From the IMG/VR virus record IMGVR_UViG_2663762948_000002: a stretch of DNA of 12,850 nt; one strand, written 5' to 3'. How positions within the stretch are numbered: position 1 is the first letter of the stretch; every line of letters starts with the position of its first letter. The notes under the pieces were generated by a model, which saw nothing but the letters and a program-made list of their open reading frames with translations, did no database searches and had not been told where the DNA came from. Positions 1 to 12,850 of this stretch are shown here, one piece after another. Source of the stretch: a virus. Its lineage: Duplodnaviria; Heunggongvirae; Uroviricota; Caudoviricetes. The translations under genes were made by a program, and so were the position numbers.

Positions 1-17
1 ACTCATTCTGAATGCCA

Positions 18-1214
18 TTATGCAAGCCTCACAATATAGTTAAATGCGATGTTTTTGACGGTGTTTTCCGCGTTACCAGCAGCGTTAACGGTGATGGTGT
101 GTCCATGTGAACCAATCGCAACGGAGTGCGTATGAGCACCAATAACGCGATCTTTTACTGGCGGGTTCGAGCTGTTCACCACAACGTTAAAACCAGCCTG
201 CTTAAGCTGGGCTATATCCGTCGTACTTGCGTTACTTGATTTTCTGGAATCCCCGGAAGCATCTGGATAAATATAAATTTCCCTCACTTTCCGGTAATCA
301 TTCCCATCATACAGCCAGAAGCGTTCTTTAATGATGCGGATCATATCCGGCGTATCGTAGGCATTGATGATTTCAGTTACCGCACATGGAAGCCCCAAAC
401 GCAGCACATGGACGATTCCCGCCATCTTTCCAACGTTAAAATCCATCCCAATATAAATCGGCTCCCCTGGCTGCTCCACTTCTTCGCAATTATTCAGTTT
501 CCGGTCAAACTGATGGTAAACAGTACCACTTGTCAGGTTAGTAAACTGTCCTCGAAGATAGGCTTTAATCAGCTCTGGAGGGTATGATTCAAGAAGCGAA
601 GGAATGTAATCTGCTGGCAGGTTCTTTTCATTATCGAAAGTAGATGCCTGCACCAGACCATACAGTGAGGCCAGCTCTGTTTTTTCACGCACGGCTTTAA
701 CAAACTGCTCGTAGACAAATTTGAATCCTTCCGGCGTGGTTGTAACGTCAATACCGTTGCGAAGTCCATCAATCTTATAACGCATACGTGCAATTATCTT
801 GCGCCACGCCGTTCTGGCTTTTTCCTTCGGCAAAATGTCCAGTTCATCCACCAACGCATTACCAATTTTGAAACCGACGATCGTTTGTGGCTTCTCCATC
901 GATCTGCAGATAGTGGTTCCCCGATACTGGCGTCCGTAATAAAAGTGAACCTCTTTATTTCCCTCATTAATTTTTACGTTCAATCCCCAGTCAGCAGCAA
1001 CTTCTTCCACTGTAGGGTAAAAAATATCGCGAATTTGGGGATACGTTGGCGCAAAATATCCCTGATTTATACCTGGATGCTCCCAAATCCCCTTGCATAT
1101 GCCGCCACACCCAACCCATGTTTTGCCCGAGCCAAAACCAGCAATATAGGCTTTAAATTTATGGGGCATTGAAAGAAATCGCGCCTGAGGCACATTAAGC
1201 GTCGGAGAGATCAT
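18..1214 (-). CDS. Phage terminase large subunit (TerL). ORF runs to 1223 (GTG); ATG at 1220 and 1214 are alternatives, and 1214 has the best spacing (8 nt) from an AAGGAG ribosome-binding site.
   Basis: Walker A-like P-loop AGFGSGKT near the N-terminus; about 400 aa; start overlaps the 3' end of the upstream small-terminase ORF by about 20 nt; sits directly downstream of the lysis cassette as in lambdoid late operons. Confidence 0.8.
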   Translation of the reverse strand: MISPTLNVPQARFLSMPHKFKAYIAGFGSGKTWVGCGGICKGIWEHPGINQGYFAPTYPQIRDIFYPTVEEVAADWGLNVKINEGNKEVHFYYGRQYRGTTICRSMEKPQTIVGFKIGNALVDELDILPKEKARTAWRKIIARMRYKIDGLRNGIDVTTTPEGFKFVYEQFVKAVREKTELASLYGLVQASTFDNEKNLPADYIPSLLESYPPELIKAYLRGQFTNLTSGTVYHQFDRKLNNCEEVEQPGEPIYIGMDFNVGKMAGIVHVLRLGLPCAVTEIINAYDTPDMIRIIKERFWLYDGNDYRKVREIYIYPDASGDSRKSSNASTTDIAQLKQAGFNVVVNSSNPPVKDRVIGAHTHSVAIGSHGHTITVNAAGNAENTVKNIAFNYIVRLA

Positions 1215-1860
1215 CTTCATCACTCCTTACTCTGGCATCAACCACATTAATATTGATCGCCACAGGCTGGGGATGTTCATTATCTTCCACCGTTTCGATC
1301 TCTTTGCGCAGCTTCTGGTTTTCCATTCTGCGCCGTTCAATTTCCAGTTCCTGTAGCCGTTTATCTGCACATAAAGCCCCGCCAGCAGAAAACAAACGCA
1401 ACAATTCACGCCGGGCGGCAGCCTTATCCTCCAGCAGGATCTCAACGCCGAATTTTCCGAATTTTGCCCCTGCATATAATTGCCGCGCATCCCCATCAAG
1501 CAGAGTGGTATCAGCCATATAAAGCTGTCCCGTTCCCTCACCGCAGCACTTCGGGCAGTCCGGATTGGGTATGGCGTTATCAACAAAGCCGAGGCCTCCA
1601 TATTCCGGTTCGGGTTTGCCATCTCTGGAAGCCTGCGCCGCTGCCTTGTCGAATTCTGCTATATCGCGCCACTGGTAGAGATGATTCTCGCCCCAGCAAT
1701 AACGGCAGTTAACACGGCGAAATTGTGCAAGCTGATTGGGGTCGGCCAGGACAATAGCCATCAACTGACTCACTAGTAAATCCAGGTCTGCGGTATAGCG
1801 TTTCTGGTACTGATTGCGGAAGTAGCTGATAGCGCGAAAAACCCTGGCATTTCTAAGCAT
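1195..1860 (-). CDS. Phage terminase small subunit (TerS), start uncertain. The ORF extends to a TTG at 1956 (253 aa); the first in-frame ATG is at 1860 (221 aa).
   Basis: Sits immediately upstream of TerL with overlapping stop and start; coiled-coil-like charged C-terminus; two Cys pairs (CRYC and CPKCC) suggest a zinc-ribbon-like element. The first 32 codons of the long form are low-complexity S/G/A-rich and neither candidate start has a good ribosome-binding site. Confidence 0.6.
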   Translation of the reverse strand: MLRNARVFRAISYFRNQYQKRYTADLDLLVSQLMAIVLADPNQLAQFRRVNCRYCWGENHLYQWRDIAEFDKAAAQASRDGKPEPEYGGLGFVDNAIPNPDCPKCCGEGTGQLYMADTTLLDGDARQLYAGAKFGKFGVEILLEDKAAARRELLRLFSAGGALCADKRLQELEIERRRMENQKLRKEIETVEDNEHPQPVAININVVDARVRSDEDDLSDA

Positions 1861-1962
1861 ACGACTGGCGTTGCTGTTAGCTGTCGCACCTTGCCCCTCA
1901 TAACCGGCTAAGTCAGAACTTTGTCCGGTCGCCCGTGAGTCAGAATAAAGGCGCAAAAATCA

Positions 1963-2754
1963 TCACGCATATTCCTCCTCCTCACCACCATGCATGATCT
2001 CCACCATGCGCTGCGTCATCCGGACAAATCCATTTTCAATAGCCTGCTGATAATCAATGATCACCAGCGCCGACTCCTCGAAAAAACACTGAATTTCAGA
2101 GGGGGCGTGAGCGTAATAGTCCGCAATTCTGCTGAAATTAAACACCGTGTGACGTTCTGCCGCACACAGGAGGAATTTCTCAATATCAGGCTCAAGGGAC
2201 GCCGAACGTATCCGGCTGATCAGCTCCTGAGTTTTCGTATCGTCGTACAGTTCACTGATATCCGGTTTACCGCCCGACGGCTCATAAACAGGCGTATCAA
2301 TTTTCGTCGTATACGGCTCCTCCTCATTTCCTGTACCGGGCAAAACATCCGTCAACAGTTCATCAATTTCTGTCGGGATGAAGCCTGTCAGGGAGACATC
2401 AAAATCAGCATTGATTAGGTCCGACAGCTCCATCCGCAACAGATCTTCATCCCAGCCAGCATTCATCGGCAGGCGATTATCTGCCAGGCGGTACGCCTTT
2501 TTCTGCTCATCCGTCAGGACAGACAGAACAATGACCGGAACAGAATCCATTTTGAGCATTTCAGCCGCCATAACACGACCGTGACCCGCAATAATTTCGC
2601 CCTTTTCGTCAATCAGCACCGGATTAGTCCAGCCGAATTGCTTAATACTTTCTACCAGTTGTGCCACCTGCTCAGGGCTGTGCGTCCTGGCGTTGTGCGC
2701 ATACGGTGACAATTCTTGTAATGGGCGATAGACTATCTTTAATTTCTCGCTCAT
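1963..2754 (-). CDS. ParB-like nuclease domain protein (ParB/Srx N-terminal domain, acidic C-terminal domain of unknown function).
   Basis: N-terminal region carries the ParB-type motif (IIAGHGRVMAA) within a roughly 90 aa ParB/Srx-like segment; ATG at 2752-2754 preceded by AAGG; located just upstream of the terminase genes, a common position for ParB-like nucleases in phages. Confidence 0.7.
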   Translation of the reverse strand: MSEKLKIVYRPLQELSPYAHNARTHSPEQVAQLVESIKQFGWTNPVLIDEKGEIIAGHGRVMAAEMLKMDSVPVIVLSVLTDEQKKAYRLADNRLPMNAGWDEDLLRMELSDLINADFDVSLTGFIPTEIDELLTDVLPGTGNEEEPYTTKIDTPVYEPSGGKPDISELYDDTKTQELISRIRSASLEPDIEKFLLCAAERHTVFNFSRIADYYAHAPSEIQCFFEESALVIIDYQQAIENGFVRMTQRMVEIMHGGEEEEYA

Positions 2755-2770
2755 ACAGCCTTGCTTTATG

Positions 2771-2805
2771 AATAAAACGCACCCCAGCAGCCAGTGCTAC
2801 TGGGG
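2771..2805 (-). terminator. Putative Rho-independent terminator downstream of the trkG-like gene.
   Basis: Inverted repeat CCCCAG / CTGGGG (plus 2782-2787 and 2800-2805) with a 12-nt loop that may pair further; on the minus strand the stem is followed by a U-rich run (TGCGTTTTATT). Confidence 0.45.
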
Positions 2806-2891
2806 ACGGAGGGGTTGCTGGTAAAGTTAGGTATTGGATCAATGAGTGAGTCAACATAATATTAAACTCACAATTATAAATCAGCCATATA

Positions 2892-4349
2892 TTAGGAGCG
2901 CCAAAAAAAACCTGAAAACAATATAATAACAGGATAAATTTCAAGGCGACCAAGAATCATAGCTATGCACATTAAACATTTTGCAATGTCATTAAGCACT
3001 CCGAATGACGATGCAGTAGCCCCAAAACCTAATCCCATATTATTAATACATGCAGCCACTGTTGCAAATGATGTAAGAAAATCATATCCCATACCATTTA
3101 ACACCAGTATAAAAAACACCGTGAAGAGAGTATAAAGAAAAAAGAAACTCCATACAGACCTCATTACACGATCTGTAACTATCTTCCCTCCTACATTTAC
3201 ACTCAACAACGCTCTGGGATGAGAAAGCTGATTTATCTCGTGTTTGCTTTGTTTGAAAAGTATAAGAAATCGAAGTGACTTAATTCCACCACAAGTTGAA
3301 CCTATACATCCCCCAAAGAAACTTGACAACAGCAAAAACACTATCGTGTGCGTGGGCCAACTTGCATAATCCTGCGTAGCTAAACCATTATCAGTGAGCA
3401 TGGAGCTGGCAAGAAAAAACGAATGAATAAAACTTCCATGCAAGTCATACATACCTATATGCCAGACCTGGAAAGAGGTAACAATGATCACCCCTAAGGC
3501 TATTAACAGAAAGAAACGAAGTTCAATATCTCTGATTAAAGGTTTTATCGTTTTCCTGCTAATAACAATATACCAAAGAGTGAAGTTGAAAGCCGATAGC
3601 AGGGAAAAAGAACCAGCCACCAGCTCAACCAAATAGTTATTAAAATATCCGATACTCTCGCTATGAGTTGAGAAACCACCAAGCGAAACTGTGGAAATCC
3701 CGTGACAAATAGCATCAAACAAAGGCATTCCTGCAAGTCTATAACAGACAATACAAGCAATACCTAATAAAGAATAAGTTATCCACAGTGTCCGTGACGT
3801 ATCGGCCAGGCGGGGAGTGAGTTTGTCATCCTTAAATGGCCCCGGCATTTCTGACTGATAAAGCTTTGCACCACCAATACCCAATAATGGCAATACAGCA
3901 ACCGCCAGAACAATAACTCCTAAACCACCTATAAAATTTAACTGTGACCGATAGTACAAATATGCCCGAGGTAATGAACTAACATCATCAATTACAGTTG
4001 CTCCTGTTGTTGTTATTCCAGAAACCCCTTCAAACAGAGCATCAATGAACGTTAAATTAAGTTCTGAGTCAATCCATAAAGGGAATGCACTAATAACAGA
4101 AAACAAAATCCAAAACATTACAATTATAATAAACCCATCACGGGTACGTAATTGAATGCCAGATTTCTTAGTTGTATACCACGCTCCGCCACCAATGCAA
4201 AAAAATATAACGAAAGTTATAAAGAAAACGAACAGGCTTTTTTCTTTATAAAACAATGCTACAACCATTGGTGGCAACATTGAAAGACTATAGAGCCAAA
4301 CCAGGAACCCACACATATGAGTAACAACTCTTACATGAGATGTATTCAT
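2892..4349 (-). CDS. trkG: Trk-system potassium uptake protein TrkG/TrkH family (485 aa from the ATG at 4347-4349; the ORF extends 6 codons further to a TTG).
   Basis: Polytopic membrane protein of TrkH/TrkG length and character; from memory it closely matches E. coli TrkG (begins MNTSHVRVVTHMCGFLVW). The gene is visibly AT-richer than the flanking phage genes and sits between the lysis and packaging genes, as trkG does in the Rac prophage. Confidence 0.9.
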   Translation of the reverse strand: MNTSHVRVVTHMCGFLVWLYSLSMLPPMVVALFYKEKSLFVFFITFVIFFCIGGGAWYTTKKSGIQLRTRDGFIIIVMFWILFSVISAFPLWIDSELNLTFIDALFEGVSGITTTGATVIDDVSSLPRAYLYYRSQLNFIGGLGVIVLAVAVLPLLGIGGAKLYQSEMPGPFKDDKLTPRLADTSRTLWITYSLLGIACIVCYRLAGMPLFDAICHGISTVSLGGFSTHSESIGYFNNYLVELVAGSFSLLSAFNFTLWYIVISRKTIKPLIRDIELRFFLLIALGVIIVTSFQVWHIGMYDLHGSFIHSFFLASSMLTDNGLATQDYASWPTHTIVFLLLSSFFGGCIGSTCGGIKSLRFLILFKQSKHEINQLSHPRALLSVNVGGKIVTDRVMRSVWSFFFLYTLFTVFFILVLNGMGYDFLTSFATVAACINNMGLGFGATASSFGVLNDIAKCLMCIAMILGRLEIYPVIILFSGFFWRS

Positions 4350-4486
4350 ATCTAAATATTCTTTCAATTATAACCACCTTGCTGCAATATTATGATTATA
4401 CTGTATAAAATTTAACTCCTCTTAGATCTTACTTCACTGTTCCTTATGAAACAATCATCAAAATGAATCATATTGTAGTTAAGATT

Positions 4487-4951
4487 TTACTTTAAACACT
4501 GCTCGGTTATGTATTGCTGAGCACCTTCAAGTTGGGCCTGCATCATTACCAGTCGTTCCCGGAGGGTGAAATAATCCCGTTCAGCGGTGTCTGCCAGTCG
4601 GGGGGAGGCTGCATTATCCACGCCGGAGGCGGTGGTGGCTTCACGCACTGACTGACAGACTGCTTTGATGTGCAACCGACGACGACCAGCGGCAACATCA
4701 TCACGCAGAACATCATTTTCAGCTTTCGCATCAGCTAACTCCTTCGTGTATTTTGCATCGAGCGCAGCAACATCACGCTGACGCATCTGCATGTCAGTAA
4801 TTGCCGCGTTCGCCAGCTTCAGTTCTCTGGCATTTTTGTCGCGCTGTTCTTTGTAGGCGATGGCGTTATCACGGTAATGATTAACACCCCATGACAGGCA
4901 GACGACGATGCAGATAACCAGAGCGGAGATAATCGCGGTTACTCTGTTCAT
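4487..4951 (-). CDS. Rz: Rz-type i-spanin (inner-membrane spanin), 154 aa starting at the ATG at 4949-4951.
   Basis: Near-identical by recall to lambda Rz ([15 protein letters not shown]..., [53 protein letters not shown]); N-terminal TM segment; its ATG overlaps the endolysin TGA stop (ATGA overlap) as in lambda R/Rz. Confidence 0.92.
4546..4731 (-). CDS. Rz1: Rz1-type o-spanin (outer-membrane lipoprotein) embedded in the +1 frame inside Rz.
   Basis: 61-aa ORF entirely within Rz; signal peptide with lipobox VVGC; proline-rich (PPPPP, PPP) mature region; near-identical by recall to lambda Rz1. Confidence 0.9.
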
Positions 4952-5445
4952 TGCTGACCCCACAAACAGATTTCACGCTCAATCTCACGACGAGTCATGA
5001 GACCTTTCCATTGCTTACCGCCAGCATATGTCCAGCGACGTAGCTGATCACATGCGCCTTTGATATCGCCCTGGTTTATTTTGCGAAGAAGCGTCGATGT
5101 TCTGAAATTGCCAGCACCCACGTTGTAAACGAATGAGTAAAGAGCGCCGCGCGTTGTTTCCGGTATATCGACTTTGATGTACGGGTTAATTTGTCTGGCG
5201 ACCGTGGCAAGGTCTTTATTCAAGAGTGTTTTGCATTCTGCTTTGGTATACGTTTTACCGAGCATGATGTCTTTTCCTGTATGCCCGTGACATACAGTCC
5301 ATACACCAACAATATCTTTGTATGGTATGTAGCTGACACCTTCCAGACCATCGTTACCACTTGGGCCAGTGATTAACACTGATGCTATAGCAATTGCTCC
5401 GCCACCAATAGCAGCAGCAACGACTTTTCGTAATGATGGAGGCAT
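4948..5445 (-). CDS. SAR (signal-arrest-release) endolysin, phage lysozyme of the P21 R / E. coli RrrD type.
   Basis: 165 aa; N-terminal Gly/Ala-rich weakly hydrophobic SAR segment ([18 protein letters not shown]) followed by a lysozyme-like domain; by recall nearly identical to the DLP12 lysozyme RrrD; its ATG overlaps the holin stop (TAATG). Confidence 0.9.
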
Positions 5446-5660
5446 TATTCACCTCTCGCAGCCTTGCGCTTATCTTCTTTAATCTTGAAATAAAGGTTTG
5501 TCAGGTACGTCAGCAGGCCAAATACCAGACTACCCAGCACACCGATTGCAGCCCACTGTGACGGAGTTACTCTATCGAGCAACTGTAAAAACCAGTAGCC
5601 AGCACTGCCTGCGGAGGTGCCGTAGGCAATGCCTGTTGAAATTTTGTCCATGGATTTCAT
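5445..5660 (-). CDS. Pinholin (phage 21 S-type class II holin), 71 aa with a dual-start motif (Met1-Lys-Ser-Met4). The ORF extends upstream to 5717 but the supported start is the ATG at 5658-5660.
   Basis: Two TM segments (the first Gly/Ala-rich and SAR-like), charged C-terminus [13 protein letters not shown]; MKSMDK dual start typical of S21 antiholin/holin; strong ribosome-binding site GGAGGTGAGG 4 nt upstream of the ATG at 5660; immediately upstream of the SAR endolysin. Confidence 0.88.
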
Positions 5661-5761
5661 AGCCTCACCTCCGCACGGAACGGATGGCATAGTTATTATG
5701 TGTAGGCTTTCAGACACATCAATCAGAGCCTTAATTGATATATATGCTGGAGACGATGCAA

Positions 5762-5786
5762 TATAAAAAGCTCGCCGTAGCGAGCT
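5762..5786 (-). terminator. Rho-independent terminator between the lipoprotein cassette and the holin gene (minus strand).
   Basis: Perfect 7-bp stem AGCTCGC / GCGAGCT (plus 5769-5775 and 5780-5786) with a 4-nt loop; on the minus strand the stem is followed by TTTTTAT. Confidence 0.6.
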
Positions 5787-5911
5787 AATAAAATGTATTT
5801 CTCTGATATTATGTTTATTTGTATTAGCTCAGACTTGACATCACAGGTTTCGTATATAGAACATCATCAAATCTGTCAGTTTGCTATGAATGAGATATAG
5901 TAATTGAAGAG

Positions 5912-6307
5912 CTAACCTCGCATGTCAAAGCCAGATTTCTGAAAATCTCTGTAGACTTCCGGATTGTTGAAGGCCGGAAATTTGGCTTTATGAGCTGCGG
6001 ACTTTATCGCTTCGCAATAGGCTTTATCACCGTTACTGGTAGATATTTTTAACGCCGTGCCATCCTGAGAGAATTCCATATGCAACCTGCATTTTTTCCC
6101 TTTCCAGTTATGCGGCTCATCAAGTTTGGCATTAATTGCAGCTCTGATTCCCCGCGCTTGCGCCCCCCATTCATCCTGATCATCCCAGCGTCCTGAACTG
6201 CAACTACCTGTAGCAGTAGTTTTGTGGCAATCTGAAGGGTGTAAAGGTGTGCATCCCGCAACAAAACCGACCCAAAAAGTCAACATAACGATTTTCTTTA
6301 ATCCCAC
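5912..6307 (-). CDS. Predicted outer-membrane lipoprotein with a TolA domain III-like C-terminal domain (131 aa, GTG start).
   Basis: Signal peptide MGLKKIVMLTFWVGFVAGC with lipobox VAGC and Thr at +2; GAGGAG ribosome-binding site 6 nt upstream of the GTG; C-terminal roughly 80 aa align with the TolA C-terminal domain as I recall it (GK.C.L ... DG ... C ... AK.P ... P.VY..F) and with the downstream paralog. Confidence 0.75.
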   Translation of the reverse strand: MGLKKIVMLTFWVGFVAGCTPLHPSDCHKTTATGSCSSGRWDDQDEWGAQARGIRAAINAKLDEPHNWKGKKCRLHMEFSQDGTALKISTSNGDKAYCEAIKSAAHKAKFPAFNNPEVYRDFQKSGFDMRG

Positions 6308-6457
6308 TTCTTGCTCCTCAATCCATTAAAATCTCAGCAATAGTAGTTGTTACGTCCGCCACTGGCTCAGAGCTGACTATCCGCTAAATTTAGCTCAGTG
6401 CCGTAGCTGTGTCAGAACAAACCTAAGCCGAAACCGTTTATTACAAAACAATAAATA

Positions 6458-6886
6458 TCAGGGTTTAAAATCCAGCACCCCATTTTGAAATACTTTATAT
6501 ACTTCCGGCGAAGGGGGGGCAGGTATATCAGCATTCTTTATCGCATTCATCGCTTCACGACATAAATCGAGGTCTCCACTTTCTCTTTTAACCTCCAGTA
6601 GAAGGCCATTCGGGGCCATATGCATTCTCAGTGTACACTCTTTTCCTGAATACTTACTCGCATCCCCGAACTGTTTTTCGATGGCGCTCTTGATTTGATG
6701 GGCATACAGACGGATATCCTCACTAACATCAGAAGTACGTTCAGATGAACTCACATACTGTGTCTCTATTGCTTTATCGGAGTAATATGATGTACGGTCA
6801 TGATAATTTGTCGATACAGCATCAGTGCACCCGATAATAATCCCACTAATAATCAACGTAAGAATTGATGCGCTACGAAAACCCAT
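6458..6886 (-). CDS. Predicted outer-membrane lipoprotein with a TolA domain III-like C-terminal domain (142 aa), paralog of 5912-6307.
   Basis: Signal peptide MGFRSASILTLIISGIIIGC with lipobox IIGC and Thr at +2; GAGGA ribosome-binding site upstream of the ATG at 6884-6886; C-terminus (IKSAIEKQFGDASKYSGKECTLRMHMAPNGLLLEVK...DLCREAMNAIKNADIPAPPSPEVYKVFQNGVLDFKP) strongly resembles E. coli TolA domain III, which by recall ends ...KPPSQAVYEVFKNAPLDFKP. Confidence 0.8.
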   Translation of the reverse strand: MGFRSASILTLIISGIIIGCTDAVSTNYHDRTSYYSDKAIETQYVSSSERTSDVSEDIRLYAHQIKSAIEKQFGDASKYSGKECTLRMHMAPNGLLLEVKRESGDLDLCREAMNAIKNADIPAPPSPEVYKVFQNGVLDFKP

Positions 6887-6916
6887 TTTTCCTCACATAT
6901 GTCATATAGTAAAGGA

Positions 6917-6945
6917 TTATATATACCGTTGTTTTGGACGCTCAA
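6917..6945 (-). promoter_or_regulatory. Putative sigma70 promoter for the lipoprotein cassette.
   Basis: On the minus strand: -35 TTGAGC (plus 6940-6945), 17-bp spacer, -10 TATAAT (plus 6917-6922); predicted start about 25 nt upstream of the 6886 ATG. Confidence 0.45.
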
Positions 6946-7477
6946 ACAGCGAATCAGATCAAATAAAACGCACATTTGTTAACATTTACACAAAGTCTGC
7001 GTGGGATATTCTGAAAGAATATCCATAATGTGGAGAGAATCTATTGAAGTGCATGGTGCCGGGTGCCTCCCGGTGAACAAAATGTTCGTGATACCTGTCG
7101 GCGACAGAAAAGGTTAATGGTATCACCCCACCGCACAGGGGGATTCACCATGCAGGAGTTTTCTTAGCAAACTCACTGCGCGCCCGGCAACTCCCAACCA
7201 CATAAAATGCGGAGTTTGTGGTATTTATGCATATAACTCGCAGGAATTATCTTAAAAAACTGATGTCGATCCGGATTAAAAAGAAGCAGGTCATCATCAG
7301 ATGACTGGAAAAAAGGAAAACAAAAAATACTCATCATACAGTTTTGATTGCAGGGATGAGCCTGCTATGCACAATATGCAGAATATAAGCAAGATAAAAA
7401 TATGCAGGCATATTATTTCGGATTTTGTTATTAACACAACCTTTTTAATAATCATTTGGCATACAATAAACCAGCCC

Positions 7478-7503
7478 AAAAAGAACCGCCTAAACAGGCG
7501 GTT
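7478..7503 (-). terminator. Rho-independent terminator (minus strand) between the Q-proximal region and the lipoprotein cassette.
   Basis: Stem AACCGCC / GGCGGTT (plus 7484-7490 and 7497-7503) with a 6-nt loop; on the minus strand it is followed by CTTTTTGGG. Confidence 0.6.
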
Positions 7504-7823
7504 GGTCAATACAAAGGATGCTTCGTCTTTATTATAGTAATCTGAGGCGTCGGGTGTCTTGTATCAGACAACATATTGTCCCGCTAAACAGCGAATTACA
7601 AACCACCCTGCAATGATCTCTCATCTCATTTTATATGAGTTGACGACATCAGGATAACGCATCATCAGCCCCTGCCAAGAAATATCAAAACTCCCGCCAG
7701 CAATGTGTTATCACAATATTGTAAAAAAAACACAGCACCGAAACTATAACTGGTCTCTGTTATAATTTGGAGCAGAAAGACCAGTTGCCCAACTAGCAGC
7801 ATTCTCCCCTGCTTTCCTGACGT

Positions 7824-7850
7824 AAAAAAACCGCATTAAGCGGTTTTTTT
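7824..7850. terminator. Bidirectional intrinsic terminator about 80 nt downstream of the putative Q gene; candidate tR'-like terminator of the late leader.
   Basis: Perfect palindromic hairpin AAAAAAACCGC-ATTAA-GCGGTTTTTTT: a GC core flanked by an A7 and a T7 run, so a U-tract follows the stem on either strand. Confidence 0.65.
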
Positions 7851-7930
7851 ACGATGTCCATGTCTGCAATCCGCCTCGCGATACAGCTTTGCGAAGCATA
7901 GCAAAATTGAAGCAGTTTATACGTAAGAAA

Positions 7931-8473
7931 TCAAGCCATTTTCTCAGCAAATGATTCACGCATGGGAATATATAGGGCATACTCAGCAACAGCTAACCAA
8001 TTAGCAATCCGTTTTTCGCATGTGCTAAAACACCACTCTGGGTGTGCATCATTTAGCAATTCAGCCATTTTGCGCTTAGTCATCCCCCGCCCTTCATAGC
8101 GTTGCCGGAGAATGCAAATCAATCCTGGATGCTCTGCCAGCACCTCACTTATGACTCGATCAATACATAACGCCTCTGCATCAGTACAATGCGCCAGCCA
8201 GCTCTTTTGCTTGCCGTTGATCATCTCTCGCAAAAACGCTTCCAGCTCAGCTTTCTCTATTCCCGCTTTTTTCATTCTGCGCAGGGCTTCATTAATGGCT
8301 GTTTTCGTCAGTTTTTTGGATGCCAACAACTGATTGAACATATTCCCTGACCTGCCACCGCCAATATACGACCAGCGCCCCCACATACGTAGTTTTCCCT
8401 GAATCCAGACACTTTCCAGCGTGGTGAGGCGAAGGTGTTCTCCGCTTTTTCCTGTATTCGTTGGGTAAATCAT
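7931..8473 (-). CDS. Putative late-gene antiterminator Q (Q21/Q82-like family), 180 aa.
   Basis: Occupies the Q slot, last gene of the nin-type operon and immediately upstream of terminators and the lysis cassette; start overlaps the stop of the upstream YbcO-like gene; N-terminal W..WGRW motif and a C-terminal helix-turn-helix-like segment resemble non-lambda Q proteins. Family assignment is from memory, not a search. Confidence 0.55.
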   Translation of the reverse strand: MIYPTNTGKSGEHLRLTTLESVWIQGKLRMWGRWSYIGGGRSGNMFNQLLASKKLTKTAINEALRRMKKAGIEKAELEAFLREMINGKQKSWLAHCTDAEALCIDRVISEVLAEHPGLICILRQRYEGRGMTKRKMAELLNDAHPEWCFSTCEKRIANWLAVAEYALYIPMRESFAEKMA

Positions 8474-8760
8474 AAATGACCTTTCTTTCTCCAGATTTCT
8501 TGTGTGCGAAAAACCCCTTCAGCATGCATCAGGCGCAATTCTTCTTTGGTGTAATCGCTGGTTTTTACCCGCCCGTCGATTAGATCGTGGCATGAGCTAC
8601 AGGCTATCGCCGCCTGCATATCGTGTGGTTTTGTCGCTGTTCCGCACGTCCCCGCCAGCCTGTAATGCGCCAGCACAGAGGTTTCGGGATTGTGATTGCA
8701 GTAGCCAGGGATTCTGATCTGGCACATCTGGCCTTTAGCCGCTTTACGTAAATTCACCAT
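8470..8760 (-). CDS. YbcO-like nin-region protein (Cys-rich putative nuclease), 96 aa.
   Basis: Aligns by recall with E. coli DLP12 YbcO (LRKAA.G..CQ.RIPG.CN.NPETSVLAH.RL.G.CGT.TKP.D...IACS.CHD.ID.R); conserved Cys/His pattern; translationally coupled to its neighbours on both sides. Confidence 0.7.
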   Translation of the reverse strand: MVNLRKAAKGQMCQIRIPGYCNHNPETSVLAHYRLAGTCGTATKPHDMQAAIACSSCHDLIDGRVKTSDYTKEELRLMHAEGVFRTQEIWRKKGHL

Positions 8761-9359
8761 TACGCAAACTCCAGTAGTTGTGCGGCCACATTTTCAACTT
8801 CCTCATGAGAGGAGAATTTACGAAACAGAATCCAGTTCCACAGCACATTCAGTACAGATTTATAAACCTGCTGAAACTCGACTTCGTCCATATTCGCAAA
8901 AGCGATGGATTTTGCCCGACGCCCACGGCTACCGTCCGGATAAATATGCTCGGTGTAAAATCCGGCCTGAATGGTTACCCACTCGCGGAAAGCCTCAAAC
9001 GACTTTAGCAACGCCGTATCCCGGGTTCTACGAGTCGCAACGGTGTTAAGGTATTGCTCTGCGGCATCACTCAGGGCTGGCGTGTGTTCCCGACCAACTG
9101 ATTCGCACAGGTAATCAACGAAACCAGACAGCAGTTCTCGTTCGCGAGGCGTGATCGCCCCACCGACCGGAGTCCAGTAATCGAATCCCAGTTGCAGGAG
9201 TTTGAAAAAACGCTTGTGGAATGCGTAGTTACGCACACGCTTAAAGTCTGCGTGTATCCACTCACCTATTTTGATTTGATGCAGAAAATCGCAACTCTCC
9301 GGCGTCGCCGGGAGAAGTAAACCAGAAGAAGTTTGTTTGACCAGTTGTATATGCGCCAT
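8760..9359 (-). CDS. Lambdoid nin-region protein of unknown function (199 aa); possibly the DUF1367-type family, unverified.
   Basis: Intact 199-aa ORF with its stop overlapping the YbcO-like start; position upstream of YbcO/Q as in nin regions; no motif I can assign with confidence. Confidence 0.55.
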   Translation of the reverse strand: MAHIQLVKQTSSGLLLPATPESCDFLHQIKIGEWIHADFKRVRNYAFHKRFFKLLQLGFDYWTPVGGAITPRERELLSGFVDYLCESVGREHTPALSDAAEQYLNTVATRRTRDTALLKSFEAFREWVTIQAGFYTEHIYPDGSRGRRAKSIAFANMDEVEFQQVYKSVLNVLWNWILFRKFSSHEEVENVAAQLLEFA

Positions 9360-9417
9360 TTCTCAATCTCTCGATGGCGCAGCGCAGCAGATGCCAGTTG
9401 TTCAGGCTGACGAATAA

Positions 9418-9445
9418 AGTATAAATAAACTGGCTATGGTGTAAA
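9418..9445 (-). promoter_or_regulatory. Possible sigma70 promoter upstream of the nin-Q operon.
   Basis: On the minus strand: -35 TTTACA (plus 9440-9445), 16-bp spacer, -10 TATACT (plus 9418-9423), about 60-75 nt upstream of the 9359 ATG. Confidence 0.3.
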
Positions 9446-9639
9446 GCCCCACATAGCATGAACAAACACTACATATCAAATAGCTGGTACAAGGATAGAA
9501 ATACGACATTTATTATTAAAAACGATTAGATAAATTACATTTTAATGTTATGCAAAAGTTCTTTTTTATCATAACATTTCAATAAAAGCATTACAGATGC
9601 AATCATCCCGTCATCATCAATTATTTAAGGTGGTTAAAC

Positions 9640-9726
9640 ATGGAAAATAACAAGTTCGCACATCTCGCTCCTTTTTTATCCGTAATCCTTTTCGCTTGTT
9701 GTTTTATATGGGCATTATTTTTATAA
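9640..9726 (+). CDS. Candidate small hydrophobic protein (28 aa, MENNKFAHLAPFLSVILFACCFIWALFL); possible small membrane protein or type I toxin-like peptide.
   Basis: ATG at 9640 preceded by ribosome-binding site AAGGTGG (9628-9634, 5-nt spacer); a single predicted TM helix; lies in an otherwise ORF-free AT-rich region. Too short for statistical support. Confidence 0.3.
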   Translation: MENNKFAHLAPFLSVILFACCFIWALFL

Positions 9727-10117
9727 AGTAGCCACATGATAAGTTGCTGGAATCATATTTCCCACTCAAGTCATTAACATTTGATAAGATATATCTAAAA
9801 GGACGCCTTTACATTATTTATGTGTATATAATTTATTTATATACACAGTAAAGGTATCCTGGGAAAATATTTATCGTTAAAAAATACATCATAAATAATC
9901 AAGCTGAAATTTCAGAACACAACTAATACACACAATAAGGTTCAGTAACAATAATCTATGTGGACTACATCGAGATTTTTTGATTAAACTTTAATAACTT
10001 ATTCCTAACACACAGAATGCATAAACTAAAAGTAAAACAAATAGTTATACGAAAAACAACCATATTTATTATATCTTCTCCTCTAATCAACATATCAATT
10101 ATGTGTTTCATAACAGC

Positions 10118-10157
10118 TTGACATAACCCTCAAAAACACGCATTTATAATGCATGTT
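10118..10157 (+). promoter_or_regulatory. Promoter of the yeaR-like gene with an overlapping NsrR-type operator (11-1-11 inverted repeat).
   Basis: AACACGCATTT-A-TAATGCATGTT at 10135-10157 closely matches the NsrR consensus as I recall it; TATAAT at 10145-10150 lies inside the operator; TTGACA at 10118-10123, although the 21-bp spacing to that -10 is non-canonical. Confidence 0.5.
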
Positions 10158-10172
10158 TTTGAGGAGGTGGTT

Positions 10173-10511
10173 ATGACACACAAGAGAATTCCTAAAGATT
10201 GGGTAATCAAACGCTCAACTCCGTTCTTCACAAAAGAGAACGTACCTTCAGCGTTATTAACACATCATAATACAGCAGCAGGTGTTTTTGGGCAGTTGTG
10301 CGTAATGGAAGGCACTGTAACATATTATGGTTTTACTGATGAGAATGCTACTGAACCGGAGATAAAAGTAGTCATTAATGCTGGCGCTTTTGCAACAAGC
10401 CCACCACAATACTGGCACCGTGTTGAACTAAGCGATGATGCTCAGTTTAATATTAACTTTTGGGTCGCTCCAGACTTCTCGGGCGAAAAAGTCTATAGCA
10501 CCAAAAAATAG
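10173..10511 (+). CDS. YeaR-like protein (DUF1971 family), 112 aa from the ATG at 10173. The ORF opens at 10149 but the ribosome-binding site supports 10173.
   Basis: Ribosome-binding site GAGGAGGTGG 3-4 nt before the ATG at 10173; the protein shares motifs with E. coli YeaR by recall (RSTPF, SVM.G.V.Y.G..DE...EP, FNI.F.VAP); the gene is AT-rich. Confidence 0.75.
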   Translation: MTHKRIPKDWVIKRSTPFFTKENVPSALLTHHNTAAGVFGQLCVMEGTVTYYGFTDENATEPEIKVVINAGAFATSPPQYWHRVELSDDAQFNINFWVAPDFSGEKVYSTKK

Positions 10512-10540
10512 ATGATCATATTAAAAATGCTTTAACAGTC

Positions 10541-10577
10541 AGACCCGGCAGGGCTATCCCCGACGGGTCTCATTTTT
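10541..10577 (+). terminator. Rho-independent terminator downstream of the yeaR-like gene.
   Basis: Stem AGACCCG / CGGGTCT (10541-10547 and 10564-10570) with a structured loop, followed by CATTTTTG. Confidence 0.55.
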
Positions 10578-10725
10578 GTAAATATATTGGTTCTACATTG
10601 ACAGGAGACTTCAACCATAAGAAGTAATCTGAATACTTGAGCAATAAATTTACTTAAGATTAATGAGCGCACCTTGCCGGACAAAGATAAACCAAGGTAA
10701 CACCTTTTTTCTAGCCAGTATGTAA

Positions 10726-10815
10726 TCAATCAGAAAGCCGCTCCATAAGAACAACAGCAAGACAATAAATTGCCATTACAGCCGCAATAGCTAGCGCACA
10801 TTTGAGAACCAGCAC
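10726..10815 (-). CDS. Candidate small hydrophobic protein (29 aa, GTG start, MLVLKCALAIAAVMAIYCLAVVLMERLSD).
   Basis: Consensus ribosome-binding site AGGAGG 5 nt upstream of a GTG (plus 10813-10815); one predicted TM helix with a charged C-terminal tail; it is in a different frame from the longer 74-aa ORF in the track, which looks spurious. Confidence 0.3.
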   Translation of the reverse strand: MLVLKCALAIAAVMAIYCLAVVLMERLSD

Positions 10816-11234
10816 GACAACCTCCTGTATTGGACGTACACCAGTTCTGATAAATATGAGGCTGTCTCATCATTGATTCAATATAACTATTGGGTATAGT
10901 TTCTGTGATTTTGTTCTGTAGAAATGGAACACAACAACCAGTCACCACCAGCACTTCTTTAAATACGCCAAGTCCGACGCAAGCTAACCTTCTAGTCCGC
11001 TTTGAGCGAGGAGCGGACCAAACCCGGCCAACTGACTCTTAAAGGGGCCGCAGGAATTTTTCGTCTGAACTTTCGAAGCTCCTCTCCCTGAAGACAGAAA
11101 ACTTCTGTGTGCTGTGGGAATATTGAATCTTTGCCTTAGATATAAATAATTTTATCCCGCCTGAAGTTTACATTATTTTATTTATCTGTTTTTCTAAATC
11201 AGACTGCACTCCTTACTTAAATCAGGAGCCAGTC

Positions 11235-11771
11235 ATGCCATTTGTTATTTATGTGTTTACTATCAGTGCCTTTGCGCTCGGACTCGCGGAATTTGTCCCC
11301 ATTGGGCTGACAGACGTTATGGCTCAGGGGTTGTGTGTGGGTGTGGAGCAGACCGGGGCAGCGGTTACAACCTATGCACTGGGGGCAACGTTCGCGGCAC
11401 CCGTACTGTCTGCGCTGACAGCAAGCTGGAGCCGGAAAAATGTAATGCTTACAACTGCCGTTGTGTTTACTGCCGGTAGTCTGGCGGCCGCGTTTGCAGC
11501 CACATTACCTCAGCTCCTGTTAGCGCGGTTCATTGCTGGTCTGGGACACGGCCTGTTTCTGGCTGCGGCATCCAGTACCGCAGCTCGTCTTGCTGGACCG
11601 GGTAAAGCAGGCAGAGCGGTGGCTGTGGTATTTGGTGGCTTTACTCTGGCGATGGCAATCGGCGTACCGCTGAGTACATGGTTGCCCGTGGAGACATTGG
11701 CACGAATGCAGATTATGTATGGAAACTGCAGGCCACTCTGGGTGCGTTGGGAATACGGAATGATTACGTGA
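11235..11771 (+). pseudogene. Truncated MFS-family transporter gene (N-terminal roughly 155 aa of an expected roughly 400 aa protein).
   Basis: ATG at 11235 with AGGAG ribosome-binding site; N-terminal half resembles MFS transporters (about 5 TM helices, loop motif LTASWSRKN); the reading frame ends after a non-MFS-like tail, only 67 nt before the next gene, with no continuation in another frame. Confidence 0.6.
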
Positions 11772-11838
11772 GTGAACTGGCCCTTGCTCTGCATGAGGCT
11801 CCCTGTAACGATAAACTTCATCAGCGAGGCGCTTCACT

Positions 11839-12720
11839 ATGAGCCATCTGAGCCATCTGCGAACGTTTCTTGAGGCCTATCGCTCTGGCTCCTTTTCAAA
11901 GGCGGCAGAACTACTGGGCATCACTCAGCCCGCGGCGTCACAGCATATCCAGTCTCTTGAGACTCTGGTTGGTAAGCGTCTGTTTATCAGGCAGGCCAGA
12001 GGCGTGACGGCAACCGAAGCTGCGGATGAGCTTGCCCGCTCAGTTTCACCCTTCATTGATGGTCTGGAAGAAAAGCTGTCCTCTTTCCGGTCAGGCTCTG
12101 TACGCGGGGGAACAATTAATCTGGCAGGACCGCCAGATTTTATTCATTCCCGGCTTGGGACAGTAATGGCTCCACTAATGAAGGAGGGGTATCGCCTACG
12201 CTTTCATACCGGCAATAAGCAACGTATTTATTCCCTTTTGCATGACGGGAGCGCCGATCTCGCTGTTACCGCATCTATGCCTGATGACCGTCTGTACGGC
12301 TATGCACATCTACTGACTGAACGCATGCTCCTTGTTCATGCTCCCGCCATGTCAGAGATCATCGGATCAGAACCTGGTGCTGAAACGCTTGCCTCATTAC
12401 CGCTGATTGCTTATGACGAAGAGTTGCCACTGATTAGAGCGCTCTGGGCCTCCATGTTTCAGAGAGCCCCTGAGATGCAGGCTACATTCACCATTCCGGA
12501 TTTACGTATTATCCGCGACTTGGTCTGTGACGGCCACGGGTGGACAGTGCTGCCGGATTATCACTGTGACAATGACCTGAAAAGTGGTCGCCTGATTTCA
12601 GTGACACCTGCAGACCTCGCTCCGACTAATCATCTTTATCTGGTCTGGAACAAAAGGACGGCTAATAACAGCCGAACCGCCTATGTTCGGGATTACATTC
12701 TTAAAACGTTTCCGCGTTGA
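11839..12720 (+). CDS. LysR-family transcriptional regulator (293 aa).
   Basis: N-terminal helix-turn-helix typical of LysR regulators (LSHLRTFLEAYRSGSFSKAAELLGITQPAASQHIQSLE) followed by a substrate-binding domain of typical length; GC-rich coding sequence. Confidence 0.85.
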   Translation: MSHLSHLRTFLEAYRSGSFSKAAELLGITQPAASQHIQSLETLVGKRLFIRQARGVTATEAADELARSVSPFIDGLEEKLSSFRSGSVRGGTINLAGPPDFIHSRLGTVMAPLMKEGYRLRFHTGNKQRIYSLLHDGSADLAVTASMPDDRLYGYAHLLTERMLLVHAPAMSEIIGSEPGAETLASLPLIAYDEELPLIRALWASMFQRAPEMQATFTIPDLRIIRDLVCDGHGWTVLPDYHCDNDLKSGRLISVTPADLAPTNHLYLVWNKRTANNSRTAYVRDYILKTFPR

Positions 12721-12850
12721 TGTTTGAAACGGATGATTGGCGATGCGTATCATAAGTTACGTATGTCCGCTTCTGGCACAAAGCAGACGCCCACTCTCAC
12801 GCGAATGCTTTGCCCTTGACTTGCCAACAACCGTATCGCTTGCTCCGCAA

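Follow-up and report, generated by a model that had tools for sequence, protein, structure and literature searches.

Late region of a Rac-type Escherichia coli prophage carrying trkG and a complete lysis cassette, probably decayed by three deletions independently of the K-12 copy

In this study, we found that the window, the whole stretch of 12,850 nucleotides analysed (IMGVR_UViG_2663762948_000002), is, as judged from alignment, the late region of a lambdoid E. coli prophage of the Rac family and the same element as Rac of K-12. It probably represents Rac that decayed independently of K-12, derived from a full-length copy of ~54 kb via three deletions, and we put the probability of this reading at about 85%. 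Features of the window are listed in Table 1.

Table 1. Features of the window, with the evidence for each
Feature	Position	Strand	Evidence and remarks
tfaR, first 18 nt (tail-fibre assembly gene)	1..18	-	ATG overlaps stfR stop codon; 100% identity at C21/K-12 boundary
stfR 3' end, last 41 codons + stop, now C-terminus of fusion ORF	18..144	-	identical to C21 StfR C-terminus
Deletion junction 1	143..144		2-bp 'TA' microhomology; ~21.6 kb missing
Truncated TerL, codons 1-357 of 433	143..1214	-	ATPase domain retained, RNaseH-like nuclease domain cut
Truncated TerS, codons 127-364 of 364	1195..1910	-	Terminase_2 match; intact protein is phrog_51
Deletion junction 2	1909..1910		2-bp 'TA' within imperfect CCGG[C]TA[A]GTC repeat; 1,442 bp missing
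TAGT-family glycosyltransferase remnant, ~20 codons	1911..1970	-	ATG at 1970; out of frame with TerS remainder
ParB/Srx-like protein, 263 aa, full length	1963..2754	-	PF02195 ParB_N; phrog_620 E 6e-90
Terminator-like hairpin 3' of trkG	2782..2805	-	consensus match only; 10-bp stem, 7 G-C pairs, T-rich tail
trkG, Trk-family K+ transporter, low-GC cargo gene (putative moron)	2892..4349	-	PF02386 TrkH E 5e-145, residues 40-483
Promoter-like site 5' of trkG	4467..4496	-	consensus match only; TTTAAA-18-TATGAT, 25.5% GC spacer
Rz i-spanin, 154 aa, intact	4487..4951	-	PF03245 E 3.7e-53; identical to C21
Rz1 o-spanin lipoprotein, 61 aa, inside Rz, other frame	4546..4731	-	PF06085 E 2e-19
SAR endolysin, 165 aa, R21/RrrD type	4948..5445	-	PF00959
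S21-type pinholin, 71 aa	5445..5660	-	PF04971 'Bacteriophage P21 holin S' E 2e-35
Two TolA-C-terminal-domain lipoprotein genes, cargo between Q and holin	5912-6286, 6458-6886	-	PF06519 E 1e-14, 2e-23
STnc100 sRNA family match, downstream of Q-like gene	6997..7183	-	Rfam RF02076, 86.6 bits vs gathering score 47
Q-like antiterminator, DUF1133	7931-8473	-	Pfam + PHROGs; C21 length
YbcO nuclease	8470-8760	-	Pfam + PHROGs; C21 length
NinB-like DUF1367	8760-9359	-	Pfam + PHROGs; C21 length
Deletion junction 3	11683..11684		2-bp 'TG'; 1,296 bp missing

The whole window, except for three gaps, is collinear with the Rac prophage of E. coli C21 (NZ_CP052877 2481074-2535082) at 99.8-100% nucleotide identity. 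The sequence-only reading had likened the holin-endolysin-Rz/Rz1-trkG-ParB-TerS-TerL block to the trkG segment of K-12 Rac. This gene order is real, with all genes on the minus strand (ORF list and Pfam), and alignment bore out the synteny and near-identity: window 2501-4931 is collinear with K-12 Rac (ynaK'-trkG-rzoR/rzpR') at 99.67% nucleotide identity over 2,431 nt, and the K-12 annotation gives the order rzpR(pseudo)/rzoR-trkG-ynaK-ydaY. Positions 1-144, which span the 3' end of stfR and the start of tfaR, are identical (100%) to both K-12 and C21 (C21 2483604-2483747). The window stops short of the prophage ends. Its closest relatives (99.8-100% identity) are integrated at ttcA, and it is from such relatives that we infer insertion at ttcA, the condition of the early region and the DNA to the left of position 1.

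The deletions were defined against the full-length ~54-kb Rac at ttcA of C21. Deletion 1 starts at TerL codon 357 and stops 41 codons short of the stfR end; it removed the portal, head and tail genes. Deletion 2 took the glycosyltransferase (from TAGT codon ~20), a 69-codon ORF and TerS codons 1-126. Deletion 3 lies outside the 18-5660 block, in a cargo MFS/GGCT pair, of which the MFS transporter is truncated and the GGCT gene is almost wholly gone. Among 5,426 complete E. coli genomes, none has window 1-142 contiguous with 143 onward, none covers window 1760-2060 to at least 80% in one place, and none covers window 11400-12000 to at least 80%. The 42-mer of junction 1 is absent from GTDB representative genomes (genome_contigs) and JGI metagenomes (metagenome_contigs), and the 45-mer of junction 2 is absent from genome_contigs. 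The 178-aa junction 3 product is not on record, and none of the fusion products occurs among 153 billion gene positions. Three illegitimate-recombination events in a full-length Rac ancestor, each at a 2-bp microhomology, probably produced these deletions. Because the junctions are private and the retained DNA still has 99.8-100% identity to full-length Rac copies, they are probably recent. It is unusual for 12.9 kb to contain three private deletions; this could reflect engineering, laboratory evolution or mis-assembly.

The idea that the deletions are not natural, and that an ordinary full-length Rac was altered in an engineered or laboratory-evolved strain, by mis-assembly or by editing of the sequence, is in our view rather improbable. 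It is in line with the absence of all three junctions from the 5,426 genomes, with their unmatched k-mers and unrecorded products, and with identity of up to 100.0% to an ordinary isolate (H1) outside the junctions. However, every junction has 2-bp microhomology, as in spontaneous illegitimate recombination, and junctions 1 and 2 lie within longer imperfect repeats; by our own estimate, the chance that three random joins all share 2 bp or more is ~0.004. Independent Rac deletions are also common in nature (the K-12 type in ~340 genomes; ET729; PMC5700373), and clean internal deletions in unique sequence are not normally produced by short-read mis-assembly.

Both terminase genes are cut. The 398-aa ORF at the left end is composed of TerL residues 1-357, 100% identical to C21 TerL across all 357, joined in frame to the final 41 residues of StfR, and it ends in IGAHTHSVAIGSHGHTITVNAAGNAENTVKNIAFNYIVRLA*, the same as the C21 StfR C-terminus. 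TerL in the window is therefore without its last 76 residues. Pfam detects Terminase_6N (24-238) only, whereas the intact 433-aa protein has Terminase_6N and Terminase_6C (255-417); Terminase_6C is no longer detected in the 398-aa protein. TerS has lost its first 126 residues, and with them its N-terminal domain and its own start codon: residue 16 of the window ORF is TerS residue 127, and the TAGT start upstream of the TerS remainder is out of frame with TerS. Portal, capsid, tail, tape-measure, J, lom and most of stfR are absent, and TerL is joined straight to the stfR end. Since ~21.6 kb including the head and tail genes is gone, the DNA left of position 1 must, on this alignment, continue into tfaR and not into head genes. 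Given this gene loss, the remaining element would be incapable of packaging DNA or building virions.

The sequence-only reading had regarded the block as an undegraded, functional or recently functional Rac phage, with intact lysis, trkG, ParB, TerS and TerL genes and with head and tail genes beyond position 1. Every ORF in 18-5660 is indeed open, Pfam terminase domains are found in both terminase ORFs, and the decay is probably recent, judging from the 99.9-100% identity of the retained DNA to full-length prophages. The genes for holin, endolysin, Rz, Rz1, TrkG and the ParB-like protein are truly intact, with the lengths found in C21, but TerS and TerL are not; the hidden damage in these two genes that had been named beforehand as a sign against the claim is present. 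In addition, window 1-18 is already tfaR (position 18, where the block was taken to start, belongs to the stfR stop codon), hence the morphogenesis genes are deleted, not merely upstream. A functional or recently functional phage is thus very hard to credit. An intact Rac phage was ruled out by alignment to full-length Rac.

The holin, endolysin, Rz, Rz1, TrkG and ParB-like proteins have 0-1 amino-acid differences from those of C21. The lysis cassette (holin, endolysin and spanins) is complete, all four ORFs being full length. The pinholin is identical to essD of C21, and its Met1/Met4 dual start is read from the translation. The endolysin has 3 amino-acid differences from RrrD (PDB 4zpu) across all 165 residues (E 9e-111) and aligns end to end with phage 21 lysozyme R21 (3hde; E 3e-110). 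Both alignments take in residues 1-30, and the triad E35, D44 and T50 is present in the translation. The cassette is thus of the phage 21 type: its holin belongs to the S21 family and has two TMDs and a dual start, and its endolysin combines an N-terminal SAR segment with the E35-D44-T50 triad. Rz1 has one amino-acid difference from K-12 RzoR. K-12 rzpR lacks the first ~7-9 codons of Rz, start codon included, and the K-12 homology starts at L001 14201, within Rz.

The phage 21 / DLP12 cassette is built of the same parts (S21 pinholin, R21/RrrD SAR endolysin, and Rz/Rz1 with Rz1 embedded in Rz), with no functional distinction from that of the window. Unlike in phage 21 / DLP12, however, the window cassette is followed by trkG and not directly by packaging genes. 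That the block belongs to another lambdoid prophage (DLP12-, Qin- or phage-21-like) which acquired trkG by recombination is very improbable. Its lysis genes do carry the DLP12 names essD/rrrD/rzpD in annotation, share ~97% identity with those of numerous other lambdoid phages and have matches covering 80% or more of the query in 2,653 genomes. However, the ttcA prophage with which the window is collinear has intR, xisR, ralR, recET, racC, kilR and sieB to one side, and stfR, tfaR and pinR to the other, and Rz-trkG-ParB has the above 99.67% identity to K-12 Rac. With an intact Q gene and an intact pinholin/SAR-endolysin/spanin cassette, the Rac element in the window might still be capable of lysing its host on activation of late transcription.

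TrkG is identical to K-12 TrkG at 485/485 amino acids. By experiment in K-12, K-12 TrkG is a functional Na+-dependent K+ transporter, and K-12 trkG is partially repressed by H-NS (PMC9898762). The gene, found in 1,551 of the 5,426 complete E. coli genomes, has a GC content of 38.1% vs 48-49% in its flanks. A promoter-like site and a terminator-like site each lie in the right place for trkG, though the scans show no excess over shuffled sequence (16 matches vs 14.8 expected for promoters and 7 vs 4.3 for terminators). An empty trkG site, with the Rz 3' end at most 800 bp from the ParB gene, was found at 0 places with at least 80% coverage in complete E. coli genomes, and in the phage collection every ParB match at 99% or above is a Rac-type record with trkG. 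It is plausible that this low-GC gene was inserted between Rz and ParB, with a putative promoter and terminator of its own.

As to the neighbouring genes, the ParB-like protein has one amino-acid difference from that of C21, and K-12 YnaK, an 87-aa stub, aligns to its N-terminus (~first 84 residues). The intact TAGT gene of C21 encodes 310 aa (PF20691 TAGT E 7.6e-35, phrog_842). The TolA-like lipoproteins belong to phrog_5772, a family of unknown function, and the Q-like, YbcO and NinB-like genes (7931..9359) lie upstream in the same late/nin region.

The cryptic Rac of K-12 MG1655 (b1345-b1375, 23 kb at ttcA) contains Rz'-Rz1-trkG-ParB'. It is without the holin, endolysin, Q, NinB-like, YbcO and TolA-like genes, which the window keeps, and without the Rz start and ParB residues ~85-263, whereas Rz and the ParB-like protein of the window are full length. 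On the other hand, ydaY, lomR, a fragment of the tape-measure gene and the whole stfR survive in K-12 but not in the window. The K-12 breakpoints are entirely different from those of the window: one is ydaW/Rz, another is ParB codon ~84/ydaY with 11.6 kb lost, and 8.4 kb more is lost. The search covered the ydaW/Rz and ParB/ydaY breakpoints, which are common to ~340 genomes, and strain ET729 has a further independent Rac deletion variant.

Full-length Rac-type prophages, which include those of SE11 and H10407 and the predicted-prophage records ON470595 and ON032529 as well as that of C21, are 99.8-100% identical in nucleotides to all that the window retains and share its gene order from the NinB-like gene to TerL. 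They keep TAGT, the 69-aa ORF, TerS (364 aa) and TerL (433 aa), deleted or cut in the window. In addition they have the portal, capsid, tail and tape-measure genes, J and lom, as well as a complete stfR; in the window these are deleted. In C21, Rac is located between ttcA/intR and ynaM/uspF and its morphogenesis gene set is unbroken. The ParB-TerS-TerL block is present in 757 genomes, and several such undegraded copies have been deposited as predicted prophages. Rac records in the phage collection carry chromosomal flanks; records of the ON470595/ON032529 type are therefore in-silico prophages, not isolated virions. The ancestral late operon would have had the order Q-like, two TolA-like, S21 pinholin, SAR endolysin, Rz/Rz1, trkG and ParB-like, followed on the packaging side by TAGT glycosyltransferase, TerS, TerL, portal, head, tail, J, lom, stfR and tfaR. 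As a relative of the ancestral phage, the window had also been thought useful for reconstructing the domestication of cargo genes; for reconstructing the ancestor it contributes nothing, because public E. coli genomes commonly contain full-length Rac copies of ~54 kb at ttcA, such as that of C21.

In conclusion, the finding is an ordinary one: undegraded counterparts of the block are already on record, and variable Rac content with conserved trkG is already published (PMC5700373). Full-length ~54-kb Rac, present in ~1/7 of complete E. coli genomes, may be a viable temperate phage that spreads trkG by lysogenic conversion, and may carry a ParB-like and TAGT-glycosyltransferase DNA-modification module beside the terminase. 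The source of the window may be a very recent derivative in which selection favours loss of the packaging and virion genes but retention of Q, the lysis cassette and trkG. That both of these hold together, a viable trkG-spreading phage and a selected virion-dead derivative, we consider unlikely. If such selection did act, the window would be a 'lysis-competent but virion-dead' domesticated element.

By alignment, the window is Rac prophage DNA. In blastn, window 2501-4931 matched the Rac prophage of Escherichia coli K-12 MG1655 with 99.67% identity over 2,431 nt, a segment that spans ynaK, trkG, rzoR and rzpR, and window 1-147 aligned to the 3' end of stfR and the start of tfaR; these two were the only K-12 Rac matches. 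Rz1 differs from K-12 RzoR by one residue. The K-12 annotation runs rzpR (pseudogene), rzoR, trkG, ynaK, ydaY, a tape-measure fragment, lomR::IS5, stfR and tfaR, in agreement with the sequence-only reading, which had described trkG as flanked there by decayed lysis genes and by remnants of packaging and structural genes and had proposed kinship with this region.

Every listed gene in window 1-9359 is on the minus strand. Proteins were assigned with Pfam and PHROGs, and small RNA with Rfam. Since Pfam and PHROGs back each assignment, the order of lysis genes, trkG, ParB-like gene, TerS and TerL that had been read from the sequence is real. The window yielded no tRNA genes.

Features assigned in the window, with the evidence for each
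Feature	Position	Strand	Evidence
NinB-like DUF1367 gene	8760-9359	-	Pfam, PHROGs
YbcO	8470-8760	-	Pfam, PHROGs
DUF1133/Q-like antiterminator	7931-8473	-	Pfam, PHROGs
STnc100 sRNA match	6997-7183	-	Rfam, 86.6 bits (gathering score 47)
TolA-C-terminal-domain lipoprotein	6458-6886	-	PF06519; phrog_5772
TolA-C-terminal-domain lipoprotein	5912-6286	-	PF06519; phrog_5772
S21-type holin	5445-5660	-	PF04971, E 2e-35
Lysozyme (SAR endolysin)	4948-5445	-	Pfam; end-to-end alignment to RrrD and R21
Rz	4487-4951	-	Pfam
Rz1, embedded in Rz	4546-4731	-	Pfam
trkG	2892-4349	-	Pfam; 485/485 residues identical to K-12 TrkG
ParB-like gene	1963-2754	-	Pfam, PHROGs
TerS-like ORF	1195-1956 as listed	-	Pfam, PHROGs
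TerL-like ORF	18-1223 as listed	-	Pfam, PHROGs
DUF1971 (cargo island)	10173-10511		
MFS', truncated (cargo island)	11235-11771		
LysR (cargo island)	11839-12720		

The STnc100 match, the only one that Rfam gave for the window, falls between the Q-like gene and the TolA-like genes, downstream of the former. The TolA-like genes are paralogous and lipoprotein-like, their PHROG is of unknown function, and the pair sits where morons are classically found, between Q and holin. It is tempting to speculate that their products are periplasmic mimics of TolA domain III, which might interfere with Tol-dependent colicins or filamentous phages; a literature search for TolA-like prophage proteins turned up nothing specific. 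Window 9400-10150, at the border of the NinB-like gene and the cargo island, has 27-29% GC and no listed ORF of at least 50 aa. The cargo island was present in about 308 complete genomes. In the GenBank record ON470595, the same slot is filled by other cargo, an FtsH-like gene and an S8 peptidase, so this slot is a variable cargo hotspot of Rac.

At least 80% of the window length was matched in 215 complete E. coli genomes, invariably as at least three pieces. In strain C21 (NZ_CP052877), the matching prophage is located between ttcA/intR and ynaM/uspF. Its early genes (xisR, rcbA, ralR, recT, recE, racC, ydaE, kilR, sieB and ydaF) are followed by an immunity/replication region, a cargo island (BCCT, DUF2254, LysR, GGCT, MFS and DUF1971), the block shared with the window, a TAGT glycosyltransferase, a 69-aa ORF, TerS (364 aa) and TerL (433 aa). 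Then come portal, minor head protein, P22-type capsid, tail genes, ydaY and tape measure, and past these minor tail genes, J, lom, stfR, tfaR and pinR. No gene from TAGT through pinR is flagged as a pseudogene. With the K-12 Rac ends mapped onto C21, this Rac measures about 54.0 kb, versus 23 kb in K-12.

The glycosyltransferase of full-length Rac is of the TAGT ('TET-associated') family (310 aa; 14338-15270 on the minus strand of L002, the C21 Rac locus; PF20691, E 7.6e-35), and also matches phrog_842, 'beta-glucosyl-HMC-alpha-glucosyltransferase'. Its gene sits between those for the ParB-like protein and TerS, and no TET/JBP gene was seen. Many phage DNA methyltransferases have N-termini homologous to the ParB N-domain. 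Judged from these similarities, the ParB-like and TAGT genes may form a DNA-modification module in a lambdoid phage; a literature search for TAGT together with ParB found nothing specific.

Relative to C21, DNA is missing from the window at three junctions. At junction 1 (window 143/144), C21 position 2483747 is joined to 2505333 and about 21.6 kb is absent. TerL residues 1-357 are thereby fused in frame with the last 41 residues of StfR, the stfR stop codon is window 18-20, and window 1-18 already belongs to the beginning of tfaR. Intact TerL has the Pfam domains Terminase_6N (24-238) and Terminase_6C (255-417), whereas the TerL protein of the window matches 6N only. The chimeric ORF (window 18-1214, minus strand) encodes 398 aa, made up of the ATPase domain of TerL, part of its nuclease domain and the StfR C-terminus. 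An in-frame join has a one-in-three chance, and there is no reason to suppose that the product is functional. Junction 2 (window 1909/1910) lacks 1,442 bp, namely TAGT past about codon 20, the 69-aa ORF and TerS codons 1-126. About 20 TAGT codons are left in window 1911-1970 (minus strand); what survives of the TerS frame (residues 127-364) lacks the gene's own start codon and is not in frame with the TAGT start at 1970. At junction 3 (window 11683/11684), outside the lysis-to-terminase block, the loss of 1,296 bp shortens the product of the cargo MFS gene to 178 aa and takes out nearly all of the GGCT (gamma-glutamylcyclotransferase) gene. The other genes from ParB to LysR have their C21 lengths with 0-1 amino-acid changes.

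The sequence-only reading took this block for an undegraded, possibly functional relative of the ancestral Rac phage. Its observation is partly confirmed: holin, SAR endolysin, Rz/Rz1, trkG and the ParB-like gene are intact. TerS and TerL, which it also counted as intact, are not, and alignment to full-length Rac reveals in both the hidden damage that it had itself named as fatal to the idea. A terminase domain in an open reading frame is not an intact terminase. The interpretation is supported in part, in that the element is Rac with lysis genes and ParB better kept than in K-12; the headline claim of an undegraded or functional ancestor fails, with the terminase genes cut, the morphogenesis genes deleted and tfaR already at the window's edge.

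None of the junctions was found elsewhere. No record among complete E. coli genomes spans window 1-142 contiguously with 143 onward, short queries spanning junctions 2 and 3 were covered to at least 80% in 0 of 5,426 genomes, and neither GTDB representative genomes nor JGI metagenomes contained the exact junction strings. The TerL-StfR fusion (three alternative starts) and the truncated MFS product had no exact match in a gene-position index. An origin of the deletions in engineered, laboratory-evolved or mis-assembled DNA is the less likely reading. Microhomology of 2 bp marks all three junctions (TA, TA and TG for junctions 1, 2 and 3), junctions 1 and 2 fall within longer imperfect repeats, and other Rac deletion variants are prevalent. 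Because of the microhomology pattern and this prevalence, spontaneous deletion is the better explanation.

Mapped onto C21, K-12 Rac shows other losses. The first starts inside ydaW and ends a few codons (about 7-9) into Rz, removing the cargo, NinB-like, YbcO, Q, TolA-like, holin and endolysin genes; the second (11.6 kb, between roughly codon 84 of ParB and ydaY) removes TAGT, TerS, TerL, portal, head and tail tube; the third (8.4 kb) runs from inside the tape measure to lom, and lomR carries IS5 as well. The two K-12 junctions that were searched for, ydaW/Rz and ynaK/ydaY, occur in 338 and 348 complete genomes, respectively. No window breakpoint coincides with any breakpoint of K-12, and the window is richer than K-12 Rac in lysis and nin genes and ParB but poorer in tail genes. 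In ET729 (genome match H173, NZ_CP100927.1, ~2653419-2653575), the ParB/TAGT 5' end adjoins or lies under the annotation of gpJ (host specificity protein J), apparently because a further, independent deletion in Rac joined the ParB/TAGT region to a tail-tip gene. Since its breakpoints differ from those of K-12, and ET729 differs again, the window is a further decay product of the same ancestor: a third, independent case of Rac decay rather than a view of the ancestor. Phage Rac-SA53 (KU052037) and an 8-kb 'Escherichia phage Rac' record were not accepted as close relatives, since their identity was just 83-86% and confined to small parts.

The window has a complete lysis cassette of the phage-21 type, its genes of the same lengths as in C21. 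The holin has Met1/Met4 starts, and the end-to-end alignments of the endolysin to RrrD (4zpu, 3 aa differences) and R21 (3hde, E 3e-110) take in the SAR segment and E35, D44 and T50. As the upstream Q gene is intact, transcription of the late genes could still bring about cell lysis. DNA packaging and particle formation would fail, because TerS has lost its N-terminal part, the nuclease domain of TerL is cut and structural genes are absent.

trkG is regarded as a low-GC foreign gene in Rac, encoding a functional Na+-dependent K+ transporter that is partly H-NS-repressed (PMC9898762). Its GC content here is 38%, versus 48-49% in the flanks, and the upstream spacer has 25.5%. A promoter-like site (4467-4496) and a terminator-like hairpin (2782-2805) surround it; the scans were not enriched over shuffles and were set aside as evidence. 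To date the insertion, a trkG-free 'empty site' from Rz to ParB was sought, and none was found in 5,426 E. coli genomes, including full-length Rac copies, or in the phage collection, where trkG-free phages also gave no close ParB homologue. Low GC and promoter- and terminator-like sites of its own would fit an autonomous moron; with unenriched scans and no empty site, this label therefore rests on composition and the published view.

Rac is among the best-known cryptic prophages. trkG was found in 1,551 of 5,426 complete genomes, nearly always with at least 99% identity, and the stretch from ParB to TerS-TerL in 757. Near-identical matches in the phage collection (vB_EcoS-...R records and Salmonella phage SPF_0923) carry flanking chromosomal genes, among them ttcA, dbpA, uspF and ompN, and chromosomal flanks are also part of the GenBank 'phage' records with the block (ON470595 and relatives, ON032529), so these are predicted prophages with no evidence of viability. 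None of the near-identical matches was an isolated virion with trkG. ON470595 and relatives and ON032529 are listed in one preprint; no paper was found for SPF_0923, and a literature search for an intact Rac with trkG and terminase gave nothing specific. Rac is mosaic and strain-variable in content, with recE and trkG as conserved genes (PMC5700373).

With deletions private to it, the element is a variant of this well-known prophage. The finding matters little, as variable Rac content is published and complete lysis-trkG-ParB-terminase prophages are present in hundreds of public genomes; the value of the result is corrective. For reconstructing how trkG was domesticated, full-length copies such as those of C21, SE11 and H10407 are the proper material.

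Follow-up and report, generated by a model that had tools for sequence, protein, structure and literature searches.

Genes and features of the locus

The 12,850 nt of DNA analysed here, which we refer to as the window, carry on their minus strand the late region of a lambdoid prophage. The trkG gene lies in the part of this region that joins the lysis genes to the packaging genes. The features that we identified, in order of position, are the following:

18-1214, minus strand: large terminase fragment (residues 1-357 of 433) with the last 41 residues of StfR joined to it in frame
1195-1956, minus strand: small terminase fragment, lacking residues 1-113 of 364 and an ATG start
1963-2754, minus strand: ParB-like protein YnaK, full length at 263 aa (ParB_N 7e-7; phrog_620 6e-90)
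2772-2805, minus strand: terminator-like hairpin (about 2805-2782) with T-tract; 10-bp stem including 7 G-C pairs, 4-nt loop
2815-4514, no strand: low-GC block, delimited by a two-breakpoint likelihood fit
2892-4349, minus strand: trkG coding sequence, ATG at 4349, 485 aa; membrane subunit of the Trk potassium uptake system
4350-4486, minus strand: AT-rich intergenic region 5' of trkG, 137 nt, 25.5% GC; presumed site of the gene's own promoter and of H-NS binding
4487-4963, minus strand: Rz (i-spanin), full length, 152/154 residues identical to the Rac reference (Pfam Phage_lysis 4e-53)
4546-4731, minus strand: Rz1 (o-spanin lipoprotein), embedded in Rz, recognised from its translation with lipobox VVGC
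4948-5445, minus strand: phage lysozyme, RrrD-like (Pfam Phage_lysozyme 2e-45 and annotation)
5445-5660, minus strand: holin, EssD-like, P21 S family (Pfam Phage_holin_2_1 4.5e-35 and annotation)
5912-6307 and 6458-6886, minus strand: two genes with a TolA C-terminal domain (Pfam PF06519, 1e-14 and 2e-23)
6997-7183, minus strand: Rfam match to STnc100 (86.6 bits against a gathering score of 47)
7931-8473, minus strand: Q-like late antiterminator, DUF1133 (phrog_753 2e-79 and annotation)
8470-8760, minus strand: HNH/YbcO-like gene
8760-9359, minus strand: NinB-like gene

An earlier note, made from the sequence alone, had placed a full-length gene of the TrkG/TrkH family between Rz/Rz1 and the ParB-like and terminase genes, and this arrangement is the one found: Rz (4487-4963) lies on one side of trkG and the ParB-like gene (1963-2754), followed by the terminases, on the other. 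The open reading frame that encloses trkG spans 2892-4367 on the minus strand, with the annotated ATG start at 4349, and the terminator-like hairpin falls between the stop codon of trkG and the start codon of the ParB-like gene.

About 750 nt separate the STnc100 match from the Q-like antiterminator gene upstream of it. Judging from this position, the match probably represents the leader of the late transcript, which is read in the direction of the lysis genes and trkG. Another strain has an IS1 element immediately next to it, at window position 7222-7229. The two TolA-C-terminal-domain genes sit between the late-promoter region and the holin and encode paralogous predicted lipoproteins (lipoboxes VAGC and IIGC), both assigned to phrog_5772, 'unknown function'. 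A role as decoys, for colicins that bind TolA or for filamentous phages, is conceivable, as is interference with Tol-Pal; a brief literature search found no description of the pair. The window contains no tRNA genes; some other Rac copies have tRNA-Gly and tRNA-Thr upstream of the lysis genes.

The lowest-GC part of the window is not the trkG block but the interval 9466-10148 (26-30% GC), about 680 nt devoid of any open reading frame of at least 50 aa and largely non-coding. It separates the NinB-like phage gene from a block of plus-strand cargo genes (10149-12850; also seen at 24248-31560 of L001), encoding a DUF1971 protein, an MFS transporter and a LysR regulator. In NZ_AP021890, whose full-length Rac is interrupted by IS insertions, this block continues with a DUF2254 protein and a transporter of the BCCT family (betaine/carnitine/choline-type), so that some Rac copies carry two transporters of the osmoadaptation type. 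ON470595 has different genes at this site, for an S8 peptidase and an FtsH-like ATPase, so that the site is a variable cargo hotspot.

A defective copy of the Rac prophage

Comparison with the Rac prophage of E. coli K-12 identified the element. Positions 2501-4931 of the window align without gaps with the K-12 segment containing rzpR, rzoR, trkG and ynaK, with only 8 differences in 2431 nt (99.7% identity), and positions 1-147 match the stfR/tfaR junction of K-12 Rac. The stretch from 143 to 12850 is 99.5-100% identical to fuller Rac prophages of other E. coli, found in the 20 genomes listed. In these fuller copies the order of genes is Q-like gene, lysis genes, trkG, ParB-like gene, two hypothetical genes, small and large terminase, portal, capsid and tail; on the other side lie the early genes recET, kilR and sieB, with an integrase adjoining ttcA. 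This integrase end abuts ttcA both in K-12 and in ON470595, and the window ends short of the attachment sites. The DNA is collinear and near-identical with K-12 and full-length Rac alike and, since the flanks of trkG share this near-identity, the element is Rac itself and not another phage with the same cargo.

Three deletions, all of which leave trkG and its flanks untouched, distinguish this copy from full-length Rac. The large terminase ends at residue 357 of 433, at a fusion junction at about 143-147, beyond which the reading frame continues into the StfR tail; the portal, the capsid and all tail genes are therefore deleted, and nothing lies between the terminase fragments and the tail-fibre end in the window. 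A second deletion, of 1.4 kb at about 1904-1914, occurred at an imperfect CCGG(C)TA(A)GTC microhomology and removed two hypothetical genes (about 310 and 69 aa) together with residues 1-113 of the small terminase. The third, of 1.3 kb at 11683/11684, truncates the MFS transporter gene, whose product is cut to 178 aa; a gamma-glutamylcyclotransferase gene is lost with it. At the junctions there are 1-5 nt of microhomology, a pattern that natural deletions could produce.

None of the 5426 complete E. coli genomes contains either of the two junctions searched for, at about 143 and about 1904. The junction of the large terminase with stfR has no exact match in a collection holding one genome per species, and neither the terminase-StfR fusion protein nor the truncated proteins, including the MFS product, occur in a large gene-position index. 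Since the junctions and their products are absent from these collections, the deletions are private to the source of the sequence or, less likely, assembly artefacts.

With both terminases incomplete and the portal, capsid and tail genes missing, this is not a packaging-competent prophage. It is a defective remnant of Rac whose head and tail genes were lost by a deletion other than that of K-12. The K-12 copy is without holin and lysozyme genes, the greater part of Rz, two-thirds of ynaK at its 3' end and any terminase sequence, whereas the copy in the window keeps these but has its own deletions, one within the small terminase and one running from the large terminase through to stfR. The ParB-like protein is 262/263 identical to its full-length Rac reference. 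Common to both copies is the position of trkG, with Rz/Rz1 upstream (a remnant in K-12) and ynaK downstream.

Protein, composition and expression signals of trkG

The predicted protein is complete at 485 aa and matches the Pfam family TrkH (PF02386) over residues 40-483 with E = 5e-145 (484 bits against a cut-off of 27). According to the alignments with the two K-12 paralogs suggested in the earlier note, the gene is trkG proper: the protein is 100% identical to K-12 TrkG (b1363), with 1456/1458 nucleotides conserved and both differences silent, and only 40.7% identical to K-12 TrkH (b3849). The solved chains of the Vibrio TrkH (3PJZ and 4J9U) match TrkG over nearly its full length, with E = 1e-120. 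We assigned the selectivity-filter glycines by alignment to the matching loops of 4J9U and found all four kept, one per pore loop: G116 (TTTG), G224 (SLGG), G322 (TDNG) and G439 (NNMG). A full-length TrkH domain above the curated threshold and four glycine-bearing pore loops place the protein in the Trk/Ktr/HKT superfamily; its closer similarity to K-12 TrkG than to TrkH, together with the presence of D327, places it in the TrkG ortholog group.

The biology of this protein in K-12 has been described in detail. TrkG takes up K+ in a Na+-dependent manner, and also takes up some Na+ (PMC9898762, Tanudjaja 2023); D327 has been tied to this Na+ dependence, and the protein works with the host TrkA (PMC9898762), the gene for which is a host gene lying outside the window. 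Expression of trkG is partly repressed by H-NS and StpA without being silenced; it is similar in level to that of trkH, and the gene contributes to the K+ supply of the uninduced lysogen (PMC9898762). Family, fold, four pore loops, glycines and the TrkA gating ring are common to TrkG, E. coli TrkH and the TrkH of Vibrio parahaemolyticus, but TrkG is Na+-dependent, Na+-permeable and H-NS-repressed, and TrkH is none of these (PMC9898762). As the protein in the window is identical to that of K-12, these published results on transport and regulation transfer to it directly. Complementation of K+ uptake in a kdp kup trkG trkH background has likewise been carried out with the K-12 protein.

The earlier note had also judged trkG by eye to be richer in AT than its neighbours, and the computed values agree with this. 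The gene has a GC content of 38.1% (GC3 32.3%), compared with 46.6-52.2% for its immediate neighbours Rz, the ParB-like gene, the small terminase and the lysozyme, and the whole interval 2771-4486 has 37.3% against 46.6% for the phage backbone (chi-square 48, p = 4e-12). The edges of the fitted low-GC block are within about 45 nt of this interval, which is the one that the note had singled out. Synonymous codon usage is likewise distinct, both from that of the pooled phage neighbours (chi-square 98, 41 df, p = 1e-6) and from that of trkH (p = 1e-18). A GC content of 38% for trkG against 53% for trkH, and the location of the gene in rac, were already stated in PMC9898762, citing Schlösser et al. 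1991. The gene, its low GC content, its place in Rac, its regulation and its transport activity are textbook biology of K-12 and have already been published.

The AT-rich region 5' of trkG (4350-4486) is the same as in K-12, with no differences anywhere between 4231 and 4709. A scan for promoters returned 5 sites where 6.0 are expected by chance from shuffled sequence, and the upstream region contains a single weak promoter-like match, at 4496-4467. As the scan did no better than chance, the case for a promoter of its own is drawn from the K-12 experiments and the identity of the upstream sequence. Around trkG we found no scars of capture, only short AT-rich repeats of the kind arising by chance.

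Origin, distribution and role of trkG

TrkG forms a clade across the Enterobacterales, with members in E. fergusonii (79% identity), Citrobacter (77%), Pectobacterium (75%), Enterobacter (70%), Serratia (66%) and Xenorhabdus (62%), all of them far closer to the gene in the window than TrkH is. Among relatives outside E. coli whose sequence was recovered at near full length, the nearest shows only 79% identity. DNA similarity to the E. fergusonii copy is 72% and stops within about 20 nt of the open reading frame. TrkG-type paralogs were examined in three contexts, none of which is a prophage late operon. The E. fergusonii paralog (L005, 6001-7458) is found among chromosomal genes and its GC content matches its flanks. 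The Enterobacter paralog (L008, 6001-7476) has 57% GC, equal to its flanks, and lies between radical-SAM and multicopper-oxidase-like genes near parC; this gene looks native. The Serratia paralog (L010, 6001-7461) lies in a genomic island together with a primase-helicase gene and transposase remnants.

Within E. coli, trkG with its flanks is present in 1551 of the 5426 complete genomes, and 1516 of 1555 matching records carry it at an identity of at least 99%. In the same set of genomes the ParB-like gene is full length in 946 and the Rac large terminase is present in 784, at near full length in about 750, so that about half of the carriers of trkG have a Rac without terminase, a fraction inflated by the abundance of K-12 derivatives among the complete genomes. 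This pattern agrees with a published report in which trkG and recE are the few Rac genes named as well conserved, trkG being retained across decayed copies (PMC5700373, Krishnamurthi 2017). Neither the phage records nor the complete E. coli genomes contain an empty site in which Rz is joined directly to the ParB-like gene, and every record with this ParB-like gene next to Rz also has trkG. As no empty-site relative is known, the insertion of trkG is deduced from its composition, and the gene seems to have become fixed in the Rac lineage long ago.

Lambdoid prophages are known to carry morons beside the lysis cassette, of which lambda bor is an example; these genes are expressed in the lysogen, have an atypical composition and their own terminator, and lie between the lysis and packaging genes. 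In its slot, its composition and its terminator-like hairpin trkG resembles them, but unlike genes of the lambda bor type it points the same way as the late operon, and its product is a large polytopic transporter. Of the features of a moron, the atypical composition and the terminator-like hairpin are present; promoter-like matches are no commoner than in shuffled sequence, and no empty site was found.

That this is the trkG of the E. coli Rac lambdoid prophage, a piece of foreign low-GC cargo in a defective remnant, is in our view the best explanation of the locus (probability about 0.95). Identity, position, composition and distribution of the gene were observed directly; that it is expressed and useful in the source strain we infer. 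TrkG is the pore-forming membrane subunit, built of four M1-P-M2 repeats each contributing one selectivity-filter glycine, and pairs with the cytoplasmic gating ring TrkA encoded by the host. Unlike its core paralog TrkH, it needs Na+ for K+ uptake, a need linked to D327, and also lets Na+ pass. Its gene is foreign cargo of low GC content, lodged where the lysis cassette meets the packaging genes and in the orientation of the late operon. In the lysogen it would be transcribed from the AT-rich region just upstream, partly repressed by H-NS, with the hairpin terminating transcription after the gene.

The earlier note had read the locus as the same cargo in an intact phage context; were a different, intact temperate phage to carry a trkG-like gene independently, trkG would be moving on viable phage. 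The context is indeed fuller than in K-12, with holin, lysozyme, Rz/Rz1, the full-length 263-aa ParB-like protein and terminase sequence all present, and to this extent the claim of a phage context stands: the copy is less decayed than that of K-12. It is not intact, however, both terminases being truncated and the head and tail genes deleted, and it is not another phage, its flanks being Rac at 99.5-100%. Ten GenBank records named 'phage', each with trkG, the ParB-like gene and Rz, could be cited in favour of such a phage. We rejected them as viable phages, as they are predicted prophage regions that take in ttcA and dbpA of the host, and their source is a bioinformatic survey, not isolated virions. 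An independent intact phage is extremely improbable.

Two other readings accept the element as Rac and concern the role of the gene. If trkG were a late gene for lytic growth, expressed via the Q-dependent late promoter and not mainly of benefit to the lysogen, it could, for example, hold up cytoplasmic K+ or membrane potential and tune the timing of the holin. Its place inside the late operon and in the same orientation, with the Q-like gene and the STnc100-type leader upstream of it, would suit this, as would the fact that no Rac relative lacks it. However, trkG at an identity of at least 99% is found in roughly twice as many genomes as the Rac large terminase, including K-12, in which the late genes are gone; the terminator-like hairpin and the separate AT-rich upstream region fit an autonomous unit; and expression and function have been published for the uninduced K-12 lysogen (PMC9898762). 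We therefore hold a mainly lytic role to be very improbable. A gene inside a Q-dependent late unit, co-oriented with it and missing from no Rac relative, could also help the phage as a late gene besides serving the lysogen, for instance by maintaining K+ or the membrane potential and so determining when the holin is triggered; for this addition we see a small chance only. Low GC and an AT-rich upstream region are also typical of H-NS targets, and trkG might on this ground be xenogeneically silenced, neutral passenger DNA that persists by linkage only. Against this, its reading frame is intact and nearly invariant in more than 1500 genomes, while neighbouring phage genes have been deleted repeatedly, and in K-12 the gene is repressed but not silenced, is expressed at about the level of trkH and adds to the K+ supply (PMC9898762). 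A neutral passenger is accordingly very unlikely.

On the preferred reading, that of trkG as lysogen-serving cargo of a decaying Rac, the window is one more independent case of a Rac prophage decaying around an untouched trkG, by deletions unlike those of K-12. Decay that spares the gene in this way is consistent with selection for the transporter at the level of the host.

Follow-up and report, generated by a model that had tools for sequence, protein, structure and literature searches.

Two lipoproteins with a predicted TolA domain III as late-region cargo of a defective lambdoid prophage in E. coli, and their possible role as TolA decoys

The window, i.e. the whole stretch of 12,850 nt analysed here, covers part of a lambdoid prophage at the Rac site of E. 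coli, which is defective, with nothing remaining upstream of its nin region. Judged by sequence, positions 7050-5688 of the minus strand are "moron"-type cargo in the variable gap between a Q-like antiterminator gene and an S21 holin gene. The features named in the following are likewise located on the minus strand, from upstream to downstream:

7931-8473, minus strand: gene of a Q-like late antiterminator, 180 aa (Pfam DUF1133, 356 bits; weak Phage_antitermQ match; PHROG 753, "anti-termination protein Q-like")
7821-7853, minus strand: strong hairpin terminator about 80 nt past the stop codon of the Q-like gene (-19.7 kcal/mol, z = -5.8)
7484-7560, minus strand: promoter-like site (AAGACA, 18 nt, TATAAT; 7560-7531), then a "second terminator" hairpin (7503-7484)
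6997-7183, minus strand: STnc100/PasD-family prophage sRNA element (Rfam RF02076, 86.6 bits against a gathering threshold of 47; full length, model positions 1-206)
6960-7002, minus strand: weak hairpin followed by UUUUAUUU (-9.3 kcal/mol, z = -1.6; no call by the terminator scan)
6916-6945, minus strand: sigma-70 promoter-like site (TTGAGC, 18 nt, TATAAT; 10 of 12 consensus positions)
6458-6886, minus strand: gene 1, predicted lipoprotein of 142 aa with TolA domain III (Pfam TolA, 82.6 bits against a cut-off of 25)
5912-6307, minus strand: gene 2, predicted lipoprotein of 131 aa with TolA domain III and a GTG start (Pfam TolA, 54.6 bits against a cut-off of 25)
5762-5786, minus strand: predicted intrinsic terminator between gene 2 and the holin gene (-13 kcal/mol, z = -4.4)
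5445-5660, minus strand: S21-type holin gene, 71 aa from the ATG at 5660 (Pfam Phage_holin_2_1, 119.9 bits)

The Q-like gene is the upstream neighbour that defines the late operon. The holin gene is the downstream neighbour and is linked to the cassette in every copy examined (junction classes in 80 viral contigs). In related phages the genes on both sides of the cassette are adjacent or split by other cargo: the same gap holds the porin gene nmpC in DLP12, and tRNAs, a TolA-like gene and an esterase gene in Stx-like prophages (no tRNA genes were found in the window). The cassette therein resembles other morons of the Q-to-S gap, such as stx1/stx2 of the Stx phages and nmpC of DLP12, in that additional genes separate the late-regulation genes from the lysis genes, which elsewhere are direct neighbours. 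Further traits in common with lambdoid morons, of which bor and lom of lambda are the classic examples, are a terminator of its own (here a predicted one, 5786-5762), a candidate promoter of its own, an envelope protein product and a slightly lower GC content, with a modest difference between 0.37-0.47 over 5650-7000 and 0.43-0.53 in the lysis and nin/Q genes. By contrast, the promoter is putative here and not conserved between alleles, the two genes have separate histories, and the cargo is joined on its left within an sRNA repeat. The first-pass annotation described an "insulated moron cassette", a reading that is partly supported. The position of the cargo in the Q-to-holin gap, the strong terminator before the holin gene and the lower GC content speak for it, whereas the promoter is a candidate, the two genes are not a unit, and insulation on the upstream side is leakier than described. 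The layout with cargo between Q and the holin gene is textbook; the point of interest is the payload.

Both payload products are predicted to be lipoproteins carrying domain III of TolA. The lipoprotein assignment made previously is supported by PROSITE-type (PS51257-type) lipoboxes in both ORFs, IIGC with Cys20 in gene 1 and VAGC with Cys19 in gene 2. In each case the lipobox cysteine falls within positions 15-35, the N-region is positively charged and the +2 position is Thr rather than Asp, so that sorting to the outer membrane is expected. Behind the signal peptide come 25-35 residues of disordered linker and then a copy of TolA domain III. Both proteins exceed the cut-off of Pfam PF06519, and their Pfam matches are limited to TolA and TonB_2. 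The gene 1 product shares 52 of 88 residues (59%) with positions 334-421 of E. coli TolA and keeps the C-terminal LDFKP strand, whereas the beta-3 strand of the gene 2 product reads FDMRG; the two proteins are 29% identical to each other. The AF2 models of the domains (pLDDT about 90 for gene 1 and above 90 for gene 2) superpose on TolA III as seen in its g3p and colicin complexes, with a TM-score of 0.96 and an rmsd of 0.6 A to 2X9A_B for gene 1, and a TM-score of 0.92 and an rmsd of 1.1 A to 3QDP for gene 2. The TolA III fold is accompanied by the disulfide cysteine pair in both proteins, and this pair as well as the lipobox cysteine are invariant among 24 family members. The TolA identity of the C-terminal domains had been overlooked in the earlier annotation.

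While fold, Pfam family and disulfide pair thus link both proteins to domain III of the Tol-Pal component TolA, they lack its transmembrane anchor and the extended helix of domain II, and have a lipoprotein signal peptide and a short linker instead. The domain therefore cannot be energised by TolQR, and an outer-membrane location is again to be expected. Both proteins score below the cut-offs of the full-length TolA models (NF007065/TIGR02794). With NF007065, the scores are 107.8 bits for gene 1 and 53.7 bits for gene 2 against a cut-off of 213 bits, and matches are limited to the last 80-95 or so model positions. These scores would also suit functionless, decaying tolA fragments, as does the RefSeq/PGAP record of gene 1 as a partial tolA pseudogene ("incomplete; missing N-terminus"). 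However, both ORFs are intact, with a start codon, a ribosome-binding site and a lipoprotein signal peptide of their own, and are so without exception in those of the 80 viral contigs that extend far enough to include them. The dN/dS ratios are 0.26-0.39 for gene 1 and 0.08-0.16 across genera for gene 2, the latter indicating strong purifying selection. Together with the invariant lipobox and disulfide cysteines, the confidently predicted folds and the placement of both proteins in a dedicated phage family (PHROG 5772, filed as unknown function), this refutes the fragment reading, to which we attach next to no probability. The family is widespread and uncharacterised, and RefSeq often mislabels its members as tolA pseudogenes.

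The cassette is a composite of two small lipoprotein genes that were acquired separately. The pair had been taken for one unit, but gene 1 occurs without gene 2 in the alleles L097 and L005, and its family is found in the stx slot of Stx-like prophages, after the tRNA genes. The gene 2 family occurs on its own on plasmids and chromosomes: directly after a nikB-type relaxase gene on IncI-type plasmids, with about 600 MPF_I/MOBP conjugative plasmids and also pO157, as a lone gene in Enterobacter chromosomes, and next to GmrSD and HEPN genes in Serratia. A third lineage of TolA-III lipoproteins is present on IncFII plasmids of Klebsiella. The plasmid homologues of gene 2 have ATG at the codon where gene 2 has GTG, and about 45 nt ahead of the start codon are conserved across the prophage, plasmid and chromosomal copies. 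This distribution fits a self-contained protective gene.

The STnc100/PasD-family element, which the earlier annotation had not recorded, lies directly upstream of the cassette genes. It is a full-length match to the STnc100 (RF02076)/PasD sRNAs and adjoins late-region cargo genes as its relatives do in Stx phages, but cassette-bearing copies differ in that the GC-rich terminator hairpin has been replaced. Alignment with six other copies places the left recombination junction of the cassette at the conserved core of the element (7077-7051). The mosaic junctions map to 7077/7050 on the left and to about 5688/5675 on the right, where cassette-free prophages begin to share sequence, which then continues onward from 5687/5675. 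The segment may have spread by recombination between the conserved STnc100/PasD-family core on the left and the holin/lysis region on the right, and STnc100-type sRNA repeats would then be seams for the exchange of late-region cargo. The cassette is carried by about 790 of 5426 complete E. coli genomes (about 15%), with an identity of at least 99%. A cassette-free prophage with the same Q-proximal DNA was not found at the megablast level, so this Q type offers no clean comparison of presence and absence. The locus H109, at first a candidate for the terminator joined to other cargo, proved to be a cassette interrupted by an IS3 element.

Each of the two genes is preceded by a GAGGA-type ribosome-binding site, as annotated before: GAGGA at 6894-6890, 3 nt ahead of the ATG of gene 1, and GAGGAG at 6319-6314, 6 nt ahead of the GTG at 6307 of gene 2. 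The 150-nt spacer between the genes contains no hairpin or terminator and no significant structure, which makes co-transcription of both plausible. A promoter for gene 2 was likewise not apparent in this spacer, as no convincing pair of hexamers is common to the prophage, plasmid and chromosomal copies. The terminator downstream of gene 2 is convincing. It consists of a GC-rich stem of 7 bp, a UACG loop and a TTTTTAT tract, and none of 200 shuffles folds as well as the hairpin at 5786-5769, so that the clean terminator reported between the second gene and the holin gene is upheld. It belongs to the cassette-specific DNA, because the sequence shared with cassette-free prophages starts only downstream of it.

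The promoter presents a different picture. Its hexamers exist as reported, with the -35 TTGAGC at 6945-6940 and the -10 TATAAT at 6921-6916, but the spacer between them is 18 nt and not 17 nt long; 29 nt separate the end of the -10 hexamer from the ATG of gene 1 at 6886, a suitable position for a promoter of this gene. The match is no better than chance. Four sites with at least 10 of 12 consensus positions were observed in the window against 3.9 expected from dinucleotide shuffles, and 7.6% of the shuffles of the 164-nt upstream region contain a match this good. From 7077 downward, the cassette copies share at least 99% identity, in E. coli genomes as in viral contigs, and with all of the roughly 790 genomic copies this similar, conservation is uninformative with regard to the promoter. 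The informative alleles are L097 (94% identical) and L005/L105, and neither supports it: L097 has TGTAAT at -10 and has lost the key A at -11, while the upstream DNA of L005/L105 is unrelated and without a clear promoter. In some genomes an IS1 element at 6928 splits the promoter-like site; the locus L085, initially considered as a junction inside the promoter, was rejected because it represents this insertion. These comparisons lend no support to the claim that the cassette has a promoter of its own, and the TTGAGC/TATAAT site is a candidate promoter. The T-run of UUUUAUUU could act as an UP-like element of this site.

One alternative is that the cassette is late-operon cargo and nothing else, in which case TTGAGC/TATAAT would be a chance occurrence in AT-rich DNA, transcription would be exclusively Q-antiterminated, and the proteins would act in the lytic phase. 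Such a role could be the weakening of Tol-Pal for outer-membrane rupture and vesicle release, or the exclusion of competitors from the infected cell. The cassette follows the Q/tR' region and precedes the holin gene, all in one orientation, its promoter-like site is at chance level and unconserved, and the L005-type allele occupies the stx slot without a recognisable promoter; stx2, in that slot, relies mainly on late transcription. In addition, Tol defects lead to hypervesiculation (PMC11032300). Close relatives of gene 2 nevertheless exist apart from phages. Conjugative plasmids carry them, and they also stand alone in chromosomes, with strong purifying selection, which implies that the protein needs no lytic context. 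A terminator ahead of the holin gene is useful only if there are Q-independent transcripts, and the cassette is intact wherever seen although the prophage is defective. We consider this alternative rather unlikely, although the late-operon position in itself fits a role in the lytic cycle equally well.

Alternatively, expression in the lysogen may occur mainly as a 3' extension of the STnc100/PasD-family sRNA transcript, with TTGAGC/TATAAT not being the main start. The usual GC-rich terminal hairpin with U-run is missing from the window copy: where other copies have a GC-rich terminator (-17.3 kcal/mol), it carries the AU-rich GGAUAUUCUUUCAGAAUAUCC, which lacks a U-run, and then the weak U-run hairpin at 6960-7002, possibly a leaky end of the sRNA element. 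The first-pass notion of insulation on the upstream side is weakened at this point. The promoter-like site is separated from the upstream terminators by the sRNA element, which has no more than a weak replacement terminator, and the region is leakier than supposed. In comparison with the L097 allele, conservation is 97.3% for the element and thus higher than for gene 1 itself, with 93.4%. STnc100 copies are transcribed without induction, as seen in uninduced EHEC cultures, where one copy was confirmed by Northern blot (PMC5331693), and are RpoD-bound in Salmonella. On the other hand, promoter and start site of the family could not be located from the alignment of copies, and the window copy departs from the upstream consensus, e.g., with TTGGGA against TTGACA or TTGATG elsewhere. 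Its Rfam score is the lowest but one among the copies examined, and transcription may yet stop at the weak U-run hairpin. As the principal source of lysogen expression we judge such read-through improbable, more so than exclusive late transcription.

Our preferred explanation combines the cargo anatomy and its spread with Q-dependent as well as Q-independent transcription and a function of the proteins as TolA-III decoys; taken as a whole, we see its chances as evenly balanced. Q-dependent expression is to be expected in any case from the location inside the late operon, and Q-modified polymerase would run through the cassette during lytic growth. Without Q, any expression would have to arise from the TTGAGC-18-TATAAT site (6945-6916) or by read-through from the upstream sRNA element, and the terminator at 5786-5762 would bar these Q-independent transcripts from the holin gene. 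Both proteins would be tethered to the inner face of the outer membrane and expose the TolA surface, chiefly the C-terminal beta-3 strand, which is the target of the N1 domain of filamentous-phage g3p, of the translocation domains of group A colicins and of the TolB N-terminus. Displayed at the outer membrane, this surface would trap TolA-dependent invaders before they reach the energised TolA of the inner membrane. At a high dose, both proteins would weaken Tol-Pal function as well.

Our best guess, in which we extrapolate from fold and predicted location, is that both are anchored in the outer membrane and act in the periplasm as TolA decoys, directed against filamentous phages and group A colicins. 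The beta-3 strand of TolA (A415-K420) binds g3p N1, colicin N and TolB by strand addition, with a Kd of about 1 uM for colicin N and about 40 uM for TolB (PMC4339652; PMC7391070), and the IncI-pilus phage IF1 likewise uses TolA III (PDB 2X9A). The host domain duplicated in this family is the very one on which filamentous phages and group A colicins depend to enter the cell. Periplasmic g3p N1, in turn, sequesters TolA and thereby renders cells resistant to colicin A and lowers their uptake of phage by 4 logs (PMC10424213). Against a decoy function, a TolA III tethered to the outer membrane could titrate TolB and so be harmful to the cell, and the FDMRG motif of gene 2 departs from LDFKP of TolA. 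Literature searches for a TolA-like prophage or plasmid lipoprotein, decoy or mimic returned nothing relevant, and PADLOC gave no match at E = 0.1 or better. More tentatively, and with somewhat less confidence than in the explanation for this locus, we extend the idea to the TolA-III lipoproteins of lambdoid prophages, IncI-/IncF-type plasmids and chromosomal islands in general, which may be periplasmic co-receptor decoys. They would intercept group A colicins by their translocation domains and pilus-specific filamentous phages by their g3p, ahead of any contact with the energised TolA. If so, a plasmid would shield its host from the phages that exploit the plasmid's own pilus.

In their genetic logic and kind of carrier the proteins resemble Llp of T5, Cor of phi80, N15 and the mEp phages, and TraT of F, small phage- or plasmid-encoded outer-membrane lipoproteins that protect the carrier cell from incoming phages, colicins or DNA; for the cassette such a function is putative. 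No sequence similarity to Llp, Cor or TraT was found with Pfam and PADLOC. While those proteins block an outer-membrane receptor (FhuA, OmpA), the TolA-III lipoproteins would imitate a periplasmic co-receptor, i.e. exclusion would be by receptor mimicry and not by receptor masking. The same interface between g3p N1 and TolA III also shuts the Tol entry route in the immunity conferred by Ff g3p, with colicin tolerance and phage resistance as the outcome (PMC10424213). The two situations are mirror images: in Ff immunity the host receptor is saturated with the ligand of the invader, whereas the cassette proteins would provide a surplus receptor domain that captures this ligand. Decoys of this kind would be a new way for mobile elements to shield their hosts and would help to explain strain differences in sensitivity to colicins and phages.

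Further upstream, the hairpin previously named as a second terminator does exist at 7503-7484, but on its own it does not rise above shuffled sequences (z = -1.3). An RNA from the promoter-like site at 7560-7531 to this hairpin would be about 45 nt long, and the stretch 7484-7560 is 85% conserved in L097. The hairpin at 7853-7821, absent from the first-pass annotation, is far stronger and makes the likeliest candidate tR' of the late promoter. In L097 the position corresponding to this hairpin is taken by another hairpin terminator. An isrK-like match at 7897-7824 scores 21.6 bits, far below the threshold of 50.

The cargo segment between the Q-like antiterminator gene and the S21 holin gene is a mosaic of two genes behind an sRNA repeat, and both encoded proteins carry the C-terminal domain of TolA. 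Both the RNA element and the domain were overlooked in the first-pass annotation, which described the pair as an insulated lipoprotein moron with its own promoter, ribosome-binding sites and terminator. All genes of interest lie on the minus strand, in the following order:

9359-8760, minus: NinB-like gene
8760-8470, minus: DUF1364 gene
8473-7931, minus: Q-like antiterminator gene, DUF1133 type
between the Q-like gene and gene 1: about 1 kb of non-coding DNA
7853-7821, minus: strong hairpin terminator (-19.7 kcal/mol), about 80 nt past the Q-like gene
7484-7560, minus: promoter-like site (AAGACA-18 nt-TATAAT), with a terminator 20 nt later
6945-6916, minus: sigma-70 promoter-like site (TTGAGC 6945-6940, 18-nt spacer, TATAAT 6921-6916)
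6886-6458, minus: gene 1, small ORF
6307-5912, minus: gene 2, small ORF
5660-5445, minus: S21-type holin gene
5445-4948, minus: lysozyme gene
after the lysozyme gene: Rz with embedded Rz1
after Rz/Rz1: trkG, a ParB-like gene and the terminase genes

The Pfam TolA C-terminal domain is matched at 82.6 bits by gene 1 and at 54.6 bits by gene 2 (cut-off 25). Residues 55-142 of the gene 1 product are 59% identical to residues 334-421 of E. coli TolA, and the LDFKP end is common to both. The confident AF2 models of the domains superimpose on TolA III, that of gene 1 on the copy in the IF1 g3p complex (2X9A; TM-score 0.96, 0.6 A) and that of gene 2 on the copy from a colicin study (3QDP; TM-score 0.92, 1.1 A), while the N-terminal 25-50 residues of both proteins are predicted to be disordered. 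PROSITE-type lipoboxes are present at Cys20 (gene 1) and Cys19 (gene 2), each with Thr at +2, from which the established +2 rule predicts sorting to the outer membrane. We do not regard the proteins as TolA orthologues, because the membrane anchor and domain II are absent and neither protein reaches the cut-off of full-length TolA models. The lipobox cysteine and a disulfide cysteine pair are invariant across the family, dN/dS in the gene 2 family is 0.08-0.16, and PHROG 5772 (function unknown) contains both proteins. In RefSeq/PGAP the intact gene 1 is often called a partial tolA pseudogene "missing N-terminus" (sister genome L002, 9883-10143; comparison locus L006, 1761-2021) and the start of gene 2 is placed at an internal ATG, so that the lipoprotein signal peptides are hidden. 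The pseudogene call is an artefact, as the ORF is intact and the gene 1 family has a dN/dS of 0.26-0.39.

The two genes have different histories. L097, a locus of the same Q type that is 94% identical to the window in DNA over 7263-6457, carries gene 1 but lacks gene 2; additional STnc100 copies come after gene 1. A relative of gene 1 (about 66% protein identity) stands alone after tRNA genes in L005, L101 and L102, at the position taken by stx in Stx phages. Recombination inside gene 1 characterises L105-L107: their upstream DNA and the 5' half of the gene match the L005 type, whereas everything from there on, through gene 2 and the terminator to the holin gene, is identical to the window. 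About 600 MPF_I/MOBP plasmids carry, after a nikB-type relaxase gene, a gene that shares 88% identity with gene 2 together with just 30 nt of leader; the same homologue occurs inside a remnant on pO157. Stand-alone relatives of gene 2 with 80-86% identity are found on Enterobacter chromosomes. On a Serratia marcescens chromosome (L012 5001-7736) the stand-alone homologue has a HEPN gene and a GmrSD-type restriction gene as neighbours, in what looks like a defence island. A third TolA-III lipoprotein lineage (lipobox ITAC, C-terminus ALDFRL) matches about 300 Klebsiella plasmids; on conjugative F-type IncFII plasmids (L108 4217-5246) it directly follows a secreted thioredoxin-fold (DsbC-like) gene.

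The status of the pair as moron-type cargo is sound, with mosaic junctions mapped on both sides and nmpC as the cargo of the same gap in DLP12. On the left, copies in another genomic setting, which has tRNA genes and a Q gene of a different kind, are homologous exactly from 7077, inside the STnc100 core, and similarity to other STnc100 copies ends at about 7050. On the right, cassette-free prophages match only from 5687/5675 onward, 15-27 nt before the holin ATG. The cassette-specific DNA therefore spans about 7050-5688, with both the promoter-like site and the terminator inside it. Copies at least 99% identical occur in about 790 records among 5426 complete E. coli genomes; GenBank phages contribute one, mEp460_ev081. 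Linkage to the S21 holin gene holds in each of the 80 viral contigs examined, whereas their endolysin gene is variable.

The sRNA element (7183-6997, minus) is a full-length Rfam STnc100 match (86.6 bits; gathering score 47). STnc100 is related to PasD and known as a repeat in the late regions of lambdoid and Stx phages (bioRxiv 10.64898/2026.05.13.724894); Stx2 phages have it 75 nt after stx2 (PMC12370729), and EHEC cultures transcribe it without induction (PMC5331693). Alignment of the window copy with six others showed that cassette-bearing copies retain the core CACCGGGAGGCACCCGGCACCATGC and have lost the GC-rich family terminator; two other hairpins stand there instead, one AU-rich and one weak and accompanied by UUUUAUUU (-9.3 versus -17.3 kcal/mol). 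The left recombination junction falls at this conserved core. In L005 (5468-8418), a Stx-like prophage late region, five tandem or near-tandem STnc100 copies flank a TolA-like gene and an esterase gene, which suggests that these repeats are seams for cargo exchange.

The sequence features are real; the reading as a self-promoted, insulated unit is unproven and partly contradicted. TTGAGC and TATAAT are present 29 nt (from the -10 end) before the gene 1 ATG, although their spacer is 18 nt and not 17 nt as first counted. With a perfect -10, TTG in the -35 and a preceding T-run, we take this to be a plausible weak-to-moderate promoter. The match is not statistically exceptional: the window holds four sites of at least 10/12 against 3.9 expected in shuffles, and an equally good one is present in 7.6% of shuffled versions of the 164-nt region upstream. 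L097 keeps TTGAGC, but its -10 is TGTAAT, with loss of the A at -11; in L005/L105 the DNA upstream of the gene 1-type gene is unrelated and a promoter scan of it gave no good site near the gene. The promoter is thus not a conserved part of the unit, but may be functional in the window allele. Q-dependent read-through is expected whether or not it works, and transcripts that run on from the sRNA element could provide another route to expression. Insertion sequences occur at the cassette elsewhere (L085 1-100, window-equivalent 6928; H2; L006 2682-3910): in some genomes IS1 lies exactly between the -35 and -10 (the L085 site), and in another IS3 lies between gene 2 and the terminator.

The ribosome-binding sites are as described, GAGGA 3 nt before the gene 1 ATG and GAGGAG 6 nt before the gene 2 GTG. 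This GTG is confirmed as the start by homologues, which at the same codon have ATG (plasmids) or keep GTG (Enterobacter and Serratia). The terminator that separates gene 2 from the holin gene is likewise upheld, as a convincing prediction (5786-5769 plus T-run; -13 kcal/mol, z = -4.4, 0/200 shuffles folding as well). The second, upstream terminator exists as a hairpin (7503-7484) that, taken alone, does not stand out (z = -1.3). The 7484-7560 promoter-like site and terminator would yield an RNA of roughly 45 nt; this stretch is 85% conserved in L097, there after four tRNA genes. The far stronger hairpin at 7853-7821 is probably tR', and L097 has a different terminator at the equivalent position. 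A late promoter was not located in the 7821-7930 interval (minus). The short interval between the Q-like gene and this hairpin has a weak, sub-threshold isrK-like match (7897-7824, minus).

The architecture is ordinary; what it carries is a widespread family, so far uncharacterised, for which a clear hypothesis can be put to the test. An outer-membrane-tethered, non-energisable TolA III would bind incoming ligands unproductively, as proposed from TolA III binding data and the precedent of g3p N1 sequestration. Levengood-Freyermuth and co-workers (1993) reportedly obtained colicin-tolerant, leaky cells by exporting TolA III to the periplasm. The roughly 40-fold weaker affinity for TolB would limit Tol-Pal damage at low dose. 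By strand addition, the beta-3 strand of TolA III engages g3p N1, colicin N (~1 uM) and the N-terminus of TolB (~40 uM), and colicin A binds the opposite sheet edge (PMC4339652; PMC7391070). Sequestration of TolA by periplasmic g3p N1 blocks uptake of colicin A and phage (PMC10424213), and filamentous phage IF1 uses TolA III (PDB 2X9A). A protective role against filamentous phages that are specific for pili, IF1 among them, would fit the carriage on pilus-encoding plasmids.

A near-identical region in strain L6-21 is located at the Rac site, adjoining pinR, uspF and ompN, and has no immunity or replication genes, for which reason we consider the prophage defective; its lysis cassette appears intact. 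An Rz1-type lipoprotein ORF (4546-4731, lipobox VVGC, proline-rich) lies out of frame inside Rz (4487-4963, minus). The stretch 9400-10150, from the NinB-like gene to a chromosomal DUF1971-like gene, is AT-rich (GC 27-32%) and holds hokD/sok in L002. At 11683/11684 about 1.3 kb of L002 is missing from the window, and an MFS transporter ORF is truncated.

Follow-up and report, generated by a model that had tools for sequence, protein, structure and literature searches.

The locus studied here raises the question of what two small genes, whose products resemble lipoproteins ending in a copy of the C-terminal domain of the host protein TolA, are doing among the late genes of a prophage. Both genes, called type A and type B below, are contained in the window (the whole stretch of 12,850 nucleotides that was analysed) within a Rac-like prophage, with a Q-like antiterminator upstream and a P21-type holin downstream of them (Table 1). 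The coordinates given in the initial annotation correspond exactly to two intact minus-strand ORFs, and it had placed them between Q and the holin, in agreement with the Pfam assignments of the flanking genes to a DUF1133/Phage_antitermQ protein and a P21-type holin, the Phage_antitermQ match (PF06530) at 7931..8473 being borderline (26.1 bits compared with a gathering score of 26). The Rac prophage of K-12 lacks this region. A block of 99% homology to phage mEp460_ev081, corresponding to window positions 5444-7077, begins inside the STnc100-like element (blastn), and in the RAST-style annotation of this phage the neighbouring holin is named "tail fiber protein".

Table 1. Positions and properties of the type A and type B genes and of the surrounding features in the window.
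Feature	Position	Strand	Description and basis
Type A gene	6458..6886	-	Intact ORF, 142-aa lipoprotein precursor, ATG start
Type A protein parts			Signal peptide 1-19, lipid Cys20, predicted disordered linker 21-50, TolA domain III 52-142
Type A Shine-Dalgarno-like GAGGA	6890-6894	-	Sequence
Type B gene	5912..6307	-	Intact ORF, 131-aa lipoprotein precursor, GTG start
Type B protein parts			Lipid Cys19, conserved Cys-loop/acidic extension 20-48 (CHKTTATGSCSSGRWDDQDEWG), divergent TolA domain III 46-131
Type B Shine-Dalgarno GAGGAG	6314..6319	-	6 nt 5' of GTG start; sequence
Q-like late antiterminator	7931..8473	-	Upstream context; Pfam PF06576 (DUF1133), E 2.5e-107
STnc100-family sRNA-like element	6997..7183	-	Directly 5' of type A promoter; Rfam RF02076, 86.6 bits (gathering score 47)
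Sigma70-like promoter TTGAGC-18 nt-TATAAT (candidate)	6916..6945	-	~30 nt 5' of type A start codon
Intrinsic terminator AGCUCGC-UACG-GCGAGCU then UUUUUAUAUU	5760..5786	-	Between type B stop and holin gene; terminator scan
P21-type holin S (essD-like)	5445..5717	-	Downstream context; Pfam PF04971; RefSeq annotation of identical locus
Lysozyme	4948-5445		After holin; Pfam PF00959
Rz	4487-4963		After holin; Pfam PF03245
Rz1	4546-4731		After holin; Pfam PF06085

The homology of both proteins to TolA domain III was confirmed and was far above chance. The Pfam family for the TolA C-terminal domain (PF06519, gathering cut-off 25) was matched by type A with E = 2.4e-23 (82.6 bits) and by type B with E = 1.3e-14 (54.6 bits), and phmmer searches against the TolA domain III sequences in PDB gave E = 5e-28 and about 59% identity for type A (to E. 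coli TolA 334-421) and E = 5e-9 and about 31% identity for type B. When the AlphaFold models were compared with PDB using Foldseek, the top matches were two structures of E. coli TolA domain III, 2X9A_B for type A (target-normalised TM 0.96, rmsd 0.6 Å) and 3QDP for type B (TM 0.92, rmsd 1.1 Å). The AF2 pLDDT of type A was below 50 at residues 21-50 and around 90 over the domain, and the two cysteines equivalent to the TolA disulfide pair C363/C388 were invariant across all aligned sequences. The C-termini had been described as TolA domain III-like in the initial annotation, which had proposed a profile or structure comparison as a check; the Pfam, phmmer and Foldseek results all agreed on a clear match, and the C-terminus ...VYKVFQNGVLDFKP given there for the 142-aa protein was correct. 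TolA was above the Pfam threshold for both proteins and TonB_2 additionally for type A only (23.6 bits, threshold 22), no other Pfam family passing its threshold, and TonB C-terminal domains were among the weaker structural matches of both (E above 0.01).

Full-length TolA models were matched only at their ends. Both proteins scored below the cut-off of the TolA equivalog NF007065 (107.8 bits for type A and 53.7 for type B, cut-off 213), and for TIGR02794 (cut-off 59.45) type A passed with 75.6 on its C-terminal end alone while type B failed with 47.2, all matches to these models being confined to the last 80-100 or so positions. Domain I, the transmembrane segment that couples TolA to TolQ-TolR, was absent in both proteins, the N-terminus being instead a cleavable lipoprotein signal peptide with a lipobox, and the long helical domain II was also absent, with 25-35 residues separating the lipid Cys from domain III. 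Neither gene belongs to a ybgC-tolQRA-tolB-pal-cpoB cluster; they are located instead in the prophage Q-S slot, and their homologues on plasmids 3' of nikB or at isolated chromosomal sites.

In both precursors the n-region carries positive charge, the h-region is hydrophobic, and a lipobox fitting [LVI][ASTVI][GAS]C is present near the N-terminus (IIG-C20 in type A and VAG-C19 in type B), with Thr, and not Asp, at position +2 in each case. Under the +2 rule both are predicted to be lipoproteins sorted to the outer membrane, and the lipobox Cys, the Thr at +2 and the predicted anchoring that had been put forward earlier could all be read in the same way here. The lipobox Cys was invariant across all aligned homologues, and the PROSITE-type lipobox pattern was present in 55 of 77 short family representatives, among which Asp at +2 occurred in 0/55. 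In total, the lipobox-bearing TolA domain III lipoproteins make up at least 55 clusters (50% identity) in Enterobacterales. The GTG start of type B is supported by the plasmid homologues, which have ATG at the equivalent codon (MGVKKIV...). In blastn comparisons, homology between type B and the plasmid copies does not extend beyond the gene and the 35 nt upstream, and given that it begins 35 nt 5' of the GTG it takes in the Shine-Dalgarno sequence. Type B also contains a SSGRWDDQDEWG motif, which was considered as a possible mimic of the colicin TolB box (DGSGW...W) and differs from it in the spacing of the Trp residues.

Type A and type B, described earlier as a paralogous pair, are 29% identical to each other (E = 2e-18). 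They did not arise by local duplication; each belongs to its own lineage within a large lipoprotein superfamily, for which the neighbour-joining tree, being without support values, was used descriptively only. In other lambdoid prophages type A is found in this slot by itself, flanked by one of three different Q types and by the holin; this is where Stx phages carry stx. Whether or not type B accompanies it, the holin family stays the same while the Q type varies. Type B occurs alone 3' of nikB on more than 600 IncI/K/B/O plasmids and on pO157, where it is intact beside a decayed nikB, and in a 93-kb viral contig it lies beside other conversion genes (Fic, O-acyltransferase). It is also carried by the chromosomes of Enterobacter, Serratia, Citrobacter and Klebsiella at unrelated sites, with a fixed position in many Enterobacter genomes and isolated among housekeeping or accessory genes in the other three genera. 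Since each gene is found alone elsewhere, the two do not form a two-gene system; an obligate system was thus ruled out and the pairing of the genes as one accessory system in the initial annotation was abandoned. The placement between Q and S that it had suggested surveying was recovered in other prophages for type A, with or without type B. Type B is not phage-specific, its relatives being mostly on IncI-type plasmids and enterobacterial chromosomes. Among 5426 complete E. coli genomes, type A was found in 898 (16.5%; sensitive blastn mode) and type B in 1269 (23%). Phage If1, which depends on TolA, uses the I pili of IncI-type plasmids as receptors.

Purifying selection acts on both genes. 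The dN/dS ratio was 0.09-0.54 for the type A domain and 0.06-0.13 for type B compared with plasmid and chromosomal copies. In type B the selection covers the N-terminal extension too, and no arms-race signature was seen (omega around 0.1). The C-terminal 40 or so residues of type A, which correspond to the beta3 groove, were nearly invariant among variants that differ by about 35% overall.

With a promoter-like site before them and a strong terminator after them, the two genes have a moron-like layout, the promoter being a candidate recognised by its consensus. This site matches the consensus, and only that, at 10/12 positions, and the scan gave 11 sites in the region compared with 6.9 ± 2.8 expected. 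The terminator RNA folds with -13 kcal/mol (z = -4.4), and 0/200 shuffled sequences were as good. In EDL933, the CP-933O gene EDL933_2012 ("tail fiber protein"), which was linked to TolA, was reported to be 32-fold up with ciprofloxacin (PLoS One paper). As the "tail fiber protein" label is also used for the neighbouring holin, this induction was set aside as expression evidence for types A and B.

TolA domain III is an interaction hub (PMC7391070), and its beta3 is the strand that is augmented by TolB, g3p and colicin N (PMC7391070; PMC4339652). This strand reads VLDFKP in type A compared with PLDFKP in TolA, and beta2 is conservative (LLEVKR compared with LLDIKP in TolA). The residues equivalent to TolA D418/K420 are D/K in type A and D/R in type B. 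Two of the three lysines that form cation-pi contacts with colicin A are kept in type A; all three are missing from type B, which has E, S and H instead, and in which both beta2 and beta3 (GFDMRG) have diverged. For TolA domain III, the Kd of g3p and ColN is about 1 μM compared with 40-200 μM for TolB (PMC7391070; PMC4339652). Proline mutants of TolA beta3 that lose TolB binding show a tol phenotype (PMC4339652), and cells with periplasmic g3p-N1 are resistant to colicin A, their uptake of phage falling by 4 logs (PMC10424213). According to the statements in PMC6195910 that cite Levengood-Freyermuth (1993) and Wan & Baneyx (1998), soluble periplasmic TolA domain III has a dominant-negative effect on the envelope and causes periplasmic leakage.

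The reading that we favour, with a probability of roughly 0.4, is that types A and B are independent, self-contained lysogenic-conversion genes (morons) acting as lipid-anchored decoys of TolA domain III. The product would be made in the lysogen and, after its export and the lipidation of the lipobox Cys, Lol would deliver it to the outer membrane's inner leaflet, where a tether of 25-35 residues would hold the domain just beneath the membrane. A domain tethered there would be uncoupled from the TolQR motor and would therefore be a non-productive decoy. It could capture ligands that need energised native TolA, namely the TolA boxes found in group A colicins and in bacteriocins related to them, the N1 domain of filamentous-phage g3p and/or the TolB N-terminus that is exposed when a colicin binds TolB. 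The outcome would be a lysogen or plasmid host that is tolerant to Tol-dependent bacteriocins and filamentous phages.

Several observations argue for the decoy function. The retention of the fold and of the beta3 binding strand points to it, as does the precedent that competition for or blocking of TolA gives colicin and phage resistance. The functions put forward in the initial annotation, a decoy against colicins or Ff phage or a disturbance of Tol-Pal during lysis, are reasonable and consistent with the published effects of soluble periplasmic TolA domain III. Given that invader ligands bind TolA domain III more tightly than TolB does, a modest dose of decoy could intercept invaders at little cost. 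The moron layout, the behaviour as single-gene cargo on many mobile elements, the purifying selection, the high prevalence and the large number of lipobox clusters without Asp at +2 are further points in favour. On the other side, the loss of the colicin A-contacting lysines and the diverged beta2 and beta3 would weaken the case for type B, whose strongly conserved Cys-loop/acidic N-terminal motif is left unexplained by the decoy idea and whose selection pattern shows no arms race. Both genes lie in the late operon 3' of Q and are therefore certain to be transcribed in lytic growth, and the promoter counts as a consensus match only. The leakiness of cells with soluble TolA domain III means that a decoy may carry a cost, neither protein matched any family among the PADLOC-DB defence-system models at E up to 1, and some chromosomal copies, which resemble stable residents of Enterobacter, could indicate a physiological role and not a defensive one. 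A wider form of the proposal is somewhat more doubtful. It holds that lipid-anchored copies of TolA domain III are an unrecognised, widespread class of periplasmic co-receptor decoys carried as single-gene cassettes on lambdoid prophages (in the stx slot), on IncI-type plasmids (transcribed together with the relaxase, at a time when pili lay the cell open to phages of the If1 type) and on enterobacterial chromosomes. These would shield about one quarter of E. coli strains from Tol-dependent colicins and bacteriocins and from filamentous phages, with the lineages (A, B and dozens more) tuned to different invader ligands.

The same genes could instead act at lysis. Produced in large amounts from the Q-antiterminated late transcript shortly before the holin triggers, the proteins would inhibit Tol-Pal in a dominant-negative way. 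By titrating the TolB N-terminus they would stop the mobilisation of Pal and loosen the outer membrane, leading to faster or fuller lysis, vesicle shedding or release of progeny or toxin as an accessory to the spanins. The position fits, directly 3' of Q/tR'-like elements and 5' of S-R-Rz in every prophage context seen, and so do the conserved TolB-binding strand of type A, the tol phenotype of the beta3 proline mutants and the leakage that PMC6195910, in the statements referred to above, attributes to soluble domain III. However, type B and most of the superfamily occur on plasmids and at chromosomal sites without lysis genes, a complete spanin pair is already present in the locus, the affinity between TolA and TolB is weak, and the strong terminator before the holin together with the promoter-like site upstream fits expression in the prophage state. 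We regard this explanation as unlikely. Slightly less probable still is that the proteins are envelope modulators, i.e. host-type accessory lipoproteins that tune TolB-Pal/CpoB dynamics or bind another periplasmic partner and give better envelope robustness or altered vesiculation, as a fitness gene of mobile elements unrelated to invaders. The fixed position of type B in many Enterobacter genomes and its isolated occurrence in the other genera speak for this, the strong purifying selection extends to the N-terminal extension, and domain III is a known hub. Nevertheless, the gene is strongly enriched on phages and conjugative plasmids, the insertion sites of type B differ between genera, which looks like acquisition and not ancestry, and none of the results suggested a partner beyond the known TolA ligands.

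Some phages encode outer-membrane lipoproteins that act from within the periplasm to block receptors, and these form an established class (Llp of T5, Cor of phi80/N15). Since TolA domain III shares the TonB C-terminal fold, docking by strand augmentation on a Ton/Tol-box-like segment at the periplasmic face of an outer-membrane protein would be possible, and a receptor locked in this way could exclude superinfecting tailed phages or TonB-dependent colicins. The TonB_2 score of type A and the TonB domains among the weaker structural matches are in line with this, but both domains are far nearer to TolA than to TonB, no receptor was implicated and no sequence relation to Cor or Llp was found, which makes this mode of action improbable. 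The only family matched in the PHROG search was phrog_5772, of unknown function. Finally, the PGAP/RefSeq label at the type A locus, a pseudogene "tolA, incomplete, missing N-terminus", would suggest non-functional debris in the form of decaying captured 3' fragments of tolA. Against this, both ORFs are intact and have a Shine-Dalgarno sequence, a start codon and a signal peptide of their own, 782 genomes carry type A at 99% identity or more, both domains show dN/dS values well under 1, and neither the lipobox Cys nor the disulfide pair varies. No nucleotide similarity to host tolA was detectable, as only the 898 of 5426 genomes gave a match to type A when blastn was run in its sensitive mode. 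The pseudogene reading is effectively refuted by the data on selection and conservation, and recent capture from E. coli tolA was ruled out by the same lack of a nucleotide-level match to the chromosomal gene (blastn).

Natural E. coli strains vary greatly in colicin sensitivity and about one third to one half of them produce colicins, and known colicin tolerance is caused by receptor or tol mutations, which are costly. If the decoy reading is true, 16-23% of sequenced E. coli would carry a mobile tolerance factor that consists of a single gene and costs little, and bacteriocin warfare, bacteriocin-based therapeutics and the host range of filamentous phages would need a new interpretation. The mimicry of a host periplasmic co-receptor would then be a new defence principle of mobile elements. 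If instead Tol-Pal is weakened at lysis, the proteins would be lysis or vesiculation accessories of a new class, encoded at the very place of the Shiga toxin genes in Stx phages. Current annotation hides the two genes, one of them under the label of a tolA pseudogene, and both are absent from K-12, which is probably why nobody has tested them. The initial annotation knew of no characterised function for phage-borne TolA domain III lipoproteins, and our full-text literature search on TolA-like phage and plasmid lipoproteins likewise found no characterisation of either type.

Among known systems, TolA domain III itself (E. coli 334-421; PDB 1TOL, 1S62, 2X9A, 3QDP/3QDR) is closest; types A and B share with it the fold (three helices and a three-stranded sheet), the disulfide pair and the C-terminal beta3 strand to which TolB, g3p and ColN bind in TolA. 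Types A and B differ from TolA in that they lack domains I and II, carry a lipoprotein signal predicted to anchor them to the opposite membrane and are encoded on mobile elements outside tol-pal, and with such an architecture they cannot transduce force. Llp of T5, Cor of phi80/N15/HK022 and Bor of lambda share with the picture proposed for types A and B that they are small phage-borne outer-membrane lipoproteins encoded by single-gene morons near the lysis or late region, with a presumed action from the periplasmic side. However, they have no relation in sequence or fold to types A and B, and Llp and Cor act on FhuA; proteins of the Llp/Cor type bind a receptor barrel, whereas types A and B copy a periplasmic hub domain of the host. 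Superinfection immunity by filamentous-phage g3p involves the same TolA domain III interface and combines colicin tolerance with phage resistance (PMC10424213), but there a ligand of the invader blocks the host receptor, while in the proposed decoy a copy of the receptor would soak up the ligand of the invader. Engineered soluble periplasmic TolA domain III, built as signal-sequence fusions for rendering E. coli leaky, is also free of TolQR and is dominant-negative on Tol-Pal. That construct is artificial, soluble and overexpressed, whereas types A and B, predicted to be lipid-tethered and equipped with linkers of their own (including the Cys-loop in type B), are kept by selection.

The positions at which the initial annotation had placed two lipoproteins with C-termini resembling TolA III, the C-terminal domain of E. 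coli TolA and periplasmic hub of Tol-Pal, coincided exactly with two intact open reading frames, here called type A and type B (see table). Both proteins carry a typical lipoprotein signal in which the lipobox Cys, invariant across all homologues aligned, is followed by Thr, as had been claimed (...IISGIIIG-C20-T in type A and ...WVGFVAG-C19-T in type B), and both scored above threshold against Pfam TolA_C (E = 2.4e-23 and 1.3e-14, respectively). Against PDB sequences, residues 55-142 of type A aligned without gaps to residues 334-421 of E. coli TolA (~59% identity, E = 5e-28) and residues 50-129 of type B matched E. coli TolA III (~31% identity, E = 5e-9); identity between type A and type B is 29% (E = 2e-18). 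The AlphaFold models had a domain pLDDT of ~90 and a disordered linker, their best PDB matches were both E. coli TolA III (type A, 2X9A_B, TM 0.96, 0.6 A; type B, 3QDP, TM 0.92, 1.1 A), and the disulfide pair of TolA is kept in both. The profile and structure comparisons on which the proposed resemblance had been made to depend therefore gave clear matches.

Neither protein is a bona fide TolA: both lack the TolQR-coupled helix of domain I and the long helix of domain II, both score far under the cut-off of the NCBIfam full-length TolA model, and their genes lie outside the tol-pal cluster. In RefSeq, type A is labelled by PGAP as a pseudogene of only 261 nt ("tolA, incomplete, missing N-terminus"), which is an annotation artefact given that 782 genomes have the open reading frame at >=99% identity and that dN/dS of the domain is 0.09-0.54 between variants. 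The RefSeq start of type B is an internal ATG seven codons after the GTG, whereby the charged n-region is lost; plasmid homologues have ATG at the codon of the GTG, and starting there restores a Lys-Lys n-region. Owing to the pseudogene label and the late start, these intact genes lack a protein record, or have only a truncated one, in many genomes.

Comparisons of type B copies from prophages, plasmids and chromosomes gave dN/dS of 0.06-0.13; this includes the N-terminal extension, CHKTTATGSCSSGRWDDQDEWG, in which there is hardly any variation. In this extension (residues 20-48, between the lipid Cys and the domain) two additional Cys (CHKTTATGSC) precede SSGRWDDQDEWG. Purifying selection on it is strong, it was modelled, with low confidence, as a small hairpin, and it bears a faint likeness to the TolB box of colicins (DGSGW...W). 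The linker of type A (omega 0.2-0.9) changes more quickly than the domain, and there is almost no variation in the last ~40 residues. In TolA, beta3 with D418/K420 contacts g3p, ColN and TolB, and colicin A contacts beta2 (L375-P380) and K368/K379/K396 (PMC7391070, PMC4339652, PMC3365938). When these contacts were mapped onto the two sequences, beta3 was PLDFKP in TolA, VLDFKP in type A and GFDMRG in type B (D and R kept), beta2 was LLDIKP, LLEVKR and ALKIST, and the three lysines were K/K/K, H/K/K and E/S/H. Judged from these residues, type A looks able to bind most TolA ligands and the specificity of type B has probably changed.

The window corresponds to the minus-strand late region of an E. 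coli prophage of Rac-like lambdoid type, in which DUF1367, YbcO nuclease and DUF1133/Q-like antiterminator genes are followed by ~1 kb of non-coding DNA, type A, type B, P21-type holin (S), lysozyme (R), Rz/Rz1, trkG and ynaK. In E. coli K-12 MG1655 (L144, 1417000-1428000) ydaW directly abuts truncated rzpR/rzoR, followed by trkG; the Rac deletion spans ydaW to the middle of rzpR and has removed Q, both lipoprotein genes, S and R, which explains why K-12 lacks type A and type B. In phage mEp460_ev081 a block running from mid-STnc100 through both lipoprotein genes to the holin end matches window 5444-7077 at 99%, and its Q and lysozyme differ from those of the window. Compared with the RefSeq locus of strain ECCHD184 (L001), the window is divergent at ~9727-10711 and 99% identical elsewhere, and ~1.3 kb of L001 (12455-13748) is missing near ~11684, truncating an MFS transporter gene and removing a gamma-glutamylcyclotransferase gene upstream of a LysR regulator.

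Positions of the lipoprotein genes, their homologues and neighbouring elements
Feature	Sequence	Position	Strand	Remarks
Type A	window	6458-6886	-	intact, 142 aa, ATG start, GAGGA Shine-Dalgarno
Type B	window	5912-6307	-	intact, 131 aa, GTG start, GAGGAG 6 nt upstream
DUF1133/Q-like antiterminator	window	7931-8473	-	
P21-type holin	window	5445-5717	-	
Predicted sigma70-like promoter	window	6945-6916	-	TTGAGC-18-TATAAT, ~30 nt upstream of type A; consensus match only
Predicted strong intrinsic terminator	window	5786-5760	-	between type B and holin; -13 kcal/mol, z = -4.4
STnc100-family RNA element (Rfam RF02076)	window	6997-7183	-	full-length, just upstream of type A promoter region
Promoter-like site with hairpin; isrK-like match	window	7484-7560; 7824-7897	-	AAGACA-18-TATAAT
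PGAP type A; type B	L001	7759-8019; 7213-7587		
Type B homologue after nikB	plasmid L002	6004-6435		
Type B homologue after nikB	plasmid L003	6005-6400		
Type B homologue after nikB	plasmid L021	4964-5395		
STnc100	L070	5536-5748; 7508-8487		
STnc100	L018	5704-5877; 6599-7061		
STnc100	L064	5811-5863		

With its predicted promoter and terminator, the type A-type B cassette would have the classic moron layout; a transcript from its own promoter would end before S, and Q-modified polymerase would pass the terminator. In the STnc100 element of the window the 3' hairpin has no U tract, unlike the terminator in the model. Related prophages have up to five copies, four in tandem and one just downstream of type A, accompanied by tRNA genes and an AsxR match, and the STnc100 elements of the Q-S region may be a late leader, terminators or sRNAs. 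The AAGACA-18-TATAAT site is followed ~30 nt on by a strong terminator-like hairpin, AACCGCCTGTTTAGGCGGTT and a T run, and the two are a candidate pR'/tR' of the DUF1133 Q-like protein; an isrK-like match just past the Q gene was sub-threshold (21.6 bits).

Among 5426 complete E. coli genomes, 898 had type A, 1269 had type B, at 826 places on chromosomes and 536 on plasmids, and 759 had the adjacent pair. In IMG/VR, 61 viral contigs had type A and 59 had type B. Type A variants (91%, 74% and 65-68% identical; 46 clusters) were found only in E. coli and Shigella and stood alone, without type B, in 8/8 places examined, with a Q gene (lambda-type Antiterm or DUF1133) on one side and a P21-type holin on the other. 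This slot, with tRNA genes upstream and nanS-p/DUF1378/DUF826 downstream, is the position of stx in Stx phages. The family of type B is far wider (368 clusters at 90% identity), with members in Citrobacter, Enterobacter, Serratia, Klebsiella and Raoultella that are 78-89% identical. In more than 600 IncI1/B/O/K/Z plasmids the relaxase gene nikB is followed, after 60-160 nt, by an 88% identical homologue; in pO157 an intact homologue adjoins a truncated nikB. Homology between prophage and plasmid type B covers the open reading frame and 35 nt upstream and no more. Type B was also found on its own at chromosomal sites that lack synteny, at the edge of a prophage remnant with umuDC-like genes, and beside Fic and O-acyltransferase in a 93-kb viral contig. 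In Serratia marcescens (L009/L010, 7001-9736) it adjoins GmrSD_N (DUF262) and HEPN proteins downstream of nrdDG, an arrangement reminiscent of a small defence islet. Type A and type B are independent modules. Filamentous phage If1, which depends on TolA, uses IncI pili as its receptor; this suggests that type B on IncI plasmids has a role in plasmid self-protection.

We tentatively favour, at a probability of about 0.4, the reading that type A and type B are decoys that render the cell tolerant to group A colicins or bacteriocins as well as to filamentous phages: a TolA III tethered to the outer membrane and uncoupled from the motor would catch ligands that need energised TolA. This reading is based on the retained ligand-binding strand, the moron layout, the single-gene mobility among phages and pilus-encoding plasmids, and the published phenotypes that follow interference with TolA III, since g3p-N1 in the periplasm gives resistance to colicin A and phage (PMC10424213) and soluble TolA III is dominant-negative according to work cited in PMC6195910. 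It also draws on the affinity of TolA III for invader ligands, which is roughly 40-200-fold above that for TolB (PMC7391070, PMC4339652).

Late expression as an inhibitor of Tol-Pal that would help lysis or vesiculation is rather unlikely, given that homologues exist outside phages and that a terminator precedes S. We consider it unlikely that the proteins modulate the envelope physiologically, and somewhat less likely still that they block an outer-membrane receptor as Llp or Cor do; decaying tolA fragments are hardly conceivable, being refuted by the selection data.

The domain and family are already visible in databases (Pfam, PGAP names and phrog_5772, "unknown function"). A literature search, with most subscription journals outside its scope, found no paper characterising or discussing TolA III lipoproteins of mobile elements, in agreement with the initial annotation, which knew of no characterised function for phage-borne ones. 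A transcriptome study (PMC11125564) reports 32-fold induction by ciprofloxacin of EDL933_2012 in prophage CP-933O, a 'tail fiber protein' that its authors equate with TolA and that may be either a lipoprotein with TolA III or a holin under a wrong name.

When 1.84 billion representatives were searched exhaustively with a profile, 557 relatives emerged, 229 of them at E <=1e-10. Named members are all from Enterobacterales (Erwinia, Klebsiella, Enterobacter, Serratia, Rahnella, Dryocola) and carry no annotation beyond "TolA family" or "colicin import membrane protein". In a rough NJ tree type B formed a separate deep clade and type A fell among other lipoproteins near the enterobacterial TolA clade. 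Among the 149 top relatives 77 were 105-170 aa long, and 55 of these had a lipobox (PROSITE-type, first 45 residues), none of the 55 with Asp at +2. This is a known hub domain in a new architecture that is widespread, mobile and, as predicted from sequence, lipid-anchored. A few short relatives (P0227, P0230, P0273, P0312) consist of TolA III only, with a plain Sec signal in place of the lipobox; the expected product is a soluble TolA III in the periplasm, as such the natural counterpart of the engineered soluble TolA III construct of leaky strains.

What the first reader, a model, noticed from the sequence alone, without database searches (positions are those of the whole stretch)
9640..9726. 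28-codon hydrophobic ORF with a strong ribosome-binding site inside the AT-rich island
The only well-initiated ORF in the AT-rich stretch encodes MENNKFAHLAPFLSVILFACCFIWALFL: a short polar N-terminus followed by a single hydrophobic helix, the shape of small membrane proteins and type I toxins. The ribosome-binding site AAGGTGG is 5 nt from the ATG. If it is a type I toxin, an antisense or 5'-UTR-overlapping small RNA would be expected nearby.
Basis: inference. Interest (0 to 1): 0.45.

Follow-up and report, generated by a model that had tools for sequence, protein, structure and literature searches.

The report
Unannotated 28-residue prophage membrane peptide gene
The 28-codon reading frame is a real, conserved but never-annotated gene for a tiny membrane peptide carried by lambda-like prophages in about one fifth of complete E. 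coli genomes; it may be a new small toxin, but that is unproven.

Summary
An ATG ORF lies at 9640-9726 (+) and encodes MENNKFAHLAPFLSVILFACCFIWALFL. Its AAGGTGG ribosome-binding site is 6 nt upstream (not 5), in a 26-30% GC island. It is the only short ORF there with a good ribosome-binding site.

It is more than chance. About 280 related loci give 18 protein variants, all exactly 28 residues. Substitutions fall mostly on third codon positions (6/10/17), pN/pS is 0.12-0.31, and permutation P is 0.0001-0.003. The antisense ORF is broken in other clades.

The ORF always follows a 43-nt AT-rich block (88-98% identical between clades, more than the ORF's 79-82%) and a 5' hairpin. This ~240-bp module borders the nin/Q genes of lambdoid prophages, on the strand opposite the phage genes. 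The cargo on its other side varies (hok/sok, an S8 peptidase, the DUF1971 island here).

It occurs in 1176 of 5426 complete E. coli genomes, including CFT073, plus Shigella and E. ruysiae. It was unannotated in every sampled record and matches no known family.

The type I toxin reading is plausible but unproven. A candidate antisense promoter overlaps the start codon in three clades, but it is weakest in this window's clade. No terminator, toxin homology, polar tail or significant mRNA structure supports it.

The parts
9488..9516 (+). Putative promoter of the small gene: -35-like TACAAG (9488-9493), 17-nt spacer, -10-like TATTAT (9511-9516). The predicted transcript start is about 9522-9524, giving a 5' UTR of about 117 nt.
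   Evidence: Inference. TATTAT is invariant in 154 of 154 loci retrieved by peptide alone. Homology between clades A and C begins at the TACAAG hexamer. Clade B has TTG(C/T)TG-16-TATTAT instead. The -35 is weak and the consensus scanner did not flag this site.
9510..9552 (+). Conserved 43-nt AT-rich block (TTATTATTAAAAnnGnTTAnAnAAATTnnATTTTAATGTTATG). It would contain the -10 element and the first ~30 nt of the leader.
   Evidence: The block is 88-98% identical between clades, against 79-82% for the ORF and 20-65% for neighbouring non-coding segments. In 204 block occurrences, 201 are followed 85-92 nt later by an intact 28-codon ORF. It occurs once in the 20.8-kb prophage stretch L001.
9544..9578 (+). 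5' hairpin of the leader: AATGTTATG / CATAACATT, with an 8-9 bp stem.
   Evidence: Reported by the repeat finder as I3. It is the only helix kept in both the MFE and centroid folds. Across 48 distinct sequences all 8 pairs hold, and the only variants are G-C to G-U and U-A to U-G, which pair in a + strand RNA but not in its complement.
9627..9633 (+). Shine-Dalgarno sequence AAGGTGG, 6 nt before the ATG.
   Evidence: -8.4 kcal/mol to the 16S 3' end. An SD-like purine run is kept in all clades (AAGGTGA, AAAGTGA, AAGGTA).
9640..9726 (+). 28-codon gene encoding MENNKFAHLAPFLSVILFACCFIWALFL: a polar 8-residue N-terminus and a 20-residue hydrophobic helix that runs to the C-terminus.
   Evidence: There are 18 protein variants, all 28 aa. 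Variable sites per codon position are 6/10/17. pN/pS is 0.12-0.31. Permutation P is 0.0001-0.003. All other frames are broken in at least one clade.
9620..9646 (-). Candidate antisense promoter: -35 TTTCCA (9646..9641, complement of TGGAAA in ATGGAAAA), 15-nt spacer, -10 AATAAT (9625..9620).
   Evidence: The homologous site with a 16-nt spacer was flagged by the scanner in L004 (CATAAT), L003 (TATGAT) and L044 (AATAAT). All six hexamer variants seen keep A at position 2 and T at position 6, in the 15-nt-spacer register for the two clade-A forms. In this window the spacer is 15 nt and the site was not flagged. No transcript evidence exists.
9800..9860 (.). Long imperfect hairpin 3' of the gene. 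It is a possible transcript boundary, with a T-run on the minus-strand side.
   Evidence: the repeat finder I2 and I11. It was not flagged as a terminator. In other contexts a minus-strand terminator-like hairpin lies right after the ORF: the hok terminator in L004 (scanner-flagged) and a hairpin in L003 (read from the sequence). Whether it belongs to the module is inference.

Best explanation
The ORF is a real protein-coding gene for a 28-residue single-pass inner-membrane peptide. It sits on a self-contained ~240-bp expression module made of a weak promoter and conserved leader block, a 5' hairpin, a Shine-Dalgarno site and the ORF. The module lies at the edge of the variable cargo region just upstream of the nin/Q genes of lambdoid (Rac/Qin-like) prophages. 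It points against the phage's early-right transcription. It should therefore be expressed from its own promoter in the lysogen, like a moron, and be opposed by read-through antisense transcription during lytic growth.

What is shown: the ORF is under purifying selection as a protein, it is tightly linked to the conserved leader block, it keeps this position while the cargo varies, and it is unannotated with no detectable homology.

What is inferred: membrane insertion (from hydropathy) and the promoter and transcript start.

What is hypothesised as the most likely mode of action: the peptide is a membrane-acting, toxin-like product kept low by RNA-level control. The regulator would be a cis-antisense RNA that starts about 28 nt upstream of the ATG and pairs with the conserved 5' leader. 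That would make it a new type I toxin-antitoxin-like module that favours prophage retention or aborts infection.

Sub-probabilities: real translated gene about 0.9; membrane peptide about 0.85; true type I toxin-antitoxin pair about 0.3-0.4.
For: Coding evidence. About 280 loci gave 18 protein variants, all 28 aa. Intact ORFs were 201 of 204 in block-retrieved loci and 73 of 77 in metagenome loci. Third-position bias is 6/10/17. pN/pS is 0.12-0.31 with pS about 0.5-0.6. Permutation P is 0.0001-0.003. There are no indels in the ORF, while the UTR length varies from 85 to 92 nt. The antisense ORF is broken by a stop codon in clades B and C. The ORF has the only strong SD in the island.

Module evidence. 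The leader block is 88-98% identical between clades and is present in 154 of 154 peptide-retrieved loci. The 5' hairpin has wobble-only variation that fits a + strand RNA.

Context evidence. The left neighbour is almost always one of two alternative first nin genes; the right neighbours fall into at least 10 sequence clusters, including hok/sok and an S8 peptidase. E. coli K-12 Qin carries rem at the same place.

Toxin-like hints. The peptide is small and hydrophobic. It neighbours a hok/sok site. The non-coding leader is more conserved than the ORF, as expected where an RNA-RNA or regulator contact is under selection. A minus-strand promoter-like site was flagged at the homologous position in three diverged clades, and A2/T6 of its -10 are kept in all six hexamer variants. 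A terminator-like site about 110 nt downstream exists in clade B.
Against: There is no experimental evidence of transcription, translation or toxicity. The peptide matches no known type I toxin model. It lacks the polar or aromatic C-terminal tail and the tandem duplication that Fozo et al. 2010 describe as shared by many known toxins (PMC2887945).

In this window's clade the antisense promoter has a 15-nt spacer and was not flagged. No minus-strand terminator was found there.

The number of promoter-like hits in these AT-rich regions does not exceed the number in shuffled sequence. The -35 of the antisense candidate is fixed by the Met-Glu-Asn codons in any case.

mRNA folding is not better than shuffles (z = -0.54 for the window, +1.74 for L004). 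The candidate antisense RNA is also unremarkable (z = -0.36). The + strand promoter has a poor -35 element.
Confidence: 0.4

Rival explanations
1. The gene and peptide are real but the peptide is not a toxin. It would be a lysogen-expressed accessory membrane peptide that binds a host or phage membrane protein through its helix. Possible roles are superinfection exclusion, or modulation of a transporter or sensor, as small E. coli membrane proteins such as MgrB, AcrZ and MgtS do. No antitoxin RNA would be needed. The conserved leader block would then be a promoter, operator or translational-control element.
For: All the coding and module evidence applies equally. Invariant residues cluster on one half of the helix (P11, L13, S14, L17, F18, C21, W24, A25, L28), and the variable ones (V15, A19, C20, F22, I23, L26) mostly on the other. 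That pattern suits a specific helix-helix contact. The window's clade keeps a strong SD and an intact ORF in about 465 genomes even though its antisense promoter is poor. The L004 mRNA is less structured than shuffled sequence, which is unlike an inert toxin mRNA. Many known small membrane proteins are not toxins (review PMC12648545).
Against: The helix-face trend is not significant (permutation P = 0.23). No partner gene co-varies with the module, because the right-hand neighbours differ. This reading does not explain why a 43-nt leader block is more conserved than the protein-coding part, unless a regulator binds there.
Confidence: 0.38
2. The conserved unit acts mainly as an RNA or DNA element and the ORF is incidental. 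It could be a small RNA, a transcription insulator or terminator zone between the cargo and the nin genes, or a regulatory region for the divergent nin/Q promoter.
For: The most conserved part is non-coding. A good minus-strand promoter-like site (TTTACA-16-TATACT, 10 of 12 matches) lies about 65 nt upstream (to the left) of the block and faces the nin genes. The last 17 nt of the ORF are nearly invariant at the DNA level. The minus-strand RNA of the window folds better than shuffles (z = -2.0).
Against: The substitution pattern is that of a protein. Synonymous changes are 3-8 times more frequent per site than replacements, and no stop or frameshift occurs in about 99% of copies. By contrast, 31-50% of random mutation sets of the same size introduce a stop. 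The SD is kept in every clade. No Rfam family matches 9360-10090.
Confidence: 0.07
3. The ORF is a leader peptide or upstream ORF that controls a downstream gene in cis, for example the DUF1971/YeaR-like gene at 10173.
For: It is short, has a strong SD, and lies about 450 nt upstream of a same-strand gene in this window.
Against: The downstream gene is not conserved. In other loci the ORF is followed by a terminator and convergent hok, by a convergent S8 peptidase, or by other cargo. The DUF1971 gene has its own SD and a palindromic operator-like site right upstream. Purifying selection acts on the whole peptide, not on a few regulatory codons.
Confidence: 0.03

Closest known systems
Chromosomal type I toxins of E. 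coli with very short hydrophobic products: Ibs (18-19 aa), ShoB (26 aa), DinQ (27 aa), TisB and ZorO (29 aa), and their sRNA antitoxins Sib, OhsC, AgrB, IstR-1 and OrzO
   Same: The size is similar (28 aa) and there is a single predicted transmembrane helix. The ORF lies in an otherwise unannotated intergenic stretch and is missed by gene callers. It has a leader of roughly 100 nt. A candidate antisense promoter overlaps the 5' region.
   Different: There is no sequence similarity. There is no polar or charged C-terminal tail and no tandem copies. The locus sits in a prophage and varies in presence between strains, rather than being a fixed chromosomal locus. No antitoxin RNA has been demonstrated, and no divergent sRNA with a repeated complementary segment was found. 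Toxicity is untested.
hok/sok (hokD, hokW) loci of lambdoid prophages
   Same: They occupy the same region of the prophage, between the replication genes and the nin genes. In clade B and in CFT073 the small gene is convergent with hokD and the two are separated by a single hairpin. In both cases the control would come from an antisense RNA against the leader.
   Different: Hok is about 50 aa with a periplasmic tail, an overlapping mok frame and a long folded mRNA. None of these features is present here. The small gene also occurs without hok, as in this window and in L003.
Phage morons (own knowledge: lambda bor and lom; HK97 gp15, a small membrane superinfection-exclusion protein)
   Same: It is an extra gene inserted between conserved phage genes. 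Its base composition is deviant (26-30% GC). It is oriented against the flanking phage operon. It has its own putative promoter and hairpins at its 3' side. Its presence varies, since E. coli K-12 Qin carries rem at the same position.
   Different: It is much smaller than described morons. The promoter and terminator are only predicted. The module stays fixed next to the nin genes while the cargo beside it changes, so it behaves more like a border element than like the swapped cargo.
Small E. coli inner-membrane proteins found by ribosome profiling or tagging (own knowledge: YohP, YkgR, YoaJ/YoaK, MgtS; and the novel CFT073 small membrane proteins of preprint 10.64898/2026.09.28.754932)
   Same: It is of the same class: fewer than 50 aa, one helix, and unannotated. 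CFT073 carries the clade B copy.
   Different: It shares no sequence similarity with any of them. SMP3 and SMP7 of the preprint differ in size and position (35 and 63 codons). Whether SMP10, 11, 12 or 14 corresponds to this gene could not be checked, because the supplements are not held.

Membership tests
Type I toxin-antitoxin system (generic definition) | A small (under about 70 aa) hydrophobic protein with a predicted transmembrane helix | tested here: met
   The peptide has 28 aa. Residues 9-28 have a mean Kyte-Doolittle value of +2.5. Criteria are from PMC2887945.
Type I toxin-antitoxin system (generic definition) | A cognate antisense or partly complementary small RNA that represses the toxin mRNA | tested here: inconclusive
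   A minus-strand promoter-like site over the start codon was flagged in clades B1, B4 and C. In the window it has a 15-nt spacer and was not flagged. A terminator-like site exists only in clade B. No upstream direct repeat that could encode a trans sRNA was found. No transcript data are available.
Type I toxin-antitoxin system (generic definition) | Growth arrest or membrane damage when the peptide is overproduced | not testable with these tools
   This needs inducible expression compared with a start-codon mutant.
Type I toxin-antitoxin system (generic definition) | A C-terminal stretch rich in polar, charged or bulky residues, and/or tandem duplication of the locus (features Fozo et al. 2010 used as search criteria) | tested here: not met
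   The peptide ends in ...WALFL with no tail. Genomes hold 1-2 copies and no genome had more. These features are common in known toxins rather than strictly required.
Known type I toxin families (Hok/Gef, Ldr, Ibs, ShoB, TisB, DinQ, ZorO, Fst and others) | Sequence match to the family model | tested here: not met
   No family model of any kind was matched. The only weak NCBIfam hit was to a lipoprotein signal peptide, far below its cut-off. Pfam gave no hits. PHROGs gave only E-values of 0.1 or worse. PADLOC gave none.
Phage moron | An extra gene between conserved phage genes, present in some relatives and absent in others, with deviant composition | tested here: met
   GC is 0.26-0.30 against about 0.48 in the phage genes. 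The module is present in 1176 of 5426 genomes. E. coli K-12 Qin has rem at the same site.
Phage moron | Its own promoter and terminator, with expression from the repressed prophage | tested here: inconclusive
   Only a weak consensus promoter is present (TACAAG-17-TATTAT). There is no canonical + strand terminator in the window. Expression has not been measured.
Bacterial lipoprotein or signal peptide | A conserved lipobox [LVI][ASTVI][GAS]C followed by a mature domain | tested here: not met
   The weak hits to lipoprotein signal models come from the hydrophobic core. The residues before the cysteine are LFA in clade A but FVL, FVF or FVS in clade B. Only 7-8 residues would follow cleavage.
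Leader peptide or upstream ORF | A fixed downstream gene whose expression it controls | tested here: not met
   There are at least 10 different downstream contexts, several of them convergent.

The most novel reading that the evidence does not exclude
The module is a previously unrecognised type I toxin-antitoxin family of E. coli and Shigella prophages. It would pair a 28-residue membrane toxin with a cis-antisense RNA whose promoter -35 element is the complement of the toxin's own start-codon region. The conserved AT-rich leader block would be the RNA contact or ribosome-loading site. The module sits at the cargo hot spot upstream of the nin/Q genes. During lytic growth the phage's early-right read-through transcription would act as a second antisense, linking toxin output to the lysogeny-lysis state.
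Probability: 0.3. Interest if true: 0.6.

Novelty: new member of a known kind. Interest (0 to 1): 0.42.

Why it matters
More than a thousand complete E. coli genomes carry a selected gene that annotation pipelines skip, most likely because it is shorter than 30 codons. These genomes include the uropathogenic model strain CFT073, and Shigella flexneri carries it too. Small prophage-encoded membrane peptides can kill, protect against other phages, or retune host membrane proteins. A new family at a prophage cargo hot spot next to hok/sok is therefore a concrete, cheap target for small-protein, toxin-antitoxin and phage-defence research. It is also a clean example where comparative evidence alone establishes a sub-30-codon gene.

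Tried and rejected
I replaced it with three searches. Exact look-up of 8 variants among 15 billion proteins found none. An exhaustive phmmer search with a 30-aa padded query found one hit, an over-extended 58-aa call of the same ORF that carries no name. tblastn and pattern scans were also run.
- The antisense 38-aa ORF (9621-9737, minus strand) is rejected as the real gene, because it has a stop codon in clades B and C.
- The lipoprotein or signal-peptide reading is rejected, because the lipobox is not conserved.
- The leader-peptide reading for DUF1971 is rejected, because the downstream genes vary.
- A trans-encoded divergent sRNA of the IstR, OhsC or OrzO type was not found. No direct repeat links the upstream region to the leader.
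- The leader block as a repeated operator elsewhere in the prophage: only one copy exists in 20.8 kb.
- By eye, the block resembles an H-NS nucleation motif (TAGATAAATT), but clade B5 does not keep it. No LexA box is present.
- SD/AUG sequestration by codons 8-12 (CAU...CUCCUUU) is drawn by RNAalifold. It shows only one-sided changes, and the folds are not better than shuffles. I treat it as unsupported.
- Long-range pairing between the leader and the ORF 3' end is not consistent between clades.
- A conserved helix face is only a non-significant trend (P = 0.23).
- E. coli K-12 ylcH, a small ORF next to the first nin gene of DLP12, is co-directional with ybcN and unrelated.
- Stx and other sequenced phages: only 4 of 50,697 phage records carry the gene.
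- Literature string searches for the peptide and its DNA found nothing relevant. The CFT073 Ribo-seq preprint could not be checked for this ORF, because its supplementary tables are not held.
- A guess at the position in the CFT073 reference genome (NC_004431.1, 3.03-3.07 Mb) landed in a different prophage.

Full report
**1. The observation**

The window is part of an E. coli lambdoid prophage of the Rac/Qin type. The nin-like genes lie on the minus strand: DUF1367 at 8760-9359, DUF1364 at 8470-8760, and the Q-like DUF1133 gene at 7931-8473. The lysis cassette, trkG and the terminase genes are also on the minus strand. A DUF1971 / MFS / LysR cargo lies on the plus strand. Between them is a stretch of 26-30% GC.

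ATG is at 9640 and TAA at 9724-9726, and the 28 codons encode MENNKFAHLAPFLSVILFACCFIWALFL. AAGGTGG is at 9627-9633, 6 nt before the ATG rather than 5. Among the 16 other short ORFs in the island, it is the only one with a good Shine-Dalgarno match at a workable distance (-8.4 kcal/mol). Residues 9-28 are strongly hydrophobic.

**2. Is it more than chance?**

By itself it is not, since 17 ORFs of 20 aa or more overlap this 790-nt stretch. The comparative evidence decides the matter.
- tblastn and pattern scans found copies in induced E. coli phages, in E. coli chromosomes, and in Shigella flexneri and Escherichia ruysiae. Those last two were the only hits among 185,579 species-representative genomes.
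- Copies were also found in 193 IMG/VR stretches and 77 metagenome contigs, largely from gut samples.
- Together these give 18 protein variants and at least 20 DNA haplotypes of the ORF. Every intact copy has 28 codons.
- The three deep clades are A (this window), B and C. They differ at 15-18 of 84 ORF positions.
- Variable sites per codon position are 6/10/17.
- pN/pS is 0.12-0.31, with pS about 0.5-0.6.
- Randomly placed substitutions of the same number and type give as few amino-acid changes, without a stop codon, in only 0.01-0.3% of trials for the A/B1/C contrasts. In 31-50% of trials they create a stop.
- The ORF has no indels, whereas the leader length varies.
- The 38-codon ORF on the opposite strand carries a stop codon in clades B and C.

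I conclude that this is a protein-coding gene under purifying selection.

**3. Anatomy of the unit**

Conservation between clades has two peaks.
- The first is a 43-nt AT-rich block at 9510-9552, which is 88-98% identical between clades.
- The second is the SD plus ORF (71-82%).
- The rest of the leader is 43-65% identical, and the sequence upstream of the block 20-45%.

The block and the ORF are inseparable. All 154 loci retrieved by peptide alone carry TATTATTAAAA and ATTTTAATGTTATG upstream. Of 204 block occurrences, 201 are followed 85-92 nt later by an intact ORF.

The end of the block forms the 5' arm of a hairpin (9544-9578). Its 8 pairs hold in all 48 distinct sequences. The only variants are G-U and U-G wobbles, which fit a + strand RNA and would be mismatches in the complement. 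It is also the only helix that survives in the centroid folds.

Homology between clades A and C starts at TACAAG (9488-9493), 17 nt before the invariant TATTAT (9511-9516). Clade B has TTG(C/T)TG-16-TATTAT. I read this as a weak promoter, which gives a leader of about 117 nt. That is inference, and the consensus scanner did not flag it.

**4. Context**

The left neighbour is almost always one of two alternative first nin genes. These share an 80-nt segment with a good minus-strand promoter-like site (TTTACA-16-TATACT). The right-hand flanks fall into at least 10 sequence clusters. Identified examples are:
- the DUF1971 island, in this window;
- convergent hok/sok, in L004 and CFT073;
- an S8 peptidase with an FtsH-like protein, in L003.
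In L034 a NACHT-like NTPase gene lies further downstream of the module.

E. coli K-12 Qin carries rem at exactly this position.

The gene therefore marks the nin-side border of a prophage cargo hot spot and points against the phage's early-right transcription. It behaves like a moron-type, lysogen-expressed gene. Read-through transcription during lytic growth would be antisense to it (inference).

**5. Distribution and annotation status**

The module is present in 1176 of 5426 complete E. coli genomes, at 1-2 copies each. About 465 genomes carry clade A and about 708 carry clade B-like copies. No annotated feature lay under the match in any of the 80 listed rows.

None of 8 variants is present among about 15 billion predicted proteins. 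An exhaustive HMMER search of 1.84 billion representative proteins found only one hit, an unnamed 58-aa over-extended call of the same ORF.

There is no match in NCBIfam, Pfam, PHROGs, PADLOC or PDB sequences. No Rfam family matches the island's intergenic part. No paper in the library contains the peptide or its DNA.

**6. What does it do?**

- The peptide has the right size and hydrophobicity.
- The location is one where hok/sok is found.
- The non-coding leader is more conserved than the protein-coding part.
- The scanner flagged a minus-strand promoter-like site at the homologous place in clades B1, B4 and C. This site is TTTCCA-16-CATAAT, TATGAT or AATAAT, and its -35 is the complement of TGGAAA in the start region.
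- All six hexamer variants seen keep the critical A2 and T6 of the -10, counting the two clade-A forms in the 15-nt-spacer register.
- Clade B has a terminator-like hairpin about 110 nt downstream, inside the block.

Evidence against it:
- In this window's clade the spacer is 15 nt, and the scanner found neither a promoter nor a terminator.
- Promoter-like hits in these AT-rich regions are no more frequent than in shuffled sequence.
- The -35 is fixed by the Met-Glu-Asn codons in any case.
- There is no polar C-terminal tail, no tandem duplication and no toxin homology.
- The + strand RNA is not more structured than shuffles (z = -0.54 and +1.74).
- The SD/AUG pairing that RNAalifold draws shows only one-sided changes.
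- The candidate antisense RNA is unremarkable (z = -0.36).

A rival of comparable weight is a non-toxic accessory membrane peptide that contacts a partner helix. Invariant residues lie mostly on one half of the helix, but this trend is not significant (P = 0.23). The leader-peptide and RNA-only readings are largely excluded.

My estimates are: real translated gene about 0.9; membrane peptide about 0.85; type I toxin-antitoxin pair 0.3-0.4; non-toxin membrane peptide about 0.4.

**7. Comparison and novelty**

In kind it is known. It resembles the very short E. coli type I toxins (Ibs, ShoB, DinQ, TisB, ZorO), phage morons, and the many small membrane proteins found by ribosome profiling. It is not a member of any described family by sequence. 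I file it as a new member of a known kind.

A 2026 preprint reports Ribo-seq of CFT073, which carries the clade B copy next to hokD. It lists six novel small membrane proteins. SMP3 and SMP7 are not this gene, by size and position. The other four could not be checked, because the supplementary tables are not held. Those data (GSE301040) offer the quickest decisive test.

**8. Verdict**

- Interest is moderate at 0.42. This is a solid, unannotated, widely carried small gene with an unusually conserved leader, but its mechanism is still open.

Noticed in passing
window 6997-7183 (-): Strong Rfam match to the sRNA family STnc100 (86.6 bits, E = 7e-18, full length). It lies downstream of the Q-like antiterminator gene, which is where a lambdoid late-promoter leader RNA would be.
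   Followed up: no
window 10132-10160: A near-perfect palindrome (AAAAACACGCATT / AATGCATGTTTTT, 13-nt arms, 92% complementary) sits just upstream of the DUF1971/YeaR-like gene. That gene's real start is 10173, with SD GAGGAGGTGG. From my own knowledge of the K-12 yeaR promoter it looks like an NsrR-type operator. It also caused a spurious microRNA hit in Rfam.
   Followed up: partly
window 9418-9445 (-): A promoter-like site (TTTACA-16-TATACT, 10 of 12 matches) faces the first nin gene. It is conserved in loci that have two different first nin genes. It suggests that the nin/Q operon of these prophages has its own promoter, placed back to back with the small gene.
   Followed up: partly
window ~11684 (junction), compared with L001 12326-13619: Compared with E. 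coli strain C2, this window lacks 1,294 bp. The deletion removes the 3' part of the MFS transporter gene and most of the gamma-glutamylcyclotransferase gene of the cargo island. There is also a second difference near window 1904-1908.
   Followed up: partly
window 2892-4349 (-), 5912-6286 (-) and 6458-6886 (-): Host-like genes lie inside the prophage late region. trkG (AT-rich, 33-43% GC) sits between the lysis cassette and the terminase genes. Two TolA C-terminal-domain proteins sit between the Q gene and the holin gene.
   Followed up: no
L003 3142-6084, L004 ~4190-4350, L034 1520-2793 and 3779-6037: The slot to the right of the small gene holds different cargo in different prophages. Examples are an S8 peptidase with an FtsH-like protein, and a hok/sok locus; a 752-aa P-loop (NACHT-like) NTPase gene also lies further downstream in L034. 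L034 additionally has an IS2 insertion whose junction lies about 50 nt upstream of the conserved block. It looks like a defence or moron hot spot.
   Followed up: partly
L088 3652-3903 (E. coli K-12 Qin) compared with L087 ~4865-5322 (CFT073): K-12 Qin carries the gene rem at exactly the position where CFT073 and many other strains carry the 28-codon module, between the DUF968-adjacent small gene and the hokD terminator.
   Followed up: yes
window 9800-9860: A long imperfect hairpin (22-nt arms, with a perfect 11-nt inner palindrome TGTGTATATAA / TTATATACACA) lies in the AT-rich spacer between the small gene and the DUF1971 gene. Its function is unknown.
   Followed up: no

What the first reader, a model, noticed from the sequence alone, without database searches (positions are those of the whole stretch)
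10118..10577. Stand-alone yeaR-like gene with a near-consensus NsrR operator overlapping its -10
A YeaR/DUF1971-family gene sits alone, with no yoaG-like partner downstream, between an NsrR-type inverted repeat (AACACGCATTT-A-TAATGCATGTT, one mismatch per half-site to the consensus as I recall it) and an intrinsic terminator. The gene is AT-rich and the protein is clearly diverged from the E. coli core YeaR, so it is probably a horizontally acquired paralog that has kept or acquired nitric oxide-responsive control. YeaR-family function is still poorly defined, which adds to the interest.
Basis: partly seen in the sequence, partly recalled or inferred. Interest (0 to 1): 0.5.

Follow-up and report, generated by a model that had tools for sequence, protein, structure and literature searches.

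The report
Prophage-borne nitric-oxide-regulated DUF1971 gene
A small gene carried as cargo by a Rac-like prophage of E. coli is the counterpart of a Salmonella nitric-oxide stress gene (STM1808) and still has the host NsrR repressor's binding site over its promoter, so it is a real but fairly ordinary new member of a known stress regulon.

Summary
Window 10173-10511 (+) encodes a 112-aa DUF1971 protein (Pfam E 2.3e-26). It has its own promoter region, a strong Shine-Dalgarno sequence and a terminator hairpin, and no yoaG follows it. The repeat AACACGCATTT-A-TAATGCATGTT (10135-10157) has 2 mismatches to the NsrR 11-1-11 consensus (0.01 expected per window). It scores 20.6 bits on a matrix built from 27 published CFT073 sites, which is mid-range and above hmp.

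The main evidence is comparative. In 53 of 80 species loci, covering nearly all the Enterobacteriaceae, a strong NsrR-type site (median 28 bits) lies 38-66 bp (50 of 53 at 38-50 bp) before the ATG of the orthologue. The layout is constant: -35, about 11 bp, then the site, with the -10 inside its left half. Another 20 loci (Vibrionaceae, Shewanella) place the gene directly after norVW.

The protein is not a YeaR orthologue (43% identity). It belongs to the STM1808 / PDB 3DL3 subfamily (79-82% identity, H32 and H82 kept), whose members normally stand alone.

The gene sits in the nin-region cargo slot of Rac-like prophages in about 8.5% of complete E. coli genomes. The window's operator allele is a derived, weaker and more palindromic variant. 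NsrR binding, the transcription start and the protein's biochemistry remain untested. Verdict: new member of a known kind, modest interest.

The parts
10118..10123 (+). -35 hexamer TTGACA
   Evidence: Read directly from the sequence. It lies 11 bp upstream of the NsrR site. The same geometry occurs in 52 orthologous loci, which have TTTACA, TTGACG or TTGCCT 17-18 bp before the hexamer at site positions 7-12. It is invariant among 8 E. coli/Shigella alleles.
10135..10157 (.). NsrR-type 11-1-11 operator AACACGCATTT-A-TAATGCATGTT
   Evidence: 2 mismatches to the consensus, 0.01 expected per window. It scores 20.6 bits on a matrix built from 27 CFT073 sites (PMC5320621, Table 4); the next best site in the window scores 11.8. 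Right half 12.2 bits, left half 7.6 bits, with C at the near-invariant T5. Orthologues have a site at -38 to -66 in 53 of 80 species.
10128..10164 (.). extended palindrome (17-nt arms) around the operator; the right arm reaches into the Shine-Dalgarno sequence
   Evidence: as RNA, -18.2 kcal/mol. It is specific to this allele: sister alleles have TTTTATGGG or TTTTATAGG in place of TTTTTGAGG.
10141..10150 (+). two overlapping candidate -10 hexamers: CATTTA (10141-10146, 17 bp from the -35, homologous to the TATTTT/TATATT of orthologues) and TATAAT (10145-10150, 21 bp from the -35)
   Evidence: Both lie inside the operator. The transcription start was not determined.
10161..10167 (+). Shine-Dalgarno sequence GAGGAGG, 5 nt before the ATG
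   Evidence: The stretch GGAGGTGGTTATG is invariant in all alleles.
10173..10511 (+). CDS for a 112-aa DUF1971 cupin-fold protein of the STM1808 / 3DL3 subfamily
   Evidence: dN/dS is 0.04-0.27 between E. coli alleles. RefSeq protein WP_000149055.1.
10541..10577 (+). intrinsic terminator: hairpin AGACCCG...CGGGUCU followed by a U-tract
   Evidence: A compensatory change is seen in the EcPF15 allele.
8760..9359 (-). context: DUF1367 gene (nin-region gene of the prophage), the constant left neighbour of the cargo slot
   Evidence: Pfam E 1.3e-97. It is the same neighbour in all four prophage variants examined.

Best explanation
Window 10118-10577 is a self-contained, single-gene transcription unit carried as cargo (a 'moron') in the nin region of a Rac-like lambdoid prophage of E. 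coli.

The product is a 112-aa cupin-fold, probably metal-binding, protein. It is the E. coli counterpart of Salmonella STM1808 and of the Vibrio fischeri protein in PDB 3DL3.

Proposed regulation: the host's NsrR, an iron-sulfur Rrf2-family repressor, binds the 23-bp 11-1-11 inverted repeat at 10135-10157. That repeat covers the -10 region of the promoter, so bound NsrR excludes RNA polymerase. Nitric oxide nitrosylates the NsrR cluster and the repressor leaves. A short-leader mRNA of about 0.4 kb is then made, translated from a strong Shine-Dalgarno sequence and ended at the hairpin at 10541-10577. The protein then helps the lysogen cope with nitrosative stress by an unknown biochemical activity.

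Shown here: the gene, its family and subfamily, purifying selection, prophage carriage, the site's match to known NsrR sites, and its positional conservation in front of orthologues.

Inferred: NsrR binding, NO induction, which -10 is used, and any phenotype.
For: - Link to STM1808: the Salmonella orthologue lies just after nhaB-dsbB, where I recall STM1808 to be. STM1808 is cited as an NsrR-regulon member with a role in virulence (PMC7527575).
- Operator: 2 mismatches to the consensus, 0.01 expected by chance. It scores 20.6 bits, about 9th of 27 published sites on leave-one-out scoring, above hmp at 17.9. Random sequence gives 0-1.5 such hits per Mb.
- Footprinting: 53 of 80 species loci have a site of at least 15 bits (median of all 80 loci 28) at -38 to -66 (50 of 53 at -38 to -50), against a median best of 9.5 bits in the other ~5 kb of each locus.
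- Promoter layout: conserved -35, 17-18 bp, then TATTTT/TATATT/CATATT inside the left half-site, in 52 loci.
- Calibration: the S. enterica subsp. diarizonae site scores 20.5 bits, the same as the window.
- Independent link to NO: 20 further loci have the gene directly downstream of norV-norW. Three more have NsrR-like sites in front of a two-gene operon, two of them beside an nsrR-like gene.
- The gene is live: dN/dS is 0.04-0.27 between alleles, and synonymous sites are saturated against Kluyvera and Salmonella at 79-82% protein identity.
- Prophage cargo: the Rac gene set (recE, racC, kilR, sieB, ydaF, trkG, lysis genes, terminase) surrounds it. The slot next to the DUF1367 gene is the same in three other prophage variants whose downstream cargo differs. 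The gene is in 458-466 of 5426 complete E. coli genomes and is absent from K-12's deleted Rac.
Against: - There is no experimental datum for this locus.
- The left half-site carries C at position 5, the most conserved T of the motif (-4.8 bits). The window allele is therefore 5-6 bits weaker than sister alleles and 8-10 bits weaker than most orthologues.
- The hexamer at the position homologous to the orthologues' -10 is CATTTA (2 of 6). The perfect TATAAT is 21 bp from the perfect -35, so promoter strength and the transcription start are uncertain, and the consensus scan calls no promoter here.
- The operator is a polymorphism hot spot among E. coli alleles. This could mean relaxed constraint.
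- The upstream DNA at 28-30% GC is the kind that H-NS silences (general knowledge).
- The key Salmonella paper (Karlinsey et al. 2012) and the yeaR promoter paper (Lin et al. 2007) were not held. STM1808's zinc binding and the roles of H32/H82 therefore rest on my memory.
Confidence: 0.78

Rival explanations
1. In this particular allele the operator is a decayed relic. The gene is expressed constitutively or semi-constitutively because the left half-site no longer binds NsrR well.
For: The change T5>C costs 4.8 bits, and the left half scores 7.6 bits against 14.4 in the EBJ003 allele. The operator and its flanks vary at 14 of 36 alignment columns among eight alleles, against 1 of 60 columns outside. 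That is above the synonymous divergence of the gene, 0.05-0.11.
Against: The right half-site is strong (12.2 bits, the upper quartile of known half-sites). The whole site still outscores hmp and equals the S. diarizonae orthologue's site. A single 11-bp motif is reported to suffice for NsrR binding (Partridge et al. 2009, as cited in PMC5320621). The core GCATTTATAATGCATGTTTT is almost invariant among alleles. The eight alleles were picked for divergence in this stretch, which inflates the contrast.
Confidence: 0.12
2. The 37-bp palindrome acts mainly through something other than NsrR. Candidates are another dimeric regulator, a DNA cruciform, or an RNA hairpin that hides the Shine-Dalgarno sequence in transcripts reading in from upstream.
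For: The arms extend 7 bp beyond the NsrR 23-mer, and the right arm includes the GAGG of the Shine-Dalgarno sequence. As RNA it folds at -18.2 kcal/mol. Extended palindromes with different flank sequences recur in Citrobacter, Yokenella and Salmonella orthologues.
Against: The extension is absent from sister E. coli alleles (-11.6 kcal/mol, no Shine-Dalgarno pairing) and from most orthologues such as Kluyvera, Leclercia and Klebsiella. What is conserved across 53 species is the NsrR 23-mer itself. With either candidate -10, transcription would start inside or after the palindrome, so the left arm would not be transcribed. The right-flank cluster and two of the three left-cluster changes that make the window allele more symmetric are what template switching at a quasi-palindrome would produce. 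That is a mutational explanation, not a functional one, and it is my inference.
Confidence: 0.05
3. The unit is essentially silent cargo. A 21-bp spacer between the consensus hexamers and H-NS coating of the AT-rich DNA would keep it off whatever NsrR does.
For: No canonical promoter is called. The upstream 813 bp are 30.5% GC. The adjacent island is decaying in this window: 1294 bp spanning the MFS 3' half and the gamma-glutamylcyclotransferase gene are deleted relative to strain 13KWH46.
Against: The ORF is intact and under purifying selection in about 458 genomes, with all family-invariant residues kept. The -35, the Shine-Dalgarno sequence and the start codon are invariant across alleles. 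The gene is retained while the downstream cargo is swapped.
Confidence: 0.05

Closest known systems
Salmonella enterica STM1808 (NsrR-regulon gene for a DUF1971 protein; Karlinsey et al. 2012, Mol Microbiol 85:1179, known here only through citations in PMC7527575 and PMC7082413 and from memory)
   Same: 79% protein identity, with the same length and no indels up to residue 100. H32 and H82 are conserved. It is a single-gene unit with an NsrR 11-1-11 site over the promoter and the same spacing from -35 to site.
   Different: STM1808 is a core chromosomal gene after nhaB-dsbB. The window gene is prophage cargo in a minority of E. coli strains. Its site starts at -38 rather than -50 from the ATG, which resembles the Kluyvera/Leclercia type. 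The operator is weaker, and the DNA is far more AT-rich.
E. coli K-12 yeaR-yoaG operon
   Same: Same Pfam family (DUF1971) and cupin fold. An NsrR 11-1-11 site lies upstream (AAATGGTATTTAAAATGCAAATT; PMC5320621 Table 4). Strongly induced in nitrate-grown CFT073 cultures, where the NsrR regulon is de-repressed.
   Different: Only 43% identity. yeaR has a yoaG partner and, according to the title of Lin et al. 2007, NarL activation. The window has no yoaG. Only 6-of-7 single NarL-like heptamers were found, and no paired arrangement was searched for.
PDB 3DL3, 'tellurite resistance protein B' (structural-genomics entry; I recall it as Vibrio fischeri)
   Different: In Aliivibrio fischeri ES114 the orthologue lies after norV-norW-fpr on the same strand, with no NsrR-type site directly upstream. 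The 'TehB' name is a misnomer, because there is no methyltransferase domain.
Phage morons wired to host regulators (own-knowledge examples: lambda bor and lom, Gifsy-2 sodCI)
   Same: An autonomous promoter-gene-terminator unit inserted between phage modules. It is oriented against the flanking nin, Q and lysis genes, which are on the opposite strand, and its base composition differs.
   Different: Here the inferred control is by the host's NO sensor. I found no paper describing a prophage-borne NsrR-regulated gene.

Membership tests
Pfam PF09313 (DUF1971) | Profile match above the gathering threshold | tested here: met
   92 bits against a cut-off of 23.1, E 2.3e-26, covering profile positions 1-80 of 80.
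STM1808 / 3DL3 subfamily of DUF1971 | High identity over the full length to the stand-alone proteins of about 112 aa in Salmonella, Citrobacter, Klebsiella and Vibrio, and clearly closer to them than to YeaR | tested here: met
   73-82% identity to 21 members, against 43% to YeaR. PDB 3DL3 matches at E 3.5e-59, against 1.6e-24 for YeaR 3BB6.
STM1808 / 3DL3 subfamily of DUF1971 | Conserved His32 and His82, recalled as the zinc ligands needed for function in STM1808 | tested here: met
   H31, H32, C43 and H82 are invariant in 22 sequences including the window protein. Metal binding itself cannot be tested here.
STM1808 / 3DL3 subfamily of DUF1971 | Genomic association with the nitric-oxide response | tested here: met
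   76 of 80 species loci: 53 with an NsrR site directly upstream, 3 with NsrR-like sites before a two-gene operon, and 20 directly after norVW.
NsrR regulon (operator) | 11-1-11 inverted repeat matching AANATGCATTT-N-AAATGCATNTT | tested here: met
   2 mismatches. 20.6 bits, within the range of 27 published sites, which score 8.4-30.6 on leave-one-out.
NsrR regulon (operator) | Site placed so that the repressor blocks the promoter | tested here: inconclusive
   Both candidate -10 hexamers lie inside the site and the geometry is conserved in 52 orthologues. The transcription start is unknown and the consensus hexamers are 21 bp apart.
NsrR regulon (operator) | NsrR binding and derepression by NO or in an nsrR mutant | not testable with these tools
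   Needs EMSA or ChIP and reporter or RNA measurements. CFT073, the strain used for ChIP-seq, does not list this site.
YeaR orthologue (yeaR-yoaG operon) | yoaG (DUF1869) immediately downstream | tested here: not met
   tblastn with YoaG finds no hit near the gene. A terminator follows the stop codon.
YeaR orthologue (yeaR-yoaG operon) | Orthologue-level identity to YeaR | tested here: not met
   43% identity. The strains also keep the core yeaR (inference; yeaR is a K-12 and CFT073 gene).
TehB SAM-dependent methyltransferase (the name some RefSeq records now give it) | Full-length match including the methyltransferase domain | tested here: not met
   NCBIfam PRK12335 gives 49 bits against a cut-off of 303, and only profile positions 11-106 of 289 are matched. 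The protein is 112 aa long.
Phage moron | Own promoter and terminator, located between phage modules, with atypical composition | tested here: met
   Expression from the prophage state was not tested.

The most novel reading that the evidence does not exclude
Rac-like prophages convert about 8% of E. coli, and some Shigella, to higher nitrosative-stress tolerance. They do so by delivering a second, STM1808-type DUF1971 gene that is plugged into the host NsrR regulon. In this reading the operator is evolving fast: clustered substitutions make it more palindromic but a poorer NsrR site, and this tunes how leaky the gene is in the lysogen.
Probability: 0.3. Interest if true: 0.5.

Novelty: new member of a known kind. 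Interest (0 to 1): 0.35.

Why it matters
If the unit works as inferred, a common E. coli prophage carries a host-regulated nitric-oxide defence gene. That would be a case of lysogenic conversion relevant to survival in inflamed gut, urinary tract or macrophages, where STM1808 is reported to matter for Salmonella virulence.

It also provides natural operator alleles, from strong to weakened half-site, for studying NsrR half-site requirements.

The comparative result is that this DUF1971 subfamily is tied to NO-response genes in 76 of 80 species, through either NsrR or norVW. This sharpens the case for working out what the cupin protein actually does.

None of this overturns current understanding.

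Tried and rejected
- Fur control: Kluyvera, Leclercia, Pantoea, Buttiauxella and Photobacterium orthologues have a Fur-box-like GATAATGAGATTTATTATC (13-17 of 19 matches) upstream of the -35. The window's best match is 12 of 19, at a different place, which is background level. Rejected for the window.
- NarL or NarP activation as at yeaR: only isolated 6-of-7 heptamers were found, and I did not search for a paired 7-2-7 arrangement. The spacer region is not conserved among orthologues. Not supported.
- Known RNA family in the promoter or leader: Rfam finds nothing there at E up to 0.1.
- Shine-Dalgarno-sequestering hairpin as a conserved device: present only in the window allele.
- yoaG elsewhere in the window: none.
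- Plasmid carriage: only distant chromosomal-type homologues (about 72-75% DNA identity) on large Vibrio, Klebsiella, Salmonella and Photobacterium replicons.
- Phage records: three hits, but these are PHASTER-predicted prophages from clinical isolates, not isolated virions.
- Literature: no paper mentions WP_000149055. No paper links NsrR to a prophage DUF1971 gene. Karlinsey 2012 and Lin 2007 could not be read.
It was rerun without it.
- Donor of the E. coli copy: the nearest species-level proteins are 82% identical (Kluyvera, Pantoea sp. IMH) with saturated synonymous sites, so the donor is unidentified.

Full report
**What is in the sequence**

The + strand between 10118 and 10577 holds these elements in order:
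- a perfect TTGACA at 10118-10123;
- a palindrome with 17-nt arms at 10128-10144 and 10148-10164;
- GAGGAGG at 10161-10167;
- an ATG at 10173 that opens a 112-codon frame ending at 10511;
- a hairpin at 10541-10570 followed by CAUUUUUG.

It has two mismatches to AANATGCATTTNAAATGCATNTT. It is the only such match in the window, where 0.01 are expected by chance.

The protein matches Pfam DUF1971 at 92 bits against a cut-off of 23.1. K-12 YoaG finds nothing in the window. The gene is 41% GC, and the 813-bp spacer upstream is 30.5% GC.

**Is the repeat an NsrR site?**

I built a symmetrised weight matrix from the 27 11-1-11 sites listed for E. coli CFT073 (PMC5320621, Table 4).
- The window site scores 20.6 bits. 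On leave-one-out scoring this places it about ninth of 27, above hmp at 17.9 and close to ygbA and yeaR. The next best 23-mer in the window scores 11.8.
- Random sequence gives 0 such hits per Mb at 50% GC and 1.5 per Mb at 30% GC.
- The right half (AACATGCATTA on the other strand) scores 12.2 bits, the upper quartile of known half-sites.
- The left half scores 7.6 bits because it has C where nearly all known sites have T at position 5.

**Comparative evidence**

A scan of one genome per species returned 80 loci that encode a close relative.
- In 53 of them, which are nearly all the Enterobacteriaceae plus two Photobacterium, the best matrix hit in the 250 bp before the ATG is at least 15 bits (median of all 80 loci 28).
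- These hits start 38 to 66 bp before the ATG, and 50 of the 53 start at 38 to 50 bp.
- The best hit in the remaining ~5 kb of each locus has a median of 9.5 bits.
- The layout is constant. A -35-like hexamer (TTTACA, TTGACG or TTGCCT) lies 17-18 bp before TATTTT, TATATT or CATATT, and that second hexamer occupies positions 7-12 of the NsrR site.
- The window has the same spacing: TTGACA, 11 bp, then the site.
- The S. enterica subsp. diarizonae site scores 20.5 bits, the same as the window.

Most of the 27 loci without such a site are still tied to nitric oxide:
- In 20 of them (Vibrio, Photobacterium, Aliivibrio, Shewanella, Agarivorans and an Oceanospirillales genome) the gene lies directly after norV-norW on the same strand.
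- In three more (two Neptunomonas and Parendozoicomonas), sites of 22-24 bits precede a two-gene operon that ends with the DUF1971 gene. In the two Neptunomonas loci an nsrR-like Rrf2 gene lies next door.

In total, 76 of 80 loci link this subfamily to the NO response.

**Which protein is it?**

It is only 43% identical to K-12 YeaR, but 73-82% identical to 21 stand-alone proteins from Salmonella, Kluyvera, Citrobacter, Klebsiella, Raoultella, Vibrio, Aliivibrio, Shewanella and Photobacterium.

The closest solved structure is 3DL3, at E 3.5e-59 and 81% identity in the structural alignment. YeaR (3BB6) matches at E 1.6e-24. The N-terminal domain of Haemophilus TehB (3M70) matches at E 5.4e-11.

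The Salmonella orthologue follows nhaB and dsbB. From memory of the LT2 gene numbering, that is the position of STM1808. STM1808 is annotated 'putative cytoplasmic protein; NsrR regulon' and is credited with a role in virulence (PMC7527575). Some Salmonella cluster members carry the same 'cytoplasmic protein' name.

From memory of Karlinsey et al. 2012, which I could not read, STM1808 binds zinc through H32 and H82. Both residues are invariant here.

The NCBIfam TehB model is matched only over its N-terminal third, at 49 bits against a cut-off of 303. The 'TehB family protein' label in some RefSeq records is therefore misleading.

**Where does it sit?**

The window is E. coli DNA, 100% identical to many chromosomes. 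In strain 13KWH46 the surrounding genes are terminase, ParB-like, trkG, lysis genes, a DUF1133 gene (annotated antiterminator Q in the phage records), DUF1364, DUF1367, then the DUF1971 gene. Next comes an island (MFS transporter, gamma-glutamylcyclotransferase, LysR, DUF2254, BCCT transporter). After that come the replication and immunity genes, sieB, kilR, racC and recE. This is a Rac-type prophage.

K-12's cryptic Rac has lost everything between ydaW and rzpR, and so lacks the gene.

Other Rac-like prophages keep the DUF1971 gene next to the DUF1367 gene but carry different cargo after it. One has queH. Others have a Hok/Gef gene followed by a KilA-N gene.

The gene is present in 458-466 of 5426 complete E. 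coli genomes, in Shigella, and in three deposited 'phage' records. Those records are PHASTER-predicted prophages, not isolated virions.

The gene lies on the opposite strand from the nin, Q and lysis genes. With its own promoter region and terminator it fits the description of a moron.

It is under purifying selection. dN/dS is 0.04-0.27 between E. coli alleles, and synonymous sites are saturated against Kluyvera and Salmonella.

**Allelic variation of the operator**

Among eight E. coli and Shigella alleles the -35, the Shine-Dalgarno sequence and the start codon are invariant. In contrast, 14 of 36 alignment columns across the operator and its flanks vary.

Sister alleles read AAGGTGCATTTATAATGCATGTT (26.5 bits) or AAGGTGCATTTATAATACATGTT (25.6 bits). 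These resemble the orthologues more closely.

The window allele differs from them by two clusters of three adjacent changes: GGT>CAC in the left half and ATG>TGA in the right flank. The right-flank cluster makes that flank the exact complement of the left flank. This lengthens the palindrome to 17-nt arms while lowering the NsrR score.

I read this as the signature of template switching at a quasi-palindrome. That is an inference, and the T>C change in the left cluster is not explained by it.

The exact window allele of the 67-bp promoter region is in 143 genomes, and the EBJ003 allele is in 99. The eight alleles were chosen for divergence in this stretch, so the contrast is somewhat inflated. 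In the single pair window versus EBJ003, the operator still differs at 6 of 37 positions, against 8 of about 189 in the rest of the upstream spacer.

**Open points**

The promoter is odd. The perfect -35 and the perfect TATAAT (10145-10150) are 21 bp apart. The hexamer at the homologous -10 position (10141-10146, CATTTA) matches the consensus at only 2 of 6 positions. Both hexamers lie inside the operator, so the occlusion logic holds either way. Promoter strength and the transcription start are unknown.

NsrR binding, NO induction, metal binding and any phenotype are inferred from relatives.

**Verdict**

This is a prophage-borne orthologue of Salmonella STM1808 that has kept the NsrR operator of its chromosomal relatives, in a weakened and more palindromic allele.

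It is a new member of a known kind. It is of modest interest for lysogenic conversion and as a set of natural operator variants.

Noticed in passing
window 10726-10815 (-): Unannotated 29-codon ORF encoding VLVLKCALAIAAVMAIYCLAVVLMERLSD, with AGGAGG 5 nt before a GTG start. Between the window and the EcPF15 allele it shows 8 synonymous and 3 conservative changes, so it looks like a real small hydrophobic peptide, possibly a type I toxin. EBJ003-type prophages have an annotated Hok/Gef gene in the same slot. There is no Pfam hit.
   Followed up: partly
window 10128-10164; L026-L060 (Citrobacter, Yokenella); L091 1405-1450: The palindrome around the NsrR 23-mer extends 7-11 bp further, with different, mutually complementary flanks in different lineages. 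Examples: CCTCAAA/TTTGAGG, GGCATTTAT/ATAAATGCC, GGCATCTAT/ATAGATGCC, GGCACCTAT/ATAGGTGCC, TCATCTAT/ATAGATGA, GTGATTGA/TTAATCAC. It is not seen in Kluyvera, Leclercia or Klebsiella, nor at K-12 yeaR. The cause is unexplained: mutational bias or a longer footprint.
   Followed up: partly
L004-L025, L056, L076 (about 83-100 bp before the ATG): Fur-box-like GATAATGAGATTTATTATC (13-17 of 19 matches to the consensus) just upstream of the -35 in Kluyvera, Leclercia, Pantoea, Pseudescherichia, Silvania, Buttiauxella and two Photobacterium orthologues. This suggests dual iron and NO control there. It is absent in the window and in the Citrobacter, Klebsiella and Salmonella types.
   Followed up: partly
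L031-L082 (20 loci, e.g. L069 and L059): In Vibrio, Photobacterium, Aliivibrio, Shewanella and Agarivorans the orthologue is the gene directly after norV-norW (norV-norW-fpr in Aliivibrio) on the same strand.
   Followed up: yes
L070 1815-2848: In Parendozoicomonas a 191-aa SAM-methyltransferase-like ORF precedes the DUF1971 gene, behind two NsrR-like sites. The arrangement looks like a split version of the fused Haemophilus TehB.
   Followed up: no
window 11683-11684: Relative to strain 13KWH46, the window lacks 1294 bp (L001 15786-17079). The MFS transporter gene is truncated (178-aa ORF at 11235-11771) and the gamma-glutamylcyclotransferase gene is gone. The window also lacks that strain's two IS3 copies.
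   Followed up: yes
window 6997-7183 (-): Rfam STnc100 sRNA, 86.6 bits against a gathering score of 47, between the TolA-like genes and the Q-like gene.
   Followed up: no
window 5912-6307 (-) and 6458-6886 (-): Two prophage ORFs with TolA C-terminal domains (E 1.3e-14 and 2.4e-23). They may be further cargo affecting entry of TolA-dependent phages or colicins.
   Followed up: no
window 9360-10117: About 760 bp of 28-31% GC DNA with no ORF of 50 codons or more and no Rfam hit, between the DUF1367 gene and the promoter. It includes a perfect 11-nt inverted repeat, TGTGTATATAA/TTATATACACA, at 9821-9847.
   Followed up: no
window 10118-10150: Perfect TTGACA and perfect TATAAT are separated by 21 bp. 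All E. coli alleles share GCATTTATAATGCAT, whereas 44 of 52 orthologues have TTAAAT at the TATAAT position and a TATTTT/TATATT-type hexamer 4 bp upstream.
   Followed up: partly
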